From an uncultured bacterium (GTDB lineage: Bacteria > Babelota > Babeliae > Babelales > RVW-14), in the NCBI GenBank assembly GCA_903825355.1, contig CAIKAH010000002.1:15359-79358 (forward strand): a stretch of DNA of 64,000 bases, given 5' to 3'. Shown piece after piece: positions 1 to 64,000 of the stretch. The position numbers were made by a program, and so were the translations under genes. Numbering within the stretch: position 1 is the stretch's first letter; each line of letters starts with the position of its first letter. The notes beneath the pieces were generated by a model. The model was not told where the DNA came from. It ran no database searches and saw only the letters and a program-made list of their open reading frames with translations.

Positions 1-440
1 AGTGTTAGTAAGGAGAATTCATTCTCGTCAAAGCAGCTTTTAAGCAAGGTTTGATCCATGGTGTGAAATGCTATCGAAGTTTCTTCAAAGTCAAATCCGT
101 CCCTAGGCGGATTGTAGTATTTCTGCGCATATGCAATAGCTTCAGGGCAGGGGTCTATGCCCTGCATATTGAATCCTTTATCTACAAAATATTTAACCGT
201 ACCACCAAGGCCACAGCCAATATCCAGGGCCGATTTTTTTTTGATGTTTTTGTCCAGCTTCAAGAGATCGTTTATGATTATGTTGAGACTGTTTGCATCG
301 CCTACATGATCATAATACCCCCCGCGTAGTACCTCATAGAGAGAATGTAATCCATCAGCGGCTTGTAAAGAAAAGGACAACAAACTGCTAAAAAATACAT
401 GCTTAGCAAGAGTGCTTATGTATGGGGGCTGTGTTGACAT
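1..440 (-). CDS. Class I SAM-dependent methyltransferase, runs off window edge (3' part missing); paralog of 758..1597
   Basis: Not in ORF track; manually translated from ATG at 440 with AAGGAG RBS at 445-450: MSTQPPYISTLAKHVFFSSLLSFSLQAADGLHSLYEVLRGGYYDHVGDANS...SALDIGCGLGGTVKYF, containing motif I DIGCGxG. Confidence 0.85.
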   Translation of the reverse strand, partial: MSTQPPYISTLAKHVFFSSLLSFSLQAADGLHSLYEVLRGGYYDHVGDANSLNIIINDLLKLDKNIKKKSALDIGCGLGGTVKYFVDKGFNMQGIDPCPEAIAYAQKYYNPPRDGFDFEETSIAFHTMDQTLLKSCFDENEFSLLT

Positions 441-717
441 ACGACTCCTTAATTAGGTAGAGAAACGTTATGCATCGCGCTATTGTAGCATTCTACTATG
501 CCCGAAGAATAAGGATACGTTATCTAGGCCATTTATTGTATCTGAGATGTCTTTTCCACTACAGTAGTGAAAAAGACATTAGAAAATCAAGCGTTTTTAG
601 GAGAAGGTAGCATGAGATTAAGTAATCACTGGTGGTGTGTGGCAACATGGGTAGTTTCAGTAGCGCTAGCGTGTGTGTTCACCATACTATGGATCCATGG
701 ATGGCAATAGCTGAGAG

Positions 718-748
718 ATGCAAGAGGCGGGACAACCGCCTCTTGCAT
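718..748. terminator. 13-bp stem hairpin just downstream of methyltransferase 758..1597
   Basis: ATGCAAGAGGCGG-gacaa-CCGCCTCTTGCAT; no clear U-tract. Confidence 0.5.
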
Positions 749-757
749 GAAGGTGTT

Positions 758-1597
758 TTATAATTTTGCACGAGGCGCCGCTATTTTTTTGACGCAATAA
801 AATACAGCCCCGCCTAGCACATCGCGCTGCAATAGGTGTAAGATCTGCGAAAATGTTTTTTCTACCGTTGCTACAACGGTGGGACTACTTACTGTTTCCC
901 AGTAACTGCGTTGTTCATCTATTTTTGCTAAAAGCGCTTGATAGGAAGTAATAAAATAGCTCGTTAAATCATCCTGCTCAACAAGCTGCCATCCTATCTC
1001 ATCTAAGGTGTGTGTAAAAACGGCAGGTACCAAGGGGTGCATAGGTTGTTTGGCAAAATCGACTAAACCATGAGGCTGTGTGGTGTCACGATGAGTATAA
1101 TCAAATACAACAAGCACGCTGCCTGGAGCGGCGATGGTGTGCAATGCTTTTAACAGAGCTTGCTTATCTTTGATGGCGTACGCAACATTAAATAGGGTGA
1201 TAAGGCCAAAAAAATCTGCTCTTAAGTATTTATCTACGGCACGTGCATCAATATCTGCAAATGAGCATGAAGGGTGATGTTTTTTTGCATAGGTAAGTGC
1301 GCTCCTATCATGGTCAATCCCTAATGTCTTAAAGCCTTTTTGTGTAAGTATTTCCGCAGTGCCACCAAAACCGCAGCCGATGTCCACAGCAGGTAATTTT
1401 TGTAGCTGATTATTAATGGCAAGAGCTTTTTTTATAACCATATGTACGCTCTCTGCATCCCCAACGTGCGCATGGTCGCCACCACGCAGATGACTTAGTA
1501 ACATGCGTTGCGGATTGGGAGCCTCAACAGGGATAGTGGCTGAGTTGATGACGAGAGGGAAGTAGAGCAGTTTTAAAAGGCTTACAGCCGGGTTCAT
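758..1597 (-). CDS. Class I SAM-dependent methyltransferase with N-terminal hydrophobic leader
   Basis: AVDIGCGFGG motif I, GIDHD motif II, LITLFNVAY, PGSVLVVFDY. Confidence 0.85.
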   Translation of the reverse strand: MNPAVSLLKLLYFPLVINSATIPVEAPNPQRMLLSHLRGGDHAHVGDAESVHMVIKKALAINNQLQKLPAVDIGCGFGGTAEILTQKGFKTLGIDHDRSALTYAKKHHPSCSFADIDARAVDKYLRADFFGLITLFNVAYAIKDKQALLKALHTIAAPGSVLVVFDYTHRDTTQPHGLVDFAKQPMHPLVPAVFTHTLDEIGWQLVEQDDLTSYFITSYQALLAKIDEQRSYWETVSSPTVVATVEKTFSQILHLLQRDVLGGAVFYCVKKIAAPRAKL

Positions 1598-1617
1598 GAT
1601 GCTCTCCGTAGATCTAT

Positions 1618-2160
1618 TTAACTGTTTTTACTACTGATTGGTTCTAATGCCTTGTGTAGGGCTTGCAAGACAGTATTGGTATGGGTAGTTACATCGACAT
1701 TGTTTAGTATCGATCGCACAACTCCTTTTTTATCGATGATTACTGTTTTGCGCTTTGGCATGGACCAAAACCAGTATGACCACCAAGGGTCGGCTTGGTA
1801 AAGATGAGCTACGCTTTTCTTACTGTCACTAAGCAAGGTGAAGGGGAGGTGGTATTTCTCTTTAAATGCTTGATGTGATTTAGTGTCATTGTAGTTGATG
1901 CCGACAACTCTTGCTCCTAATTGTGCAAATTCACTGTAACTATCACGCAAACTACATGCTTGTTTTGTGCATCCTGGCGTATCATCCGCTGGATAAAAAT
2001 AGAGTACTACTATCTGCCCTTGATGCTTGCTGAGTTGCCATGGCACTCCTGTGTCGTCGATCAATGTAAAATCGGGAGCTGCGCTCCCGACAGCGATTGC
2101 TTGTAGTGAGATGTTCATGGTGAGGATTCCTAGCGTTAGAGGCAAAAAGAATTTGAGCAC
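1618..2160 (-). CDS. bcp: Peroxiredoxin, BCP/PrxQ family
   Basis: VVLYFYPADDTPGCTKQACSLRD peroxidatic Cys motif with resolving Cys; APDFTL. Confidence 0.9.
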   Translation of the reverse strand: MLKFFLPLTLGILTMNISLQAIAVGSAAPDFTLIDDTGVPWQLSKHQGQIVVLYFYPADDTPGCTKQACSLRDSYSEFAQLGARVVGINYNDTKSHQAFKEKYHLPFTLLSDSKKSVAHLYQADPWWSYWFWSMPKRKTVIIDKKGVVRSILNNVDVTTHTNTVLQALHKALEPISSKNS

Positions 2161-2813
2161 GATATCCCCTGGCTGCTGAGGTGATAGAGTTTTTTGATTG
2201 TTTTTTGTTGAATGATGGAGGGCAATTCATTACCAATTAGTATATCAAGCTTGTCGCCACACATGGCAATAACATGTTGGTACGCAGCCATGATGGCTTG
2301 TTTGCTGCAAAGTAAGGACGGTTGTGTCATTACATCATCAAGTGCAGTGATAATCAAATCAGCCAGTTCTGCGTGTAGCATCGTAAGTTTTTTTGTACGA
2401 TATGGTTGGTACACGGGGTAACTGACCGTTTTACATCGAGGAAAGCGGGAGGCCATAAAATTCCAGTTCTCCCCTCCAAAATAAGCGCCGTTCCGAAAAT
2501 CGGTGCGTACAATGACAGAAGGAATATCAAGCATTTTAGCAATTATAAATTCAACTGCTGTGCCAGAGTCGATATCAGTGCCATCGAAATTGAAGAGCGC
2601 TATATCTGCTCGAATGATTGCTGCTAAGCACTGGTTTCTACCATCAGAAGCATTGTTGGCTGGTGGTAATTGTTGAGGGAGGTTACATTGGTATTTGTTA
2701 TGTGATTGTCGTTCGATTGCTTCAGCTAAAAGCTGATTGCCGGCTAGGTGTTTGTGGTCAAAGACATCGCCAGCAAAATAAATTGAAAGCATTCCCTTCA
2801 CTTTCGAATACAT
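2136..2813 (-). CDS. Nucleoside 2-deoxyribosyltransferase family protein
   Basis: IYFAG N-terminal motif, ADIALFNFDGTDIDSGTAVEF. Confidence 0.75.
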   Translation of the reverse strand: MYSKVKGMLSIYFAGDVFDHKHLAGNQLLAEAIERQSHNKYQCNLPQQLPPANNASDGRNQCLAAIIRADIALFNFDGTDIDSGTAVEFIIAKMLDIPSVIVRTDFRNGAYFGGENWNFMASRFPRCKTVSYPVYQPYRTKKLTMLHAELADLIITALDDVMTQPSLLCSKQAIMAAYQHVIAMCGDKLDILIGNELPSIIQQKTIKKLYHLSSQGISCSNSFCL

Positions 2814-2878
2814 GAGAGTAGATAAAGATACTGACTACTTGTACAATGAAAGATACTGTCTGTAAAGCGGTTTAGTAC

Positions 2879-3877
2879 ATGAAAAAAGGATGTATGGTGT
2901 TTCATAAAATTACGATGCTGGTGTTGGTTGTTGTTGCTTCAGCAAATATGCGCCTGCAAGCGTACAAAAAAGTTTATTTATCCCCAGGTACTTATGGGGA
3001 TGCCTCTAAAGGATGGCTTGGTAAGGCTGCTCAAGCATTATTGCAGATGGGGTATTCGTTGCATCCTCATAAAAAACTAAAGAATCTTAAAAAACCAACG
3101 GCTGTGCTTTCATTTGAAATATCACCACGTAATTGTGTTCGCCTTGCTCGTGAACATACAAAAGCGGTAGTAATGCTGTTTGAGCCGCCTTCAGTGATTC
3201 CAGAAAATTATGATCCGCGCTACCATGCAGCATTTGAGCGTGTGTACACGTGGCGAGATGATCTTGTTGATAATAAAAAATATTTTAAGCTTTTTTATTT
3301 TGCTATGCGGCCAATGATACGCAATAGGGTTCCCTTTACAGCAAAAAAATTGTGTGTATTGGTTAATGCGAATAAGTCTTCTGGCTATCCCAGCGAACTG
3401 TATTCAGAGCGTAGAAGAGTTATCGATTTTTATCAGCAGTATCATCCTGCTGAATTTGATTTGTATGGTGCTGGATGGGATAGGAGCCGGTACTCAGTGC
3501 ATAAAGGTGGCTTAGAGGATAAAGTTATCGCTTTGAATGGCTATAAATTTTGTATTTGCTATGAAAATATTGCCGATCAGCTAGGTTACATTACCGAAAA
3601 GATCTTTGACTGTTTTGCTGCAGGATGCGTGCCCATTTATTGGGGGGCCCCAAATGTGACTGATTATATTCCTAAAAACTGCTTCATAGACCGACGTGAT
3701 TTTGGCAGTGATGCAGCTGTGTATGAACATATCAAAAGCATGCCCGAGGCGGTGTTCAATGAGTATATTGCTAACATCAAGGCATTTTTGGCAAGTCCTC
3801 AAGCTCAGCTATTTGCAGAAGAAAATTACGTGCCCTTCTTTGTTTCAGTAGTGCGTGAGGCAGAAAAGTTATTCTAA
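2879..3877 (+). CDS. Glycosyltransferase family 10 (alpha-1,3-fucosyltransferase-like)
   Basis: YKFCICYENIADQLGYITEKIFDCFAAGCVPIYWG is the GT10 signature; hydrophobic N-terminus. Confidence 0.9.
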   Translation: MKKGCMVFHKITMLVLVVVASANMRLQAYKKVYLSPGTYGDASKGWLGKAAQALLQMGYSLHPHKKLKNLKKPTAVLSFEISPRNCVRLAREHTKAVVMLFEPPSVIPENYDPRYHAAFERVYTWRDDLVDNKKYFKLFYFAMRPMIRNRVPFTAKKLCVLVNANKSSGYPSELYSERRRVIDFYQQYHPAEFDLYGAGWDRSRYSVHKGGLEDKVIALNGYKFCICYENIADQLGYITEKIFDCFAAGCVPIYWGAPNVTDYIPKNCFIDRRDFGSDAAVYEHIKSMPEAVFNEYIANIKAFLASPQAQLFAEENYVPFFVSVVREAEKLF

Positions 3878-4530
3878 CGCGCTGGGGGCGTTGTTTCATC
3901 AAGCAATCTGATTTCGATGCGCTCAATGCCTTTGCCTGGTCGCTCGCGTTTGAGTTTTACATAACCAACTTCACCAGTGGTGTCGACGTGCGTGCCGCCG
4001 CAGGGCACTTTGGCAAAGCCTGCAATTTTCCAATAGCGACGTTGATTTTCAACATCATCCCACCCTTTTTCAATGGGATAGTTGTTTTTAATAATATCGT
4101 TGTAAATGGCTAAAATAGCATCAAAGTGCTGGCTGATGTTTTCATCACACTTAAAATCAATGCGTGATTTGTGCTGCGCAATATGAGCCCCCACTTTTTC
4201 GAGGTGGAAGTTTTGGTACACAATTTCCAAAATAATTTCTGCGGCAAAGTGCAGACGCATGAGTTTATTGCGTCGTGGCCAGTCTATGACCATAGTGACG
4301 GGGCTGTTTACCGTAAGCCCGTGATCTTCGGGAAGGGTGTAGTAGATGAGATTACCTTCGCGCCGTGAGTTAAGAATGGGGATATTGTTGACTGTTGCTT
4401 TATCACTTTCCTGCCCACCGGCAAATGAGTACGTAATAGTTTCGTTAAAAACAAGTTCCGGCCCGCTGACCGCTGCTACGGTGGTTTGCAGTGTGTGCTG
4501 ATAGGGGTTATCCCAAAATATTTTTTTCAT
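3874..4530 (-). CDS. Free-standing alanyl-tRNA editing protein (AlaX/AlaXp)
   Basis: GGQESD, RLHFAAEI (HxxxH variant with second His replaced) and CGGTHV zinc-site motifs of the tRNA_SAD domain. Confidence 0.8.
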   Translation of the reverse strand: MKKIFWDNPYQHTLQTTVAAVSGPELVFNETITYSFAGGQESDKATVNNIPILNSRREGNLIYYTLPEDHGLTVNSPVTMVIDWPRRNKLMRLHFAAEIILEIVYQNFHLEKVGAHIAQHKSRIDFKCDENISQHFDAILAIYNDIIKNNYPIEKGWDDVENQRRYWKIAGFAKVPCGGTHVDTTGEVGYVKLKRERPGKGIERIEIRLLDETTPPAR

Positions 4531-4556
4531 GGTGTTTCTCGTAGTTATGATAGGGC

Positions 4557-5702
4557 CTATCCATTGAGCGTTTTCATCACTGTACTAATCGCATGTAGCT
4601 CGCTACTGATCATCTCTTTGACCAATTCATTGAAGGTAGTCTTTGGTTGCCATCCAAGCAGTGTGCGTGCCTTAGTGGCATCACCAAGCAAAAGGTCAAC
4701 TTCGGTAGGTCTAAAATATTTTGGATCCACTTTGACCACTGCTTTACCGGTTGCTTGATCAATCGCTACTTCGTTAAGCCCTTCTCCTTGCCAGACAAGA
4801 GCAATACCAACTTCTTGGAAAGCTTGTGTCACAAATTCTTGTACGGTGTGTGTTTCTCCCGTGGCAATAACAAAGTCTTCGGGTTTTTCTTGTTGTAGCA
4901 TAAGCCACATAGCTTCGACATAATCACGAGCATGGCCCCAATCTCGTTTTGCATGGAGATTGCCAAGGTATAATACATCTTGAAGCCCGTACTTAATCCG
5001 TGCAACGGCGTGCGTGATTTTTTTGGTTACAAACGTTTCGCCGCGGATAGGTGATTCGTGGTTGAACAAGATGCCGTTGCAGGCAAAGATATTGTATGCT
5101 TCCCGGTAATTTTTGGTAATCCAATACCCATACAGTTTTGCTACGGCATAAGGCGAGCGGGGATAGAAGGGAGTTGTTTCTTTTTGTGGCGTTTCTTGGA
5201 CTTTACCAAAGAGTTCACTGGTAGATGCCTGGTAAAATTTTGTTTTATTTACTAATCCAAGTGACCGAATCCCTTCGATAATATTGAGCGTACCAATACC
5301 GTCGACTTGCGCTGTATATGAAGGTAATTCAAAAGAGACTTGAACGTGACTTTGTGCAGCAAGATTATATACTTCGTGAGGCTGTATTTTTTGCAGTAGA
5401 GCCATCATATTGCTTGCATCGGTTATATCTCCGTAGTGGAGTATAAAGCGAGAATTAGTTTTTGTGTGCAAATCTTTGTATAAATGATCAATCCGGCTTG
5501 TATTTAATGAAGAAGAGCGTCTTTTTATTCCATGTACCACATATCCTTTGTTCAGCAAAAATTCTGATAAGTAAGCGCCGTCTTGTCCGGTAACACCTAC
5601 AATAAGAGCAGTTTTTTGCTCATGATTAATGCTAAATGAATGTGGCGATAGCGTGCATCCGATAAAAAATAGTAAAAAAATAATCCTTTTACGACAGCTC
5701 AT
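4557..5702 (-). CDS. gmd: GDP-mannose 4,6-dehydratase with signal-peptide-like N-terminal extension
   Basis: [49 protein letters not shown]; start placed at ATG 5702 with GAGGAG RBS. Confidence 0.95.
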
Positions 5703-5835
5703 TCCTACTCCTCTTATGGTCAAAAAACAGTGATTTTCTATAATAGTCCTTCTGCTGCTCAAGAGCAATAGCATCTGCAGGGGGAATCAAAAAAATACAC
5801 AATACTACAAAAAAATGGTATCGTAGCAAGGTCTT

Positions 5836-8250
5836 TTGGACGAACAGATCAAACTTTTGCTTAAGGGTGCCACTACCGTGAATCACGAACTATATGAAAT
5901 GTTGCGTGGGCTTTCTGCCAGCACCATCAGTGCACTTACTACTACAGCCTCTTTTCAGCGTGGCCGCCGTTATCAGGAAGAAGGGCGCGTTGTCTCCATG
6001 ACCTGGGATACGGATGAGACAGCCGGCCGCCTTATTGCAAAAGTACGCGGCACCAAAACGTATCGGGTAATTATTTATTTGTACGATGGCGAGCTTATGG
6101 CACGTTGCAGTTGCCCTGCCTGGGAGCCAGACTTGAACTGTAAGCACGTAATCGCTGTTCTGCTTACTGCGCGAGAAACACTGGATGAACCAGTCGCTGT
6201 ACCAGTTCCTCCCCCTGTCTGCCATGGCACCATTATTAGAGAAGACGGCGAGTTAATGGTTGCGCTTGCCGATACGTTGTATTTGAATGCATTTAAGACA
6301 GTAATGGAAACCTTTAAAAGTCCATTTGTTGATGGTAGAACAGCAATGGTTCGTGTGCCGTATGCGGAATTTTATGAAAAATTACCTGAATTTACCAAGC
6401 GCTTACAGGCTGATGGAATAGAATTGCAAGTAAATGGTAAGCGACCAGAACCAATGAAGCTGGATGTTTCTATTGATACTGCTCAAGGATCTCGTTCTGA
6501 TTGGTTTGAGCTTGCTCCCCATATTGTTGCTGATGGCATTGAACTTACCGATGAACAGCGGGATGAGTTATTTTCTCGTGCCGATGTATTTGTTGAAACG
6601 AATGATACGATAAAACTACTGGATCCTCAAGCGCAGGCAATACTTGATCTGCTTGCTAAAATGTTTAGTGTAAGTGGCCGCGGAATGACGCTGATTCAAA
6701 AGCCCGGGATTGTAGAGATGCCACGCTTGCGGATGCTTGATCTGATTGGCTTGCGTCAGTGTGGTGGCAAGGTAACGCTTTCTGAAGAAGATGAACAGCT
6801 GATCAAAGGTCTTACTGATTTTAAGGCTATAGCAAAAGTACAAATGCCAGAGCATTTTGTTGGTAAGTTACGATCGTACCAGCATGAAGGGTACCAGTGG
6901 CTTGCCTTTTTGTATTCGCATCGCTTTGGGGCTTGCTTAGCAGATGATATGGGGCTTGGTAAAACAGTACAAGTAATTGCTTTTTTGGGTGGCATTGCAG
7001 AAGGTATTATTCCGAATCGCAGCAAAAAAAATGATCCGCATCTTATTGTGCTGCCGCCAACCTTAGTATTTAATTGGCAACGAGAGCTGCAGACATTTTA
7101 TCCCTCCCTCCGTGTGTTGGAGTATACCAGTGCAAAGAAAAATAAAAGCACCAACCTTGCTGATTATGATGTGATATTGACAACGTATGACCGTGTGCGA
7201 TTGGATATTGAATTTTTACAACAACAGCAGTTTCATGTGCTTATTTTAGATGAAGCACAGGCTATTAAAAATATGCAAACGGGTAGGACTGCCGCCATTC
7301 GCCAGCTCAATAGCTTATTTACTATTGCTGTTACAGGAACGCCGTTAGAAAACCATTTAGGTGAATATTATTCGATTATCGATGTTGCAGTGCCAGGACT
7401 TCTTCCTGACTATAAAGAATTTATGCGAGCGGTTCAGAGCCAAGATGTTGACGATCTTATTAAAAAAACGCGCCCCTTTGTGCTGCGGCGGACTAAAGAC
7501 AAAATATTAAAAGACTTACCGGCAAAAGTAGAATCAAATGTACTGTTGAACATGGCTCCTGATCAGCAAAAATTATATGCTACCACTGCTGCTCAGGTGA
7601 AACGTTTGATTGATGACGCCTATATACTTAAAACAAGTGCACAGGCAAATGTAATTGCGCTCACAGCCATTATGCGGTTGCGGCAGTTGTGTATTTCTCC
7701 GCAAATGATTGATCCGACCTTGCCGGCCTCATCCCCAAAAATTGAATATTTAACGAGTAATTTGCGTGATATCGTCCAAGAAGGAAATGCGGCGTTAGTC
7801 TTTTCGCAATTTACTTCTTGCCTCGACTTAATTGAGACGGCGCTAAAAAAAGAGCAGCTTGCATATTATCGTATTGACGGTAGTACCAAAATAGCTGAAC
7901 GAAAAAAAATAGTTGCAGCGTTTCAAGGCGAAGAGCCGGGGACTGCTATTTTATTGCTGAGTTTAAAAACAGGTGGGGTTGGTCTCAATTTAACACGCGC
8001 AAACTATGTCTTTCATGTAGACCCATGGTGGAACCCAGCTGTAGAGCATCAGGCTTCTGATCGATCACATCGTATTGGCCAAAAGCAAAAAGTGTTTGTA
8101 ACACGCTTAGTAATGCACCATACGATTGAAGAAAAAATGATGGCACTTAAGGCTACCAAGCAAAAGCTTTTTACTGAAGTAATGGAACAAGCAGGCACTA
8201 AGACAAAGAGCTTGATTACTAAGCACGATTTGGACATGCTTTTTAGCTGA
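5836..8250 (+). CDS. SNF2-family helicase with N-terminal SWIM zinc finger
   Basis: CSCP...CKHVIA (SWIM); LADDMGLGKT, DEAQ, TGTPLEN, LVFSQF, QASDRSHRIGQ. Confidence 0.95.
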   Translation: MDEQIKLLLKGATTVNHELYEMLRGLSASTISALTTTASFQRGRRYQEEGRVVSMTWDTDETAGRLIAKVRGTKTYRVIIYLYDGELMARCSCPAWEPDLNCKHVIAVLLTARETLDEPVAVPVPPPVCHGTIIREDGELMVALADTLYLNAFKTVMETFKSPFVDGRTAMVRVPYAEFYEKLPEFTKRLQADGIELQVNGKRPEPMKLDVSIDTAQGSRSDWFELAPHIVADGIELTDEQRDELFSRADVFVETNDTIKLLDPQAQAILDLLAKMFSVSGRGMTLIQKPGIVEMPRLRMLDLIGLRQCGGKVTLSEEDEQLIKGLTDFKAIAKVQMPEHFVGKLRSYQHEGYQWLAFLYSHRFGACLADDMGLGKTVQVIAFLGGIAEGIIPNRSKKNDPHLIVLPPTLVFNWQRELQTFYPSLRVLEYTSAKKNKSTNLADYDVILTTYDRVRLDIEFLQQQQFHVLILDEAQAIKNMQTGRTAAIRQLNSLFTIAVTGTPLENHLGEYYSIIDVAVPGLLPDYKEFMRAVQSQDVDDLIKKTRPFVLRRTKDKILKDLPAKVESNVLLNMAPDQQKLYATTAAQVKRLIDDAYILKTSAQANVIALTAIMRLRQLCISPQMIDPTLPASSPKIEYLTSNLRDIVQEGNAALVFSQFTSCLDLIETALKKEQLAYYRIDGSTKIAERKKIVAAFQGEEPGTAILLLSLKTGGVGLNLTRANYVFHVDPWWNPAVEHQASDRSHRIGQKQKVFVTRLVMHHTIEEKMMALKATKQKLFTEVMEQAGTKTKSLITKHDLDMLFS

Positions 8251-8277
8251 AATAGTAATCTAAAGCTTAGGATTTTT

Positions 8278-9621
8278 ATGTTGTGTGCTAAAAATAGGGT
8301 GGTGGTTGTTATAGGTATTTTAGTATTTCTGTTGCTATCTCTTTGGCTGTATTTGCATGTGGGAGGGGTGCGCCCACATTGTGACGTCGATTCTATGGCG
8401 TACGTGGAGCGAGCGGCTTTTCTAACAACGACGGGTACTTTTTGCAATCCTCTTGCCCCTGCATTGCCGTACTACGGGCTGGGATACCCTTTGTTTCTAG
8501 CAACCATCAATTATTTTTTTGGTACTTCTTTTGTGTGGATAGTGTTGGCTCAACTTTTACTGACGCTTTTAAACTTTTTTATTATTTGTCATATAGCAAC
8601 TATGCTTTTTGGAACTAATACTCGTTATATTGCCTTTATACTCGCAACCACCAGCTTCGGCTATCTTATTTTTGCACAGTTTATTTTAACCGAGTTGCTG
8701 CTAGCAACATTGCTTACAGCATCGTTTTATTTTTTGCTACAGCCGCAACGTCTTTCTAGTGCTTGTTATGCGGGTTTATTGCTTGGCTTGTCGGTGCTAG
8801 TTAAGCCAGTAGCTTTATACTTTACTATTCCGTTGGTAGTTTTCTGGGGGGCTCTTTTTTGGCGCCATGCACTTGTTTTTGTACTTTGTTTTTGGCTGAT
8901 CCTGGGGGGATTGTTGCTCCATAATTATTATGTATTTGGTGCGCCACGGCTTGGCTCACTTGCTTCAATCAATTTGTGCTATTGGTTTTACCCGTATCTG
9001 CTTGCGCATGAAAAAGGTACTTTGGTTGAATATGAGCGAGCTGAGCTCTGTAGGCGGCAGCCGTACGTTAACCAAGTAATGCCTGAGCTAGTTGCAGCAG
9101 TAAAAGATCGGCCCTTGGTTGCTGCTTGGTATTGGTTTTTTAATATGTTTAAGACTGCTGTTGGTCTGTATGTTACTAATTTGAAAGTACTGATGGGCGG
9201 GGTACGTGGTGGCGATGTCTCTTTTTTTAAACAAACAGGCTCGATATGGCAAAAGATGTGGGGATATATAACCATGGGCACGACAGAGGCCTGGGTAGTA
9301 GGTGCAGCTGTTAGCGAGGCTGTTTTATTGGCTGGCCGGTATATGTTTGTATTGCTAGGACTGTATCGATTAGTCTTTGTTTTTAAAAAAACAAACAATC
9401 GTATCGAAGCCTATAAAAATGAATACGCATGGCAACTCTATCTTTGTGTTGCTTTTTTAGGGTACTTTCTTATGGTAACGGGGCATGACGGCTGTGCACG
9501 CTTTCGTATGATGATCGAGTTTTTGCTTATTGTATTGGCGGCTGGTGGGCTGAATCACTGTGTTAACTCTTTAGGGAGGAAACAAGTATGTGCACGCTTA
9601 AGATATTGGGGATCACCGTAA
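8278..9621 (+). CDS. Membrane GT-C fold glycosyltransferase (ArnT/PMT family 39-like)
   Basis: Multiple TM segments; DSMAY, GYPLFL, ILTELL, LSVLVKP motifs. Confidence 0.7.
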   Translation: MLCAKNRVVVVIGILVFLLLSLWLYLHVGGVRPHCDVDSMAYVERAAFLTTTGTFCNPLAPALPYYGLGYPLFLATINYFFGTSFVWIVLAQLLLTLLNFFIICHIATMLFGTNTRYIAFILATTSFGYLIFAQFILTELLLATLLTASFYFLLQPQRLSSACYAGLLLGLSVLVKPVALYFTIPLVVFWGALFWRHALVFVLCFWLILGGLLLHNYYVFGAPRLGSLASINLCYWFYPYLLAHEKGTLVEYERAELCRRQPYVNQVMPELVAAVKDRPLVAAWYWFFNMFKTAVGLYVTNLKVLMGGVRGGDVSFFKQTGSIWQKMWGYITMGTTEAWVVGAAVSEAVLLAGRYMFVLLGLYRLVFVFKKTNNRIEAYKNEYAWQLYLCVAFLGYFLMVTGHDGCARFRMMIEFLLIVLAAGGLNHCVNSLGRKQVCARLRYWGSP

Positions 9622-10193
9622 TACTGATGATACTGGTTCAAGCTATTAGTGCTTCTGATATTCCTAAAGCAACTACAGAGATTGCTCGTGTCGGGAAAAA
9701 GCGACGTCAACGTAAAAAAGCTAAGCCAGTTGCAGTTGTTGCTCAGCTTTCACCGACGGCTGTGCTTGATAGTTATGCTTCGCTCAGTCCGTCATTGCGG
9801 GGATTTTTAGAGGCCCAGATTACTTCTTGCAACAGGTATACTAAGCAATTGGGAGCAGAGCTGATTTATGAATTGCTTTCGTATAATGATCAAATTAATT
9901 CTCTTCCGCTGCAGAGATTAGTTTCATTGATTACTGTAATAGAGCTATGGGAATCTGATTTATTTGCATTTGCGCAACTGGAGAGCAATAAGAAGCATTT
10001 TTCCAAGCTTGAAACGCTTAGATTGTTTTGTAGTGGGCTGACTGAAGAAACATTTCCCGATCTTTCTGCTTTACCACTTACTAAGCTTGAATTATGGTGG
10101 TGTGATATTGCTCCTCCCAATCATAAATTACCAAAAACGCTACGACAAATTTTTGTTAATCAAAAAATATATCTAACGGTTGGTGAAGATTAA
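9588..10193 (+). CDS. Hypothetical secreted protein with basic patch and short C-terminal LRR-like segment
   Basis: Signal peptide ILVQAISA; KKRRQRKK; LETLRLFC...FPDLSALPLTKLELWWC. Confidence 0.6.
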   Translation: MCTLKILGITVILMILVQAISASDIPKATTEIARVGKKRRQRKKAKPVAVVAQLSPTAVLDSYASLSPSLRGFLEAQITSCNRYTKQLGAELIYELLSYNDQINSLPLQRLVSLITVIELWESDLFAFAQLESNKKHFSKLETLRLFCSGLTEETFPDLSALPLTKLELWWCDIAPPNHKLPKTLRQIFVNQKIYLTVGED

Positions 10194-10235
10194 TGATGTG
10201 GTAATCTTGATTTCTACTTTGCTGTAAGTTTTTAT

Positions 10236-13200
10236 CTAAAGCTCTGATGGGGGAAGAAGGTCTTTTGCTGTCAAATTATATTTATCTTTAATTGAGGTAC
10301 TTGCACCTTTGTCGCGTAAGAGCTTATAGACAGTGGTTTTTTCTTGTTTCCCATAAAATTGCTTTCTAACCGCTACATGTAGTGCGGTTTGTCCATCGCT
10401 ATTCTGTGTATCTATGTTTGCGCCAAGAGTAAGAAGGCATTCGGCAGCCTGAAGGGCGCTGTAATCAACGGCTGTCATGAGTGGGGTTTTTTTAGTAGCT
10501 GGGTCTGGCGTATCAAGTATATTAAGTCCTTGAGTTTCATTTGCCCATGTATGAAGCTGTTCAATCATGTTGGCTGGGTTATTATTAGCAACAATACAGT
10601 TCATTGCCCCATGTATTGAGTAGGTACTACCAGGGGTTGTGATAAGAGCAATAAGCTGTTGAAAATTGCCCTCTCTTATAGGAGTTTCTAGAATTTTTGC
10701 TTTTTCACGTTCTTGTTGTTCTTTTTCTCGTTTGATCCGCTCCTGCTCAGCTTCTTTTTCGGCTTTGATTTCGTCAGAATGTTTAGCACCACGACGCTTG
10801 AGTTCTTCTCTGATAGTGGATAGCTGCTCTATATACAGCTTTTTACTCGCAGCACTTAGTGATGGGCATAGTGTTTTGGGAGCGCTTACTGCTACATCTA
10901 ATGGGGTTTGCAGCTCTATGTTAAGGCTGTTTATGTCAGCACCTTTGTGGTCTAAAAGATAGATGACTTGATCTAATGAACCATTTTGTACAGCGCTATG
11001 CAAAACGTCATTTGCTTGCAAAATGGCAGATTCTTCTTCTGTTTGGCGGATTCTATTGATTCTATGGTTGATAAACAATTGTGCTGTACGAAGGTTGTTG
11101 TTTCTAATAGCAAGGTTAATTGGACTGACTCCGTCAAGGTTTTTAGAATCTATATTGGCAATTCCATTTAAATTATCTAAGACATATTTTGGCGTGGCTA
11201 AAGCTTTGCATAATGCTGCATAATGGAGAAGAGTGTTCCTATTTAAAGAGTTTATATGTCTAGTTGCATTATGAGTCTCAATAAGATTTTTTATTGTTGG
11301 TAGGTGCCCTTGCTCAGTAGCATAACACAGCGCGGGTACTTGCATGGTATTGAGATCATCTACATTGAAGTGATAAAATTCAATAAGATGAGAAGTCAGT
11401 ACTTTGTTGCCATTTGCTGCTGCATAATGCAATAGTGAGTCGCCATTATTGTTTCGGACTGATTTATTAGCGCCTTGCGTGATAAGATAGTCAATAAATT
11501 TAGGTGATGCGTTACAGCAAGCCTCCTGTAATGGTGTTCTTGGGCAACTCAATACAGGTCTGTTTAGCGTATTAACGTGAATATGTTGTTTAAGCTCTTC
11601 TATTGCATAGCGGACAACAGCTAAAGAATTACTTTTTGCAGCAAAATGAAGGAGTGTATTGCCATTCGAGCAAGCTGCGTTTGCAATAGCTCCTCGCATA
11701 TGTAGGTTTTGAACCACAGGAAGGCTTCCACTTTCTAGTGCGCAGCAAAGTAAAGTGTCTCCAGATTTGTTGGGAGTGTTTAGGTTAATAATTTGTCCTA
11801 ATGTATCTAAAACATAGTTGAGTGTAGCTTCAGATCTACTTTGGGCGGCAAAATGTGCGAGGGTATCACCTGATGTTGTTTTAACAGAAGCATCTGCATG
11901 ATATTTACTAGAAAGAAGTTCTATTGTTGCCATGTGTCCATGATGGACGGCGTTGCAGAATGCTGTTTTATTAGATTTGTTACCAGTATTGGGTGAAAAT
12001 CCGTATTTTTCGATAAGAAAACAAACAAGCTGAATGTTGCCCCATCCTGTTGCGTAGAAAAGAGCATTGCTGTGTGTGTGCATATTTGTGTTCATTGCGT
12101 TTGCTCCAGCATTTACTAGGAGCTGGAAAATTTCTGGTGAGCATGATTTGGCTGCAAGGAGTAATGGTGTGTTACCGCTATTGTTAGGAACGTTTAGAGC
12201 AGGCTTTTGGCCTAAGCTTTCCAGCGTATAACGAATAATTTCCTCTGTGTTACTTTGAGCGGCAAAGTGTAGTAGTGTATTGCCTTCACTGTAGTAATCG
12301 ATTTTTGCACCACGATCAATAAGATTTTGTACTAATGATAATGGTCCGTGTTTTAGCGCTGAGCAGAGAATGGTTTTTTCGCTATCATTTGGGGTATTTA
12401 GGTATGCCGCAAATCCGAGTGAATCTAAAACATAATTTAGCGTTGCTTCAGATTTACTTTTTGCTGCGGCTTGTAGTAGCGTATTTCCTTTATCCGTTCG
12501 TATTTTTGTGTTCGCATGGTGGGTAGATATCAATAGTTTTGCTAGTGATAATTGATTATTTTGAATAGCCAAATATAGGGGCGTTCTTCCTTTGAAATCT
12601 CTTGCGTCTTGCGTTAGCCCATAATTTGTAATAAGCGTAGTGATGAGTTTTTGATTGCCCCAGCCTGCAGCGTAGTGAAGGGCAGAGCTGTTAGTCTTGA
12701 CAGTTAGTGCTAGCGGATCGGCTCCTTTTTCAACAAGAAAGTTGAATGCTGCTGGTGAGCAGCTTCGAGCGGCTAGGTGAATGGGCATTTCTCCGTAATT
12801 ATTAGCGTTGTTAATCACTCTACTTTGTCCTAGTGCCTCTAAGGTATAGGCTATAACGTTGAGTGAAGAGTTTTCTACTGCATAGTGAAGCAAAGAATTG
12901 CCGTTTAAGCAGTTAGTGTTTGTGCAAATTTCTCGTGCTATAAGATTTTTGATTACAGGTAGGCTGCCAGATTTTAGTGCAAGGCATAGCAATGTTTCAT
13001 TAGCATAATTTACCATCTGGAGGTTGCTTATTTCTCCGAGGTTGTCTAAGACGTAATTGAGGATCGCTTCAGATTTGCTTTCTGCAGCACAATGAGCAAG
13101 CGTATTACCTTGCTTGTTTTTTATCTTAGTTTCTGCTCCATATTTACTGCAGAGCAGTTCAATGATTGAAACTTCTCCTGATTTGATAGCGTAATGCAAC

Positions 13201-15353
13201 GGTGTTTGGTTGTTTGCATCAAGAGCATTAACTGGTACGTGATAATATTCAATAAGATGATTAACAAGGGTAATGTTATTACTTGATGAGGCGTTGTGAA
13301 GTACGTTAGATTGATTTTGTGTATTTAATTTCATAGGATCTGCGCCCCTATTAACAAGGAGATCAAAGACCTTGGGTGAACACGTATAAGCTGCTAGAAG
13401 TAGAGGGGTATTCCCTTTATTGTTAGATGTGTTTATGCCAGAAGCTTGGGACAAGTCTTCTAGGGCATACCTAATAATTTCTTCATTATTACTTTGGACG
13501 GCAAAGTGTAGTAGGCTCTCCCCGCTCATGCTTATTTTTGTATTCGCACCACGAGCAATAAGATTTTGTACTAATGATAATGGGCCGTATTGTAATGCTA
13601 TGCACAGAGCAGTTGTGCCATTGTTGTCAGGGGTGTTTATGTGTGCAGTAAGCCCTAGCGTGTCTAAAACATAGTTCAGTGTTGCTTCAGATTTGCTTTT
13701 AGCAGCTATATGAAGCAGTGTGCAGCCATTACTATCTGTGTAAGAGGGTTCTGCGTTAGCGTTATGGTCTGCAATTAAGTGTTTTGCTGTAGAGAGATGC
13801 CTTGCAGAAGTAGCAAACCATAAAGGTGTTTGTCCATGGCTGTTAAGGGCATTTACAGAAATATGGTAATGATCGATGAGATGAGAAATAAGCCCTACAT
13901 TACCATGTCCTGCTGCGTAGTGAAGAATTGTTTCTAGTTGGTATGTTTCGGCAAATGGGTTTGCGCCAGCTGTAACTAAGTAGGTTATTAGTTCAGGAGA
14001 ACCGGCTTTTGCAGCAAAATGTAAAGGGTACTCTCCTGCTTGATTAGTAGCGTGTAAGGACGCAGATTGTCCTAGTTTAAGTAGTGCGTATTCAATAATT
14101 TCGATGGATTTACTTTCTACTGCAAAGTGCAGCAGTGAGTTTTCTTGTGAGCATTTGCTTTCAATTTGTGCTCCTCTAGCTACTAAATTTTCTACAAGAG
14201 AAAGTGGCCCGTATTTGAGCGTGAAGCAGAGGGGGTTGATTCCTGCATGCGTAACAGCATCGATTTGCCCAGAAAAGCCTAGTGTGTCTAATACGTAATT
14301 AAGCATATCAGATGAAGTGCTTTGTGAGGCATAATGAAGTAGATTTTTGCCTGTTCTTGTAAGTATATCTTGTCTTGATCCGTAGCTGATGAGTTTCTGA
14401 GCTGTTTCTAGATGGCCATTTTTGATAGCAAAACAGAGAGGGGATTTTTGTTTTTTGTTTAGCTCATTTGGTGAAAAACCACGCATTTGGATAAGGTGGT
14501 CAATAAGTGTTTCATTTCCTCCTGCAGCTGCATAGTGTATGACCGATTTTTCGTTTTTTAAGTTTTTCATTCCTAATAAAGCTCCATAGGTATCTACCAT
14601 GAGTAGAAAGAGATCAATAGAGCCTTTCTGCGCAGCTACATGGAGAGGGGTTTCTCCTCTGCAGTTGGGGACATTTATCTCCGCTCGCAGATCAAGCTCA
14701 TCTAAAATGTATTGTATGACCGCGATAGAGTTGCTTTTGACAGCAAAGTGCAGGAGCGAATTTCCTGTATCGCTTTTTATACTTTTAGATGCTCCATGAT
14801 CGATTAGTAAGCGAATGGTCTCGAGGTTGCCGTATTGAGCCGCAAGTTGTAGGGCAGAGTAGTTGCCATCGTTCACTTTGCGTGCATTAGGATTTGCACC
14901 GTCAATAAGTGCTCGTTCTACGTCAGTTGGATTACGATCGATGATAGCTAAAAATAACTGACTATCAAGGAGTGCGAGTCGTCTGCTGCTTATTTTTATT
15001 GGAGGTTCAATTTGATTTCCTGCTTCATCTGTCAAACCCATAGAAGTGCTTCTGCATTGTGGGCATCGATGGTCCATTTCAGCTGCTCGATACCCCTTGA
15101 AGCATGAATGGCAAAATGGTTTTTTGCAACATGCTGTGAAAGTGATGTTGCCTTGCTCTGCTTCTATTTCATCTGATTCTGCAAGGCAGACAAGGCATTT
15201 ATCATTTGCTATGCGAGGTCTGGTGTTTCGTGTAGAGATTCTATCGTCTTCTTCTCTGTCACTGTCTCGGGCATGCTTGTGTGGTTGACTGGCAGCAAGA
15301 GTACTTAACAGTCCGCACACAATAAAAAAGTTGATAAAAGTGATAAATTTCAT
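10236..15353 (-). CDS. Large secreted RING-like zinc finger plus ankyrin repeat protein (roughly 35-40 ANK repeats)
   Basis: Probable start MKFITFINFFIVCGLLSTLAAS (ORF track starts at 15416); CLVC...CCKKPFCHSC...CPQC; many G-TPLH-AA ankyrin motifs. Confidence 0.9.
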   Translation of the reverse strand: MKFITFINFFIVCGLLSTLAASQPHKHARDSDREEDDRISTRNTRPRIANDKCLVCLAESDEIEAEQGNITFTACCKKPFCHSCFKGYRAAEMDHRCPQCRSTSMGLTDEAGNQIEPPIKISSRRLALLDSQLFLAIIDRNPTDVERALIDGANPNARKVNDGNYSALQLAAQYGNLETIRLLIDHGASKSIKSDTGNSLLHFAVKSNSIAVIQYILDELDLRAEINVPNCRGETPLHVAAQKGSIDLFLLMVDTYGALLGMKNLKNEKSVIHYAAAGGNETLIDHLIQMRGFSPNELNKKQKSPLCFAIKNGHLETAQKLISYGSRQDILTRTGKNLLHYASQSTSSDMLNYVLDTLGFSGQIDAVTHAGINPLCFTLKYGPLSLVENLVARGAQIESKCSQENSLLHFAVESKSIEIIEYALLKLGQSASLHATNQAGEYPLHFAAKAGSPELITYLVTAGANPFAETYQLETILHYAAGHGNVGLISHLIDHYHISVNALNSHGQTPLWFATSARHLSTAKHLIADHNANAEPSYTDSNGCTLLHIAAKSKSEATLNYVLDTLGLTAHINTPDNNGTTALCIALQYGPLSLVQNLIARGANTKISMSGESLLHFAVQSNNEEIIRYALEDLSQASGINTSNNKGNTPLLLAAYTCSPKVFDLLVNRGADPMKLNTQNQSNVLHNASSSNNITLVNHLIEYYHVPVNALDANNQTPLHYAIKSGEVSIIELLCSKYGAETKIKNKQGNTLAHCAAESKSEAILNYVLDNLGEISNLQMVNYANETLLCLALKSGSLPVIKNLIAREICTNTNCLNGNSLLHYAVENSSLNVIAYTLEALGQSRVINNANNYGEMPIHLAARSCSPAAFNFLVEKGADPLALTVKTNSSALHYAAGWGNQKLITTLITNYGLTQDARDFKGRTPLYLAIQNNQLSLAKLLISTHHANTKIRTDKGNTLLQAAAKSKSEATLNYVLDSLGFAAYLNTPNDSEKTILCSALKHGPLSLVQNLIDRGAKIDYYSEGNTLLHFAAQSNTEEIIRYTLESLGQKPALNVPNNSGNTPLLLAAKSCSPEIFQLLVNAGANAMNTNMHTHSNALFYATGWGNIQLVCFLIEKYGFSPNTGNKSNKTAFCNAVHHGHMATIELLSSKYHADASVKTTSGDTLAHFAAQSRSEATLNYVLDTLGQIINLNTPNKSGDTLLCCALESGSLPVVQNLHMRGAIANAACSNGNTLLHFAAKSNSLAVVRYAIEELKQHIHVNTLNRPVLSCPRTPLQEACCNASPKFIDYLITQGANKSVRNNNGDSLLHYAAANGNKVLTSHLIEFYHFNVDDLNTMQVPALCYATEQGHLPTIKNLIETHNATRHINSLNRNTLLHYAALCKALATPKYVLDNLNGIANIDSKNLDGVSPINLAIRNNNLRTAQLFINHRINRIRQTEEESAILQANDVLHSAVQNGSLDQVIYLLDHKGADINSLNIELQTPLDVAVSAPKTLCPSLSAASKKLYIEQLSTIREELKRRGAKHSDEIKAEKEAEQERIKREKEQQEREKAKILETPIREGNFQQLIALITTPGSTYSIHGAMNCIVANNNPANMIEQLHTWANETQGLNILDTPDPATKKTPLMTAVDYSALQAAECLLTLGANIDTQNSDGQTALHVAVRKQFYGKQEKTTVYKLLRDKGASTSIKDKYNLTAKDLLPPSEL

Positions 15354-15495
15354 CTTGCCCTCAAAAATACTCTCTACAAAAATACCATCTGCGACTGATT
15401 TGAGTCTAACAAACATATTTATGAAATTTCAATCTGAATTTTAATTGGGCAGAAAATGCCAGTTTTATTGCTGAATATAAAATTGGCAACATTGG

Positions 15496-16218
15496 CTAGG
15501 TTTTAGATGCTTCCCAGATTTCAATCAACTCAAAGTCTTCTTCTTCGGGGACTGGAGATATGCCAAGGAGGTGGGCGGGTTGAATATTTTCATATTCCTC
15601 ATCAGCATATGCTTCTCTACGTTCCCTAGCTATCTTTGCTTGATGAGAGAGGAGGAGTTCTTTAACAGCAGGACTATTGCTCATGTCCGTCATTGTTTGA
15701 TCAGCACGCAGACAGCACGTAAGAATAGGAAGGTGGTATTGCTCAAGTAATAATCTGATTACCGCCAGATTTGCTCCTTCGCAGGCATAATGCAACAACG
15801 ACTTCCAGTGCCCATCGTACTGTTTTTCAACCAGTGCGCCTTGTTTGATTAAAAAGTCAATTACCGCTGCCTCTACTCCCGCTTGGCAAGCAAGCATAAG
15901 AGGTGTTTGTCGTAAATGATTGCGCTGGTTAACCTCTGCGCCTTCAGTTAATAGGCCTTCAATTGTTTCAATAGTGCAAGATGGGTTGCAGCAAGCGATA
16001 TGTAGCGCTGAGTTGGTTGGATGACTTTTTAACACCTCAAAATCTTCGGCATCGTCTGCCCGGGGTGAATAGCATTGAGAGCTTGCGGTGGAAATGGTCC
16101 GTGTACGGCCAGAGCTGGTGCTCTCTGCTCGCATGCGTGAAGCTGCGGCTAGTGCAGAGTTAGTAAAATAGCTTAGCAGCACTAAAGCAGGGAGTATTTG
16201 CATAGAAAGGCGGAACAT
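15496..16218 (-). CDS. Secreted ankyrin repeat protein
   Basis: Signal peptide; SALHIAC, QTPLMLAC, SLLHYAC repeats. Confidence 0.85.
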   Translation of the reverse strand: MFRLSMQILPALVLLSYFTNSALAAASRMRAESTSSGRTRTISTASSQCYSPRADDAEDFEVLKSHPTNSALHIACCNPSCTIETIEGLLTEGAEVNQRNHLRQTPLMLACQAGVEAAVIDFLIKQGALVEKQYDGHWKSLLHYACEGANLAVIRLLLEQYHLPILTCCLRADQTMTDMSNSPAVKELLLSHQAKIARERREAYADEEYENIQPAHLLGISPVPEEEDFELIEIWEASKT

Positions 16219-16324
16219 AGCAAACCAATATTTTTCATGAATGAAAGACAGGAAGATTTATTATACCCGTAACGAACTACATTAAAAGAGTTAAGGGGCT
16301 GATTCTTAGGCCAGCCCCAGGTTT

Positions 16325-17116
16325 TTAGACGCAATCCAAACGCTTCATCATTCTTTTTATGCTTATCCAGGCAAATAGTAGAGTAAAGCAAGTAAGTGCA
16401 ACAAAGCAAATCCAGCATGGTAGGTTCTCGCTTTGCCCTAGAATTGCTGATCGCATACCCTCTTGTGCATACAAGCAGGGATTGAGCAAGACAAGGTAGG
16501 CAAGCCATTTGGATTTGGCAAATAATACCGCCCATGTGAATTGGAAGCCACCCAGCGTCCAGAGCGGAAAAATAATACGCATCCAGCATGAACCAAGCTG
16601 TTGAATATTTTGTACAAAGCTTGAAAGAAACAAGCTAAAAAAACCGAAGAACATATTTCCCATGATGAGTAAGGCAATAACCCATGGCAGAGAAAAATGT
16701 GACGGGTCAAACTGCTGGTACACAAACGGCAACCCTATTGGTAATGCAAATAGACTCATGAAAAGTGATTGTAAGGCGGTTGTTATCGCTATACGAGCAA
16801 TAGACAACCACGATGGCAATGGTAGGGTGAGGTCATAGGTAAGTACTTTATTGCCGGTCAAATCCATCACTACTCCTGCTGCTCGCGGGTAGATTTCAAA
16901 CATGGCGACTGACCCTACCAGCGTAGCTGCAGTAAAAATGCCGAAGTCATCCCGCACTCCAAAGCTGGTGAGTAGGTACCCCATGACAACAATGGTGATG
17001 CTGATGTAAATAAATATATCAATAAGCTTTGTTTTCATCATGGGTTTAAAGGTTAATAGGTCTGCATAGAGCATGTGCTTTAGCACTGACCAGTATGCGG
17101 GGATAGCATAAAACAT
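16325..17116 (-). CDS. ABC-2 type transporter permease
   Basis: Six TM segments; LLNPCLYAQEGMR motif; adjacent to ABC ATPase. Confidence 0.85.
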   Translation of the reverse strand: MFYAIPAYWSVLKHMLYADLLTFKPMMKTKLIDIFIYISITIVVMGYLLTSFGVRDDFGIFTAATLVGSVAMFEIYPRAAGVVMDLTGNKVLTYDLTLPLPSWLSIARIAITTALQSLFMSLFALPIGLPFVYQQFDPSHFSLPWVIALLIMGNMFFGFFSLFLSSFVQNIQQLGSCWMRIIFPLWTLGGFQFTWAVLFAKSKWLAYLVLLNPCLYAQEGMRSAILGQSENLPCWICFVALTCFTLLFAWISIKRMMKRLDCV

Positions 17117-17137
17117 TTCTAGTTCCTTCTCATGTGC

Positions 17138-17214
17138 CCGCTCTTTCTTGGCCCGTGGGGCCGGCGTCGTTCAGAACTTGCGTTCTGTATTTCGACTGAG
17201 CTCAGGATGAGCGG
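17138..17214 (+). repeat. Structured palindromic element, long variant with extra CAGAAC/GTTCTG hairpin
   Basis: CCGCTC...GGCCC-gtg-GGGCC...TTCGACTGAGCTCAGGATGAGCGG. Confidence 0.85.
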
Positions 17215-17269
17215 GTTGTATTGAATTTCTTAATTCATATTTTTTGTTAACATGCAAATTGTTTTATCT

Positions 17270-17323
17270 CCGCTCAGCCTGAGCTTGTCGAATGGCCGAA
17301 GTCTGAAAGGCGAGAAAGAGCGG
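17270..17323 (-). repeat. Structured palindromic element, inverted partner of 17138 copy
   Basis: CCGCTCAGCCTGAGCTTGTCGAA...GAAAGAGCGG on + strand. Confidence 0.85.
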
Positions 17324-17331
17324 ATTGTGTG

Positions 17332-18084
17332 TTACTCATTTTCTTTGCTTTCATTAATCAATTTAATAAACACATCCTCGAGCCGGTCTTTCTGGTGTGC
17401 CGATTTCAGATTTGCTGGTGTATCAATAAGTTTGATAACCCCTTCATCCAAAATACAAACGCGGTCAGCAAGTGCTTCGGCTTCATCCAAGTAGTGAGTT
17501 GTCAAAATAACCGTAACGCCTTCAGCTTTGAGCTCTTTAATAAGTTCCCAAACCTCGTGTCGCACATGTGGATCAAGCGCCACAGTTGGTTCGTCGAATA
17601 GCACTAATCGCGGTTTGTGAATCAGCGCGCGTGCAATTAAAAAACGCTGTTTGTACCCGCCAGAAAGTGCATCAATGGTGTTTTCTGCATAGGTGGTGAG
17701 CTCAAAGCGCTTCATGAGGACTATTACACGTGTTTTGGTTTCTTCAGCAGAGAGGCCATAAAACCGCCCAGCAAACAGGAGGTTTTGCTCGATGGTGAGC
17801 ATAGGATTTACGTTTGGCTTCTGCGGGCAAAAACCGATCATGCGGCGATAGGTGGGCACATCTTCGTAAATGCTTTTGCCTTCATGTAGAATAGTGCCTG
17901 CCGTTGGCGGATGAAGAGTCACAATAATCGATGCCAATGTTGTTTTGCCAGCCCCGTTGACGCCGAGCAGGCTTAAAATCTCGCCTTTATAAATATCAAG
18001 CGTTACGTCCTTGAGTGCCATACGAGCACGTGGGCCAACGCCATACTGCTTTGCTATCCCGCGCAGGGAAAGTAGCGTAGTCAT
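17332..18084 (-). CDS. ABC transporter ATP-binding protein
   Basis: GVNGAGKT Walker A, LSGGY signature, LVLFDEPT Walker B, TTH switch. Confidence 0.95.
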   Translation of the reverse strand: MTTLLSLRGIAKQYGVGPRARMALKDVTLDIYKGEILSLLGVNGAGKTTLASIIVTLHPPTAGTILHEGKSIYEDVPTYRRMIGFCPQKPNVNPMLTIEQNLLFAGRFYGLSAEETKTRVIVLMKRFELTTYAENTIDALSGGYKQRFLIARALIHKPRLVLFDEPTVALDPHVRHEVWELIKELKAEGVTVILTTHYLDEAEALADRVCILDEGVIKLIDTPANLKSAHQKDRLEDVFIKLINESKENE

Positions 18085-18408
18085 GGTAAACCCCTAGGGT
18101 TAAAAAATAGAAAAATAAACCAATAGCGCGCGTGTCGCCGCTATGGCGAAAATATTTTGTGGGAAAAGATAGCTCAGGAGCAATCCCGCTTTGAGAGCGC
18201 TGAGCTTATCGAGCGGTAATAATTACCGTTAAAAAGAGTTTCATGTTGGGCATCCTTCGCGCAACTGATGATTAATTAAGATTATTCAACTCTACCAGTA
18301 TTTTATTCTGCTGGCAACTGGTTGGATGAAAAATCTGGAAAAGCGCGCGTTTATGGGTGTTTTTGATGAAGTAGAAAGTTCTCGCAATGTCTGTATGGCT
18401 TTTATCCC

Positions 18409-18462
18409 CCGCTCATCCTGAGCTTGTCGAAGGACGCTGACCAAAGGGAGGTGGAAAAGCGG
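18409..18462 (-). repeat. Structured palindromic element
   Basis: CCGCTCATCCTGAGCTTGTCGAAGGACG...GTGGAAAAGCGG. Confidence 0.85.
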
Positions 18463-18480
18463 GGAAGAAATTTTTCTAGG

Positions 18481-18531
18481 TCGCTCTTCCACCCCTATCG
18501 GGGCGTGGTTCGACAGGCTCACCATGAGCGA
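18481..18531 (+). repeat. Structured palindromic element, TGGT/ACCA variant, inverted partner of 18409 copy
   Basis: TCGCTCTTCCACCCC-tatc-GGGGCGTGGTTCGACAGGCTCACCATGAGCGA. Confidence 0.85.
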
Positions 18532-18587
18532 CGATAAACCACTCATTAGGCGATAAATATTAAAAGTTCAACAGAGCCTTAGAAAAA

Positions 18588-19898
18588 TTATTTGCCGCTA
18601 ACACCGCTACTTGCAGCAGCTGCATCATCACTACTTGCGGCTACTGGTGGAGCTGCACGTCTATCACGAGCATCAAGTAGTAATTTCACCAGACCACTTC
18701 TATTGCCATCTCCATCAACGCCGCCCATACCAGCTTTACCGCGCACAATAATCTCTTCTGGTACATCGTGCAATTGGATCAATGGTGAATCAGTAACGGC
18801 TGGATCAAGACTTTCTGGCACGAATGGTGCTCGTGATTCTGTTGCTGAATACCTGCGGTAAAATCGCACTGCTTCGCTGCCACCAAGCGCGGGACGGCGA
18901 ATATTGGTGAAAGCTGCTCTCAGGTGATCTTCAGCATCTCGGTAGAGCGCAATGTTGACATGTTCAAGTGAACCAAGCTCCCAGATACCAGTATGGGTGA
19001 TGACTTGGGTTAGCTCCACGAGCAAGTCTTCAACTTCTTTAGCTGTGTACATCGAGCTAGCAATAACACCTGTTTCTTGCGAAGTTGCAAGATCAGCAAA
19101 AGTAGTAATTTCCATTTCAGGGTCATAGGTAATATTACGAGCAACAACAACATAATGGTGATCATCAAGTGGCATCTCTAGCGTGCCTGGCAAGTGATAG
19201 AGCCATTGGGGTGTTGCATCAATGTAGCGGAGGCCTTCTTTGGCAATAAACTCATTGATGGTTTGAGCGTACAGCGGTGCGGCAATGTCGTGCAAAAAGA
19301 AACGGTGCTCGCCATAAAATGGTCCTTGGATCCAAAGTGGCCAGTTGTAGAGTGATAGTTCTACTTTGTAGGCAGGAAATCTCTCGAAGGTGAGCGTGAT
19401 GATGCCATCATGATTAACGGGCGATGCTGTGACGCCAGGGTGACGTTGTAAAATCATAGCAAGCCAGTGAGTACGGTCATGTAGGTAGGCTACGCGGCGC
19501 TGTGCGTACCCTTGATAAGCGTTTCGAGGAGCTACTGTACTTGGCATCTCATTGTACATTGAACGCTCAGCGCCAGTACGCAATGAATGCCCAAACCGAT
19601 TGCCATCGCGAACCATTAATCGTTCATCGCGCATAAAATCTTGCATTTCGGGGTCGCCAAATAAATTATTCAGGCGCTCAGTAAAGGCTGTATCGTGAGT
19701 GGCAATGTTGGCTGAACCAACTAGTGCCACTGCCTGTGGTGAACTTGCCCATATTTGAAGTGCTTGTAGTTCCGCTTGTTCTCGGGGCAATATCATGCGG
19801 CTGTCTTTGACGGCTAATGATTCAGCAGCAAAGAGGGGTGCGCTTGCCAGTGCAAGGCTCAGCATGAGTGCGTTTAGCAAATATTGTTTCAATGTCAT
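18588..19898 (-). CDS. Hypothetical secreted protein
   Basis: 436-aa ORF, signal peptide ending PLFA, AGGA RBS upstream. Confidence 0.75.
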   Translation of the reverse strand: MTLKQYLLNALMLSLALASAPLFAAESLAVKDSRMILPREQAELQALQIWASSPQAVALVGSANIATHDTAFTERLNNLFGDPEMQDFMRDERLMVRDGNRFGHSLRTGAERSMYNEMPSTVAPRNAYQGYAQRRVAYLHDRTHWLAMILQRHPGVTASPVNHDGIITLTFERFPAYKVELSLYNWPLWIQGPFYGEHRFFLHDIAAPLYAQTINEFIAKEGLRYIDATPQWLYHLPGTLEMPLDDHHYVVVARNITYDPEMEITTFADLATSQETGVIASSMYTAKEVEDLLVELTQVITHTGIWELGSLEHVNIALYRDAEDHLRAAFTNIRRPALGGSEAVRFYRRYSATESRAPFVPESLDPAVTDSPLIQLHDVPEEIIVRGKAGMGGVDGDGNRSGLVKLLLDARDRRAAPPVAASSDDAAAASSGVSGK

Positions 19899-20132
19899 CT
19901 CGATATCCTTCTCTCATTTTTCAAATAAATTTACACAAAAATAGCGGGGAACGCATAAAAAGTCACCATCTATTCATGTGCTAATTATTTCTAATTGTAA
20001 TGAATATTTGCCAATGAGGTCAAGAATAGAGAATCATTGCAAATCAGCCATCAAGTGGTCGATTTACACAATCATCATCATTTTTAATTGAAAATGCCAC
20101 ATTTTTTAGCTTGTAGGGCCGAAGCTGCCTGA

Positions 20133-21287
20133 TTACCTAAACATGACTGGGGCACTAATAATGCCCTTTTTTTCGTAAGCAATTGCTCTGGTCTTGGCTT
20201 GGGCTAGTGCATCAAGAATGGTAGTTTTTTTGCTCGTCACGCCTTCGTCTTGTTCTCTAAATTCTAAGAAATAGACAGCTTTTTCTGCTAAGTCTCGTTC
20301 AATGCGTTCATAAAACGTCAATGGTAGAGATGCCCCGGCTAAATCAAGAAAGTAACAAAAGCGGTGGGTGAGAGACCACAGCAAATCGTCAAGATCATCC
20401 ATGTGTTTAATAATATTGTATTCTCCTAAGCGCTGCAGTCCTTGAGCAATAGTGGTAAACGATGACCAAACTCCCTCTGGATGCTGAGGGGGCCACATCA
20501 TTTTTCCTAGTGTTATATCATAAAAACGGATAACCATATGGCGGAGCCGTTCAATAAGTTCTTGTTTGGCTGCATCTTTTTTAACTTGCGAAATTTCGCT
20601 GTCGTAGTGTTGAGCTAGCTCTTGGGCTAAGTGTGAAACAAAGGTATCTGGTTCGCGCTTGAACAGGTCAACACTGCGCGTGAATTTGCCAAGGATCATG
20701 CTTTCGATCTGCTTTTTAATGAACTGCAGATCATTCTTTTCTGGCACATCACTGTATTCAGCAAAATACCGTTCTAAATGTTTTGGTGTAGCATCAAGCA
20801 GATTGAGTACTACATTGTCATCAACAATTTCAGCAGCTTTCATTTTGTTATAAAATAGACGCCATACAACGTACATTGCATCAGACCCAAGCTGCAGTTC
20901 GTTGCTAAAATCCATAAACTGAATAACATGCGTAGCATTTTGCGAAAGCTCCATGGCATACGATTTGTGATTATAGATCTTCGTGATAAAATTGACCAAT
21001 GAGGTATTGTATATTGCTGTTTTTGACATAGGCTCTGCAGGTTGTTCAGGTACTACCTTGTTGTTATCGTAGCTTTCCAGAAGGTTTTTAAGTGATGTTG
21101 CAGCAAAGGTTGCGGGAGACGCCTCACCAAGTACATCATTGGAATCTACAATACTTTGTAATGCACTGCTCGGGACTGTTTCCGCCGGGGTGGAAGCAGT
21201 GAGTATTGATACAAATGCAAAAACAGAAAGAGATGTAAGTACCCGTGAGGCGGGCATGATGGTTCTCATCGGTAGCGCCTTTCGCAT
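20133..21287 (-). CDS. Hypothetical secreted, mostly alpha-helical protein
   Basis: 384-aa ORF with hydrophobic leader. Confidence 0.7.
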   Translation of the reverse strand: MRKALPMRTIMPASRVLTSLSVFAFVSILTASTPAETVPSSALQSIVDSNDVLGEASPATFAATSLKNLLESYDNNKVVPEQPAEPMSKTAIYNTSLVNFITKIYNHKSYAMELSQNATHVIQFMDFSNELQLGSDAMYVVWRLFYNKMKAAEIVDDNVVLNLLDATPKHLERYFAEYSDVPEKNDLQFIKKQIESMILGKFTRSVDLFKREPDTFVSHLAQELAQHYDSEISQVKKDAAKQELIERLRHMVIRFYDITLGKMMWPPQHPEGVWSSFTTIAQGLQRLGEYNIIKHMDDLDDLLWSLTHRFCYFLDLAGASLPLTFYERIERDLAEKAVYFLEFREQDEGVTSKKTTILDALAQAKTRAIAYEKKGIISAPVMFR

Positions 21288-21420
21288 GAAAATTGGTTTA
21301 AAAAAATGATGGTTGTAAAGTAGTTGTTGAATGTGTCACAGTTCATAGCAAAGGTACAAAGGTTTTGGCAATACCTTGGTAAGATTAGCATACTTAGAGC
21401 CGTTATGGGAGTTAGATGTT

Positions 21421-22638
21421 ATGCCGCTGTATCAGTACGAATCATTAAATCGCCGAGGCGTTCGCGTTAAGGGTACGATAGACGCATCAACAATGCAAGT
21501 TGCAAAAGAGACGTTGCAGGGGCAAGGGCTTATGCCAATTTCATTGACTGAAGTTGGTGCAGAAGGGGGTGGCGGCTTTACCTTAGCACGCTTGTTTGAA
21601 AAGCCTATTGAGGCAAAAACGGTTATTCTTTTTACTAAACAGTTGGCTGTGCTCCTAAAATCTGGGGTGCCCCTCTTGCAGGCCATTGAGCTGCTTACCG
21701 AACAATTTGATGGCCGCTTTAGGCGCATGCTTATTGCTATTAAAGATGGCTTAAAGTCTGGTGAATCATTTGCCAAAGAGCTTGCGCGTTACCAAAAAGT
21801 ATTTCCTAATGTGTATATTCAGCTGGTTAAGGCTGGTGAAGCAAGTGGTAAGCTTGATTATATTTTGCTGCGATTAACTGATTATCTAGCGGGAACTGAA
21901 GAGACGAAAAAACAGATTAAAAAAGCCGTTCGCTACCCGATTGCCATGATGGGGGTTGCTCTAGCAGTTATTGTTGGCATGCTTACCAAGATGGTGCCAA
22001 GTATGCGCGGTATTTTTGATCAAGGTGGTAAGGCATTGCCGGGGCCAACGCAGTTCTTGGTCGATTGTTCTGATTTTATGTTAAATCACTATGTGGTACT
22101 TTCTGGAATCTTTTTTCTTTTAGCAGTTAGCTTTGTCTATTGGCGCTCAACGCCGCAGGGTAAGTATCAGCTTGATAGTTTATTTTTACGCTTTCCGCCG
22201 ACTGCCTATTTTTCACGCACCAAAGTGGTGGTACAGTTTAGCAAAACGCTTGGTATGCTGCTTGAGAGTGGCGTTAACTTGCCAGAGGCGCTTGATATTG
22301 TTTGTAATATTGTGGATAACAAAGTACTGACTGGCAAGCTGCGTGAAGCGCAAGACAAAATTATAAAAGAGGGTAAAATAGCTCGTTACTTAAAAGAGAC
22401 GGCCATTTTTCCTAACATTGCTAGCTACATGATTAGCACGGGTGAGCAGTCGGGGCAGCTAGCACAAATGCTTACTACCGTGGGCAATGATTATGATGTA
22501 GAACTGAAAGAATATACTGAGGCGCTCACGGGTGCGATTACCCCTGTGATGACCTTTATCTTAGTCGGTATTATCGGTTTTACCATGATGGCAATTATGT
22601 TGCCTATTATGAGTATGGGTGATTTAGCAGGATTATAG
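21421..22638 (+). CDS. gspF: Type II secretion / type IV pilus inner membrane platform protein (GspF/PilC)
   Basis: MPLYQY...G start, FTKQLAVLLKSGVPLLQA, GEASGKLD, GEQSGQL. Confidence 0.95.
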   Translation: MPLYQYESLNRRGVRVKGTIDASTMQVAKETLQGQGLMPISLTEVGAEGGGGFTLARLFEKPIEAKTVILFTKQLAVLLKSGVPLLQAIELLTEQFDGRFRRMLIAIKDGLKSGESFAKELARYQKVFPNVYIQLVKAGEASGKLDYILLRLTDYLAGTEETKKQIKKAVRYPIAMMGVALAVIVGMLTKMVPSMRGIFDQGGKALPGPTQFLVDCSDFMLNHYVVLSGIFFLLAVSFVYWRSTPQGKYQLDSLFLRFPPTAYFSRTKVVVQFSKTLGMLLESGVNLPEALDIVCNIVDNKVLTGKLREAQDKIIKEGKIARYLKETAIFPNIASYMISTGEQSGQLAQMLTTVGNDYDVELKEYTEALTGAITPVMTFILVGIIGFTMMAIMLPIMSMGDLAGL

Positions 22639-22662
22639 TTCATTTATTCAGAAGGGAATTAC

Positions 22663-23103
22663 ATGGAATTACGTGGTAAACAGGCATTTTCACTTATTGA
22701 AATGCTGCTTGTTGTTGGCTTGATTGTGCTGATCTTCAGCTTTATAGGTCCAAAGTTAGTGAAGATGTTTAGCAGGAGTGATAAAGCTGAAATTCAATTC
22801 AAAATGAGTAGTATCCAGTCAGCTTTGAATGACTATCGTATGGATTTTGGTACCTATCCATCCACGCGTGAAGGGTTGCAAGCACTGGTAGAAAATCCTC
22901 GTCCAAATGATGAAAAATATCAACGTGTGTACAGCAAAGGCGCGTATTTGAAAGAAAACGATATTGTAGATAAAGCAGGTAACGAAATTATTTACAACTG
23001 TCCGCCTGAAATAAACAAGGGTAAGTTTCATGCGTATGAGCTTGTTTACCTTGGCAAGACACAGTCTGAAGATGATCCAGATCGCTTAGATGTTGGTGCT
23101 TAG
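22663..23103 (+). CDS. gspG: Major pseudopilin GspG
   Basis: A|FSLIEMLLVV prepilin motif; ALNDYRMDFGTYPST..GLQALV T2SSG signature. Confidence 0.9.
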   Translation: MELRGKQAFSLIEMLLVVGLIVLIFSFIGPKLVKMFSRSDKAEIQFKMSSIQSALNDYRMDFGTYPSTREGLQALVENPRPNDEKYQRVYSKGAYLKENDIVDKAGNEIIYNCPPEINKGKFHAYELVYLGKTQSEDDPDRLDVGA

Positions 23104-23115
23104 TTAATAAAATCC

Positions 23116-23234
23116 CCGCTCTTCCTCCGCCTTGCAGGCTTCGTCCTTCGATCCAGCCGTCGCTCTTACGAGCTATGGCGGACAGGCAGGCTCCCTGGGC
23201 GCCGAAGCCTTGGCGTAGGAGGCAGGAGGAGCGG
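23116..23234. repeat. Composite palindromic element with CCGCTC/GAGCGG termini but a different interior
   Basis: CCGCTCTTCCT...GCCGTCGCTCTTACGAGCTATGGCGG...CGCCGAAGCCTTGGCG...AGGAGGAGCGG. Confidence 0.6.
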
Positions 23235-23263
23235 ACTTTGCTGGTTTTGTTAGTGTAATTTTT

Positions 23264-23920
23264 TTGGGTGTTATGAATCAAAAAATAGATGCGATTTGTT
23301 TCCCCTTCGCTCATCCTGAGCTTGTCGAAAAACAGAACGGTAGTTCTGAACGACGCCCCGTTAGGGGTGGAAGAGCGAAGCAAGCATTTACCTTAGTAGA
23401 AATGCTAGCCGTGATTTTTCTTGCTTCGTTGCTGTTGAGCATGATTTTGCCACTGCTTAATCGCCGGCAAAAGCCAGAAGAGTCATGGGAAACACTCCAT
23501 GAACAGCTAAACCAAATTGCTTCCTTTGCACGGCAAGAAGCGCTTATAAAGCGCAAGGTTTATCGCCTTGTATTTGAGCAGGTGCCAAACCGTGAAGGCA
23601 AAGTGTTTGTTGAGCAAGAGCAGCCCGATCCTGAGCACGCAGAGAAGAAAATGTATATTGCTACTAAGTCAGATTACCAGCTTACTTCTTTAACCCTGAC
23701 GCATGGCAGAACCATACGTGCTGTGTATGTTGGTCGGCAAAATGTGCTTGGGGACCAGGAAAAGCAAGCATACTGTTATGTCATACCCGATGGCATGATG
23801 CAACCAGTGGTGCTGCAGATTGCAAAAAAAGATAAATTTGGTGAAGAAGTTGTATCGTTTCAGTTAAACCCCTTTTTGGGAAGTTTTAATCGCCATGAAG
23901 GTAAGTTTAAACCTGAATAG
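23264..23920 (+). CDS. Minor pseudopilin (GspH-like) with palindromic element in its leader
   Basis: A|FTLVEMLAVI prepilin motif; position in operon after gspG. Confidence 0.8.
   Translation: MGVMNQKIDAICFPFAHPELVEKQNGSSERRPVRGGRAKQAFTLVEMLAVIFLASLLLSMILPLLNRRQKPEESWETLHEQLNQIASFARQEALIKRKVYRLVFEQVPNREGKVFVEQEQPDPEHAEKKMYIATKSDYQLTSLTLTHGRTIRAVYVGRQNVLGDQEKQAYCYVIPDGMMQPVVLQIAKKDKFGEEVVSFQLNPFLGSFNRHEGKFKPE
23305..23380 (-). repeat. Structured palindromic element, long variant, intragenic
   Basis: CTTCGCTC...CTGAGCTTGTCGAA...CAGAAC-ggta-GTTCTG...CCCC-gtta-GGGG...GAGCGAAG. Confidence 0.9.
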
Positions 23921-24320
23921 TCCGCATAGCGCGTTTACGCTTGTTGAAGTATTAATGATACTTGGTTTATTAACCCTTTGTATGGGCACTATTGCGCGCA
24001 TGCAAGTGCGCTCGCTTAATCGTCTTGAGCAGGATAAAGATGCTCTGCAAAAAATATACCTCGTGCGGCGTACTATGCTTGATGCGCTCAAAATACCAAA
24101 TGCCGACCGCCTGCGATTAGTAAAAAAAGAGTACCAAGATGGCGAGATAAAAGTAAAAACAACGCTGCATGATTTGAGTAAAAAATCAAAAATCAGTAGC
24201 TTTAGTAAAAACATGCGTATGCTTAGCACCCAAGCCTCTTGGCAATTACGCCCTGGGGATAAGCAGCAAGCACAGCTGGTTTATTTTATGTACTTACCAG
24301 CGGAAGAGAAGAAAAAATGA
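23895..24320 (+). CDS. Minor pseudopilin (GspI-like)
   Basis: A|FTLVEVLMIL prepilin motif; operon order. Confidence 0.75.
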   Translation: MKVSLNLNSPHSAFTLVEVLMILGLLTLCMGTIARMQVRSLNRLEQDKDALQKIYLVRRTMLDALKIPNADRLRLVKKEYQDGEIKVKTTLHDLSKKSKISSFSKNMRMLSTQASWQLRPGDKQQAQLVYFMYLPAEEKKK

Positions 24321-25315
24321 TGAAGCGGGTTGCTGGTTTTACCCTGATCGAAATGCTCCTTGCAGCTGCGCTTGCAAGTATTTTGCTCTACGGTCTTATG
24401 CGCGCATTTTCTTCCGTTACCAAATACGTTGATATACTGCGCCAAACCGCTACGTTGCAGCGCACCATCGGGCTTACCTTTTACCAACTGCGTACAGACC
24501 TAAGCGCTGCCTTTGTGCCTGCCGTACTGCACCACGATGAAACTAAAGAAGAAAAAGAAAAACGAAAAAAAGAAGAAGATCAGCTTTCGCCCGAGAAAAA
24601 AGAAGCCGCTGCAAAAGAGCAGTTTAAGTCCTTTTTTTTACTTTCTATAGATGAACACAGTGATGCAGTAAAAGTAGAGGGTGCACGGCGGTATCGGTTT
24701 AAACAACTGAGCTTTGTTACCACTAACCCTTTGCATGTGTATGCGCAAAAGCAGCCCTGTTTAGTCCGTATTGCTTACGAGTTACAGCTTAATAAAAAAA
24801 GTTCAACCAGGGAGCGAGAAGTATTTTCACTCATACGCAAAGAAGCTGCAGATATTATGAATGGAGAGCTAAAAGAGGCGCAACAAGATAAAGACACTAC
24901 TAGGGTAAAAGTGCAGCAGTATGTGGTTGCTGATAATCTGCGTGGAGCATACATGGAATGTGAACTATTTAAGCGCGATATTCCCCGCAAAAAAGAGGAT
25001 GAAGATAAAGAGTTTCCTGAGGGGGAAACATTGCAAAGCACAACCTGGGGCACCAAAGAAAACCTGCAAGGCATTGTACCCCGTACGGTAACGTGCTGGC
25101 TTGATTGTTGGCAGGGTGATAGTGCTAACTCTGTTGTTGTTTGTGAAGTGATTGAAATTAAATCCTATCCAACACAGCATCCTAAACCAGAAGAAAACAA
25201 ACAATCTGCTGCGCAGGCTCCGGTAGATGCCAATCAAACTGCACAGCCCGTCCCCGATGGGCAACAACCAGGGCTACAAGTTCAACAGCAACTAGCGCCT
25301 GTGGTGGGCCCATGA
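24317..25315 (+). CDS. Minor pseudopilin (GspJ-like)
   Basis: G|FTLIEMLLAA prepilin motif; operon order. Confidence 0.8.
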   Translation: MMKRVAGFTLIEMLLAAALASILLYGLMRAFSSVTKYVDILRQTATLQRTIGLTFYQLRTDLSAAFVPAVLHHDETKEEKEKRKKEEDQLSPEKKEAAAKEQFKSFFLLSIDEHSDAVKVEGARRYRFKQLSFVTTNPLHVYAQKQPCLVRIAYELQLNKKSSTREREVFSLIRKEAADIMNGELKEAQQDKDTTRVKVQQYVVADNLRGAYMECELFKRDIPRKKEDEDKEFPEGETLQSTTWGTKENLQGIVPRTVTCWLDCWQGDSANSVVVCEVIEIKSYPTQHPKPEENKQSAAQAPVDANQTAQPVPDGQQPGLQVQQQLAPVVGP

Positions 25316-26430
25316 TGATGAATAAACGTTCAGGATCAGTTGTATTATACGCATTGATGGTGCTTGCCGCCATGCTGTTTTTAGTGCAGGGCATTATCAA
25401 AGGGGTGTTTATCAATAACCGCTTTACCGCAAATATGTTGGCTCGCGAGCAGGCAGAATTATTGGCGTACAGTGGTATTGAGCTTGCACGAGCGCAATTG
25501 ATGCTTGCTGATGATGCCGAAGAAGGAGCATCAACTGAGAGTGCTGACGAGCAAAAAAAACCTGATGAAGCTAAAAAAGCAAAGGGGATGCTCAAACGTG
25601 TGCTGCCACATTTAAACCGGTGGCAGACCTGTAAACTGAACAACAAGACTGATCAAGTTGATGGAACCATAACTTTTTGCATTTCTTCTGAAAACGGCAA
25701 GCTTAACATTAATGAAGTGTTTAATTTTGAACAAATGGCTTTTAAGAAACCGTTTGATGACATCATTAAAAAACTTGAAATTAAACCAACGCTCAAACAA
25801 GGGGAGGTTCATGACCGGTTGGTAGAGTTTTTCAAGAAGCATAAAAAACGGTTGTATGATGTTTCAGAATTATTGTTGGTACCAGGGTTACAGTCACTGG
25901 ATATTTTTTACAGTCCACCACCAGCGCCAGCAAAGGGCAAGCCAAGCGTAGCAAATGTTAATGTGACCTTGCTGGATGTGTTTACGGTGTGGACCCCTGA
26001 CGACAAAATTAATCCGTTATGGTTTTCTGACAGCTGGTGTGGCATTCTTGGGTTACGTCGTCCGCATGCCGATGATGCTGAAAAACAAAAAGAGGTTTTT
26101 AAAAAAGTTATCGAGCAGTGCAAGCCAGAAGCGCAAACAGATTGGGATAATCAGTGGTCTATACTGGAGCCGATGTACGGTCAGAAACCTAAAATAATAA
26201 GCGCGATAAAAGAAAATTTTCCTAAAGAATTTGGGAGCACGGTTTATTCTGTGCTATCTTGTGGAAAAGTTGAAGAAGTGGAGTGTAAGCTCCTTGCCAT
26301 TTTGCAGTTGCAAACTGTCCCTGAGAAAAAGACAGAAAAGCCGAAAGATAAAGCACAAAATGAAGTCAAGTCAGAGCCAGGTGTGCAGCCGAAAAAAGAG
26401 CTCAAAATACTCAGAATATATTGGCTGTGA
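25312..26430 (+). CDS. Minor pseudopilin GspK-like
   Basis: G|SVVLYAL leader lacking Glu+5 as in GspK; ISSENGKLNINE motif; DVSELLLVPGL. Confidence 0.8.
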   Translation: MMMNKRSGSVVLYALMVLAAMLFLVQGIIKGVFINNRFTANMLAREQAELLAYSGIELARAQLMLADDAEEGASTESADEQKKPDEAKKAKGMLKRVLPHLNRWQTCKLNNKTDQVDGTITFCISSENGKLNINEVFNFEQMAFKKPFDDIIKKLEIKPTLKQGEVHDRLVEFFKKHKKRLYDVSELLLVPGLQSLDIFYSPPPAPAKGKPSVANVNVTLLDVFTVWTPDDKINPLWFSDSWCGILGLRRPHADDAEKQKEVFKKVIEQCKPEAQTDWDNQWSILEPMYGQKPKIISAIKENFPKEFGSTVYSVLSCGKVEEVECKLLAILQLQTVPEKKTEKPKDKAQNEVKSEPGVQPKKELKILRIYWL

Positions 26431-26451
26431 TAAGCAGCGCGAGGTGTTATT

Positions 26452-27990
26452 GTGAAGCTTGAGACTAAAGTTGGTTTTTTTATCCTCGCGGCTGTCGGGG
26501 TGTTTTTGTATTTAAGTATCAATATTCGTGCCTTGCGTCTTGATAAAGATCGCTACAATGAGTACAAGGCATATTTTGATGATACATCGGGCCTCAATAA
26601 AAAGGCTCCCGTCAAAATTGCTGGTGTCGATGTTGGCTGGGTAGAGCAAATCAGCTTGCTCAGCGATGGTAAAGCAGAAGTGATAATGCTTATTGATAAG
26701 CATATTCGGTTGGCAAAAAATGCTCATGCCATGATTCACCAAGATGGCTTGATTGGGGTCAAGACATTGGAAATTGACCCCGGCGACCCGTCAACGGGAG
26801 TGATGCTTGCTGGTAGTACTCTTGCTATGCCAGGCAAAAGCCCTGCAACGGTTGGAGAACTACTTGATAATGTGAGGGATATTACAGCAACTATTCAGGA
26901 TATCACAACGTCATTTAAAAGTGTCTTTGCCTCACGGCGTGGTGAAGAGCAGATGCGTACTACGCTTGATGCCGTTTCTAAAGCGTCTGCCCGTATTGCC
27001 GATTTTTCTGAAGTGCTAGAGCGAACCATTAAAATTAACGAATCGCGTATTAATCAAATTGTTACCAATTTAAATGCAACCATTGCTGATTTTCAAAAAG
27101 AGCAGGTGGCTGCAAAAGTTTCTAACACCCTCAGCAAAGCTTCTGATGCTATGGAAAACTTCTCAGACGCGTCTATCCAAGGGCGTGAAACGCTACGCAG
27201 CGCTGGTGAAGTGGTTGATAAGATTAATACCGGTAAAGGCGTGATAGGCAAGCTCATTAATGAAGATGAAACCTATACCGACTTGAAAAAGACGATCCGT
27301 GGCCTTAAAGATTATATCAACAAAACACAATCACTTATGCTCAGTGTTGATATGCATAGTGAATCGATGCTGCGCAACACCAATAGCAAAGGGTATTGTG
27401 AGCTGCGTCTGCGTCCAAGTGCTGACTACTTCTATCAAATCCAATTGGTTACCGATGAGCAAGGTAGTGTCAGCCGTGAGCGCGTACGGCAAACGTATTT
27501 TGATGCAAGTGGCGTGGAGCTTAAGCCTGCTACGCTTACCAATGTGCCAGCATGGGCACGGCTTGAATATGCGCAAGACAAAGAGCGTGTTATTCAGCGT
27601 AAAAATGACATCATGTTTGGCCTCCAGTTTGGTAAGCGCTTTGACCGTCTTGCTTTCCGTGTTGGTATGTTTGAAAATGCTTTTGGTGGCGCTGTTGATT
27701 GGTATGTTCCGCTGCAGACAGATTCGTTTCATTGGATTACTTCGCTTGAAGCGTTTGATTTTAGCGGTTATAAGCGCTTTGATACTACTGATCACCGTCC
27801 GCATGTGAAGTGGATTAATAAAGCGTTCTTCATGAAGAATATTTACACCTGCTTTGGCCTTGATGACATTTATGGCAAGCGTGGTGCTAACCCATTCTGG
27901 GGCGGCGGCCTACGCTTTAATGATGATGATTTGAAATACTTTTTGTCTTCATTAAGTGGCGCTGCTAAATCAAGTGCTGGAGGCCGGTAG
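26452..27990 (+). CDS. MCE/MlaD family protein, long form with helical middle and beta-rich C-terminus
   Basis: N-terminal TM; FDDTSGLNKKAPVKIAGVDVGWV; IHQDGLIGVKTLEIDPG. Confidence 0.9.
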   Translation: MKLETKVGFFILAAVGVFLYLSINIRALRLDKDRYNEYKAYFDDTSGLNKKAPVKIAGVDVGWVEQISLLSDGKAEVIMLIDKHIRLAKNAHAMIHQDGLIGVKTLEIDPGDPSTGVMLAGSTLAMPGKSPATVGELLDNVRDITATIQDITTSFKSVFASRRGEEQMRTTLDAVSKASARIADFSEVLERTIKINESRINQIVTNLNATIADFQKEQVAAKVSNTLSKASDAMENFSDASIQGRETLRSAGEVVDKINTGKGVIGKLINEDETYTDLKKTIRGLKDYINKTQSLMLSVDMHSESMLRNTNSKGYCELRLRPSADYFYQIQLVTDEQGSVSRERVRQTYFDASGVELKPATLTNVPAWARLEYAQDKERVIQRKNDIMFGLQFGKRFDRLAFRVGMFENAFGGAVDWYVPLQTDSFHWITSLEAFDFSGYKRFDTTDHRPHVKWINKAFFMKNIYTCFGLDDIYGKRGANPFWGGGLRFNDDDLKYFLSSLSGAAKSSAGGR

Positions 27991-29192
27991 TGATTTACCG
28001 CGAAGCAGAAAGACAAATACTGAAGCGGGCAAAATATAACCCCGTTATTTTTGTAACGGGGCCCCGACAGTGTGGCAAAACAACACTGGTTAAAAATGTT
28101 TTTCCTCATTATGCATACGTAAACTTAGAAGAAGATGAGGTGCGCCAGCGTATTGAATCAGATCCGTATGCATTTTTTGCAGAAGTAGAAAAAGGGTCGG
28201 GAGTGATTATTGATGAGTTTCAATATCTACCTGGCATTACTTCACGCATAAAAGTGATTCTTGACGAAATGATAGGCAAGCGAGATCACCCATTAGGCTT
28301 CTATATCTTAACTGGTTCGCAAAATTTTCTCATGATGGAACAGGTTACACAGACGTTGGTGGGAAGAGCCGCGTTGGTTGAGATGTTGCCATTATCGCTC
28401 AGTGAAGCCAAACCAACAGATGCTCTTGAAGAGGTATTGTTCAGGGGGCTATATCCTCGGCCCTTCGGCTATAAAACCGATTATGATGAAATTTTCCAAT
28501 GGGCCAACGCCTATGTTTCTTTTTATCTTGAGCGTGATGCCAGAGCATTAAGAAAAGAAATTAATATTTCTTTGTTTTATAAGTTTATTAAGCTCTTGGC
28601 TGGTCGTGTTGGCCAAGTACTTAATATCAACGCCCTGGCAACTGATTGTGGTATCGACACCAAGACGGCGCATGATTGGCTTGGCGTTTTAGAAGCATGC
28701 TTTGTCATAGTATTGATCCAACCATTTTATAATAATTTTAGTCGACGGCTTATTAAGTCGCCCAAAATCTATTTTGTCGACACGGCACTGGTCTGTTTTC
28801 TTTTAGGCATCACTACCCCAGCTGAGGTGCTTGCCAACAAGCTCTACGGAGCTCTGTTTGAAAACATGATCATCATGGAGCAAATCAAAGCAAGGACAAA
28901 TGTTGGCAGAGATAATAATGTCTATTTTTGGCGCGATGAAAAGCAGCATGAACTTGATATGCTCCTTCATTACGCGAACCATCTGCGAGCAGTAGAGGTC
29001 AAAGCAACCAAAACAATAAAAGCTTCACTGGCAGATAATATTTCGCAGTGGGCTGCATCAGTTAAAGAACATACCGAAACAGAGCGCTATGTTATTTATG
29101 GTGGCGAAGAGGATACGGTTGTCGATGGTGTTGCCTGGGCAAGCTGGCGTCGTTGTTGGTTAGTTAACCAAGACGCTTCTCCGCAGCACTAA
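27990..29192 (+). CDS. AAA_14 ATPase with DUF4143 domain
   Basis: GPRQCGKTT, IIDEFQ, LTGSQN, IKSPKIYFVDT, FWRD...ELD. Confidence 0.9.
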   Translation: MIYREAERQILKRAKYNPVIFVTGPRQCGKTTLVKNVFPHYAYVNLEEDEVRQRIESDPYAFFAEVEKGSGVIIDEFQYLPGITSRIKVILDEMIGKRDHPLGFYILTGSQNFLMMEQVTQTLVGRAALVEMLPLSLSEAKPTDALEEVLFRGLYPRPFGYKTDYDEIFQWANAYVSFYLERDARALRKEINISLFYKFIKLLAGRVGQVLNINALATDCGIDTKTAHDWLGVLEACFVIVLIQPFYNNFSRRLIKSPKIYFVDTALVCFLLGITTPAEVLANKLYGALFENMIIMEQIKARTNVGRDNNVYFWRDEKQHELDMLLHYANHLRAVEVKATKTIKASLADNISQWAASVKEHTETERYVIYGGEEDTVVDGVAWASWRRCWLVNQDASPQH

Positions 29193-29293
29193 CCATTTTT
29201 TCTTGTTTGTTCCTATCTTCTTGTAATGAGTAACTGCTTTTTGTTACGTCATGGTACAGATCTCATTTAAAAGTATAAGAAGTATTTACACAA

Positions 29294-29366
29294 CCGCTCC
29301 TCCTGAGCCTGTCGAAAAACAGAACGTAAGTTCTGAACGATGCCTCCGTAGGAGGTAGAAGAGCGG
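29294..29366 (-). repeat. Structured palindromic element, long variant
   Basis: CCGCTCCTCCTGAGCCTGTCGAA...CAGAAC-gtaa-GTTCTG...CCTCC-gta-GGAGG...GAGCGG. Confidence 0.9.
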
Positions 29367-29386
29367 CAACAACTATTAGGAATTTC

Positions 29387-30943
29387 ATGAAAACATGCAA
29401 AGCAATCCTTGCTGTACTGTTATTTTTTGCTGCCTGTCGGGCAGAACTTGCAACGGGCCGGTCATTCTTTTTACCGCGTCCTGCGTGGTCTGATCATGCA
29501 CAAATGCTTGATCGTGGCTTAGTGGCTATCAAGAACAATGGGCGTTTCAGTTTTGGCTCAGTGGTTTCTTACCAATCATCAACGCATGGTGATCGTTTTG
29601 CGAAGTACTTTCTTCCTGGAGGTAAAAATAACTTAGTGGTGAAGGGGGCTAATGCGGCGGGGCCTTGTGATATTTCTGGTACGTGGCTACAAATTGTTGG
29701 GTTGAACCCGACCTTGGGAGCAGGCGGTCATGATCTTGCCCAATTGTTCAATGAATATAGCAGTGAAATTAGTATTAAGCCTCAGCTAGAGCGTACCGAT
29801 GCAACAGTGCAATTGCGCTATCATAATCGCCTTGGCAAGATGCCGTGGTCATTTGCTGTTGGCCTGCCAGTTTCGTACATGCAGACCAAGATGAATTTGG
29901 TTGAATCTAATGTGCAGAATAATTATACAATGCGGAATGCTAATCGTGCAGATGGGGTGCCCAATTTTACTGATACAGCATTAATAATTCCCGTACAAAA
30001 AGCTGTCTCATTATCAGCAATAGAATCTTTTAGTAACCAAAATAAGCATTTTGGGAAAATTAGTAATCAAGCACTGGATGCTAAGGGGATGGGGGATGTA
30101 AGCCTTGATTTACGCATGGGCATATGTGATGAACTGACTATTGGTGTACGAGGAGAATTGCCAACATCACCAAGGGGAACAGCAGAATATATGTTTGAAC
30201 CACTAATTGGTAATAATGGCCATGCAACGTTTGCTGCATATGTTTTGGCTGGTAAGCAAATGATAGAATACAAAAAAATAGCAATTGGGCTGCATGTGAA
30301 TGCACAATGGCAGATGCAGTTTGCTGGTAGAGAGTTGAGAACATTTGATTTGTTAGAGGCTGGTTCATGGAGTAGGTACTTATTGCTTGATGATACTGTT
30401 AACAATGCAGGATATGCAGAGCCTGGTGTTAATTTTTTAACGCGAATAGCACGTATTAACATTGTAAATAAGGCAACTGGGGGGATGGTATTAGATTTGC
30501 GACATGAAAAGGGTTTTATAGTTTCAATTGGCTACCAGGCTTATGCACGTGAGCAAGAAAAACTTAGGTTGCAGTCACCCTTCCCCGCTAGTGTTTTTGT
30601 AATTCGTGCGGTAAGCCCCAATCCAGGTGATGCTATAACGGATATGGAAGTTGTTCTGCCTCAAGATATTCGACTTAAAAATCACTTACTTTATAATCAG
30701 GGCAATATATTTCTTGCGCCTAACCCAGCAATTAACCAAAGCATAAGTAATAATGATCTTGATTTAAGCTCAGGATGTATGCCGAGTTATTTTTCTCACC
30801 AATTAATGGCAAGCTTAGCCTACACAGGGATGATGCAAAAAAATCCTGTGCATTTTGAACTCGGTTCTCAATATGAAATTATTCGACAAAGCGCAGATAC
30901 AAATTTTTGGTCTTTATTTGCGGCCTTAACTATAAAAATGTGA
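29387..30943 (+). CDS. Hypothetical secreted protein, possibly an outer-membrane beta-barrel
   Basis: Signal peptide; many amphipathic beta-strand-like segments; terminal WSLFAALTIKM. Confidence 0.6.
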   Translation: MKTCKAILAVLLFFAACRAELATGRSFFLPRPAWSDHAQMLDRGLVAIKNNGRFSFGSVVSYQSSTHGDRFAKYFLPGGKNNLVVKGANAAGPCDISGTWLQIVGLNPTLGAGGHDLAQLFNEYSSEISIKPQLERTDATVQLRYHNRLGKMPWSFAVGLPVSYMQTKMNLVESNVQNNYTMRNANRADGVPNFTDTALIIPVQKAVSLSAIESFSNQNKHFGKISNQALDAKGMGDVSLDLRMGICDELTIGVRGELPTSPRGTAEYMFEPLIGNNGHATFAAYVLAGKQMIEYKKIAIGLHVNAQWQMQFAGRELRTFDLLEAGSWSRYLLLDDTVNNAGYAEPGVNFLTRIARINIVNKATGGMVLDLRHEKGFIVSIGYQAYAREQEKLRLQSPFPASVFVIRAVSPNPGDAITDMEVVLPQDIRLKNHLLYNQGNIFLAPNPAINQSISNNDLDLSSGCMPSYFSHQLMASLAYTGMMQKNPVHFELGSQYEIIRQSADTNFWSLFAALTIKM

Positions 30944-30950
30944 GATAGCT

Positions 30951-33900
30951 ATGTTGATGAATATTGCATGTTTAATTTTTTCTATATTTCTAATGCCTCA
31001 TGCTATGTACGGAGCAGGTAGTTACAGGCAGTACGATGTCCTTGCATTTGAGAATGCCATTAAATCGGCAAATCTTACTACATTAGACCAACTACTGAGT
31101 GCGGTTAATACATCAAGCATGGTAGAAAGTTCTCTAAAGCCAGCTTTACGCACAAAAATTGCTCAACAAAAAGATGCACTTAAGGCTGCAGCAGCGAAAG
31201 CCTCTTCAACTGCCACAGCCGCAGCGACCCGTGGTGCAGATACCGAAAAAAGTGCCAAGGAGCTAAAAGCTAAAATTGAAAAGTCAAAAATGGCTCTTTC
31301 TGGAAAAAGTACCAGCGCAGATGCTATGCGGACAAAAGCATATGATCAGGCTATTAGCGACCTTGAAGGTATTGCAACTCAAGCAGCTAGTACAACGGAT
31401 GAGACTACTTTTCAAAAGCTCCAGGAAGGTATTTTAGCAGCGCAAAGGGCGGTGGCTGAAGCTGAAAAAGATGCTGAAAAGCAAGAAAAGGAAGAAGAAG
31501 CGGCCACTCAAAATGCTGCTGCGGTTCAGGCATTTCTTAATCAGAAAAAAGTTGGGGTTGATGCAGAAGAACGGGAAGTAGCGCAAACATTTACAGCAGC
31601 AAAAGATCAGTTCGATACAGTTAAAGAGCGGTTTGAGAAAGAGGTTGAAAAATCAAAAGCAAAAAAAGCTCAAGAAGAGGCTGTTAAAAAGCAAGCAGAG
31701 GCAGCAGCAGCTGCTAAAAAAGCAGCAGCAGAAGCGAAAGCCGAAGAGGCCCGTCGCGTAGCAGCAGAAGCTCTCGCAGCAGCACAGAAAATAGCTGCAG
31801 AAAAAGCAGCGCAAGAGGCGGTTGCTGCCAAGCAAAAGGAAGCGCAAGCTAAAGAGGAAGCTGCTCGTTATAACGACCAGCTTGGAAAACAAGCTGAAGC
31901 AATGGGTAAGCTACAAGAAGAATGGTTGAAAGCAGGGGAGGATGGAGCAGTAGAAAAAGTGCTAGCCGATGCTTTGGTAGGTGCTGTTGTAGAAAAGGCT
32001 TATGAGGGCGGAGCCTTGGATGAAGCTCGAGCTGTGCAAGTAAAGTTAGCTGATCTTGAGCGAGAAGGATTTATGGTTGCAGATGAAGCAGTTCAAGTCG
32101 AATTAAAGCGACAGTTTGTTGCAAACTTAATCGATGCTGATTCAGTCTCTCTCAATGATTTGGCTACTTTTATTTTAGGATCAGCAGATGAGCAGGACCG
32201 AGCATTAGTGCAAAAAGCTCAAGCCTTAGCGCGTCTAGCAGCCGGGGGTAAGCCTGATAGCACAGAGCTGGTGCCTGATGAAAAAGAGGTTAGGAAAAAC
32301 GTTTTGGATATTTTGCCAGAGGCATATAAGCTAAAAAAGAAGCGTGAGATACTCAAGGCACGGTTTGAAGACCAAGATCTATCAGAACAAGAGATCAATA
32401 AAGTAAAGCTTCGTTTGGCTCTCAAAGCACAAGCTATGACTAATGAAGTTGCTAGAGGAGGTGTGTATGAGGAGCTTGCTAGCCGTATTAGAGGCTTTGA
32501 AGGTGTTGATAAAAAGAAACAAGATCTACTAATTATCAAAACGCTTTTAGGCGGTGATGATCGAGTAGCTGCAGCGTTAAAAGAGGCAAAGGCCGCTTTG
32601 CTTACTGATAAACAAAAACAAGTCTTCGAAGATTCTGAATTATTAAAATTAAAAAATGCGATAGATAAAAAATACAGTGATCTGAAAAAAAAGATAGAAG
32701 ACCAACACGCTGCAGAAGAGGCAAAAAAAGCACTTTATGAGCAACATAAGCTCTTGACGGAAGAATTAAATCAGCTGGTTGCTGCTTATCCAGAGCAAAC
32801 AAAAAAATTAGACGCAGTTTTTAAGGAGCGTACTGAGTACATAATGCCAGCAGATGAGCTTGAGGCTCTACTGAAAGCGTATGTGGAGGGGATGTGGAAG
32901 CTTAATGCAGGAAGTACTGCTACAGCACCTGAGCTATCAAATAAAGATTTACTCGCTATTGAGATGAGCTCGGAGTACAAAAGTCTAAACAACAAAGACA
33001 CTGGTCTTTTATCGCAGTGGAAGGCTCAGGCAGGAACGGGAGAAGAGGGCATTATTCAGGCTAGGGCAGCAGCAAAACAAGCTTTGCAATCAGCTGGAGA
33101 AGCGGAAAAAAAGGCTTATCAACTCGCTTTACTAAAATTGGAGCAGCACATTGAACAGTTGGAGTTTGCAGCAGAGCATGCAGAGGGTGCATCGCATACA
33201 AAGAAACGAACATTTGATTCAAATCAAATGTTCGTTGAAAAACAGGATTTATTTGACCAAAGATTATATGTTGCTGCATTGTTGAGGCTGTGGTTAGAAC
33301 AACAGGGAAGGAACAATGCAAATTTTTTACCATGGGTAGAAAAATTGGATGCAGGGGATCTTTCTTTAGACCAGTTAGAAGATCCATATGGTGCTAAGAT
33401 CAAAAATGTTTGTAGCGGCGAGGCAGCGTCGGTTGCTAGCGAGGTCGATACAGCTCTATTCTTTATTAGAAAATTGATTGCTACAACGCATGATATTTTG
33501 CGTTTATATGGCACTGGTGGGGCAGAATCAGTTGAAGAATTTCTTATGCATTATCAGGGTACTTATGGGGCTTTACGCCAAAATGATGAGGAAAAATATA
33601 GCAAACTTCTAGTCGATTTAAAAAGAGGGATTCAGCAAAAAATTGATCTAGTTAACGCGCATCAAGCAAGTCTAGCAGGCTCTGCCGTAGCAGGTAGGGA
33701 TCTGAAAGAAGAGAATGCAAGAAAAAATAAACTTGCAAAAATGGCAGAACAGTTGGCTGCCTATAAAAAAGGAATTGACGATATTAATGCCCATTTAGCA
33801 GGGATTAGCAAGAACATACCAAGTACTCATCTTGTAGCTCAGCAAGAAGAATATAGAGGCTTGTTGCTGAACTATTTGCAGGCGTCTCAAGAAGTATTTT

Positions 33901-36900
33901 TGCTAGCATATGAATGTGGCAAGCGTAATGAAATGCTTAAATTAAAGGCGGCTATTGGGTTAAAGGAAAAAGAATTAGCGAAAGTAACGAGTGCGTTGCC
34001 TGAAGAGGGAGAAGCCGTAGAAGAAGCTAATGAACCGAGTGCTGAGGTCTTGGAGCAAAAAGCAAAAGCAGCGGCCCTAGCAGCGGCTAATCAGCAGCAA
34101 GCTCAGCTCTGGCAGAATGAATTAGTAGATACTATTGAGAGCATGCGCATGGAAGGCGCTGTAAAAGCAGCGATTCAACAAGCTTCTGGCAACCAGATGA
34201 AGCAAATCTCTAACGTGACCTCAGCATTCAATTTTACTCTGGGTGATTTTGACGCCTTTCTACAGGTGGTGACTAATGCTCAGCTCAGTGACGGCAGAAT
34301 GTCGAGATTTAAAGACTGCGATGATGAGTTGTTTGCATTAAATATTGATAGGAATGAGCGCGATAGTGCTTATATGAATTCGTTCCCATTACTGCGAGAT
34401 GCGGAGAATATATTAACGGTGCCCTATGTAGACCGCCATGGCCTTCCCTTGGCTGTGATGGTTAAAAAATCGCTTACCTCTGTCTTAGGATACAAACAAA
34501 GTCAACTGCAAGAAAGTACCATCACTCTGCTATCTCAATTTGCATACACCATTTTCTTGCCAACCATAAAAAAATTGTATGATACAGTGTATTTAGAAAA
34601 AGCGAGTGGGAGTCCTATTCGAGCTTCATTGGTAACGATTGCACGTTTTATTAAAGATGTAGTTTCGATTGATCGAGTTAGAAAATATGTACCAATAGAC
34701 TACCTTAATTATTTGCGTGATATGGCATTCCACCCATGGATTTGTTGCTCAGCAGCAATGATTGAGGGTGCGAGTTTAGATTCTGCTGGCATTATCCCCT
34801 ATTTAAGTAACTTTGAGCAAGAACAAGACGTAACTAATGCAGCAAAAAAAATTGAAGCTAAATTTGAAAAAATGCTTGCAGCGCTAGAAGGACAAGCAGC
34901 GAAATTTAGGGTAGATACAAAATTGCAATCATTGCCTGGAAGCTATTGCAAGATGTTAGCGGCACATCTTGCACCCGTATTTACTCTAAAAGTACAGGGG
35001 GCGGCAGATCTATTAGAACAATTTAAGCAAAAAATGCACGATGTATTTGATAAGGTTAATAAAGCAAACAATTATACAAATGCTCAAGCCGAATATACAC
35101 AAGGTTTAAAAGATTTGCATAAATTCTACAATAACTTGACGCCTGCAGACGCAAAGCGTGCGTTTGTTATTGGCCGTAATAGGCAGAGATATTCATACCA
35201 TCAAATTATAGATGCGCTCGAAGGAGCATGGGAATTGCTGAATTCTTCTATGCATCTGAGTGAAAAACAACAAATTTTTAGCCAAAATGAGGTCCTTTCT
35301 AATTTAGGCTTTAATTTATTTGATGACAGAGCAGAAGAGTTTATAAGAAGTAATATTTCTGATGATGGTCGCTATAGAACATATGAGCTCTTTGATGTAG
35401 CAGTAAGAGAATTTTTTGCTCATTTATTAGAAAAATTTTCCTGGAATCGTAGTGCCCTATCAGAAAAGAAAAAGCAAGCCGAGTTTGAAAGAGAAAATAA
35501 AGAAAAAGCGGCAACATTTATTGCACTGAAGCTGCATGAATATTGTCAAGCCGCTGAAAGCTCTATTGTTGATTTGCTTAATATCCTGGCCGCTAAAAAA
35601 GTAGATATGAGTGAAGAGGCTGGAATCACGGCAGACGAAGAAAAAGCATTTTGGGATAAGTTATGCTATGACATCTTAACTCAAATCGTTTTAGCCGCCT
35701 TTCCTCCTGTTGGTAAAGCTCCACAAAAAGAAGAGCCTGTTGTTGCATCGCTTTTTGATCCCTTGCGCAAAATTGGCACTATTGCAGAAAATAATTTTAA
35801 TCCTGCTTTGAATGCACTGTATCCGCAGCTTGAAGGGGCTTGGAAAGAAGCGAGCAGCCTTGCGAATATAGAAGCGACCAATAAATTATTAATGCATCTT
35901 GCCGTTGCGCAACATCCGCTATATGGATTCGAGAATTTTGTTGATGAATTTAAGCCTCTGGGCGGTGCTACAGATGCAGTCGTTGTGCAGAGTTATAAAT
36001 GGAAAAATGCACCTGATGATTTTTCTCAAGTTGAATGGGCCCCGAAGACAGAAAACGCGGGTCTGAAATTATCTGATCTTGCGAGAAATTGGGCCAATAG
36101 TCCGTGGAACACTACTGCATCTTTTAAAGCATTGTTTGCTCAACAGTCTACTACAACAGGGAAAAATGGACCTAATAGTGTAAAAGATTTTTTGGTTGAA
36201 ATGGGACAGATGGTAGCATTCTTTCCTCATGAGCTAGCGGTTCTTATGGCGGGTGGTTCGGTCGATGAGCTGCATCAACAGTCACTTTTTGTAGATAATA
36301 AGTTGAATATTGAACTGATGCGAAAATATGCTGATGTCCGAGAGCGTTTGCTAAATGCAGTAGATCAATTTATTGATCAAGTACTGTTTAAGAGTGGGCA
36401 GCTGCTCCAGAAGCGTCTGGGGTTTACAATGGACAATGCCACTGCGAGCCTTCTTTGCCAAAAAGGAAGCGGTGATGTTTTATATAAATGTTTTGCTGCT
36501 AATGATCTTAATCAACCGTTGATCGGAGCTTTAGGTAATATTTTGTATTGTAAAGATGAAGAGGCGTGGAAAACACCATTTGCAGCTGATCGTAAAAATT
36601 TGGGTATGTTGTTGTTGTACTTTATCTTAAATATTCATATTGATAAATATGAATACAAGCAGCCATTGGATAATGAGATTAAAAATGTAATTAAAGAAAT
36701 CATAGATTTAGAGCATTTTCCTGCTAAAGCAACAGAAACAGAAAAGGACATTAAGGAGCTAGACAAGGACTTGTATGCATCCCAGAATCGCCCATTTATT
36801 TTGTTTAGTTTCACAAAGTACTTTTTAGCAAGTTGTATTGATGATAGATTAATTGAGCGGTCAGTAAACCCTGATAATGTAGTAACTATTTCGGATGAGC

Positions 36901-39900
36901 AACGGGCTATTCCCGCCAATGGTAAGTATGTTTTGCTTCGTAAAAATGTTTTTGGTTCCGGCAATGATAAAAAGGGTCGTGTTACCTATGACGCACTTGC
37001 TGGCTGTTCTGACGAGCAAAAAGCACTATTTGATACAGATCAAAATCTGAATAAATACAAGCCCTTATTTGAAATTTGTAGTAAGCAAGAATATGCCTAC
37101 GATGCTCTTATTATGGCGACAGATGATCAAAAAAAAGCGGCAATAAAAGCATTGATTCCTGAACTTGAAAAATGTTTGCCAGAGCTCAGAAAAGAGCTTC
37201 AACAGATATTAGTGCAAAAAATAAATGCTAAGAAGGAGGCTGTGCGCATCGGTGCTCCGGGAGCAAAGCCGCTTGTAAAGTTGCTTGACCAGGAGACTGG
37301 ATTGCAAAACGTACTTGCTAAGTATACGGAAGTACTTACGGCTCTTAGTAATGCAGTACAAGAAGAAACTAGAGCCGAGTTTGCAAAAGAAATTCGTGCT
37401 AAAAATAAGAATTTTGTTGAGCTTATAACTAATAATACAAAAAAATTAGGTGACGCATTTCTGTTTAATCTGAGAGAATTTACAGAAGCAAATAACTTTA
37501 AAGTCTTTTTTGGTAATCTGACAGAAAATAATCAAGCATTTATGGAGATAAGAAAAATCGCTGAGTGGTTGCGTCCTCACGTGGCAGGTCTAGTTTTTGA
37601 CCAAAAATCAATATATCAATCTACATTAGCACTATACCGTCGAGTTAGTAGCGCTGATAAAACTCCCCCAACCCCGCTTGCAAGCCTTTCTCATGACCGA
37701 AAAACTGTTGAGTATCCGCCGTTTATGCAGCACCTAGAGGCTTCTAAACAAAGCTTTTCGATAGAGCATGGTGTTGGTAGACGTGCGCGTACAACCGTTA
37801 TTACTGATCACGCAATACTTGAAATAATGAGTGAAAAAATAACCAAGCCATTGCTGTATTTAATGCGCTATCACCTACTACCATGGTCTGCCCATTACAA
37901 CTCACCGTGTATGACGGAAGAACAGGTTGCTCAGATTTGCCGTGTTGACCGTGCAGCATATGAACATTTTCTTTCAAGGAAAGCAGCGTCTGGAAAAGAT
38001 GATAGTGAAGCGTCTGCCGAGGATGCACTAGCTTCTTCCGCAAGAGGCTCTAGTCGCAGAGGAGGCAATACGAGTGCTCAAAAAGGTGCAGACGCTTTTC
38101 AAGCAGCTTTAATGAATCTGGTTGATAAAAAGGCCACTAGTGCACTTCATAAAAATCCTGAAAAAGCAGGAGCAACCGGTGGGGCTTTAGCTCTGCCTGG
38201 TGCTACTGGTAGCGAAAGGCTCATCGTGCTCCAGAAACCTAATGGTGCTGCCGTTGCTACTCGCGTAGCAGTTGCACCTTCTACGAAAGTAACCATTGAT
38301 AAAGGCAAGGGCAGCAATCTTGAGGTTGCAGTACCTGCATTTGCATCTGTTGAATTAAGAAAGGCAGCCGAGAAAGACCAGCAGGCTGTAGCTGCGGTGC
38401 AAAAATCAGAGCTTGAAAAAATATTCGCTGCTAGAAAAAAAGAAGCAGAAGATAGTCTAGCAGTTGCAGTGCAGGGTGGTACTGAAGAAGAGGAACCGCA
38501 AGCGGCAGCGCATGGAGCAGCAATGATTACCGGTAAGCTAGCGGGTGAGATACGCAGAGCGCGTAGCTCTGCAGAAAAAGCTAAGTTATTGCAGGAGGCT
38601 TCATACGGAGAGATTGAGCCTATTTATGCTTATGAATTGATTAAAGATGCTCTAGAAATGCCTGGTGTGGAGCATGCTTCTGTTGAATCGTTATTGTCTG
38701 TGCTGGCAGTGAAGGGGGTGCCAATTTCGACGGTCTTAAGCCATACACATGAAGACATGCATGGGCGTACAGCATTAGCTAGAATTGCCATGAAGAGTGC
38801 GTATGTTCTACCTGAGGTTGTTGCCTGTTTAGTGGGATGGGGCTTGAACGTAAATACTGCCATTATATCAGAGGGTACTGAGCCTAATTTTGGTGAACTA
38901 GTTGCCACATCATCAGTGAGTGATTTGTACGATTACAATAAGGTATATGCATTGTTTAATTGCGATGCTAATGATTTTATACGAGGCAGTCTAACTCAAG
39001 ACGCATTGCAAACCTGGGGTGCCAATTTGCTTAAGAATGCACAGAAGGTGTTTGTCGATTGTCTAGAGATGTTAAGTGCTTATGATAAAGATCCTGAGAA
39101 ACACCCTTCGATGAACAGTGGGGCCCTCGAGGCATTGCTGGTGCGCATGCAAGAATTCGTAGTGAAAGCGCAACTAGTTGAATGGTTGAATAAGAAAGCG
39201 CCAATAGGAGACAAAAACATTAGCCCTGCTTCGGTTATTGAGAGCTTGTCAGCCGAAAGGTTTGACATGTTTAAACAGCAGGTAAAAGCATTTATTGCAG
39301 CAGGCGAAGAAGAGCCATTTGTATCGCAGTTTGTGGATAACGCGCATGTTAGCGACGATGAAGTGAGTGCTGCCTTGGCGGTGCTTGGGGTTGGGCAAGA
39401 TGCTGATTGGGATGCAATACGGGCTAGATATAGAGCGTTAGCTCTAAGCGAGCATCCAGATAAAGTATCTGGGAGTGAGGCAGCTAAAGCAGCAGCTACG
39501 GAGGAGTTTCAGAAAATAGCAGCAGCGTATGAAGTGTTGAAGCTGAAACATAACCCAAGAGAGGTTGCTCCTAGTGATGAGGTGGATGAAGATGAAGATG
39601 GCGCCGATGTAGAAAGAAAGCGAGCAGAGTCTCCTACCAGGGGGGGCGATGGTCGTCCTGTGCAGACTTTTGTCGATTATTTTGATCCAGAAGCAGCAGC
39701 AACGCCAAAGGAAGCTTCACCTGGGCTGGCAAATACCTCTGGTAATGATTGTTTTATCAATACCATGTTGCAATGTGTGTTCTCAAGCCCTGAGCTGGTT
39801 AATTACATTCATAGCGTGGTGAATGATTCAGAGATAAAGGAACGAGTTGATGAACGCAAAAGAAACTTAATTCATGCTAATCGCGATTTTACTGAGGCAG

Positions 39901-40787
39901 AACCAAGAGTGCATAAAGAGCATCTGAGGATGCTAGTTGATTTTGAGCGGCTACTGCCATCATTCAAGGCAGTGTTTAACCAGTATTTCTGTTCTAATTA
40001 TGTTAGCCGCGATGCTTTGAGAGAATTTCACCGAACCATCAGATCTTTCTCCACTGATCGTGACACACAAGGTACGGGCCAAGGTGACCCGGCTGAAATG
40101 TTTGATATATTATTTGCTCGATTGGGAAGTATCAAAGAATATCCTGATCCTGTAGTAGTTCGTGGTGAATCTAGAGCAACCTGTAACAATGATAGATGTA
40201 GTCTCAGAAATCTGGAAATGATCGGAAGGCCAGAAGATCAGCCCCAGCCTTCGGTGCATTTATCCATCGAGGACGGAACAACAGCAGTACCTGTCTCTCA
40301 ATTGATTGAAAATTATGAACAAGAAGAAAAAGCACTTGATTATTATTGCCAAGAAAAAACTTGCCGTCCTAATGAAGAAAAAAGATTCGCTGGCTTTATT
40401 AGCCAGACGCAATCCAAGAAACTAACGATTATTTCAGAATGTTCTGTGATGCCTTTTTACATAAAGCGAACGCATTACGAGGCTCCTAAAATTGAGACCC
40501 CAATTGTGCTTGAAGGTGAAATTATAATTAATCATCAACGCTATCGACTTGCTGCTATTGGTGACCATGGAGGGGGCGCCAATGGAGGACACTGGCAAGC
40601 ACGTAAAAAGAACTTGCTGCAATGGGATATAGCCTCTGATAGGTTCGTACTACACAAAGAACAATGGGAAAATTGCAGTGATGCCGTTGTTCAGAATATT
40701 CATTCACCGCAGGGAAGCAACAGCTCAAGTGCAACATTGCTGATGTACGAGTTGGTACCTGGTACCGATAGAAGGGATCGCAAATAG
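30951..40787 (+). CDS. Giant 3278-aa secreted protein: coiled-coil N-terminus, J-domain, C-terminal USP (peptidase C19) deubiquitinase domain
   Basis: Signal peptide; A/E/K-rich coiled coil; HPDK J-domain at about 39372-39545; Cys box GLANTSGNDCFINTMLQC, QGDPAEMF, His box HGGGANGGHW. Confidence 0.9.
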   Translation: MLMNIACLIFSIFLMPHAMYGAGSYRQYDVLAFENAIKSANLTTLDQLLSAVNTSSMVESSLKPALRTKIAQQKDALKAAAAKASSTATAAATRGADTEKSAKELKAKIEKSKMALSGKSTSADAMRTKAYDQAISDLEGIATQAASTTDETTFQKLQEGILAAQRAVAEAEKDAEKQEKEEEAATQNAAAVQAFLNQKKVGVDAEEREVAQTFTAAKDQFDTVKERFEKEVEKSKAKKAQEEAVKKQAEAAAAAKKAAAEAKAEEARRVAAEALAAAQKIAAEKAAQEAVAAKQKEAQAKEEAARYNDQLGKQAEAMGKLQEEWLKAGEDGAVEKVLADALVGAVVEKAYEGGALDEARAVQVKLADLEREGFMVADEAVQVELKRQFVANLIDADSVSLNDLATFILGSADEQDRALVQKAQALARLAAGGKPDSTELVPDEKEVRKNVLDILPEAYKLKKKREILKARFEDQDLSEQEINKVKLRLALKAQAMTNEVARGGVYEELASRIRGFEGVDKKKQDLLIIKTLLGGDDRVAAALKEAKAALLTDKQKQVFEDSELLKLKNAIDKKYSDLKKKIEDQHAAEEAKKALYEQHKLLTEELNQLVAAYPEQTKKLDAVFKERTEYIMPADELEALLKAYVEGMWKLNAGSTATAPELSNKDLLAIEMSSEYKSLNNKDTGLLSQWKAQAGTGEEGIIQARAAAKQALQSAGEAEKKAYQLALLKLEQHIEQLEFAAEHAEGASHTKKRTFDSNQMFVEKQDLFDQRLYVAALLRLWLEQQGRNNANFLPWVEKLDAGDLSLDQLEDPYGAKIKNVCSGEAASVASEVDTALFFIRKLIATTHDILRLYGTGGAESVEEFLMHYQGTYGALRQNDEEKYSKLLVDLKRGIQQKIDLVNAHQASLAGSAVAGRDLKEENARKNKLAKMAEQLAAYKKGIDDINAHLAGISKNIPSTHLVAQQEEYRGLLLNYLQASQEVFLLAYECGKRNEMLKLKAAIGLKEKELAKVTSALPEEGEAVEEANEPSAEVLEQKAKAAALAAANQQQAQLWQNELVDTIESMRMEGAVKAAIQQASGNQMKQISNVTSAFNFTLGDFDAFLQVVTNAQLSDGRMSRFKDCDDELFALNIDRNERDSAYMNSFPLLRDAENILTVPYVDRHGLPLAVMVKKSLTSVLGYKQSQLQESTITLLSQFAYTIFLPTIKKLYDTVYLEKASGSPIRASLVTIARFIKDVVSIDRVRKYVPIDYLNYLRDMAFHPWICCSAAMIEGASLDSAGIIPYLSNFEQEQDVTNAAKKIEAKFEKMLAALEGQAAKFRVDTKLQSLPGSYCKMLAAHLAPVFTLKVQGAADLLEQFKQKMHDVFDKVNKANNYTNAQAEYTQGLKDLHKFYNNLTPADAKRAFVIGRNRQRYSYHQIIDALEGAWELLNSSMHLSEKQQIFSQNEVLSNLGFNLFDDRAEEFIRSNISDDGRYRTYELFDVAVREFFAHLLEKFSWNRSALSEKKKQAEFERENKEKAATFIALKLHEYCQAAESSIVDLLNILAAKKVDMSEEAGITADEEKAFWDKLCYDILTQIVLAAFPPVGKAPQKEEPVVASLFDPLRKIGTIAENNFNPALNALYPQLEGAWKEASSLANIEATNKLLMHLAVAQHPLYGFENFVDEFKPLGGATDAVVVQSYKWKNAPDDFSQVEWAPKTENAGLKLSDLARNWANSPWNTTASFKALFAQQSTTTGKNGPNSVKDFLVEMGQMVAFFPHELAVLMAGGSVDELHQQSLFVDNKLNIELMRKYADVRERLLNAVDQFIDQVLFKSGQLLQKRLGFTMDNATASLLCQKGSGDVLYKCFAANDLNQPLIGALGNILYCKDEEAWKTPFAADRKNLGMLLLYFILNIHIDKYEYKQPLDNEIKNVIKEIIDLEHFPAKATETEKDIKELDKDLYASQNRPFILFSFTKYFLASCIDDRLIERSVNPDNVVTISDEQRAIPANGKYVLLRKNVFGSGNDKKGRVTYDALAGCSDEQKALFDTDQNLNKYKPLFEICSKQEYAYDALIMATDDQKKAAIKALIPELEKCLPELRKELQQILVQKINAKKEAVRIGAPGAKPLVKLLDQETGLQNVLAKYTEVLTALSNAVQEETRAEFAKEIRAKNKNFVELITNNTKKLGDAFLFNLREFTEANNFKVFFGNLTENNQAFMEIRKIAEWLRPHVAGLVFDQKSIYQSTLALYRRVSSADKTPPTPLASLSHDRKTVEYPPFMQHLEASKQSFSIEHGVGRRARTTVITDHAILEIMSEKITKPLLYLMRYHLLPWSAHYNSPCMTEEQVAQICRVDRAAYEHFLSRKAASGKDDSEASAEDALASSARGSSRRGGNTSAQKGADAFQAALMNLVDKKATSALHKNPEKAGATGGALALPGATGSERLIVLQKPNGAAVATRVAVAPSTKVTIDKGKGSNLEVAVPAFASVELRKAAEKDQQAVAAVQKSELEKIFAARKKEAEDSLAVAVQGGTEEEEPQAAAHGAAMITGKLAGEIRRARSSAEKAKLLQEASYGEIEPIYAYELIKDALEMPGVEHASVESLLSVLAVKGVPISTVLSHTHEDMHGRTALARIAMKSAYVLPEVVACLVGWGLNVNTAIISEGTEPNFGELVATSSVSDLYDYNKVYALFNCDANDFIRGSLTQDALQTWGANLLKNAQKVFVDCLEMLSAYDKDPEKHPSMNSGALEALLVRMQEFVVKAQLVEWLNKKAPIGDKNISPASVIESLSAERFDMFKQQVKAFIAAGEEEPFVSQFVDNAHVSDDEVSAALAVLGVGQDADWDAIRARYRALALSEHPDKVSGSEAAKAAATEEFQKIAAAYEVLKLKHNPREVAPSDEVDEDEDGADVERKRAESPTRGGDGRPVQTFVDYFDPEAAATPKEASPGLANTSGNDCFINTMLQCVFSSPELVNYIHSVVNDSEIKERVDERKRNLIHANRDFTEAEPRVHKEHLRMLVDFERLLPSFKAVFNQYFCSNYVSRDALREFHRTIRSFSTDRDTQGTGQGDPAEMFDILFARLGSIKEYPDPVVVRGESRATCNNDRCSLRNLEMIGRPEDQPQPSVHLSIEDGTTAVPVSQLIENYEQEEKALDYYCQEKTCRPNEEKRFAGFISQTQSKKLTIISECSVMPFYIKRTHYEAPKIETPIVLEGEIIINHQRYRLAAIGDHGGGANGGHWQARKKNLLQWDIASDRFVLHKEQWENCSDAVVQNIHSPQGSNSSSATLLMYELVPGTDRRDRK

Positions 40788-40804
40788 TTAGCGCTTAACA
40801 AATT

Positions 40805-40847
40805 AAAAAGGCCGCGTAAGAGATTAAACTCCACGCGGCCTTTTTTT
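40805..40847 (+). terminator. Rho-independent terminator
   Basis: AAAAAGGCCGCGT...ACGCGGCCTTTTTTT directly after the giant gene. Confidence 0.85.
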
Positions 40848-40990
40848 CTGTAGCAAAAAATTATCCCCGTCCGATTCCTGATTCTTCAGGCAAGGGGAAA
40901 AGGCATCCCAGCCAGGGCTTGTTGTATTTGCCGCATATTCCATGGTAAGCTTGCCGGGGTATGGTGAGGTAAGAAAATTGAGGGGCTGCG

Positions 40991-42595
40991 ATGCAAAAAA
41001 TTTGTTTAGATCTGAAAGAGTTCAAAACAATCCGCCAGCAAGGAGGGTTGTACGTTGACAAGACAAAGTATATCTATGAAATTTTTGGTAACGGCTCGTA
41101 TTTTTTTCTTGCTCGTCCCCGTCGTTTTGGTAAATCATTGCTCTGTGCCACGTTAGCAGAATTGTTTGCAGGTAACCGCCATCTTTTTAAAGGCTTGTGG
41201 ATTGATGGCAGTGATTGGGCGTGGAAAAAGCATCCGGTTATTCGCTTGGATATGAGCAAGGCGGCTTCGCCTGTAGCAACACCAGAAGAAGTTCGCGGCT
41301 ATATGGTAGATTTGCTCAACAGCAGCGCAAAGCATCTTGGACTACCTGCAAACACCCTCAGGCAGGGTACACCAATGGCAATGCTGAGTGATTTAATTGC
41401 GCAGGCTAAAGAAGCTTTTGGTGAGCAGGTGGTGGTTATCATCGATGAATACGATAAACCACTGCTTGATGTGATTCAAGATCGCTCTCGCTATACGGCA
41501 ATTCAAGAGGAGTTGAGCGCTTTTTATAGTCAGCTCAAGCCGGCCGAAGAAGATATCAGGTGTGTGTTGATTACGGGCGTATTTAAGTTTACTAAAACCT
41601 CAATATTTTCTGGCCTTAATAATTTGAATGATATCACCTTTAAGCCGAGGGCTGCAGCATTATTGGGGTACACAGAGCAAGAGATTAGAGCGGTTTTTGC
41701 AGACCATCTAGCTGCGGTGGCTGCTGCGTATAAAAAAACGGTCGACGAAATGATGCTTGTCCTTCGTGACAGGTATAACGGGTATTTTTTTGGCGTGAAT
41801 TTGGCAAGTAATGAACTTTCTGCTGGGGTGTATAATCCATATGCTATGAATTATGTTTTTGCAGAGCAGCAGCAGCTAGACCGGTGGTTTAGTTCAGGCT
41901 CGCCGTCAGCCTTAATTAAAAAATTAACCAGCGAACAATTTGAAGCGCTAGAGCCAGCGCGTTTGACAATGTCTTTTTCAGCATTAGAAACATCATGCAG
42001 CCCAGATGATATGACTGCATTGAGTATGTTGTACTATGCTGGGTATCTGACGCTTAAGCACTGCTTTAATAAAAAAGTGACGCTTGGCTTTCCTAATGCA
42101 GAGGTGGCAGGTGCATTTTCAGATGCCTTACTGCCTGCGTTACTGCAAAAAAGTGTTTTTTTTGTTGCGGGGCTTATTGATGAAATACACGACCTGTTTT
42201 GCCAAGAGCGCTTAGATGATTTGAAACAGCTCCTCAATGACGCCCTGGCGCCTGTAGCTTATCCAGTACTAGCACAGCCAGCTGCAAGCGCAGAGCTGCT
42301 GCCAGAGCGCGTGTACCAAATAGCATTTTATTACTTATTTATTGCGAGCAAAATGCCTACAACGTTAGAGGATATGACTAATCGTGGCCGCATTGATATT
42401 GTCGTAGAAGGGCCTCGGTCATTTTATATTTTTGAGCTTAAAATCAATGAGCCAGCGTCAGTAGCGATTGCCCAAATTAAAGAAAAAGAGTACACGGCAA
42501 AGTTTCGGCACAAGGGTAAACAGCTTTATGCCGTTGGCATCTCGATAGACACAGCAAAGCGCTCAGTGGCAGAGCTGATGTGGGAACGTTTTTAG
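40991..42595 (+). CDS. AAA-ATPase-like domain plus PD-(D/E)XK nuclease (PDDEXK_9) protein
   Basis: YVDKT, RPRRFGKSL, IIDEYDKP, NGY.F, YNP; C-terminal GRIDIVV...IFELK. Confidence 0.9.
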   Translation: MQKICLDLKEFKTIRQQGGLYVDKTKYIYEIFGNGSYFFLARPRRFGKSLLCATLAELFAGNRHLFKGLWIDGSDWAWKKHPVIRLDMSKAASPVATPEEVRGYMVDLLNSSAKHLGLPANTLRQGTPMAMLSDLIAQAKEAFGEQVVVIIDEYDKPLLDVIQDRSRYTAIQEELSAFYSQLKPAEEDIRCVLITGVFKFTKTSIFSGLNNLNDITFKPRAAALLGYTEQEIRAVFADHLAAVAAAYKKTVDEMMLVLRDRYNGYFFGVNLASNELSAGVYNPYAMNYVFAEQQQLDRWFSSGSPSALIKKLTSEQFEALEPARLTMSFSALETSCSPDDMTALSMLYYAGYLTLKHCFNKKVTLGFPNAEVAGAFSDALLPALLQKSVFFVAGLIDEIHDLFCQERLDDLKQLLNDALAPVAYPVLAQPAASAELLPERVYQIAFYYLFIASKMPTTLEDMTNRGRIDIVVEGPRSFYIFELKINEPASVAIAQIKEKEYTAKFRHKGKQLYAVGISIDTAKRSVAELMWERF

Positions 42596-42624
42596 CTGTT
42601 CAAAAAATAGAACATAATCGAATG

Positions 42625-42882
42625 TTAGGCGTGTCCAATGCCTGAAGAATCTGGGAGGCGGAAAAAGTCATCCCATACCTCTTCGTAATACTCTTCATAC
42701 TCATCTTCTTCTGCGTAGAAAAAGACTGGGTCATAGCTAGGCTCGTAGATGGCTTCGTACTCGGTGGAATAGGTACAGAGGAGGGGTCCGCTCTTCCACC
42801 CCTGCGGGGCGTGGTTCGACTGGCTCACCAGGAGCGGGAGGGTGCAAATGATCGGATTTTGTAGGTCAGATGGTGTGTTCAT
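42625..42882 (-). CDS. Possible small acidic Tyr/Glu-rich protein containing a palindromic element
   Basis: 85-aa ORF; biased C-terminus YAEEDEYEEYYEEVWDDFF; N-terminal third is the repeat read in-frame. Confidence 0.3.
   Translation of the reverse strand: MNTPSDLQNPIICTLPLLVSQSNHAPQGWKSGPLLCTYSTEYEAIYEPSYDPVFFYAEEDEYEEYYEEVWDDFFRLPDSSGIGHA
42788..42837 (+). repeat. Structured palindromic element, TGGT/ACCA variant
   Basis: CCGCTCTTCCACCCC-tgc-GGGGCGTGGTTCGACTGGCTCACCAGGAGCGG. Confidence 0.9.
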
Positions 42883-42992
42883 AAAGTGCCTAAATCGAGC
42901 GTGCTAATCAGTTCGTGTAAGAGAAATATACCGCCCAATTTGGTTTTATCAATCAAAAAATACAAAATAATTAAATTCATTCAAGTAGAATT

Positions 42993-43048
42993 TATTTTAT
43001 CTGTTCAACCCGGTTTAAAAATACTTTTAGTCGACGATAATCGTTGCC
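42993..43048. repeat. 56-bp direct repeat, copy 1 (duplicate of 3' end of gene 44286..45041)
   Basis: TATTTTATCTGTTCAACCCGGTTTAAAAATACTTTTAGTCGACGATAATCGTTGCC; 2 mismatches to 44287..44342. Confidence 0.9.
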
Positions 43049-43055
43049 CGAGAAC

Positions 43056-44192
43056 CTATAGCGGCTGGGCGCCTTCTTGCAGCAAATCTAGATATTTTTT
43101 ATATACAAATTGTCGGTTGCGCTTGCTTCCTGTTTGTTCAGTTAATATGCCTGCCGCAACAAGCTCTTTAAGTACACTGTTAGCGGTAGGGAATGAGATT
43201 GCTAAGCGCTGAGCGAGTGCCGTAGCTGAAGTGAGGGGGTATTGTGGTAATGTTTCAAATGCATGCAATACGGTTGCGCGGACGTTTTGGGCAAAAAGCT
43301 CTTTCTTGTCCTGCTCAATGCATTGGACTAAGCTTGTAATACGCTGGCTAGCATCTTGTGCTGCTTGCAGCGTCGCATTAAGAAAAAAAGTAATCCACTG
43401 CTCATAATCGCCTTGTTCACGTACCATCATAAGTCGATCGTAATACTCCTGCCGTGCGCGTTTAAAATGGTAGCTGATATAGAGCACTGGGTCAGTAATA
43501 ACCTGTTTCCACTGTAAATAAAAGATAATGAGCAGCCTGCCAATACGGCCATTGCCATCGAGGAATGGGTGGATAGTTTCGAATTGGTAGTGCATAAGGG
43601 CGGCCGCAATTAGTGGATGCTCCGTTGCTTGATGCATATACATTTCAAGATTGCCCATTAATGGCAGAAGCTCTTCTGGAGGGGGCGGTACATAAGCTGC
43701 TTGCTCTAGGCTGCAGCCAGCAAAACCAATCCAATTTTGTGAGCGACGAAATTCGCCAGGCGTTTTATCGCCGCCTCGCACTCCCTGCATTAAAATACTA
43801 TGGAGTTCTTTAATAAGTCTAATCGAAAGTGGAATGGTAGCCAGGCGGCTATTGCCATAGTTAAGGGCGTGAATGTAATTTACTACTTGTTGTACATCGT
43901 TTACATGTGCCGGGACTATACCTTGTTCAAACGAGAGTAAACTTTCTAGCGACGCCTGTGTTCCTTCAATTTGGGAACTAAGTAGAGCTTCCCGTTTGAC
44001 GTACATTGCCAAATACAAGTCTTTATTAGGTAAAACATGCGCTTTTGTATTTAGCTCGTGTAGAATTTTTACGGTTTTATCCAGGAGTTCTTGTAACGAG
44101 GGTGTAATGAAAAGTGATGGAGGAAGGGGCGTTGGGATAAACGCCTTATACCCTTTGAGTTGTGATCGGTAGTGGCCTGAACGGGGAATCAT
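43056..44192 (-). CDS. Fic family protein (N-terminal Fic/DOC, C-terminal HTH)
   Basis: EALLSSQIEGT; HYQFETIHPFLDGNGRIGR canonical Fic motif. Confidence 0.95.
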   Translation of the reverse strand: MIPRSGHYRSQLKGYKAFIPTPLPPSLFITPSLQELLDKTVKILHELNTKAHVLPNKDLYLAMYVKREALLSSQIEGTQASLESLLSFEQGIVPAHVNDVQQVVNYIHALNYGNSRLATIPLSIRLIKELHSILMQGVRGGDKTPGEFRRSQNWIGFAGCSLEQAAYVPPPPEELLPLMGNLEMYMHQATEHPLIAAALMHYQFETIHPFLDGNGRIGRLLIIFYLQWKQVITDPVLYISYHFKRARQEYYDRLMMVREQGDYEQWITFFLNATLQAAQDASQRITSLVQCIEQDKKELFAQNVRATVLHAFETLPQYPLTSATALAQRLAISFPTANSVLKELVAAGILTEQTGSKRNRQFVYKKYLDLLQEGAQPL

Positions 44193-44285
44193 AGTCTGCT
44201 CCTTCGATTTTTAATAAGACTAGCAAAAACTAGTTCTTATTAAAAATATTTTAAATAAAGAGCGGTTTTTATTAAAAATGCTGCC

Positions 44286-45041
44286 CTATTTGATCTGTTC
44301 AACCCGGTTTAAAAATACTTTTAGTCGGCGATAATCGTTGCCAGAGAGCAGGGCAAATCCATGGCTGACTTCTTCCAAAAAGCTGGGTGAGAGGAGATTT
44401 TTGGCCTTAACCGTCCGAATGACGGCGAGGAGCAATTCATCTAGGTTCTGGATCGCGTTAGAAAAGCCGTAGAGTACTTCTAGAAATTGAGCATCAGCAA
44501 AGAATTGTGTAGCGATATCAGTTGATGCTTCGCTAATGAATGCATGAATTTTTGGTGGGTTTGGGGGCACGGCAAAAATGATTTGTTTATTCGCTCTTCT
44601 ACCTCCTTCGGAGGCATCCTTCGACAGGCTCAGGAGGAGCGAATCAGCTGCATCCATATCACCCAGCTCACCAGGAGCGGAGAGTTGCATCGCTCTTCCT
44701 GAGCTTGTCGAAGGACGCGGCTGTAAGCCGTGGAAAAGCGATGCGGGTATATATCCACACGCTTGTACCGTAAACGTTGTTTTTAAAAAAGCAAAAATCT
44801 GTGGCTGCTCGCGTTCAAGTTCTTCTTCCGTTTTCTGGTAAGCGAACGGCGTGCGCGATGGATCCATGGAGCCGGTTTGAATACCGGTAACAAGACCAAG
44901 CACTTGTAGCTCTTTGTCTTGGATGCTAACCAATGAGCCAAAGGTAGGAAATTGTTTCCATTCCCAGCATTGAGCAGTGTAGTGGTCAAGCGAAGATTCG
45001 ATTACTTCAGCAAAAAAGGGATGTTTGTTTTGGCTGGTCAT
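44286..45041 (-). CDS. HAS-barrel-like conserved protein with in-frame palindromic insertion
   Basis: AEVIESS, PTFGSLV, EEELEREQPQIFAFLKT, PPNPPKIH resemble bacterial HAS-barrel proteins (recalled, not searched); about 50 aa internal segment is repeat-derived. Confidence 0.7.
   Translation of the reverse strand: MTSQNKHPFFAEVIESSLDHYTAQCWEWKQFPTFGSLVSIQDKELQVLGLVTGIQTGSMDPSRTPFAYQKTEEELEREQPQIFAFLKTTFTVQACGYIPASLFHGLQPRPSTSSGRAMQLSAPGELGDMDAADSLLLSLSKDASEGGRRANKQIIFAVPPNPPKIHAFISEASTDIATQFFADAQFLEVLYGFSNAIQNLDELLLAVIRTVKAKNLLSPSFLEEVSHGFALLSGNDYRRLKVFLNRVEQIK
44287..44342. repeat. 56-bp direct repeat, copy 2 (the 3' end of the HAS-barrel-like gene)
   Basis: TATTTGATCTGTTCAACCCGGTTTAAAAATACTTTTAGTCGGCGATAATCGTTGCC. 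Confidence 0.9.
44590..44643 (+). repeat. Structured palindromic element, intragenic
   Basis: TTCGCTCTTCTACCTCC-ttc-GGAGGCATCCTTCGACAGGCTCAGGAGGAGCGAA. Confidence 0.9.
44687..44744 (-). repeat. Structured palindromic element, intragenic, inverted partner of 44590 copy; partial third copy at 44664-44680
   Basis: GCATCGCTCTTCCTGAGCTTGTCGAAGGACGCGGCT-gta-AGCCGTGGAAAAGCGATGC. Confidence 0.9.
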
Positions 45042-45702
45042 GGGGCTCTACAAAGTTTTTAATAAAGGTTGTTCGATGAATGGCACAGGGTCCGTGCTCT
45101 TTGAGCGCTGCAATATGTTCGGCAGTACCGTACCCTTTGTTTTGCATAAAGTTATAGGCTGGAAATTGTGCTGAAAGCTCTTCCATCAATCGGTCGCGTG
45201 TTACTTTTGCAACAATTGAGGCCGCTGCAATAGAAGGGGAGAGCGATTCGCCATAGTTAAAATAATGGCATTCTAGGCCTGTAGGCTTTTCTTCAGCAGC
45301 AATTTTGAGCGGCATGGCATCTACCAGGACATATTTAAGCAGTGCGGGGTCGCATGGTAATGTTTGCATCAGATTCAGGTAGGCATGCTTCATGGTGAGT
45401 AGCGTTGCTTGGTAAATATTTATCGTATCAATGGTCTTGTGATCAGCAACTGCAGTTGTCCATGCGCAGTGCTCAGTAATCCAGGAAAATGCTTTTTCGC
45501 GCTGTGCTTTGGTCATTATTTTTGAGTCTTTGAGCATTGGCTGGTTGGTGTATAACGGCAGTATGACTGCACCTACGACTACCGGGCCGGCAAGGCACCC
45601 ACGGCCAGCTTCATCAATACCCATAGCACGTTTTTGCGTGGCCCAGGCTTGCGTTTCAAAGTATAATTTTTTTGGCGATTCTACGCTTCTATTCATATTC
45701 AT
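45007..45702 (-). CDS. rnhB: Ribonuclease HII
   Basis: GIDEAGRGCLAGPVV, LKDSK, VLVDA, SIAAASIVAKVTRD, NKGYGT; start reset to ATG 45702 because the ORF-track extension to 45795 is repeat and GIY-YIG sequence. Confidence 0.95.
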   Translation of the reverse strand: MNMNRSVESPKKLYFETQAWATQKRAMGIDEAGRGCLAGPVVVGAVILPLYTNQPMLKDSKIMTKAQREKAFSWITEHCAWTTAVADHKTIDTINIYQATLLTMKHAYLNLMQTLPCDPALLKYVLVDAMPLKIAAEEKPTGLECHYFNYGESLSPSIAAASIVAKVTRDRLMEELSAQFPAYNFMQNKGYGTAEHIAALKEHGPCAIHRTTFIKNFVEPHDQPKQTSLFC

Positions 45703-45726
45703 GTAAGCAACTAGTTTGTTAAGTCC

Positions 45727-45776
45727 CCGCTCACCCTGAGCTTGTCGAAGGGCGCCCCGTAGGGGTGGAAGAGCGG
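45727..45776 (-). repeat. Structured palindromic element overlapping GIY-YIG 3' end and providing its TGA
   Basis: CCGCTCACCCTGAGCTTGTCGAAGGGCGCCCC-gta-GGGGTGGAAGAGCGG. Confidence 0.95.
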
Positions 45777-46060
45777 GTATTATAAGTTTTTGCAAATGTA
45801 CTAATATCTTGCCATTTACCTTCTATAAGAGCACGTTTTTTGCTTCTACTCCATCCCTTTATTTGTCTTTCTGCTTGAAAAGCTTCATTGCGTGAAGGCA
45901 TAAGTTGCTGAAAAACTAATTGAACAGGCCGTCTACTTGCAGTCCAACAGTACTGAAAAGCCACGACATTATGCTCAGCAATTCTTTTACGCATATCATC
46001 AGTGTGCCCTACATAAAAAGAGCCATCGCTGCACTCAAGAATATAAACTGAAAATTTCAT
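45731..46060 (-). CDS. Stand-alone GIY-YIG nuclease (UPF0213-like)
   Basis: VYILECSDGSFYVGHT..MRKRIAEHN, RRPVQLV, EAFQAERQIKGWSRSKKRAL. Confidence 0.95.
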   Translation of the reverse strand: MKFSVYILECSDGSFYVGHTDDMRKRIAEHNVVAFQYCWTASRRPVQLVFQQLMPSRNEAFQAERQIKGWSRSKKRALIEGKWQDISTFAKTYNTRSSTPTGRPSTSSG

Positions 46061-46082
46061 TATAATTCATCGATAACAGGAG

Positions 46083-46132
46083 CCGCTCTTCCACCGCTTC
46101 GCGGCGCCCTTCGACAGGCTCAGGGTGAGCGG
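46083..46132 (+). repeat. Structured palindromic element upstream of GIY-YIG gene
   Basis: CCGCTCTTCCACCGC-ttc-GCGGCGCCCTTCGACAGGCTCAGGGTGAGCGG. Confidence 0.95.
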
Positions 46133-46394
46133 GGATGCTAATAACAAGAGGGTTATAATCTTCTAATTGAGCAGTAAGTAAAATTAATATTTAATCAAAG
46201 TTAGTCCTTTGTGCATGTTATCACACAATGATTTTTTTCTCATCTAAAAGGATTAAGACATTTTTTTGCCTCCATGTCACAAAAAATTTTATGATACATG
46301 TAGTAATTTTTTCTGGCTTTTGAAATGACGTTTGATTATATTATGAAAAAGTTATGGCAATGTTTGAATTTTTGGCAAAGCAGGAAGGGATTTC

Positions 46395-47066
46395 ATGTCC
46401 TCAACAGAACTTCGCGTAAAAGAGTTGCTTCGTGAAAGAGGCTGGACTACAAAAGTCTTAGCAGAAAAGACTGGCCTGTCTGAGAGCTACCTGACACACA
46501 TCAAAAATGGTACACGCCGGTGGAACGAGGATGCGCTTAAAAAATTGGCAACAGCTTTTGGGTCACATCCGGTTGATTTGTTTGCACAACGCAAAACACG
46601 TACTGATAATGTAGAAGCAAGCGTTAAAATGCCTGATAACATTAACGTTGATCTACAGCTTAAAATTGTGCCAGTAATGGGTGATATTACAACAAATCCA
46701 TCTCCGTACAACAACCAGTTAATGCAAGTAACCACTGGCCATAAAGATGTATTTGTTCCGGTTGCAAATAGCACCGATGATTCTATGTTTTGTTTACATG
46801 TAGAAAACAATTTGATGGCGCCGGCATTTGTAAAAGGTGATTACCTCATTATTTCTCCTGCCACCTGGGCACGTTCGGGCGATATTGCTGCGGTTGAATA
46901 TGGCAATGAGAATCCAATCAAAGCCATTATGCAAGTAACCTATATGGAAGAGTTTGTGGTACTTGAAGCACCAAACCATAAAAATCCACCTGTTGCATTG
47001 GTTCGTGGTAAAGACCACTTCCGTGTTATTGGCAAGGTAATTTATCGCTATCAACGCATGTTATAA
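46395..47066 (+). CDS. XRE-family HTH transcriptional regulator with S24-like C-terminal domain
   Basis: LLRERGWTTKVLAEKTGLSESYLTHIKNG HTH; FCLHVENNLMAP..VKGDYLII; VVLEAPN; VIGKVI. Confidence 0.85.
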   Translation: MSSTELRVKELLRERGWTTKVLAEKTGLSESYLTHIKNGTRRWNEDALKKLATAFGSHPVDLFAQRKTRTDNVEASVKMPDNINVDLQLKIVPVMGDITTNPSPYNNQLMQVTTGHKDVFVPVANSTDDSMFCLHVENNLMAPAFVKGDYLIISPATWARSGDIAAVEYGNENPIKAIMQVTYMEEFVVLEAPNHKNPPVALVRGKDHFRVIGKVIYRYQRML

Positions 47067-47082
47067 AAGCTTGTTTTGATAC

Positions 47083-47132
47083 GTGAGAAAAAACCCCTGC
47101 TATCAAAATTGGTAGCAGGGGTTTTTTCTCAC
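47083..47132. terminator. Bidirectional Rho-independent terminator between convergent genes
   Basis: GTGAGAAAAAACCCCTGCTA...TAGCAGGGGTTTTTTCTCAC. Confidence 0.9.
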
Positions 47133-47210
47133 TGGTTAAAGTAACGATTGTTTGTATAAAGAAACAAGCCATTGTGTGCCACGGAGAGAGCCGCTCCTTT
47201 TTTCAGAGCA

Positions 47211-48140
47211 CTAAAATTTTTTTCTTTCTGGTGCTTTCTCAACAGCATCGATAACTAGCTCTTTCATTGCGGGAGAATTTTTTTCCGAAATCATCTTTAG
47301 AGACGCAGTAGCTCCATGTGCAAGTAGCAAGCGAGCTATTTCGAGATGAGCTCCAGGGTAACGGCGCAGTGTGTGTATCTCGTTAATGCAATTTTTGTGC
47401 AAAATGCTCGTACCACTGGTGCATGTATTCGGGTTAGCTCCTGCTTCAAGTAATAACTTTACAACCGGAACATTTCTGCATGTAACGGCGTTGTGTAGAG
47501 GTGTAAAGCCAGGAACCCATACTGCAAAGGGACGGTCTACTGGTGCTCCTAATGATAATAAGAACTGAGTTATTTTAACGCCTTTTTTTTCACCAAAGGA
47601 TGCGGCATAAAAGAATAAATTGCTATATTTATCAGCAGTAAGATCTAGCTTCCAATATTTATCAGCTTTGATTAACACAAAAATATTTGAGCATATATCG
47701 CTATATGCTGAAGAGCTACCTGTAAATGTTTCAAGCTTAAGCCAATCATAAACAAAATGTTTGCCTGTTGTTGGCGAGGGGTTAATCATTGCTGCTTGTA
47801 AAGCATCATGCAGCATGTCAAAATCGTAACGTTGTTCAGGTCTGATGAGATTTTTTTTTAGTGCTTCTTCAATCAGGTCAACTGCTTGTGCTAGATCGAT
47901 ATAATTATTTACCTGAATCTTGTTATGGCTAAATGCGTTAGCATAGGTGTAAAGGCTAGGTTCAGGCGTGTATAGCACTAAAGAGCCATCGGCTAGCACA
48001 AGAGGTGCAGGTTCTTCTGTACTGATAGTAGCGATTGCTGTGCTTGATGCTCCGCCTGTTCTTCGCTCGCTGGCGATCATAAGACAGGGGTTTGTAAGTA
48101 CAATGACGGTAGTGATTAAGATTGCTAAAACATTCACCAT
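47211..48140 (-). CDS. Secreted ankyrin repeat protein
   Basis: Probable start MVNVLAILITT (ORF track extends to 48245, overlapping LysE); GFTPLHNAV..NVPVVKLLLEAGANPN. Confidence 0.85.
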   Translation of the reverse strand: MVNVLAILITTVIVLTNPCLMIASERRTGGASSTAIATISTEEPAPLVLADGSLVLYTPEPSLYTYANAFSHNKIQVNNYIDLAQAVDLIEEALKKNLIRPEQRYDFDMLHDALQAAMINPSPTTGKHFVYDWLKLETFTGSSSAYSDICSNIFVLIKADKYWKLDLTADKYSNLFFYAASFGEKKGVKITQFLLSLGAPVDRPFAVWVPGFTPLHNAVTCRNVPVVKLLLEAGANPNTCTSGTSILHKNCINEIHTLRRYPGAHLEIARLLLAHGATASLKMISEKNSPAMKELVIDAVEKAPERKKF

Positions 48141-48222
48141 TGTACAGCTCCGTAAGGCAGTGTGATGCGGTAGAGCATTACCCCTGCGCGTAATAAAAAG
48201 ATAAACAGCATAGGATGCATAG

Positions 48223-48876
48223 TTAGCCTCTAATAACTTGGACAATAACTTTTAAGGCGTCAAAAAAGAAGTAACTGCCTACGGTGAGCATGATGCAGGC
48301 GGTAACAGTGCCAACAAGCTTTAATTTTTCAGGTTTCATAACTTTGCCGATTGAGCTGGCGATGTAGGCTACTATGGTCAAAATCATAAGTGATCCAAGG
48401 ATAGTTACAATGCTTCCGCAAATTAAATCAAAGGTGCTTAACGCTTGTTTGCCTGTCGCAAGTACTTGCGCGCCAGCGAACATAAAAAACAGGATAGTAA
48501 GTGGATTAATGACTGTGGACAAAAACGATTTAGTGGCGCTAAGGATTAAGGAATTTGCTGAATTTGGTGTTAGGTGATTGTGTGGCCCAGGGTTTTGATA
48601 AAATAATAGTTTAAGGCCGTAGAGTAATAAGAGGCTTCCTCCAACCAGGTCAATAAGTACTTGATAGGTTGCTGATTTTTGTAACACAGCCAACGTGCCT
48701 ACTAGCCCTAAAAAAATGAGCAAACCATCCCCAAGAGCAGCGCCCAGGGCAGTAAAAAATCCTTTTAAAAAACCTTTTACTGCGCTGTTGTTGAATGTCA
48801 TGATAAAAATGGGACCCATGGTAGATGATGCAGAAACACCAACAAAGAAGCAAGCTGCTAAAAACCAATAATTCAT
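48223..48876 (-). CDS. LysE family translocator
   Basis: MGPIFIM..KGFLKGFFTALGAALGD; FLSTVINP; six TM segments. Confidence 0.85.
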   Translation of the reverse strand: MNYWFLAACFFVGVSASSTMGPIFIMTFNNSAVKGFLKGFFTALGAALGDGLLIFLGLVGTLAVLQKSATYQVLIDLVGGSLLLLYGLKLLFYQNPGPHNHLTPNSANSLILSATKSFLSTVINPLTILFFMFAGAQVLATGKQALSTFDLICGSIVTILGSLMILTIVAYIASSIGKVMKPEKLKLVGTVTACIMLTVGSYFFFDALKVIVQVIRG

Positions 48877-48958
48877 ATAAAACCCCTAGCTCGAAAATTT
48901 TTGAGTTATTTTACCATAAGTAGTAACATTAGGGAAAATTATTAGTCGCAAGGAACAC

Positions 48959-50326
48959 ATGAAGCAGACAACAACTACAGATCGCACTATTTTATTTGGT
49001 ACCGATGGTATTCGTGGACATGCGGATCATTTCCCTTTTGATGATTATAGCGTGATGCGCATTGGATATGCTATAGCTTTATGGGCCCGAGAAAAATATG
49101 CCGTTCAGCAACCCAAGTTATTAATCGGTATGGACACCCGTATCTCTGGTCAGCGCATTAAACAAGCATTGACAAACGGTCTACTGAGAGCTGGGGCCAT
49201 GATAGTTGATGGCGGGGTGATTCCTACGCCTGCTGTTTGTAACTTGATTACTGCTGACAAATCATTTCATGCTGGTGTAGTAATCTCAGCATCGCATAAC
49301 CCTTATTTTGATAATGGCATAAAAGTTTTTGATGCACAGCGGTGTAAATTAAGCAAGGAAGATGAAGCACGTCTTGTAGCGTTGGTGAATGACCCGCTCT
49401 CTTGCCGCGAAGAGCAAATAAAGATGGGCATGGACATTATCCACTGGCCCGAAGCTCTCAATCAATACGTTCAGAACATGCTCTCCTATTTCCCTTCACC
49501 ATTTTTGCATGGTAAAAAAATTATAATTGATGCGGCTAATGGGGCAACCAGTATCTGTGCTGAAATGATATTTAAGTCTCTTGGGGCGACCGTCGTGATG
49601 TTGAGTAACCACCCAGATGGTATGAATATTAATGCCGGTTGTGGAGCATTGCATCCAGAGGCCCTCCAAGGCACGGTGTGTGCGCAAAAAGCAGATGCAG
49701 GTTTTGCTTTTGATGGCGATGGCGATCGGATTGTTGCTGTCAGTCGTGATGGTAAGATTAAAGACGGTGATGATATTCTATTTTTGTTGCTTTCTTTACC
49801 TGCGTATAAGGCTATGGATACCATTGTAGGAACAGTTGTTTCAAATCAAGGGCTTGAGGTTGCGGTAGAGCAGCAAGGCAAGCGCTTTGTTAGGACAGCT
49901 GTGGGCGATAAATATATTGCTGCTGCTATGGAGGAAGCTAATGTGCTGCTTGGTGGAGAGAATTCTGGACATGTGATTTTACGTGATTATTTGCTAACAG
50001 GGGACGGTATTTTTGTTGCCATTACCTTGCTGCAGGCCTTGACTGTTTCTGGTAACTGGGAAATGCACACATTTCCTAAATTTCCGCAAACATTGGTAAA
50101 TATTCCTGTAGCCCAGAAAAAAGATTTAGCACAAGAGCCTTTTGCAGGAATTATTGCAGCTTATCAAGAGCGACTTGGTAATGGCCGATTGCTGGTGCGT
50201 TATTCTGGTACTGAATCATTATTGCGGGTGATGGCAGAGGCGACTACTGCTGATTCTGCACAAGCAGTGGCTAAAGAGGTGGCTCTGGCATTACAAGAGG
50301 CGTTGGGTAGTCATTCATCAAACTAG
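48959..50326 (+). CDS. glmM: Phosphoglucosamine mutase
   Basis: FGTDGIRG, VISASHNPYFDNGIK, AFDGDGDR, GGENSGH, VRYSGTE. Confidence 0.95.
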   Translation: MKQTTTTDRTILFGTDGIRGHADHFPFDDYSVMRIGYAIALWAREKYAVQQPKLLIGMDTRISGQRIKQALTNGLLRAGAMIVDGGVIPTPAVCNLITADKSFHAGVVISASHNPYFDNGIKVFDAQRCKLSKEDEARLVALVNDPLSCREEQIKMGMDIIHWPEALNQYVQNMLSYFPSPFLHGKKIIIDAANGATSICAEMIFKSLGATVVMLSNHPDGMNINAGCGALHPEALQGTVCAQKADAGFAFDGDGDRIVAVSRDGKIKDGDDILFLLLSLPAYKAMDTIVGTVVSNQGLEVAVEQQGKRFVRTAVGDKYIAAAMEEANVLLGGENSGHVILRDYLLTGDGIFVAITLLQALTVSGNWEMHTFPKFPQTLVNIPVAQKKDLAQEPFAGIIAAYQERLGNGRLLVRYSGTESLLRVMAEATTADSAQAVAKEVALALQEALGSHSSN

Positions 50327-50345
50327 CTAGTGGGAGATTACACGT

Positions 50346-51005
50346 ATGTTTGAGCGTTTAAGAGCAGGGCTTGCAGCATTACGGTCTGTATTTCTGAGTG
50401 GGTTGTTTACTATTATTCCAATAGCTGCAACCATTTTTTTCATTAACTTTTTGTATAACATGGTAAGCAGAATGCTTATTCCCCTAGAGCGCATTGAGCC
50501 GAATTGGCTCTATGAAATCCCTGGGTCAGAATTTGTGATTGTCATGTTAGTTATTTTGATTACGGGCATCATTTTAAAGACCTTTTTGATGAGCAAGATT
50601 GTTCATTATTTTGAGGGCTTGGTGAATCGTATTCCGCTTGTACGTATTGTCTATTCTGCCGCTAAGATTTTGGTCGATTTTTTTAAAGTATCAGATGTTA
50701 CTATCGCTATGCAGCGTCGGGTGGTTTTAATTCCCTATCCCAAAAAAGGGCAGTACCATTTGGCCTTCTTGCTTGAGTCGGCTGAAGATAATTATCAGCC
50801 TATTATCCCCGATTCATTTAAACACTATCCGGAAGAGCGTTACGTGAAAGTGTTTATGCCCAATTCGCCAAACCCAACGTCGGGTTATTTTTTTATAATG
50901 CCTGAGGACGAAGTTATTTTAACTAATATTAGTTTTGAAGAGGCGGTTAAAAGTCTTGTTTCATGTGGGTTGATTACCCCTGAATCATTATTAAAAAAAC
51001 CGTAA
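50346..51005 (+). CDS. DUF502 family membrane protein
   Basis: RIPLVRIVY, VLIPYP, VFMPNSPNPTSGYF. Confidence 0.9.
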   Translation: MFERLRAGLAALRSVFLSGLFTIIPIAATIFFINFLYNMVSRMLIPLERIEPNWLYEIPGSEFVIVMLVILITGIILKTFLMSKIVHYFEGLVNRIPLVRIVYSAAKILVDFFKVSDVTIAMQRRVVLIPYPKKGQYHLAFLLESAEDNYQPIIPDSFKHYPEERYVKVFMPNSPNPTSGYFFIMPEDEVILTNISFEEAVKSLVSCGLITPESLLKKP

Positions 51006-51012
51006 TAATTGC

Positions 51013-52080
51013 ATGACATTTGCTTGGTATGTCTCACGGCTGTTTTTAGGTGCGTGGGCATCAATTACGCTGTTACTAGCGTTTTTATTTAATTTCATCG
51101 AGTTTTTTGAAAAGCTAGCGCGTGTAAAGCAAGTTTCTGTTGTGCATATTATGCATTTTTTAGGGCTTAATTTTTTACCATCAGTATTCGATGTAATGCC
51201 GATTGGTGCATGGTTGGCAACACTTTTTGTGCTCCGTGAATTAACGACACACCAGTCATGGGATTTTTTACAATTTATTGGATTTATCCCTCGCCGGTTG
51301 GCGCTTCTTTTAACTAAGCTTGCTTTATGCATAGCTCTGATAACAGGAGTAATTAAAGAGGCCTATGTGCTACACATAGCGCAGCAAGCAGAGCGGTTTA
51401 AATATGCTTATTTTAAAAAACAGCAGCATGATCTTATTTTTAATACCTGGTTTGAACTAGAGAACAGTCGATTTTGTTATATCGATGAGCTTGATTGTGT
51501 AAAGTTGTTAGGTAAGGGTATTATGCTTGTAACGCTAACACCACAACATACGGTGAAAACAGTAATGTACAGCAAGCAGGCAAGCCTTGATGAAAAAGCA
51601 CAGGCTATTCATGCACAGCAGGTAATTACTGTACATCTGCCTGAGCAGTGTGTGGTGCGAGAGGATCACTCTATAATAGAAACACGGTATTTTTTTAGTG
51701 CTATGAGTATGAGGCAGCGCGTTTATCATATACCGTATTTATACAAAGTGCTTCTTTTCAGCGCCTATTTACCAAAGCATACCGTACGGGCCTTACAGCA
51801 GCGCTTAATTGATAGTCTTTGGTATTATGGTACTCTGATTGGTTATCCTCTGCTGACCATTTATGCGTTTAATCTTCCTCTGGGGTTTTTGTGGCGGTGG
51901 GGGTTTGCATTACTTCCTTACCCGACCCTATTAGCTGGAGGGTTGTTACTACGCCGTATGTTGATAGATGATATTAGACTGGTAGTATTAATAATGATTG
52001 TTTTTTTTCTAATTGTAAGCCTTTTCAGAAAAAGACGATTGCTGTTTGCTTCTTTGTCTGGTGGTATATTCAATTCTTGA
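51013..52080 (+). CDS. LptF/LptG family permease
   Basis: YVSRLFL N-terminus, 3 TM segments, periplasmic beta-domain, 3 TM segments. Confidence 0.7.
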   Translation: MTFAWYVSRLFLGAWASITLLLAFLFNFIEFFEKLARVKQVSVVHIMHFLGLNFLPSVFDVMPIGAWLATLFVLRELTTHQSWDFLQFIGFIPRRLALLLTKLALCIALITGVIKEAYVLHIAQQAERFKYAYFKKQQHDLIFNTWFELENSRFCYIDELDCVKLLGKGIMLVTLTPQHTVKTVMYSKQASLDEKAQAIHAQQVITVHLPEQCVVREDHSIIETRYFFSAMSMRQRVYHIPYLYKVLLFSAYLPKHTVRALQQRLIDSLWYYGTLIGYPLLTIYAFNLPLGFLWRWGFALLPYPTLLAGGLLLRRMLIDDIRLVVLIMIVFFLIVSLFRKRRLLFASLSGGIFNS

Positions 52081-52150
52081 AAAAGCTGCGTATTAGCTTA
52101 GAATAATTTGATCAGAAATCTCTATCAAACACATTTTATAAGGGTTCTAA

Positions 52151-53311
52151 ATGAAATTTCTACATCTAGGAATGCTAGCGTTGATTGCTATGCTGATTGC
52201 GCAACCCGCGATGGCTCATGCGAGCACTACTCAGCGGCCAGAGCATTTTACTAACTTAATACGATCATCTGACGATGCATCTGTGGTATCTGGTATTGAT
52301 AACTTACCCGCAAAAGAGTTGATACACGCAGCAGACCAGCCATTACTTCGTTTTGTAGCTTTTGAAAAGGGCAAGCCGGTTGCAATGATAACTGATCCTC
52401 GTATTGGTGCATTTTATATCCTTGATTTTGGGGTACATAACGTAGTACTTGATAAAATTTTGCCTATTAAACGACCTGCTGATCTAAAAAACATGGTGCC
52501 AATTCGCCATCAAGGTAAGTTTGATTGTGCAAAACAAATGGACAAAAAATTTAAAGGTTTTAGGAAACTGGAAGCGCCATTAGGCGCTGTGGTAGAAGAT
52601 GCCATGAGCATGCTGGGATTTTTGAATATGAAAGATTATCCAGGTACGTTTTTTAAAGATGAGTATAACAGTGGTATGCCAATGGTTATTACGCTGGAGT
52701 CGGTAAAGTTATTGCGCTACTTGCAAGAGTACTTTATTAAAAATCAAATCGAGCCTCGTGCTCATAAACCATGGTTGGTGCTTGAAATTATGAAAAATCC
52801 TGAAGCAGTTACTGATGCTGATAAAGCGTTTTGGGGTAATTATTTTGAGCTGGTAAAACGTTCTGATCCAGGAATGGAAAAATGTTTGCGTTATGAACGT
52901 GATTTGCGCTACAAAATTTACCCAATTGGTTGTAAGGGTAAGTTTATTTTTCACAGCGTTCCTGAGGTGATGTTGTTGAAGTTTGAGCGTTTCTTTGAAG
53001 ATCTTAAGACGCCAGAAGTTGCATTTTTGATGGCAAGTTTGATTGGTGCATTTATATGGAAGATGGTTGATGCTAATGCTGTTCAGCCGGCTATTAAAGG
53101 ATTAACGCACGAAAAAGACGAAAAAGGAAATCTGGTTATGAAGCCAGGTCTTAAGTCAGGTCTTGATACGGCACTTACAGCAGGTAAGTGGACAGCTGCT
53201 GTTGTTGCTGTCTTCGCACTCTATCGGTTGTGGGTTAATACTATAGATACTATTACTTCAGACGAAGAGCTTGAAGAAGAAGCGCACAGCGTAGAAGCGT
53301 TGTCGGCGTAA
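52151..53311 (+). CDS. Hypothetical secreted or membrane-anchored protein
   Basis: Signal peptide ending PAMAHA; two C-terminal hydrophobic segments. Confidence 0.7.
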   Translation: MKFLHLGMLALIAMLIAQPAMAHASTTQRPEHFTNLIRSSDDASVVSGIDNLPAKELIHAADQPLLRFVAFEKGKPVAMITDPRIGAFYILDFGVHNVVLDKILPIKRPADLKNMVPIRHQGKFDCAKQMDKKFKGFRKLEAPLGAVVEDAMSMLGFLNMKDYPGTFFKDEYNSGMPMVITLESVKLLRYLQEYFIKNQIEPRAHKPWLVLEIMKNPEAVTDADKAFWGNYFELVKRSDPGMEKCLRYERDLRYKIYPIGCKGKFIFHSVPEVMLLKFERFFEDLKTPEVAFLMASLIGAFIWKMVDANAVQPAIKGLTHEKDEKGNLVMKPGLKSGLDTALTAGKWTAAVVAVFALYRLWVNTIDTITSDEELEEEAHSVEALSA

Positions 53312-53333
53312 GTAGTAAGCTAAATTCAGATTC

Positions 53334-53372
53334 AAAAAAAGGGCCTTCAGTTATTTTGGGGGCCTTTTTTTA
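53334..53372. terminator. Probable bidirectional terminator
   Basis: AAAAAAAGGGCC...GGCCTTTTTTT between convergent genes. Confidence 0.7.
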
Positions 53373-53781
53373 TAGCCGGGCTCGAGGTCGATAGCGCTAT
53401 TCCGGTCAAAAAGCTAGCTGCTAGTATGACAGAACGGGGAAGCCCCATTTTTATCAAGCAAAGATATTCTTGCAAGCTGCAAGCCGCGTTGTTTGCAAGC
53501 AACAGTGAAATGCTCTCTTTATTTTCATACGCAATCGCGTATGAAAGTGCTGTGTGGCCAGAGCGGTTTTTGTAGTTGATGTCTGCATTCATGAGTAGCC
53601 CCTGCCAAATAACTTCTGGCCGGTTCATGCGGGCGCCATGCAATAATAAACCTTGGCGTACGGTATTGAAATCGGCAGGATTTTCGTGTAGGTGTGGGCT
53701 GCTGATAATATTGCCAATAGCGCGAAGATTATTGGCTTCAATATAAGATACTAACCGGTTACCCAATTGCACGCGGTCCAT
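53347..53781 (-). CDS. Small ankyrin repeat protein
   Basis: ADINYKNRSGHTALSYAI..ENKESISLLLANNA. Confidence 0.75.
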   Translation of the reverse strand: MDRVQLGNRLVSYIEANNLRAIGNIISSPHLHENPADFNTVRQGLLLHGARMNRPEVIWQGLLMNADINYKNRSGHTALSYAIAYENKESISLLLANNAACSLQEYLCLIKMGLPRSVILAASFLTGIALSTSSPAIKKGPQNN

Positions 53782-53969
53782 TATTTCTAATAGCTCATCA
53801 TCACAACCTCCACGGTAGTTAGAAAGCTCTATTCATCGCTTCTCCACCTTTTCGATCTCTTGATCTGACCAAGTATTAATGTTTTCTTTTTGCGATAAAC
53901 CAATCTAGCATGGGTATTTTTTTAGGTGTTGCCTGGATGGCTAGTTGAAGTTATGTTTAGCTGATTTGC

Positions 53970-54707
53970 CTAGAAGCGTTTAAATAATGCCAAAAACTCT
54001 TTATTTCCTGATGCAGCTCCTAGGATTGGTGATTCAATCACCCCTTCAAGCTGAAAACCAAAAGCTTCAAAACCCTCTTTAATTTTGGCAATTACCGCTT
54101 CATGTACTGCAGGGTCAGAAACAAGCCCTCCCCTGCCAATATCTTGGCGATTAGCCTCAAACTGAGGTTTGATTAACGCAATAATCATACCATTTGGTTT
54201 AATAAATGAATCTACTCGTTCAATAACTTTCAGCAGTGAAATAAAGGAAAGATCCAGTGTTGCAAGGTCAATGGGCTCCGGGAGTTTTTCCAGGAGCCGC
54301 AAATTAGTTTTTTCAAGTAATGTTATGCGCGGGTCGGTGCTTACTTTTTCGTGCACCTGATTGTGTCCTACATCAATGCCATAAATTTTCTGTGCCCCTC
54401 GTTGCAACAGGCAGTCGCTAAAACCGCCGGTTGAAATACCTGCATCCATGCACACAAGATTGGTAACATCTATTTTGAACTCTTCAAGTGCAGCTTCAAG
54501 CTTGAAGCCAGCACGGCTTACAAATTTTGGCTGTTCTTGATCGAGTACAATATGTACCTCATCATTAAATTGTGCCCCTGCTTTGGTTACCACTACTCCA
54601 TCAACACTGACTTTACCTTGCATGATAAAGCTTTGCATTTGATTGCGTGTGAGGTGCGGATACTGAGCCAAAGCCAGTGTATCGAGTCTTTTTTTTTCTT
54701 GTTTCAT
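53970..54707 (-). CDS. tlyA: TlyA family rRNA 2'-O-methyltransferase / hemolysin A
   Basis: S4 domain RLD; FVSRAGFKL, DAGISTGGF, DLSFISL, LIKPQFE, GNKEFL. Confidence 0.95.
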   Translation of the reverse strand: MKQEKKRLDTLALAQYPHLTRNQMQSFIMQGKVSVDGVVVTKAGAQFNDEVHIVLDQEQPKFVSRAGFKLEAALEEFKIDVTNLVCMDAGISTGGFSDCLLQRGAQKIYGIDVGHNQVHEKVSTDPRITLLEKTNLRLLEKLPEPIDLATLDLSFISLLKVIERVDSFIKPNGMIIALIKPQFEANRQDIGRGGLVSDPAVHEAVIAKIKEGFEAFGFQLEGVIESPILGAASGNKEFLALFKRF

Positions 54708-54722
54708 AGGAGCACGTAAGAA

Positions 54723-56372
54723 TTATTTCCGTATTTTGTTAGGGTTTGAGGTAGTTGAAGTAGGGCGGTTATCAAGTATGGCTATTAATGATGACTTTTT
54801 AAAAAAGTAACGTGAAGCAAGCATTTCTTCTTCTCTTACAATTTTATCAACAGAAAGTACCGCATAAAAATTATCATCAGTGCGAAGAGTAATATAGCCA
54901 GTCTTGGCGCTTTCTTTTACTGCATTGCGAAAATCAGTTAATGTTTTTACTTTAACGCCATTTACTTGTTCAATAATTTCACCAGGGCTTAAAATACGTG
55001 CCTTAAATGCTTGAGAATTAGGTAAAATATTGGTCACAATCAGCGCTGGTTCATGTTGCTGCTCAATTTTGCCAAATCGTACTAAATCGGGAGCAGCATT
55101 TTTGAGCATTAGCACATGGTTGATGGTGAGAGGCATAATGACCATGCCACCAATTACTTCATAATCAATTGCTTCAGCTTCAAATTCTGGGTAAATCATA
55201 CGGATAGGCGGTAAAAATTTAGGTTCAAATTTGAGGTGAAATTCTTTTCGTTCACCTTTGCGGTAAATAGTAAAAGTAAGAGGGTCGCCTACGTTAAGCC
55301 GGTTCAAGAATTCAAATAATGACGCTTTGTCTTCACTCCATGGGACGTCTAGATCACCATACATATCAATACGGTGTCCATTAATTTCGTATAGCATATC
55401 ATCTTCTTTGATGCCAACGCTTTCAAAGAGGGTGCCTTTAAATACTTTGGCAATATACCAGCCACCATCGCCGGGGTTTTTGAGATACTGTACCATTTCT
55501 GGGGTTGCTGCAGTGAAGAGGCAACCAAGGGTTGGCTTGCGGAGGAGTTTAACGTTAGGTAGATCTTTGAGCGCACTTTTTACTTCATTGATTGGGATAA
55601 TGTATCCAACGTTTTGTGCGCCCGGTACGCCTGCTGAGTTAATTCCTACAACTTCTCCAGCAGTGTTTAGAGCAGGGCCGCCAGAGTTGCCAGGGTTAAG
55701 CGGCGCCGTGATTTGAATAAAGCCAGCATTTCCTAAGCGCTCACGACCACTGACAATACCTAATGTGCTTTTTAGTCGGCTTTGTCCTAGTGGATATCCA
55801 ATTGCTAAGACTTCTTGGGATCGTAAAATATTGTCAGAATCGCCCAAGGCAAGAAAAGGAATTTTAGTTATTTTTGCTTTTATTTTTTCTCTTGCTTCTG
55901 GAGTGACGCGTAATAATGCAATATCACGTTCTGGTGCGACTCCAATAATTTCTACATCAAAACGCTCTAGCCCAAATGACGGAATTTGAATTTCGACACT
56001 ACTTGCTTGTGCAACCACATGGTAGTTTGAAATAATATCTCCATTATCGTTTACAAAAAAACCACTACCAGCACCTTCTCGTTGCTCAGGTGTTTTATAT
56101 GGCTCAAGTAAGTTAAATTCTGAAACGTGTGCAAACACTTGTACAACAGTATCTTTTACTTTTTTTTGAACATCTAGCCAGGTGTTGCGTAGCTCAGTGG
56201 GAGCTATAGGCGTGTGTACAGTAGATTTGAGGTGGTGATTAGTTTTATGAAAAGCATCAAATTGTGCTGCTAAGCGTGATTGATTTTTAATAAGCAGAAG
56301 CCCTGTTCCAAGCGCGCAAATAGAGAATATCAGTGACCCACTGATAAATATTTTCTTAGTCAAGTCATTCAT
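54723..56372 (-). CDS. HtrA/DegP-like serine protease with PDZ domains and N-terminal anchor
   Basis: Triad motifs SNYHVV, RDIALL, PLNPGNSGGP; two PDZ-like regions. Confidence 0.9.
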   Translation of the reverse strand: MNDLTKKIFISGSLIFSICALGTGLLLIKNQSRLAAQFDAFHKTNHHLKSTVHTPIAPTELRNTWLDVQKKVKDTVVQVFAHVSEFNLLEPYKTPEQREGAGSGFFVNDNGDIISNYHVVAQASSVEIQIPSFGLERFDVEIIGVAPERDIALLRVTPEAREKIKAKITKIPFLALGDSDNILRSQEVLAIGYPLGQSRLKSTLGIVSGRERLGNAGFIQITAPLNPGNSGGPALNTAGEVVGINSAGVPGAQNVGYIIPINEVKSALKDLPNVKLLRKPTLGCLFTAATPEMVQYLKNPGDGGWYIAKVFKGTLFESVGIKEDDMLYEINGHRIDMYGDLDVPWSEDKASLFEFLNRLNVGDPLTFTIYRKGERKEFHLKFEPKFLPPIRMIYPEFEAEAIDYEVIGGMVIMPLTINHVLMLKNAAPDLVRFGKIEQQHEPALIVTNILPNSQAFKARILSPGEIIEQVNGVKVKTLTDFRNAVKESAKTGYITLRTDDNFYAVLSVDKIVREEEMLASRYFFKKSSLIAILDNRPTSTTSNPNKIRK

Positions 56373-56417
56373 ACATACATCCTTTTTTAGCGATTATAAA
56401 TTTCAGTGTACCAAAAA

Positions 56418-57185
56418 TTAATTTTTTGGGGTATGAAATTTAACCCAAAAAAAACGTAAAAAGGTATAAGCAAAATAACTAAGAAATCCCCACAATAAAA
56501 CATTGATCAATCCCATGGTAACAATAAACGCAAAAACAATACCAGCAATAATGCTATACGTATTGCCTGAAACCTGCTTGAAAGTAGGGAACGGAATTGT
56601 GCTTACCATTAGCCATGCAAGCAGCAAGGTGGCTATCAGTAAATATAAGCGCATGCTATTACTAAAATAATAATGCTGGCAAGCAATACTAATGGTTGCT
56701 AAGAAACAGCCAGCAATAGTAGTTGTAACCCCACTTGAGTAAATAGTTTGTTGGTTTGCTGTAATATTAAAACGTGCTAACCGCATAATGCCAGCAAGGG
56801 CAAAAGTAGCACATCCCATAAATCCAATTGATTCTATTGCAGAAAGTTGCCAAAAATAAATCAGAATGCTTGGTGCTAAGCAAAATGATACAGCATCGCA
56901 GAGTGAATCAAGCTGTGTTCCTAATTCACTTGTTATTTTCATGTATCGTGCAATGCGACCATCAAGGCCATCCATCAGCGCCCCAAGCAAGATAAAATAA
57001 GAAGCAGCAAGAATATGATCTTGGGCAGCCAATACAATCGCTGTAAATCCAAAAAATCCATTGCCCAAGGTAAAAAGGTTAGGGATAATGCGTAGTCCGC
57101 GTTCTATGCCGCGGCGCTTAAAATGTATACGCAGACGTCTTTTTTGACGAGCAAATGTACCATCAACTTTAGTTACAAATCCCAT
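56418..57185 (-). CDS. pssA: CDP-diacylglycerol--serine O-phosphatidyltransferase
   Basis: IPNLFTLGN; DGLDGRIAR...G.QLDSLCDAVSF CDP-alcohol phosphotransferase motif; RLARFN. Confidence 0.9.
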   Translation of the reverse strand: MGFVTKVDGTFARQKRRLRIHFKRRGIERGLRIIPNLFTLGNGFFGFTAIVLAAQDHILAASYFILLGALMDGLDGRIARYMKITSELGTQLDSLCDAVSFCLAPSILIYFWQLSAIESIGFMGCATFALAGIMRLARFNITANQQTIYSSGVTTTIAGCFLATISIACQHYYFSNSMRLYLLIATLLLAWLMVSTIPFPTFKQVSGNTYSIIAGIVFAFIVTMGLINVLLWGFLSYFAYTFLRFFWVKFHTPKN

Positions 57186-57240
57186 TAAGTAATCCTTAGG
57201 ACAAGCTAATTGCAGCGAAAAAAATAAGTTACAGCTCCAC

Positions 57241-57771
57241 TTATTTTGCTACACTCACTCGTGCATACTTAATCACTTTACCTTTAAGGGTATATCCTGG
57301 CTCAAGTACTTGTACAATGTCTCCATTTTTGTGTTCTGGGCTCTCAACATGCATCAGAGCTTCGTGCAACATGGGGTCAAATGTAGTGGTGTTGCTAATT
57401 TCTTCAACGCCAATTTCAGTAAGCTTTTTTTTGGCATTCTTTAAAATAAGCACAAAGCCATCAAGCCATGCTTCCTGGTTTCCGGTTTGTTTTGCCGCAT
57501 TAATTGCTCGGTCAAGATCATCAATAATAGGCAGCAACCGTTCTACAGCATCTGCTTGTAAGCTTTGGGCAAGGTCCATGCGTTCACGTTCGGTGCGCTT
57601 TTTAAAATTTTGAAAATCAGCATTAGTACGGAGGTAAAGCTCTTTGTAGTTAGGTTCGGCTGTTGCAGTAGGAGCTTCTGACTCTACCAATGTTTGCTGA
57701 GCAGGGTCTTGATTTGCTGGTGGCGGGGTTGTTTCATCAATAATCATACGTATCTTACAAGTTTGTAGCAA
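57241..57771 (-). CDS. grpE: Nucleotide exchange factor GrpE
   Basis: YLRTNADFQNFKKR, LLPIIDDLDRA, FDPMLHEA, PGYTLKGKVIKYARVSV. Confidence 0.95.
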   Translation of the reverse strand: MLQTCKIRMIIDETTPPPANQDPAQQTLVESEAPTATAEPNYKELYLRTNADFQNFKKRTERERMDLAQSLQADAVERLLPIIDDLDRAINAAKQTGNQEAWLDGFVLILKNAKKKLTEIGVEEISNTTTFDPMLHEALMHVESPEHKNGDIVQVLEPGYTLKGKVIKYARVSVAK

Positions 57772-57865
57772 AATGATTGAACTATAAGCACTATTCAGGA
57801 GGTGATTATAGCATAAAAACCTATTTTTTCAAAAAAGCCTCTAGTCCCATCTTTTTGCTTCACGG

Positions 57866-59057
57866 CTATGCCTTCAGTGCGTCATATTCGGCACCGCCAT
57901 AGATGCTAGCATCAACAGGTGGAAGGCCTAAGCGAGCACGGTTTTCTGCTACCATCGCATTTATGTCAGTAATGGCAGCGGCAGGTACTTGTGCTGATGG
58001 TGCAATGCTAAAATCAGTAAGTCCTAAGTTCCTGAGGATTAAGAGCTCAGTGAGAGTAGGATTGTTGCTGAGGTCAAGAGTAGTCAGTTTTGGGATATCT
58101 GTTGCCCAAAGGCGAGTTAGAGAAGGGCAGTTGCTCAAGTCAAGGAAAACAAGGTCTTGGTTGGTTGAGGCACAAAGCTGAATGAGTGTAGGAGAAGTGA
58201 TAGTAAGTCTACAATCTGCGGGAACATTTCTTATTTTTGGCAGCCCATGAGGAAGATTGCACAGCACTAAATCAATGATTAGTTGAGTTAATTCATTAGC
58301 GTTTGGTAGTTGTTGCAGGGTTGTGAAGTCTATAATTTCGTTGCGAAGCCCCAAAAAATCTGTTGTTAAAAAATTTGCAAAGATCGCTTTTACATTTACA
58401 TAAGGATCAAGGTTTTCATCTGTAAGATTATGATTTTGCTGCCACCATACAAAACGGTAAGCCATTTTGGTGAGTTCTTCTCCATCTGTAAGCTCAACAA
58501 AAGCAGCGCGAGCCTCGGCTAGTGTTTTGCCAGTAAGGGCGCGTTTTGCTGCATACAAGGCATCTCTAGTGGGTTGTTGCATAGAAATAATTTAGACGAT
58601 TAATCTGACATTTAAGCTCATCCTTAATTTCTTGATCAGCACCTGCTGCGATAGCGTTTCCTAGCCGCTTGCAGCGGTAAGCAAGGAGTTTTTTTTGACT
58701 GTCAAATGGAGTAGTGATGCGACCAGTTGTTTCTCGTGCGCGGAGCATAGAAGCGATATTTTTGCTGGTAGTAGGGCGAGAGAAAGATGCTGTTGCAGGA
58801 GCACTAATTGACGCTACTTCATCGTTACTTTCATCATCATTAATCGTGGGGACAACAGAAGCCATTTGAGATGCTGCAGCGCTGGAAGAAGCAGCCTCGG
58901 GTTCAACACGAGGTCGTTGCATAGGGCATGCTGGCTGTGCGTCGTAATCAGTATCTGATTCATGTTTTTCTTCTGCACACTCGCGTTTAGCAGCCTGGCA
59001 TAGGGGAGAGAGCGCAAGGCCAGCGGCCAGGGAAAAAAACATTAGTTTTAGTTTCAT
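57866..59057 (-). pseudogene. Secreted LRR paralog split by a +1 frameshift (ORFs 58566..59057 and 57866..58582)
   Basis: One extra base at about 58591-58593 relative to paralog 59842..60795; removing it restores QINRLIISMQQPTRDAL. Confidence 0.8.
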
Positions 59058-59110
59058 AATAATATCGCTTTGTGTTTCTAGGATATTTTTTGGTTATGTT
59101 ATTTGTGCTG

Positions 59111-59821
59111 TTAGCTAATGCAGCAGTGGCAATTAGCAGGAGCTATTTCTCTCACAGCTTCCTCATCTTCTGCGTCATCAGCACCGGCCCCGGCATGTCC
59201 TGCATCATCAACAGAAGTAAGGCCTGGGTTTTGGAAGGCAAAAAGCCTTGTGAGCGCAGGGCAGTTGCTCAGGTTAAGGGAAGTCAATCCTGGTTCGTCA
59301 ATGACAACAAAATCTGTGAGACTATTAGAAGAAATAATAAGATTACAATGTTGGGGTAGATTTGTTATCTCTAACGTCGTTTGACTAGAGTTGCATAGTA
59401 CTAAATCAATCAGCAGCTGAATTAATTCATGCGCATTTTGTAGCATTCGCACATGGTAAAAATTCAATGTGCAGCTATTTCTATAACTTAATACTTTACT
59501 AAATCCTGCACATGTTTCTTGTAAATTTACAGTGGGGTCAAGATTTTTTTCTCTTGGATGTTGGAGCCACCAAGCATAACGGTAGGCCATTTTGGTTAAT
59601 TCGTCTTCATTTGTGAGCTTAATGAAAGCATCTTGTGCATCATTAAGAAGCATTGCTTTAGGTAGCGCAAGAATTGCTCTATTTAAAGTGTTTTTAGTAG
59701 CTAATAAGCGGCTGGAAATGCTTGCAGCACTAGAAGCAGCAGCCGTATGGCACAGCGGGGAGAGAGCAAGGCCAGCGGCGAGGGTAAGAATCGTTAATTG
59801 TAGTTTCATAATAATCGCCAT
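59111..59821 (-). CDS. Secreted LRR paralog, shortened form, C-terminal CCIS
   Basis: Shared leader MKLQL.ILTLAAGLALSPLC; ELTKMAYRYAWW; LTSLNLSNCPALTRL. Confidence 0.85.
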   Translation of the reverse strand: MAIIMKLQLTILTLAAGLALSPLCHTAAASSAASISSRLLATKNTLNRAILALPKAMLLNDAQDAFIKLTNEDELTKMAYRYAWWLQHPREKNLDPTVNLQETCAGFSKVLSYRNSCTLNFYHVRMLQNAHELIQLLIDLVLCNSSQTTLEITNLPQHCNLIISSNSLTDFVVIDEPGLTSLNLSNCPALTRLFAFQNPGLTSVDDAGHAGAGADDAEDEEAVREIAPANCHCCIS

Positions 59822-59841
59822 TTGATTTTCTAGTTCACTTT

Positions 59842-60795
59842 TTATTCATCATCTTCTGCGTCGTCATCAGCACCGGCAGCAGCATGTCCTGCATCAGTAA
59901 GCGGAAGGGCTAAGCGAGCACGGTTTGCTTCTACTATCGCGTTTATATGAGCAATCTCGGCGGTATATATTCTTGTTCTTGGTGCAATCCTAAAATCAGT
60001 AAGAGCTGGGTTGTTGTCGACATTAAGAAAAGTGAGCGCATGATTGTTGCTGAGGTCAAGGGCAGTAAGGCTTTGGTTGTTAAAGGCAGAAAGATAAGTG
60101 AGGGCAGGGCAGTTGCTGAGATCAAGGGTAGTAAGGCCTGGGTTTTGGTTGGCCAAAAGAATAGTGAGGTGGGCAGAAGTAATAGTAATTTGATGAGAAT
60201 CTACTGGTATGCTTGCCAATCTTAGGAGCTTCTGGTCAGCCTTGCATAGGACTAAATCAATGAGCAGCTGAGTTAATTGATTAGCCTCTGATAGCCCATG
60301 AAAGGGAGCGAAGTTGAGTTTGTTCCTCTCGGTAAATTCTGTAAACACTTCGCTTAAATTTACAACAGGATCAAGATTTTCTTCTGCTGGGTTTTGGAGC
60401 CACCAAGCATAACGGTAAGCCATTTTGATCAATTCACCTGCATCTGAAAGCTCCACAAAGATGCCTTTGGCTGCATCGAGCGTTTGTCCAGAGAGAGCGT
60501 CTTGTGCTGCATCCAATGCATCTCTAGTGGGTTGTTGTATAGCAAATATTAGACGATTAATCTGCGCTTTGAGCCCATCAATAAATTTTTGGTCAACACC
60601 TGCTGTTCTTATAGCGTCTCCTAGCTCTTTGCAGTATCTGGCAAGTAGGCTTTGGTTGCTATCAGATGAAGAAGCTGCATATGCATCTTCGGATACATCA
60701 CTTGAAAAGGTTGCAGCGCTAGAAGCAGCAGCCTGGCACAGCGGAGAGAGAGCAAGGCCAGCGGCCAAGCTAAGAATCATTAATTGTAATTTCAT
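59842..60795 (-). CDS. Secreted LRR paralog, intact full architecture
   Basis: Signal peptide; CKELGDAI..QINRL; ELIKMAYRYAWW..ENLDP; 21-aa LRRs; ENRARL.LP tail. Confidence 0.9.
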   Translation of the reverse strand: MKLQLMILSLAAGLALSPLCQAAASSAATFSSDVSEDAYAASSSDSNQSLLARYCKELGDAIRTAGVDQKFIDGLKAQINRLIFAIQQPTRDALDAAQDALSGQTLDAAKGIFVELSDAGELIKMAYRYAWWLQNPAEENLDPVVNLSEVFTEFTERNKLNFAPFHGLSEANQLTQLLIDLVLCKADQKLLRLASIPVDSHQITITSAHLTILLANQNPGLTTLDLSNCPALTYLSAFNNQSLTALDLSNNHALTFLNVDNNPALTDFRIAPRTRIYTAEIAHINAIVEANRARLALPLTDAGHAAAGADDDAEDDE

Positions 60796-60827
60796 AATAA
60801 TCTCGATGTGTGTTGTTAGTTCACTTT

Positions 60828-62066
60828 TTATTCAATATGTTCTGCGGCATCAGCAGTCGGCAGTCCAAGGCGAGCACGGTTTTCGGCAACCATGTCGTTA
60901 ATTAAGGCAATAAGTCCTGCAGATACTTGCGTTGCGCCAATCTTGAAATTAGTAAGCAATGGGTTGTAAAAGGCATAAAGGTATTTGAGGGCAGGATTGT
61001 TGCTCAGGTTAAGTGCAGCAAGCTCTGAGTTGTTGCCGACCCGAAGCTCCCTTAGTCTAGCATTGTTAGTCACATCAAGTGCCATAAGCCCTGGGTTGTC
61101 GTATGCACGAAGGACAGTAAGGGCAGGATTATGGCTTAGGTCAAGAGCAGAAAGCCTTGGGTTTTTGCAAACATTAAGAAAAATGAGAGCAGGGCAGTTG
61201 CTGAGATCAAGGTCAGTAAGGACAGGGTTGCAGGAGGCGAGGAGGTGAGTGAGAGCAGGGCAGTTGCTTAGGTCAAGGGTAGTAAGGCCTGGGCTACTGG
61301 AGGCTTTAAGGTAAGTGAGGCTGCTGGATGTAATTTTAATGTTACTTTCCGGGGGTAAATTAATTAACGTTAATCTTTGTTGTACTGGGTTGCAGAGTAC
61401 TAAGTCAATCAGAAGTTGTGCGAGTTTGTGTGCATTTTCTAATCCATGAAGCGGGGTGAAGTTTATGGTAAAATCATTGAATTCATTGAATTTCTCAAGC
61501 ATGTCTTGCATGTCTATGGCAGGATCAAGATTTTCTGCTCCAGGATTGCGCTGGTACCAGGCAAAGCGGTAGGCCATTTTGGTGAGTTCGTCATCATCTG
61601 GCAGCCTTTCAAAGTCATAACGCGCAGCAGCAACTGTTGTGCCAGCAAGCACAGTATTTGCATCGTTCAAGGCAGTTTTGAATGGTGCTTGTTTACCGTC
61701 GATCAGTACAGCAATCTGCCGTTTGATCTCATCAATAGTTTTTTGATCAGCGTCTGATCTTAAAGCATCACCAAGCTGCTTGCAGCGGTGAGCAAAAAGG
61801 TTTGTTGTGGAACTATAGTGGCAGCGAGCAGGGAGAGTACCGGTTTGGTTTCTGAGAGCTAAGTGCCGAAAGAGATTGTGGGGTGGTTTGAGAAATGTTC
61901 TGAATGCGGCAGAGGCGGTATTGTTACTATAAGCTGCTGCTTGTGTGGTATCTGTTCGTTGGCGCGTAGCTCCTTTGCAGGCCGATGCAATAGCAGGACT
62001 GACTGTTCGGATAAGCTCTAAGTACTTCTGTGTATTTCTAATAGAATATTTCGCCGTGGTATTCTG
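60828..62066 (-). CDS. LRR paralog with the longest LRR tract; start codon unresolved
   Basis: Frame open from 62066 to stop at 60828; first ATG/GTG/TTG only at 61670, but family motif HRCKQLGDAL..EIKRQI lies upstream at about 61700-61800. Confidence 0.7.
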   Translation of the reverse strand, partial: QNTTAKYSIRNTQKYLELIRTVSPAIASACKGATRQRTDTTQAAAYSNNTASAAFRTFLKPPHNLFRHLALRNQTGTLPARCHYSSTTNLFAHRCKQLGDALRSDADQKTIDEIKRQIAVLIDGKQAPFKTALNDANTVLAGTTVAAARYDFERLPDDDELTKMAYRFAWYQRNPGAENLDPAIDMQDMLEKFNEFNDFTINFTPLHGLENAHKLAQLLIDLVLCNPVQQRLTLINLPPESNIKITSSSLTYLKASSSPGLTTLDLSNCPALTHLLASCNPVLTDLDLSNCPALIFLNVCKNPRLSALDLSHNPALTVLRAYDNPGLMALDVTNNARLRELRVGNNSELAALNLSNNPALKYLYAFYNPLLTNFKIGATQVSAGLIALINDMVAENRARLGLPTADAAEHIE

Positions 62067-62212
62067 TCAAATAATGAGCTACAGGCAGTTAGAATGGCCA
62101 AAAAGTGCTTAATTTTTGCCTCCCTTACCCCCCCCCGTTCGTATTTTTTTGGTTGCTGGGGTATATTATTTACAAATATGTATTGTTTGTTGTGATAATA
62201 GTGAGGTGTATT

Positions 62213-63799
62213 ATGTTTAGTAGATTGATACTTTATGGGCTATTTGCCTTTCTTCCTCTAGTCTCGTTGCGTAGTATGGGAGACCCTACTGGTGGCGATG
62301 AAGGTGAAGTTGAACAGCTTACGTGGTATGGCTACTCGACCGCGCATTTTTTGTCAAATTATTGCTGTGGAGAAGTAGCTGGGTATTGTAACCTATCCAA
62401 GACAGATCCAGACTATAAGTTTGCTTATGCTCATGAGGAAAGCTGTTACCCGTGTCAGTATGCGATTACGCCCCAAGCGCTTGAAGAGGCCAAGGCAGGA
62501 TACAAACAAAAAATTGAGGCGATGAGGCGGGAGCAAGAAAGAGATATGCTTAGTCGTGCTCGTGGTAAAGAGTATGCGAAATTAATGGCATCAGTGCAGC
62601 CTCCTGCTGTTGCTGCTAAAGCAAGGCTTGAAAGACTACCCAGGGGCGTTTATGGAGTTGTTGCTAACTATCTGCCGCTAACAGATGTTGTAAGACTTGG
62701 GTGTTCTTCAAAAGAAATGCTGAAAAAGTTGAGGGGCTCGGAACAAGATCTTGAAACTACAGCTGCTGCAAAAAAACTTCTAGCAAGAAGCTTATATGCT
62801 TATGATGTAGCAGCCATAAGCCCTGTTGAATTGGAGCGACGTGGACTTGTAGCTGATGTTCTTGATCGCTTCGGTTTTCATCGTCAGATTTGTAATGAAA
62901 AAGGTCAGTATATCAATTTTATGAATGAAGACCTTTCAGGTTTAACAGCGGCTGCGTTTCAAGAATGGTTGAATGGCTTGAAAAGCTTGTGCGTTAGAGG
63001 CATTAATATATTTGAGTTGACTCCGCGTCTTAGTATTGGTGATATGACAGTTTCTCCTGATGCAATTGTAGATGTTGTTTTGCAATATCGCCCAGCTGGA
63101 GAGGGTATAAATTTCCAAGATATTGTTTCATGGGAAGTAGTATTTAACAGATCTTATGGAATTAGGAATCTGCGTAAATTTTGTACTGATTTTTTGCGTG
63201 TGAGCCCTCATCAACTAGAAGCCTTTTTGGAGGTTTTTTTAGGCAATAAAAAAAATCATTTTTGTGCCAATAGCGGAAAAAGTGCAACGGGTAAAAGCAT
63301 GCTAGCAATGATTGCAAAATCTCGTGACATACCAGCAGATCTTGCAATCAGGTTGATGGCTTTTTTGATACACAAGGGTGCTCAGATCAATGCTGTTGAT
63401 CAATATGGGAATACAGCATTAATGGATGCAATCTCTAGCCGTGATCCAGCGATTGTTACTTGGCTGTTGGAGCAGCCAGGTATTAATGTACATAATGACC
63501 AGGCTGGAAGTCGCAGAGGAATTACTGGTACGGGTGGCGATTCTGCACTTATACTTGCTATGGTCAAGAAAGCACCACTGGCTATTGTTGAAAAGCTACT
63601 GGCGTTAGGTGCTGACGTGCATGCACCAAACCATCATGGACAAAGTGCCTTGACTCTTGCCCAAGGGGGTGCTTATGGATTCCCGCCTGGTTCAAAGCCT
63701 AGAATACAACAAGAGGTCAAGGATGCAGTGTTAGCGTATGCAAATATTCCTGTAGCAGCACCAGCTCCTTCATCAGCTAAAAAACCACGGATAGGTTAA
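62213..63799 (+). CDS. Secreted F-box-like plus ankyrin repeat protein
   Basis: Probable start MFSRLILYG (ORF track 62105); LERLPRGVYGVVANYLPLTDVVRLGCSSK; GNTALMDAI, GQSALTLA. Confidence 0.8.
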   Translation: MFSRLILYGLFAFLPLVSLRSMGDPTGGDEGEVEQLTWYGYSTAHFLSNYCCGEVAGYCNLSKTDPDYKFAYAHEESCYPCQYAITPQALEEAKAGYKQKIEAMRREQERDMLSRARGKEYAKLMASVQPPAVAAKARLERLPRGVYGVVANYLPLTDVVRLGCSSKEMLKKLRGSEQDLETTAAAKKLLARSLYAYDVAAISPVELERRGLVADVLDRFGFHRQICNEKGQYINFMNEDLSGLTAAAFQEWLNGLKSLCVRGINIFELTPRLSIGDMTVSPDAIVDVVLQYRPAGEGINFQDIVSWEVVFNRSYGIRNLRKFCTDFLRVSPHQLEAFLEVFLGNKKNHFCANSGKSATGKSMLAMIAKSRDIPADLAIRLMAFLIHKGAQINAVDQYGNTALMDAISSRDPAIVTWLLEQPGINVHNDQAGSRRGITGTGGDSALILAMVKKAPLAIVEKLLALGADVHAPNHHGQSALTLAQGGAYGFPPGSKPRIQQEVKDAVLAYANIPVAAPAPSSAKKPRIG

Positions 63800-63806
63800 G
63801 TTGAAT

Positions 63807-63848
63807 AATGAAAGAGGGGGAGGCTTGCAAGCCTCCCCCTCTTTCATT
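63807..63848. terminator. 42-bp perfect palindrome between convergent genes, probable bidirectional terminator
   Basis: AATGAAAGAGGGGGAGGCTTGCAAGCCTCCCCCTCTTTCATT. Confidence 0.8.
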
Positions 63849-64000
63849 TATAGTTTTTTTCTAGCTCAATCATCATGAACCAGCCGCAGCGGTGCCATCC
63901 TACAATACAAGCTACCGCATACGCAAACCATTGGAACGGCTTTGCTTTGTAGTACAGGAGATCGTGCTTAGTTGCTGGGGCGGTAAGCTGCTTAATGGTA
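63844..64000 (-). CDS. 3' end of an unidentified gene entering from the window edge
   Basis: Open frame ...KPFQWFAYAVACIVGWHRCGWFMMIELEKNYK-TGA with a hydrophobic segment. Confidence 0.45.
   Translation of the reverse strand, partial: TIKQLTAPATKHDLLYYKAKPFQWFAYAVACIVGWHRCGWFMMIELEKNYK

Follow-up and report, generated by a model that had tools for sequence, protein, structure and literature searches.

A small GIY-YIG nuclease gene framed by inverted copies of a folding repeat: a candidate nuclease-repeat module in Babeliales and other bacteria

RESULTS

A GIY-YIG gene between inverted repeats upstream of rnhB

The window examined here, a stretch of 64,000 nucleotides, belongs to a set of 57 contigs that makes up a 1.39 Mb genome (42% G+C) from the Dependentiae (Babeliales); the source genome is that of a protist parasite. 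At the locus of interest, a 412-bp stretch comprises a small GIY-YIG gene between two inverted copies of a repeat of ~50 nt. The gene (45731..46060, minus strand) encodes a single-domain protein of 109 aa that belongs to the UPF0213/Slx1-like branch of GIY-YIG nucleases. Scanning the window for inverted repeats delimited two arms of 53 nt each, at 45724-45776 and 46083-46135, which are 92% complementary and have 306 nt between them. The upstream arm (46083..46135, plus strand) presents the repeat in forward orientation on the plus strand, that is, in reverse relative to the gene, and stops 22 nt before the ATG; the spacer between this arm and the start codon (46061..46082, minus strand) reads CTCCTGTTATCGATGAATTATA in the orientation of the gene. 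The downstream arm (45724..45777, minus strand) is forward on the sense strand of the gene and provides its last 15 codons (RSSTPTGRPSTSSG) together with the TGA stop. A first-pass annotation of this DNA had described a 109-aa GIY-YIG gene bracketed by inverted copies, the second of which encodes the last 15 codons and the stop, and the location of the ORF and both arms, together with the PF01541 match given below, bears this out. It had also placed the upstream arm close to the ATG, as is indeed the case, at a distance of 23 bp, which our measurement corrects to 22 nt.

The position of the unit just upstream of rnhB was likewise recognised at first pass, and the unit does lie directly 5' of this RNase HII gene (PF01351; 45007..45693, minus strand), which we treat as context only. 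A longer, TTG-started rnhB frame that extends up to 45795 is mere read-through of the arm. The divergent neighbour of the unit is a LexA-like gene.

The nuclease belongs with UPF0213 rather than with Ssn-type proteins

Residues 3-75 of the protein match the Pfam GIY-YIG family PF01541 (E=8e-15; 55.3 bits against a curated cut-off of 22.6) and form its sole domain, and the predicted structure consists of one compact domain followed by a disordered tail, which is encoded by the repeat. The window protein has all six residues that are invariant in a 22-sequence alignment (Y6, Y16, G18, R26, H30 and E64), which supply the two Tyr, the Arg, the His and the Glu of the catalytic core. These five, Y6, Y16, R26, H30 and E64, presumably correspond to Y6, Y17, R27, H31 and E75 of I-TevI, and the nuclease is apparently intact. 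Scans of the protein against NCBIfam, PADLOC and PHROGs returned nothing useful, and TIGR01453 gave a weak match (E=0.012). The closest solved sequences are the UPF0213 proteins BH0048 and EF2693 (1zg2, E=6.8e-13; 1ywl, E=2.5e-11), and a Foldseek search with the predicted model also ranks 1zg2 and 1ywl on top, followed by Slx1. The genome encodes four small GIY-YIG paralogues, in addition to UvrC.

A family of small GIY-YIG nucleases associated with repeats, Ssn (cd10448; ~94 aa), has been described, the genes of which are framed by NTS/SRM hairpin repeats; this clade was delimited by cd10448 assignment and by E<1e-10 to N. meningitidis SsnA (Chenal et al., Nat Commun 2025; PMC11893778). In our comparisons, 'Ssn-type' denotes proxies for that clade, namely NTS/SRM-flanked proteins of Rhizorhabdus, Sphingomonas and Babeliales. 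A profile of the window protein's clade scored its own members at 122-144 bits, Firmicute UPF0213 proteins (YazA type) at 64-81, Ssn-type proteins at 39-67 and YhbQ at 45, and identity to an NTS-flanked Ssn-type protein is only 29%. Maximum-likelihood inference placed the Ssn-type proteins by themselves on a long branch, as a clade with 100/100 support, and the clade of the window protein and UPF0213 lie together across a 100/100 branch from them. By sequence, then, the window protein falls outside the Ssn-type clade and groups with UPF0213 (YazA/YhbQ, Slx1-like).

The repeat is under selection to fold as a single strand

Alignment of 35 copies of the repeat yields a three-helix junction, composed of a closing stem (CCGCTC/GAGCGG) that is lengthened by copy-specific pairs, a variable hairpin, and a stem of 3-4 bp that closes the invariant loop T-TCGACARGCTC-A. 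Paired cells amount to 97.7% in this alignment compared with 81.6% in shuffles, and double-change cells number 85 compared with 23.3, neither value being reached in any of 500 shuffles; controls in which the pairing was slid gave 46-57%. The triplets flanking the loop, scored in 88 distinct copies, are TCC/GGA in 32, TGG/CCA in 29, CCC/GGG in 17 and GCC/GGC in four, with six mismatched. These computations show that the repeat is under selection to fold as a single strand. At one pair of the closing stem, 58 copies have C-G and 30 have the T.G wobble, and its A.C counterpart never occurs; this asymmetry points to one folding strand and indicates that it is the one that reads 5'-CCGCTC...TTCGACARGCTCA...GAGCGG. 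The calculated ssDNA folding energy of both strands is about -12 to -14 kcal/mol.

The loop occurs in the variants TTCGAC-ARG-CTCA, TTCGATAC-hairpin-ACTCA and TTCGAGACG-hairpin-CCTCA. No relevant Rfam family was matched by the repeat at either gathering or permissive thresholds, no terminator-like T-run was found after it, and nothing on its core sequence or on Dependentiae repeats turned up in a search of the literature. The core is translated in many database proteins, as peptides such as PSTSSG and LRQAQGER.

Copies of the repeat and of the unit within the genome

The exact core TCGACARGCTC occurs nine times in the window, where 0.04 occurrences are expected and none of 100 shuffles reached nine. 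With variant cores included, the window contains 11 full copies, that is, the two arms and the nine further copies lacking a nuclease that had been reported at first pass. The genome as a whole carries ~100 copies in its 1.39 Mb, and the reversed-pattern control gave 0. The copies occur as singlets, as REPIN-like doublets and as in-frame inserts in genes, and the window contains examples of each. A single copy at 42787..42838 (plus strand) has the core TTCGACTGGCTCA and the flanking triplets TGG/CCA. Long-form copies are present at 29293..29367 (minus strand), where an extra CAGAAC...GTTCTG hairpin precedes the core, and at 23305..23380 (minus strand), and a '+-' pair at 17137..17324 combines a long-form copy (17137-17216, plus) with a copy at 17268-17324 (minus). 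A '-+' doublet at 18405..18532 has arms at 18405-18466 (minus) and 18480-18532 (plus) separated by a 13-nt spacer, and is heterotypic, with TCC/GGA in one arm and TGG/CCA in the other. A gene-less '+-' doublet at 44589..44744, with arms at 44589-44644 (plus) and 44687-44744 (minus), lies in frame in the HAS-barrel ORF 44286-45041.

Among 91 strictly defined copies in the genome, 48 form 24 adjacent inverted pairs, and 20 copies are located within open frames 200 aa or more in length. The '-+' doublets account for 18 pairs of 121-148 bp with spacers of 10-19 nt (52 nt in one case). The two arms of a typical doublet usually carry different triplets, whereas the arms of intact gene-bearing units carry matching ones, so the doublets did not simply arise from present-day units by deletion. 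The doublet spacers also have no similarity to the inner flanks of the unit.

Three of the four GIY-YIG paralogues share the full layout, in which a reverse arm is followed by 20-50 nt, the ORF, and a forward arm at or over the stop codon; in one of them 12 nt of the 3' arm are deleted. The remaining paralogue is decayed, with an in-frame stop and neither start codon nor 5' arm, and has kept the 3' arm alone. Nucleotide homology between the C2 and C9 units runs from the outer end of one arm to the outer end of the other, so the entity that was duplicated is arm-gene-arm, ~410 bp in length.

Insertion events and signatures of mobility

The doublet in the HAS-barrel ORF constitutes an in-frame insert of ~50 aa, which is present in the window genome and in a same-genus genome and absent from the orthologues in ten other genera of the family. 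The empty-site analysis suggested at first pass for the rnhB locus found the site unoccupied elsewhere: the GIY unit upstream of rnhB is present only in the window genome, and 11 relatives have neither gene nor repeat within 1.5 kb of rnhB. The spacer between rnhB and its neighbour measures ~5 bp in the same-genus genome, which lacks the unit. This empty site is not base-exact: in the window genome the two sides are longer by 22 and 76 nt, and the intergenic flanks have diverged. Assemblies with an identical protein all show the same locus and thus provide no polymorphism. Taken as computed comparisons, these results show that repeats and unit were gained by insertion.

Judged by the classical features of IS elements and MITEs, the unit has terminal inverted repeats (the 53-nt arms), and no direct target-site duplication was found flanking either the unit or the 24 adjacent inverted pairs. 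Nor did the repeat copies reveal a conserved insertion site or flank motif, and the single copies are spread without bias over the two replication strands (19 versus 18). Partial copies were inspected for recurrent breakpoints, which could point to a cleavage site, and none emerged; only contig ends and copies with point mutations turned up.

Co-occurrence of repeat and nuclease in Babeliales

To relate repeat load to the presence of the nuclease, we used 151 Babeliales genomes, taking the larger of two pattern counts as repeat load and a profile E-value of <=1e-28 as the mark of a close homologue. The nuclease is present in 41 of the 61 genomes with at least five repeats and in eight of the 90 with fewer (odds ratio 21, p=4e-14, uncorrected for phylogeny), so that, with kinship ignored, nuclease presence and genomic copy number, which the first-pass annotation had proposed to compare, are correlated. 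Exceptions run in both directions, with eight genomes carrying the nuclease alongside fewer than five repeats and 12 of the 151, a same-genus genome included, having at least ten repeats without the cognate nuclease.

The same annotation had stated that the window contains no RAYT, and we found no Y1/RAYT gene there. The sole Y1 match (PF01797) in the genome is a truncated IS200-like frame with a stop, on the repeat-free contig C7. Repeat-rich genomes that lack the nuclease and carry a RAYT had been named at first pass as potential counter-evidence; nine of the 12 repeat-rich, nuclease-less genomes also lack any Y1 transposase, and in the other three the Y1 genes present are not framed by the repeat. 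We considered a RAYT as the real mobiliser and rejected it, as the repeat does not frame Y1 genes and the two show no co-occurrence.

The type of repeat also follows the clade of the nuclease. Ten Babeliales loci of the window clade are associated with the TTCGA...CTCA repeat (two of them without a recognisable upstream arm), whereas ten Ssn-type loci have NTS-like hairpins instead. Overall, the tests that were run favour a specific nuclease-repeat partnership.

Homologues in other phyla carry the same framing repeats

Homologues with 46-63% identity to the window protein occur in many phyla, and a library of representatives at 50% identity contains 1161 clusters at E <=1e-10. Within the best 80 genomic loci, the exact 11-mer core is present at the 3' end of the gene in 57; in 48 a reverse-oriented core lies upstream, within 200 nt of the gene, and 45 have the core on both sides. 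Flanking inverted elements are thus strongly enriched, which is the test that had been proposed at first pass. Core offsets are stereotyped across these 80 loci, at about -39/-40 and -14. The loci represent at least ten phyla and derive from Chloroflexota, Alpha-, Beta- and Gammaproteobacteria, Campylobacterota, Desulfobacterota and Myxococcota, with further loci from Nitrospirota, Acidobacteriota, Gemmatimonadota, Bacteroidota, Fibrobacterota and Cyanobacteria. A C-terminal PSTSSG or PSTGSG, which is the translated core, is common among the homologues.

In general form the repeat reads NNN-TTCGA-(CARG or inserted hairpin)-CTCA-N'N'N'-YGA(R)CGG. Among 193 cores in these loci, 165 are flanked by perfectly complementary triplets, which are of 11 types. 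Counts in seven other lineages gave 82-234 copies per genome in three sphingomonads, 156 in a betaproteobacterium, 252 in a member of the Myxococcales and 16-64 in several others, with 0-1 matches to the reversed-pattern control.

DISCUSSION

Relationship to Ssn/NTS pairs and to other repeat systems

Since Chenal et al. (2025) have already published Ssn/NTS pairs, the idea of a small nuclease partnered with a repeat is not new and has a published sister. Four purified Ssn members cut ssDNA specifically beside their own repeat and were inactive on dsDNA and RNA, and the authors called the layout IS-like and compared it with REP/RAYT (PMC11893778). The likeness to the window system extends to a single-domain GIY-YIG protein of ~95-110 aa (109 aa in the window), to a gene framed by an inverted GC-rich hairpin repeat, frequently arranged as inverted pairs, whose copies number in the tens to hundreds, and to the enrichment of both systems in symbionts and intracellular bacteria. 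The repeats themselves differ, however, the window repeat being a three-helix junction with an invariant loop of 11-13 nt and the Ssn repeat a simple hairpin that has GTC on its 5' side. The SRM pattern as published, HGTCWYN(0-2)YYVSBRHN(0-5)WNVSBRGN(0-2)RNCYNB, has four matches in the genome (2-6 in shuffles), none of them within 60 nt of the repeat, and the NTS pattern has none; SRM matches number zero in the ten Babeliales loci of the window clade and five in the 441 kb of the best 80 loci (L001-L080). Sphingomonads and Babeliales hold both pairs separately, Ssn-type proteins with NTS-like hairpins and the window clade with TTCGA...CTCA. We read the window system as a sister of Ssn/NTS with a different enzyme branch and a different repeat fold.

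UPF0213/YazA/YhbQ proteins (PDB 1zg2, 1ywl) provide the best sequence and fold matches and share the same single-domain GIY-YIG fold. YazA and its Firmicute relatives differ from the window nuclease in being single-copy resident genes in a conserved trmNF-yazA-rsmI operon without repeats; the YazA-type frames overlap their neighbour genes and so leave no room for flanking repeats. Slx1, YhbQ and YazA have been treated as one family (PMC7017083). REP/REPIN-RAYT systems have in common with the window system short GC-rich palindromic repeats, inverted doublets, an enzyme gene framed by repeats, a recognition as ssDNA that is inferred, and no target-site duplication, but their enzyme is an HUH-Y1 protein in place of a GIY-YIG nuclease. 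The hairpin ends of IS200/IS605 'peel and paste' elements, which are or may be recognised as ssDNA, and the lack of target duplication are likewise comparable; in those elements the ends are asymmetric, lie on one strand and favour the lagging strand, whereas the arms described here are symmetric and inverted and show no bias. By description, the Rickettsia palindromic elements (RPE) are also similar, being small palindromes that an intracellular bacterium carries as in-frame insertions in protein-coding genes. To our knowledge, RPE have no established partner enzyme.

Interpretation of the nuclease-repeat association

We interpret the locus as a nuclease-plus-cognate-repeat module in which a UPF0213-like nuclease would act on the folded, single-stranded form of the repeat, and assign this reading a probability of about 0.68. 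By analogy with Ssn/NTS enzymology and with the preference of Slx1 for structured DNA, we infer that the nuclease may recognise, cut and spread the repeats. It would bind the folded ssDNA form, which could be exposed at replication forks, in repair or as an extruded cruciform, and would place a nick at or beside the invariant loop. Such a nick might drive the copying or relocation of the whole arm-gene-arm unit and, acting in trans, could also move gene-less singlets and inverted doublets in a REPIN- or MITE-like manner.

The same observations can be viewed from the side of the host. In the way suggested for SsnA of Neisseria, a domesticated nuclease might use the repeats as recognition sites for ssDNA processing in recombination, DNA uptake or fork repair, the repeats themselves having been spread by recombination or by another agent. 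The demonstrated role of SsnA in Neisseria, which is modulation of transformation and not transposition (PMC11893778), would suit such a function, as would the stable, single-copy nature of the same-branch genes for YazA and YhbQ (that of YazA in an operon with overlapping genes), the annotation of YhbQ as a DNA damage response nuclease and the divergent LexA-like neighbour; the 12 repeat-rich genomes without a nuclease and the failure to find target-site duplications are also compatible with it. We nevertheless regard this explanation as unlikely, given that the gene is multi-copy (four, one of them decayed) at non-orthologous sites, that homology between copies is bounded exactly by the arms, that the rnhB site is unoccupied in 11 relatives, and that arm-gene-arm with the same junctions recurs in distant phyla and so looks transferable rather than resident.

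A smaller likelihood still attaches to a free-standing, homing-type endonuclease gene that inserts at its target, the repeat or the middle of a doublet, with the repeats as landing sites and not as cargo. GIY-YIG enzymes include classical homing endonucleases, and the gene always lies between inverted arms in the '- then +' order that gene-less doublets also adopt; the weak TIGR01453 match (E=0.012) points the same way. Yet the protein has ~95 structured residues and lacks the DNA-binding extension needed by known GIY-YIG homing enzymes, the spacers of doublets are unlike the inner flanks of the unit, doublet arms are heterotypic where unit arms are homotypic, and repeat number is higher where the nuclease is present, an outcome not expected if the gene were purely a passenger. 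The covariation proves just single-strand folding, which RNA could equally undergo, and the wobble-tolerant strand is the sense strand at the 3' end of the gene, so the repeat could be imagined as a structured RNA, be it a 3'-end stabiliser, a terminator, a processing site or an RNA partner of the enzyme, with its position reflecting regulation. We consider this highly improbable: the mRNA strand carries the upstream arm in its non-wobble orientation, copies occur in both orientations, inside coding frames and as inverted pairs, neither an Rfam match nor a T-run after the repeat was found, and Ssn enzymes neither bound nor cut RNA (PMC11893778).

Implications

Returning to the preferred reading, that of a nuclease acting with its cognate repeat, the association supplies a candidate partner enzyme for a very common repeat for which we found no name. 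It would extend the principle of a tiny nuclease with its own hairpin repeats, established for Ssn in 2025, to a second GIY-YIG branch, in which the repeat has a different, more elaborate fold and escapes the published SRM search motif. A broader generalisation, which we put forward with considerable reservation, is that single-domain GIY-YIG nucleases paired with structured ssDNA repeats make up a general class of minimal mobile elements, comprising two enzyme branches (Ssn and UPF0213-like) or more. In the UPF0213-like branch, a protein of ~100 aa would itself mobilise a repeat family whose copies number in the tens to hundreds per genome, in lineages that range from Dependentiae to Myxococcota, Chloroflexota and Proteobacteria; on this view the housekeeping proteins YazA and YhbQ would have descended from such elements by domestication. 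Cleavage as predicted would also provide the ssDNA cutting tools proposed for Ssn with a further specificity, new in both sequence and structure. For the poorly understood UPF0213/YazA/YhbQ family, the association offers a hypothesis of function, recognition of structured single strands, and for the Dependentiae it reveals reduced genomes that have been reshaped by repeats, including through in-frame inserts in conserved genes.

Related nuclease loci, a transposase fragment and internal repeat arrays

Ssn-type GIY-YIG genes, which belong to a sister nuclease family with hairpin repeats of its own, are framed by NTS-like hairpins in other Babeliales, at ten loci (L116-L125) in genomes G134, G031, G071, G062, G148, G141, G036 and G026. 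At these loci the hairpin CGTC[AG]TYCC...GGRATCCAG lies upstream of the gene and its complement downstream, and only two of the ten match the strict published SRM pattern; G000, the genome of the window, lacks Ssn-type genes framed by such hairpins. G000 also contains an IS200-like Y1 transposase fragment (contig C7:992-1210), which is interrupted by an in-frame TAG and cut short at its end, and the 5.4-kb contig that bears it has no copies of the repeat that frames the GIY-YIG gene of the window. Separately, the repeat finder returned long arrays of diverged internal repeats, with units of ~100-200 nt and 66 nt, in large genes of the window (11197-14768 and 58007-61800).

Arms of the repeat doublets

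The triplets that flank the loop usually differ between the two arms of one doublet. In G000 doublets, such as that at window positions 18405-18532, a TGG/CCA arm is paired with a TCC/GGA arm, and in a doublet from Sulfuricurvum (Campylobacterota; G159 C12:91296-91358) the arms carry CCA and GGG. Since the arm triplets are unlike each other, a doublet folded as one long hairpin would contain bubbles of mismatched bases next to the core. In the C9 paralogue, another GIY-YIG gene between arms in G000, precisely TCC-TTCGACAAG is missing from the 3′ arm (C9:3980-4020); this arm has thus lost its 5′ triplet and the greater part of its loop but keeps both stems.

Genes neighbouring the GIY-YIG unit

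The longest rnhB frame, which opens with TTG at 45795, runs through a repeat arm (window 45694-45795); orthologue alignment places the true start at an ATG near 45693 (MNMNRS...). The divergent neighbour of the unit is a LexA-like gene with HTH_3 and Peptidase_S24 domains (46395-47066). The ORF at 44286-45041 encodes a conserved HAS-barrel protein and contains an in-frame repeat doublet of ~50 aa (44589-44744), which is absent from this protein in ten other genera and whose reading frames partly differ between the two genomes that have the insert. The Fic gene (43056-44192) is flanked by a 61-nt direct repeat (42993-43053 and 44287-44347, 95% identity). Because this repeat corresponds to the 3′ terminus of the HAS-barrel ORF, whose last 31 codons likewise occur twice in the same-genus genome, Fic may have entered this site together with a duplicated gene end.
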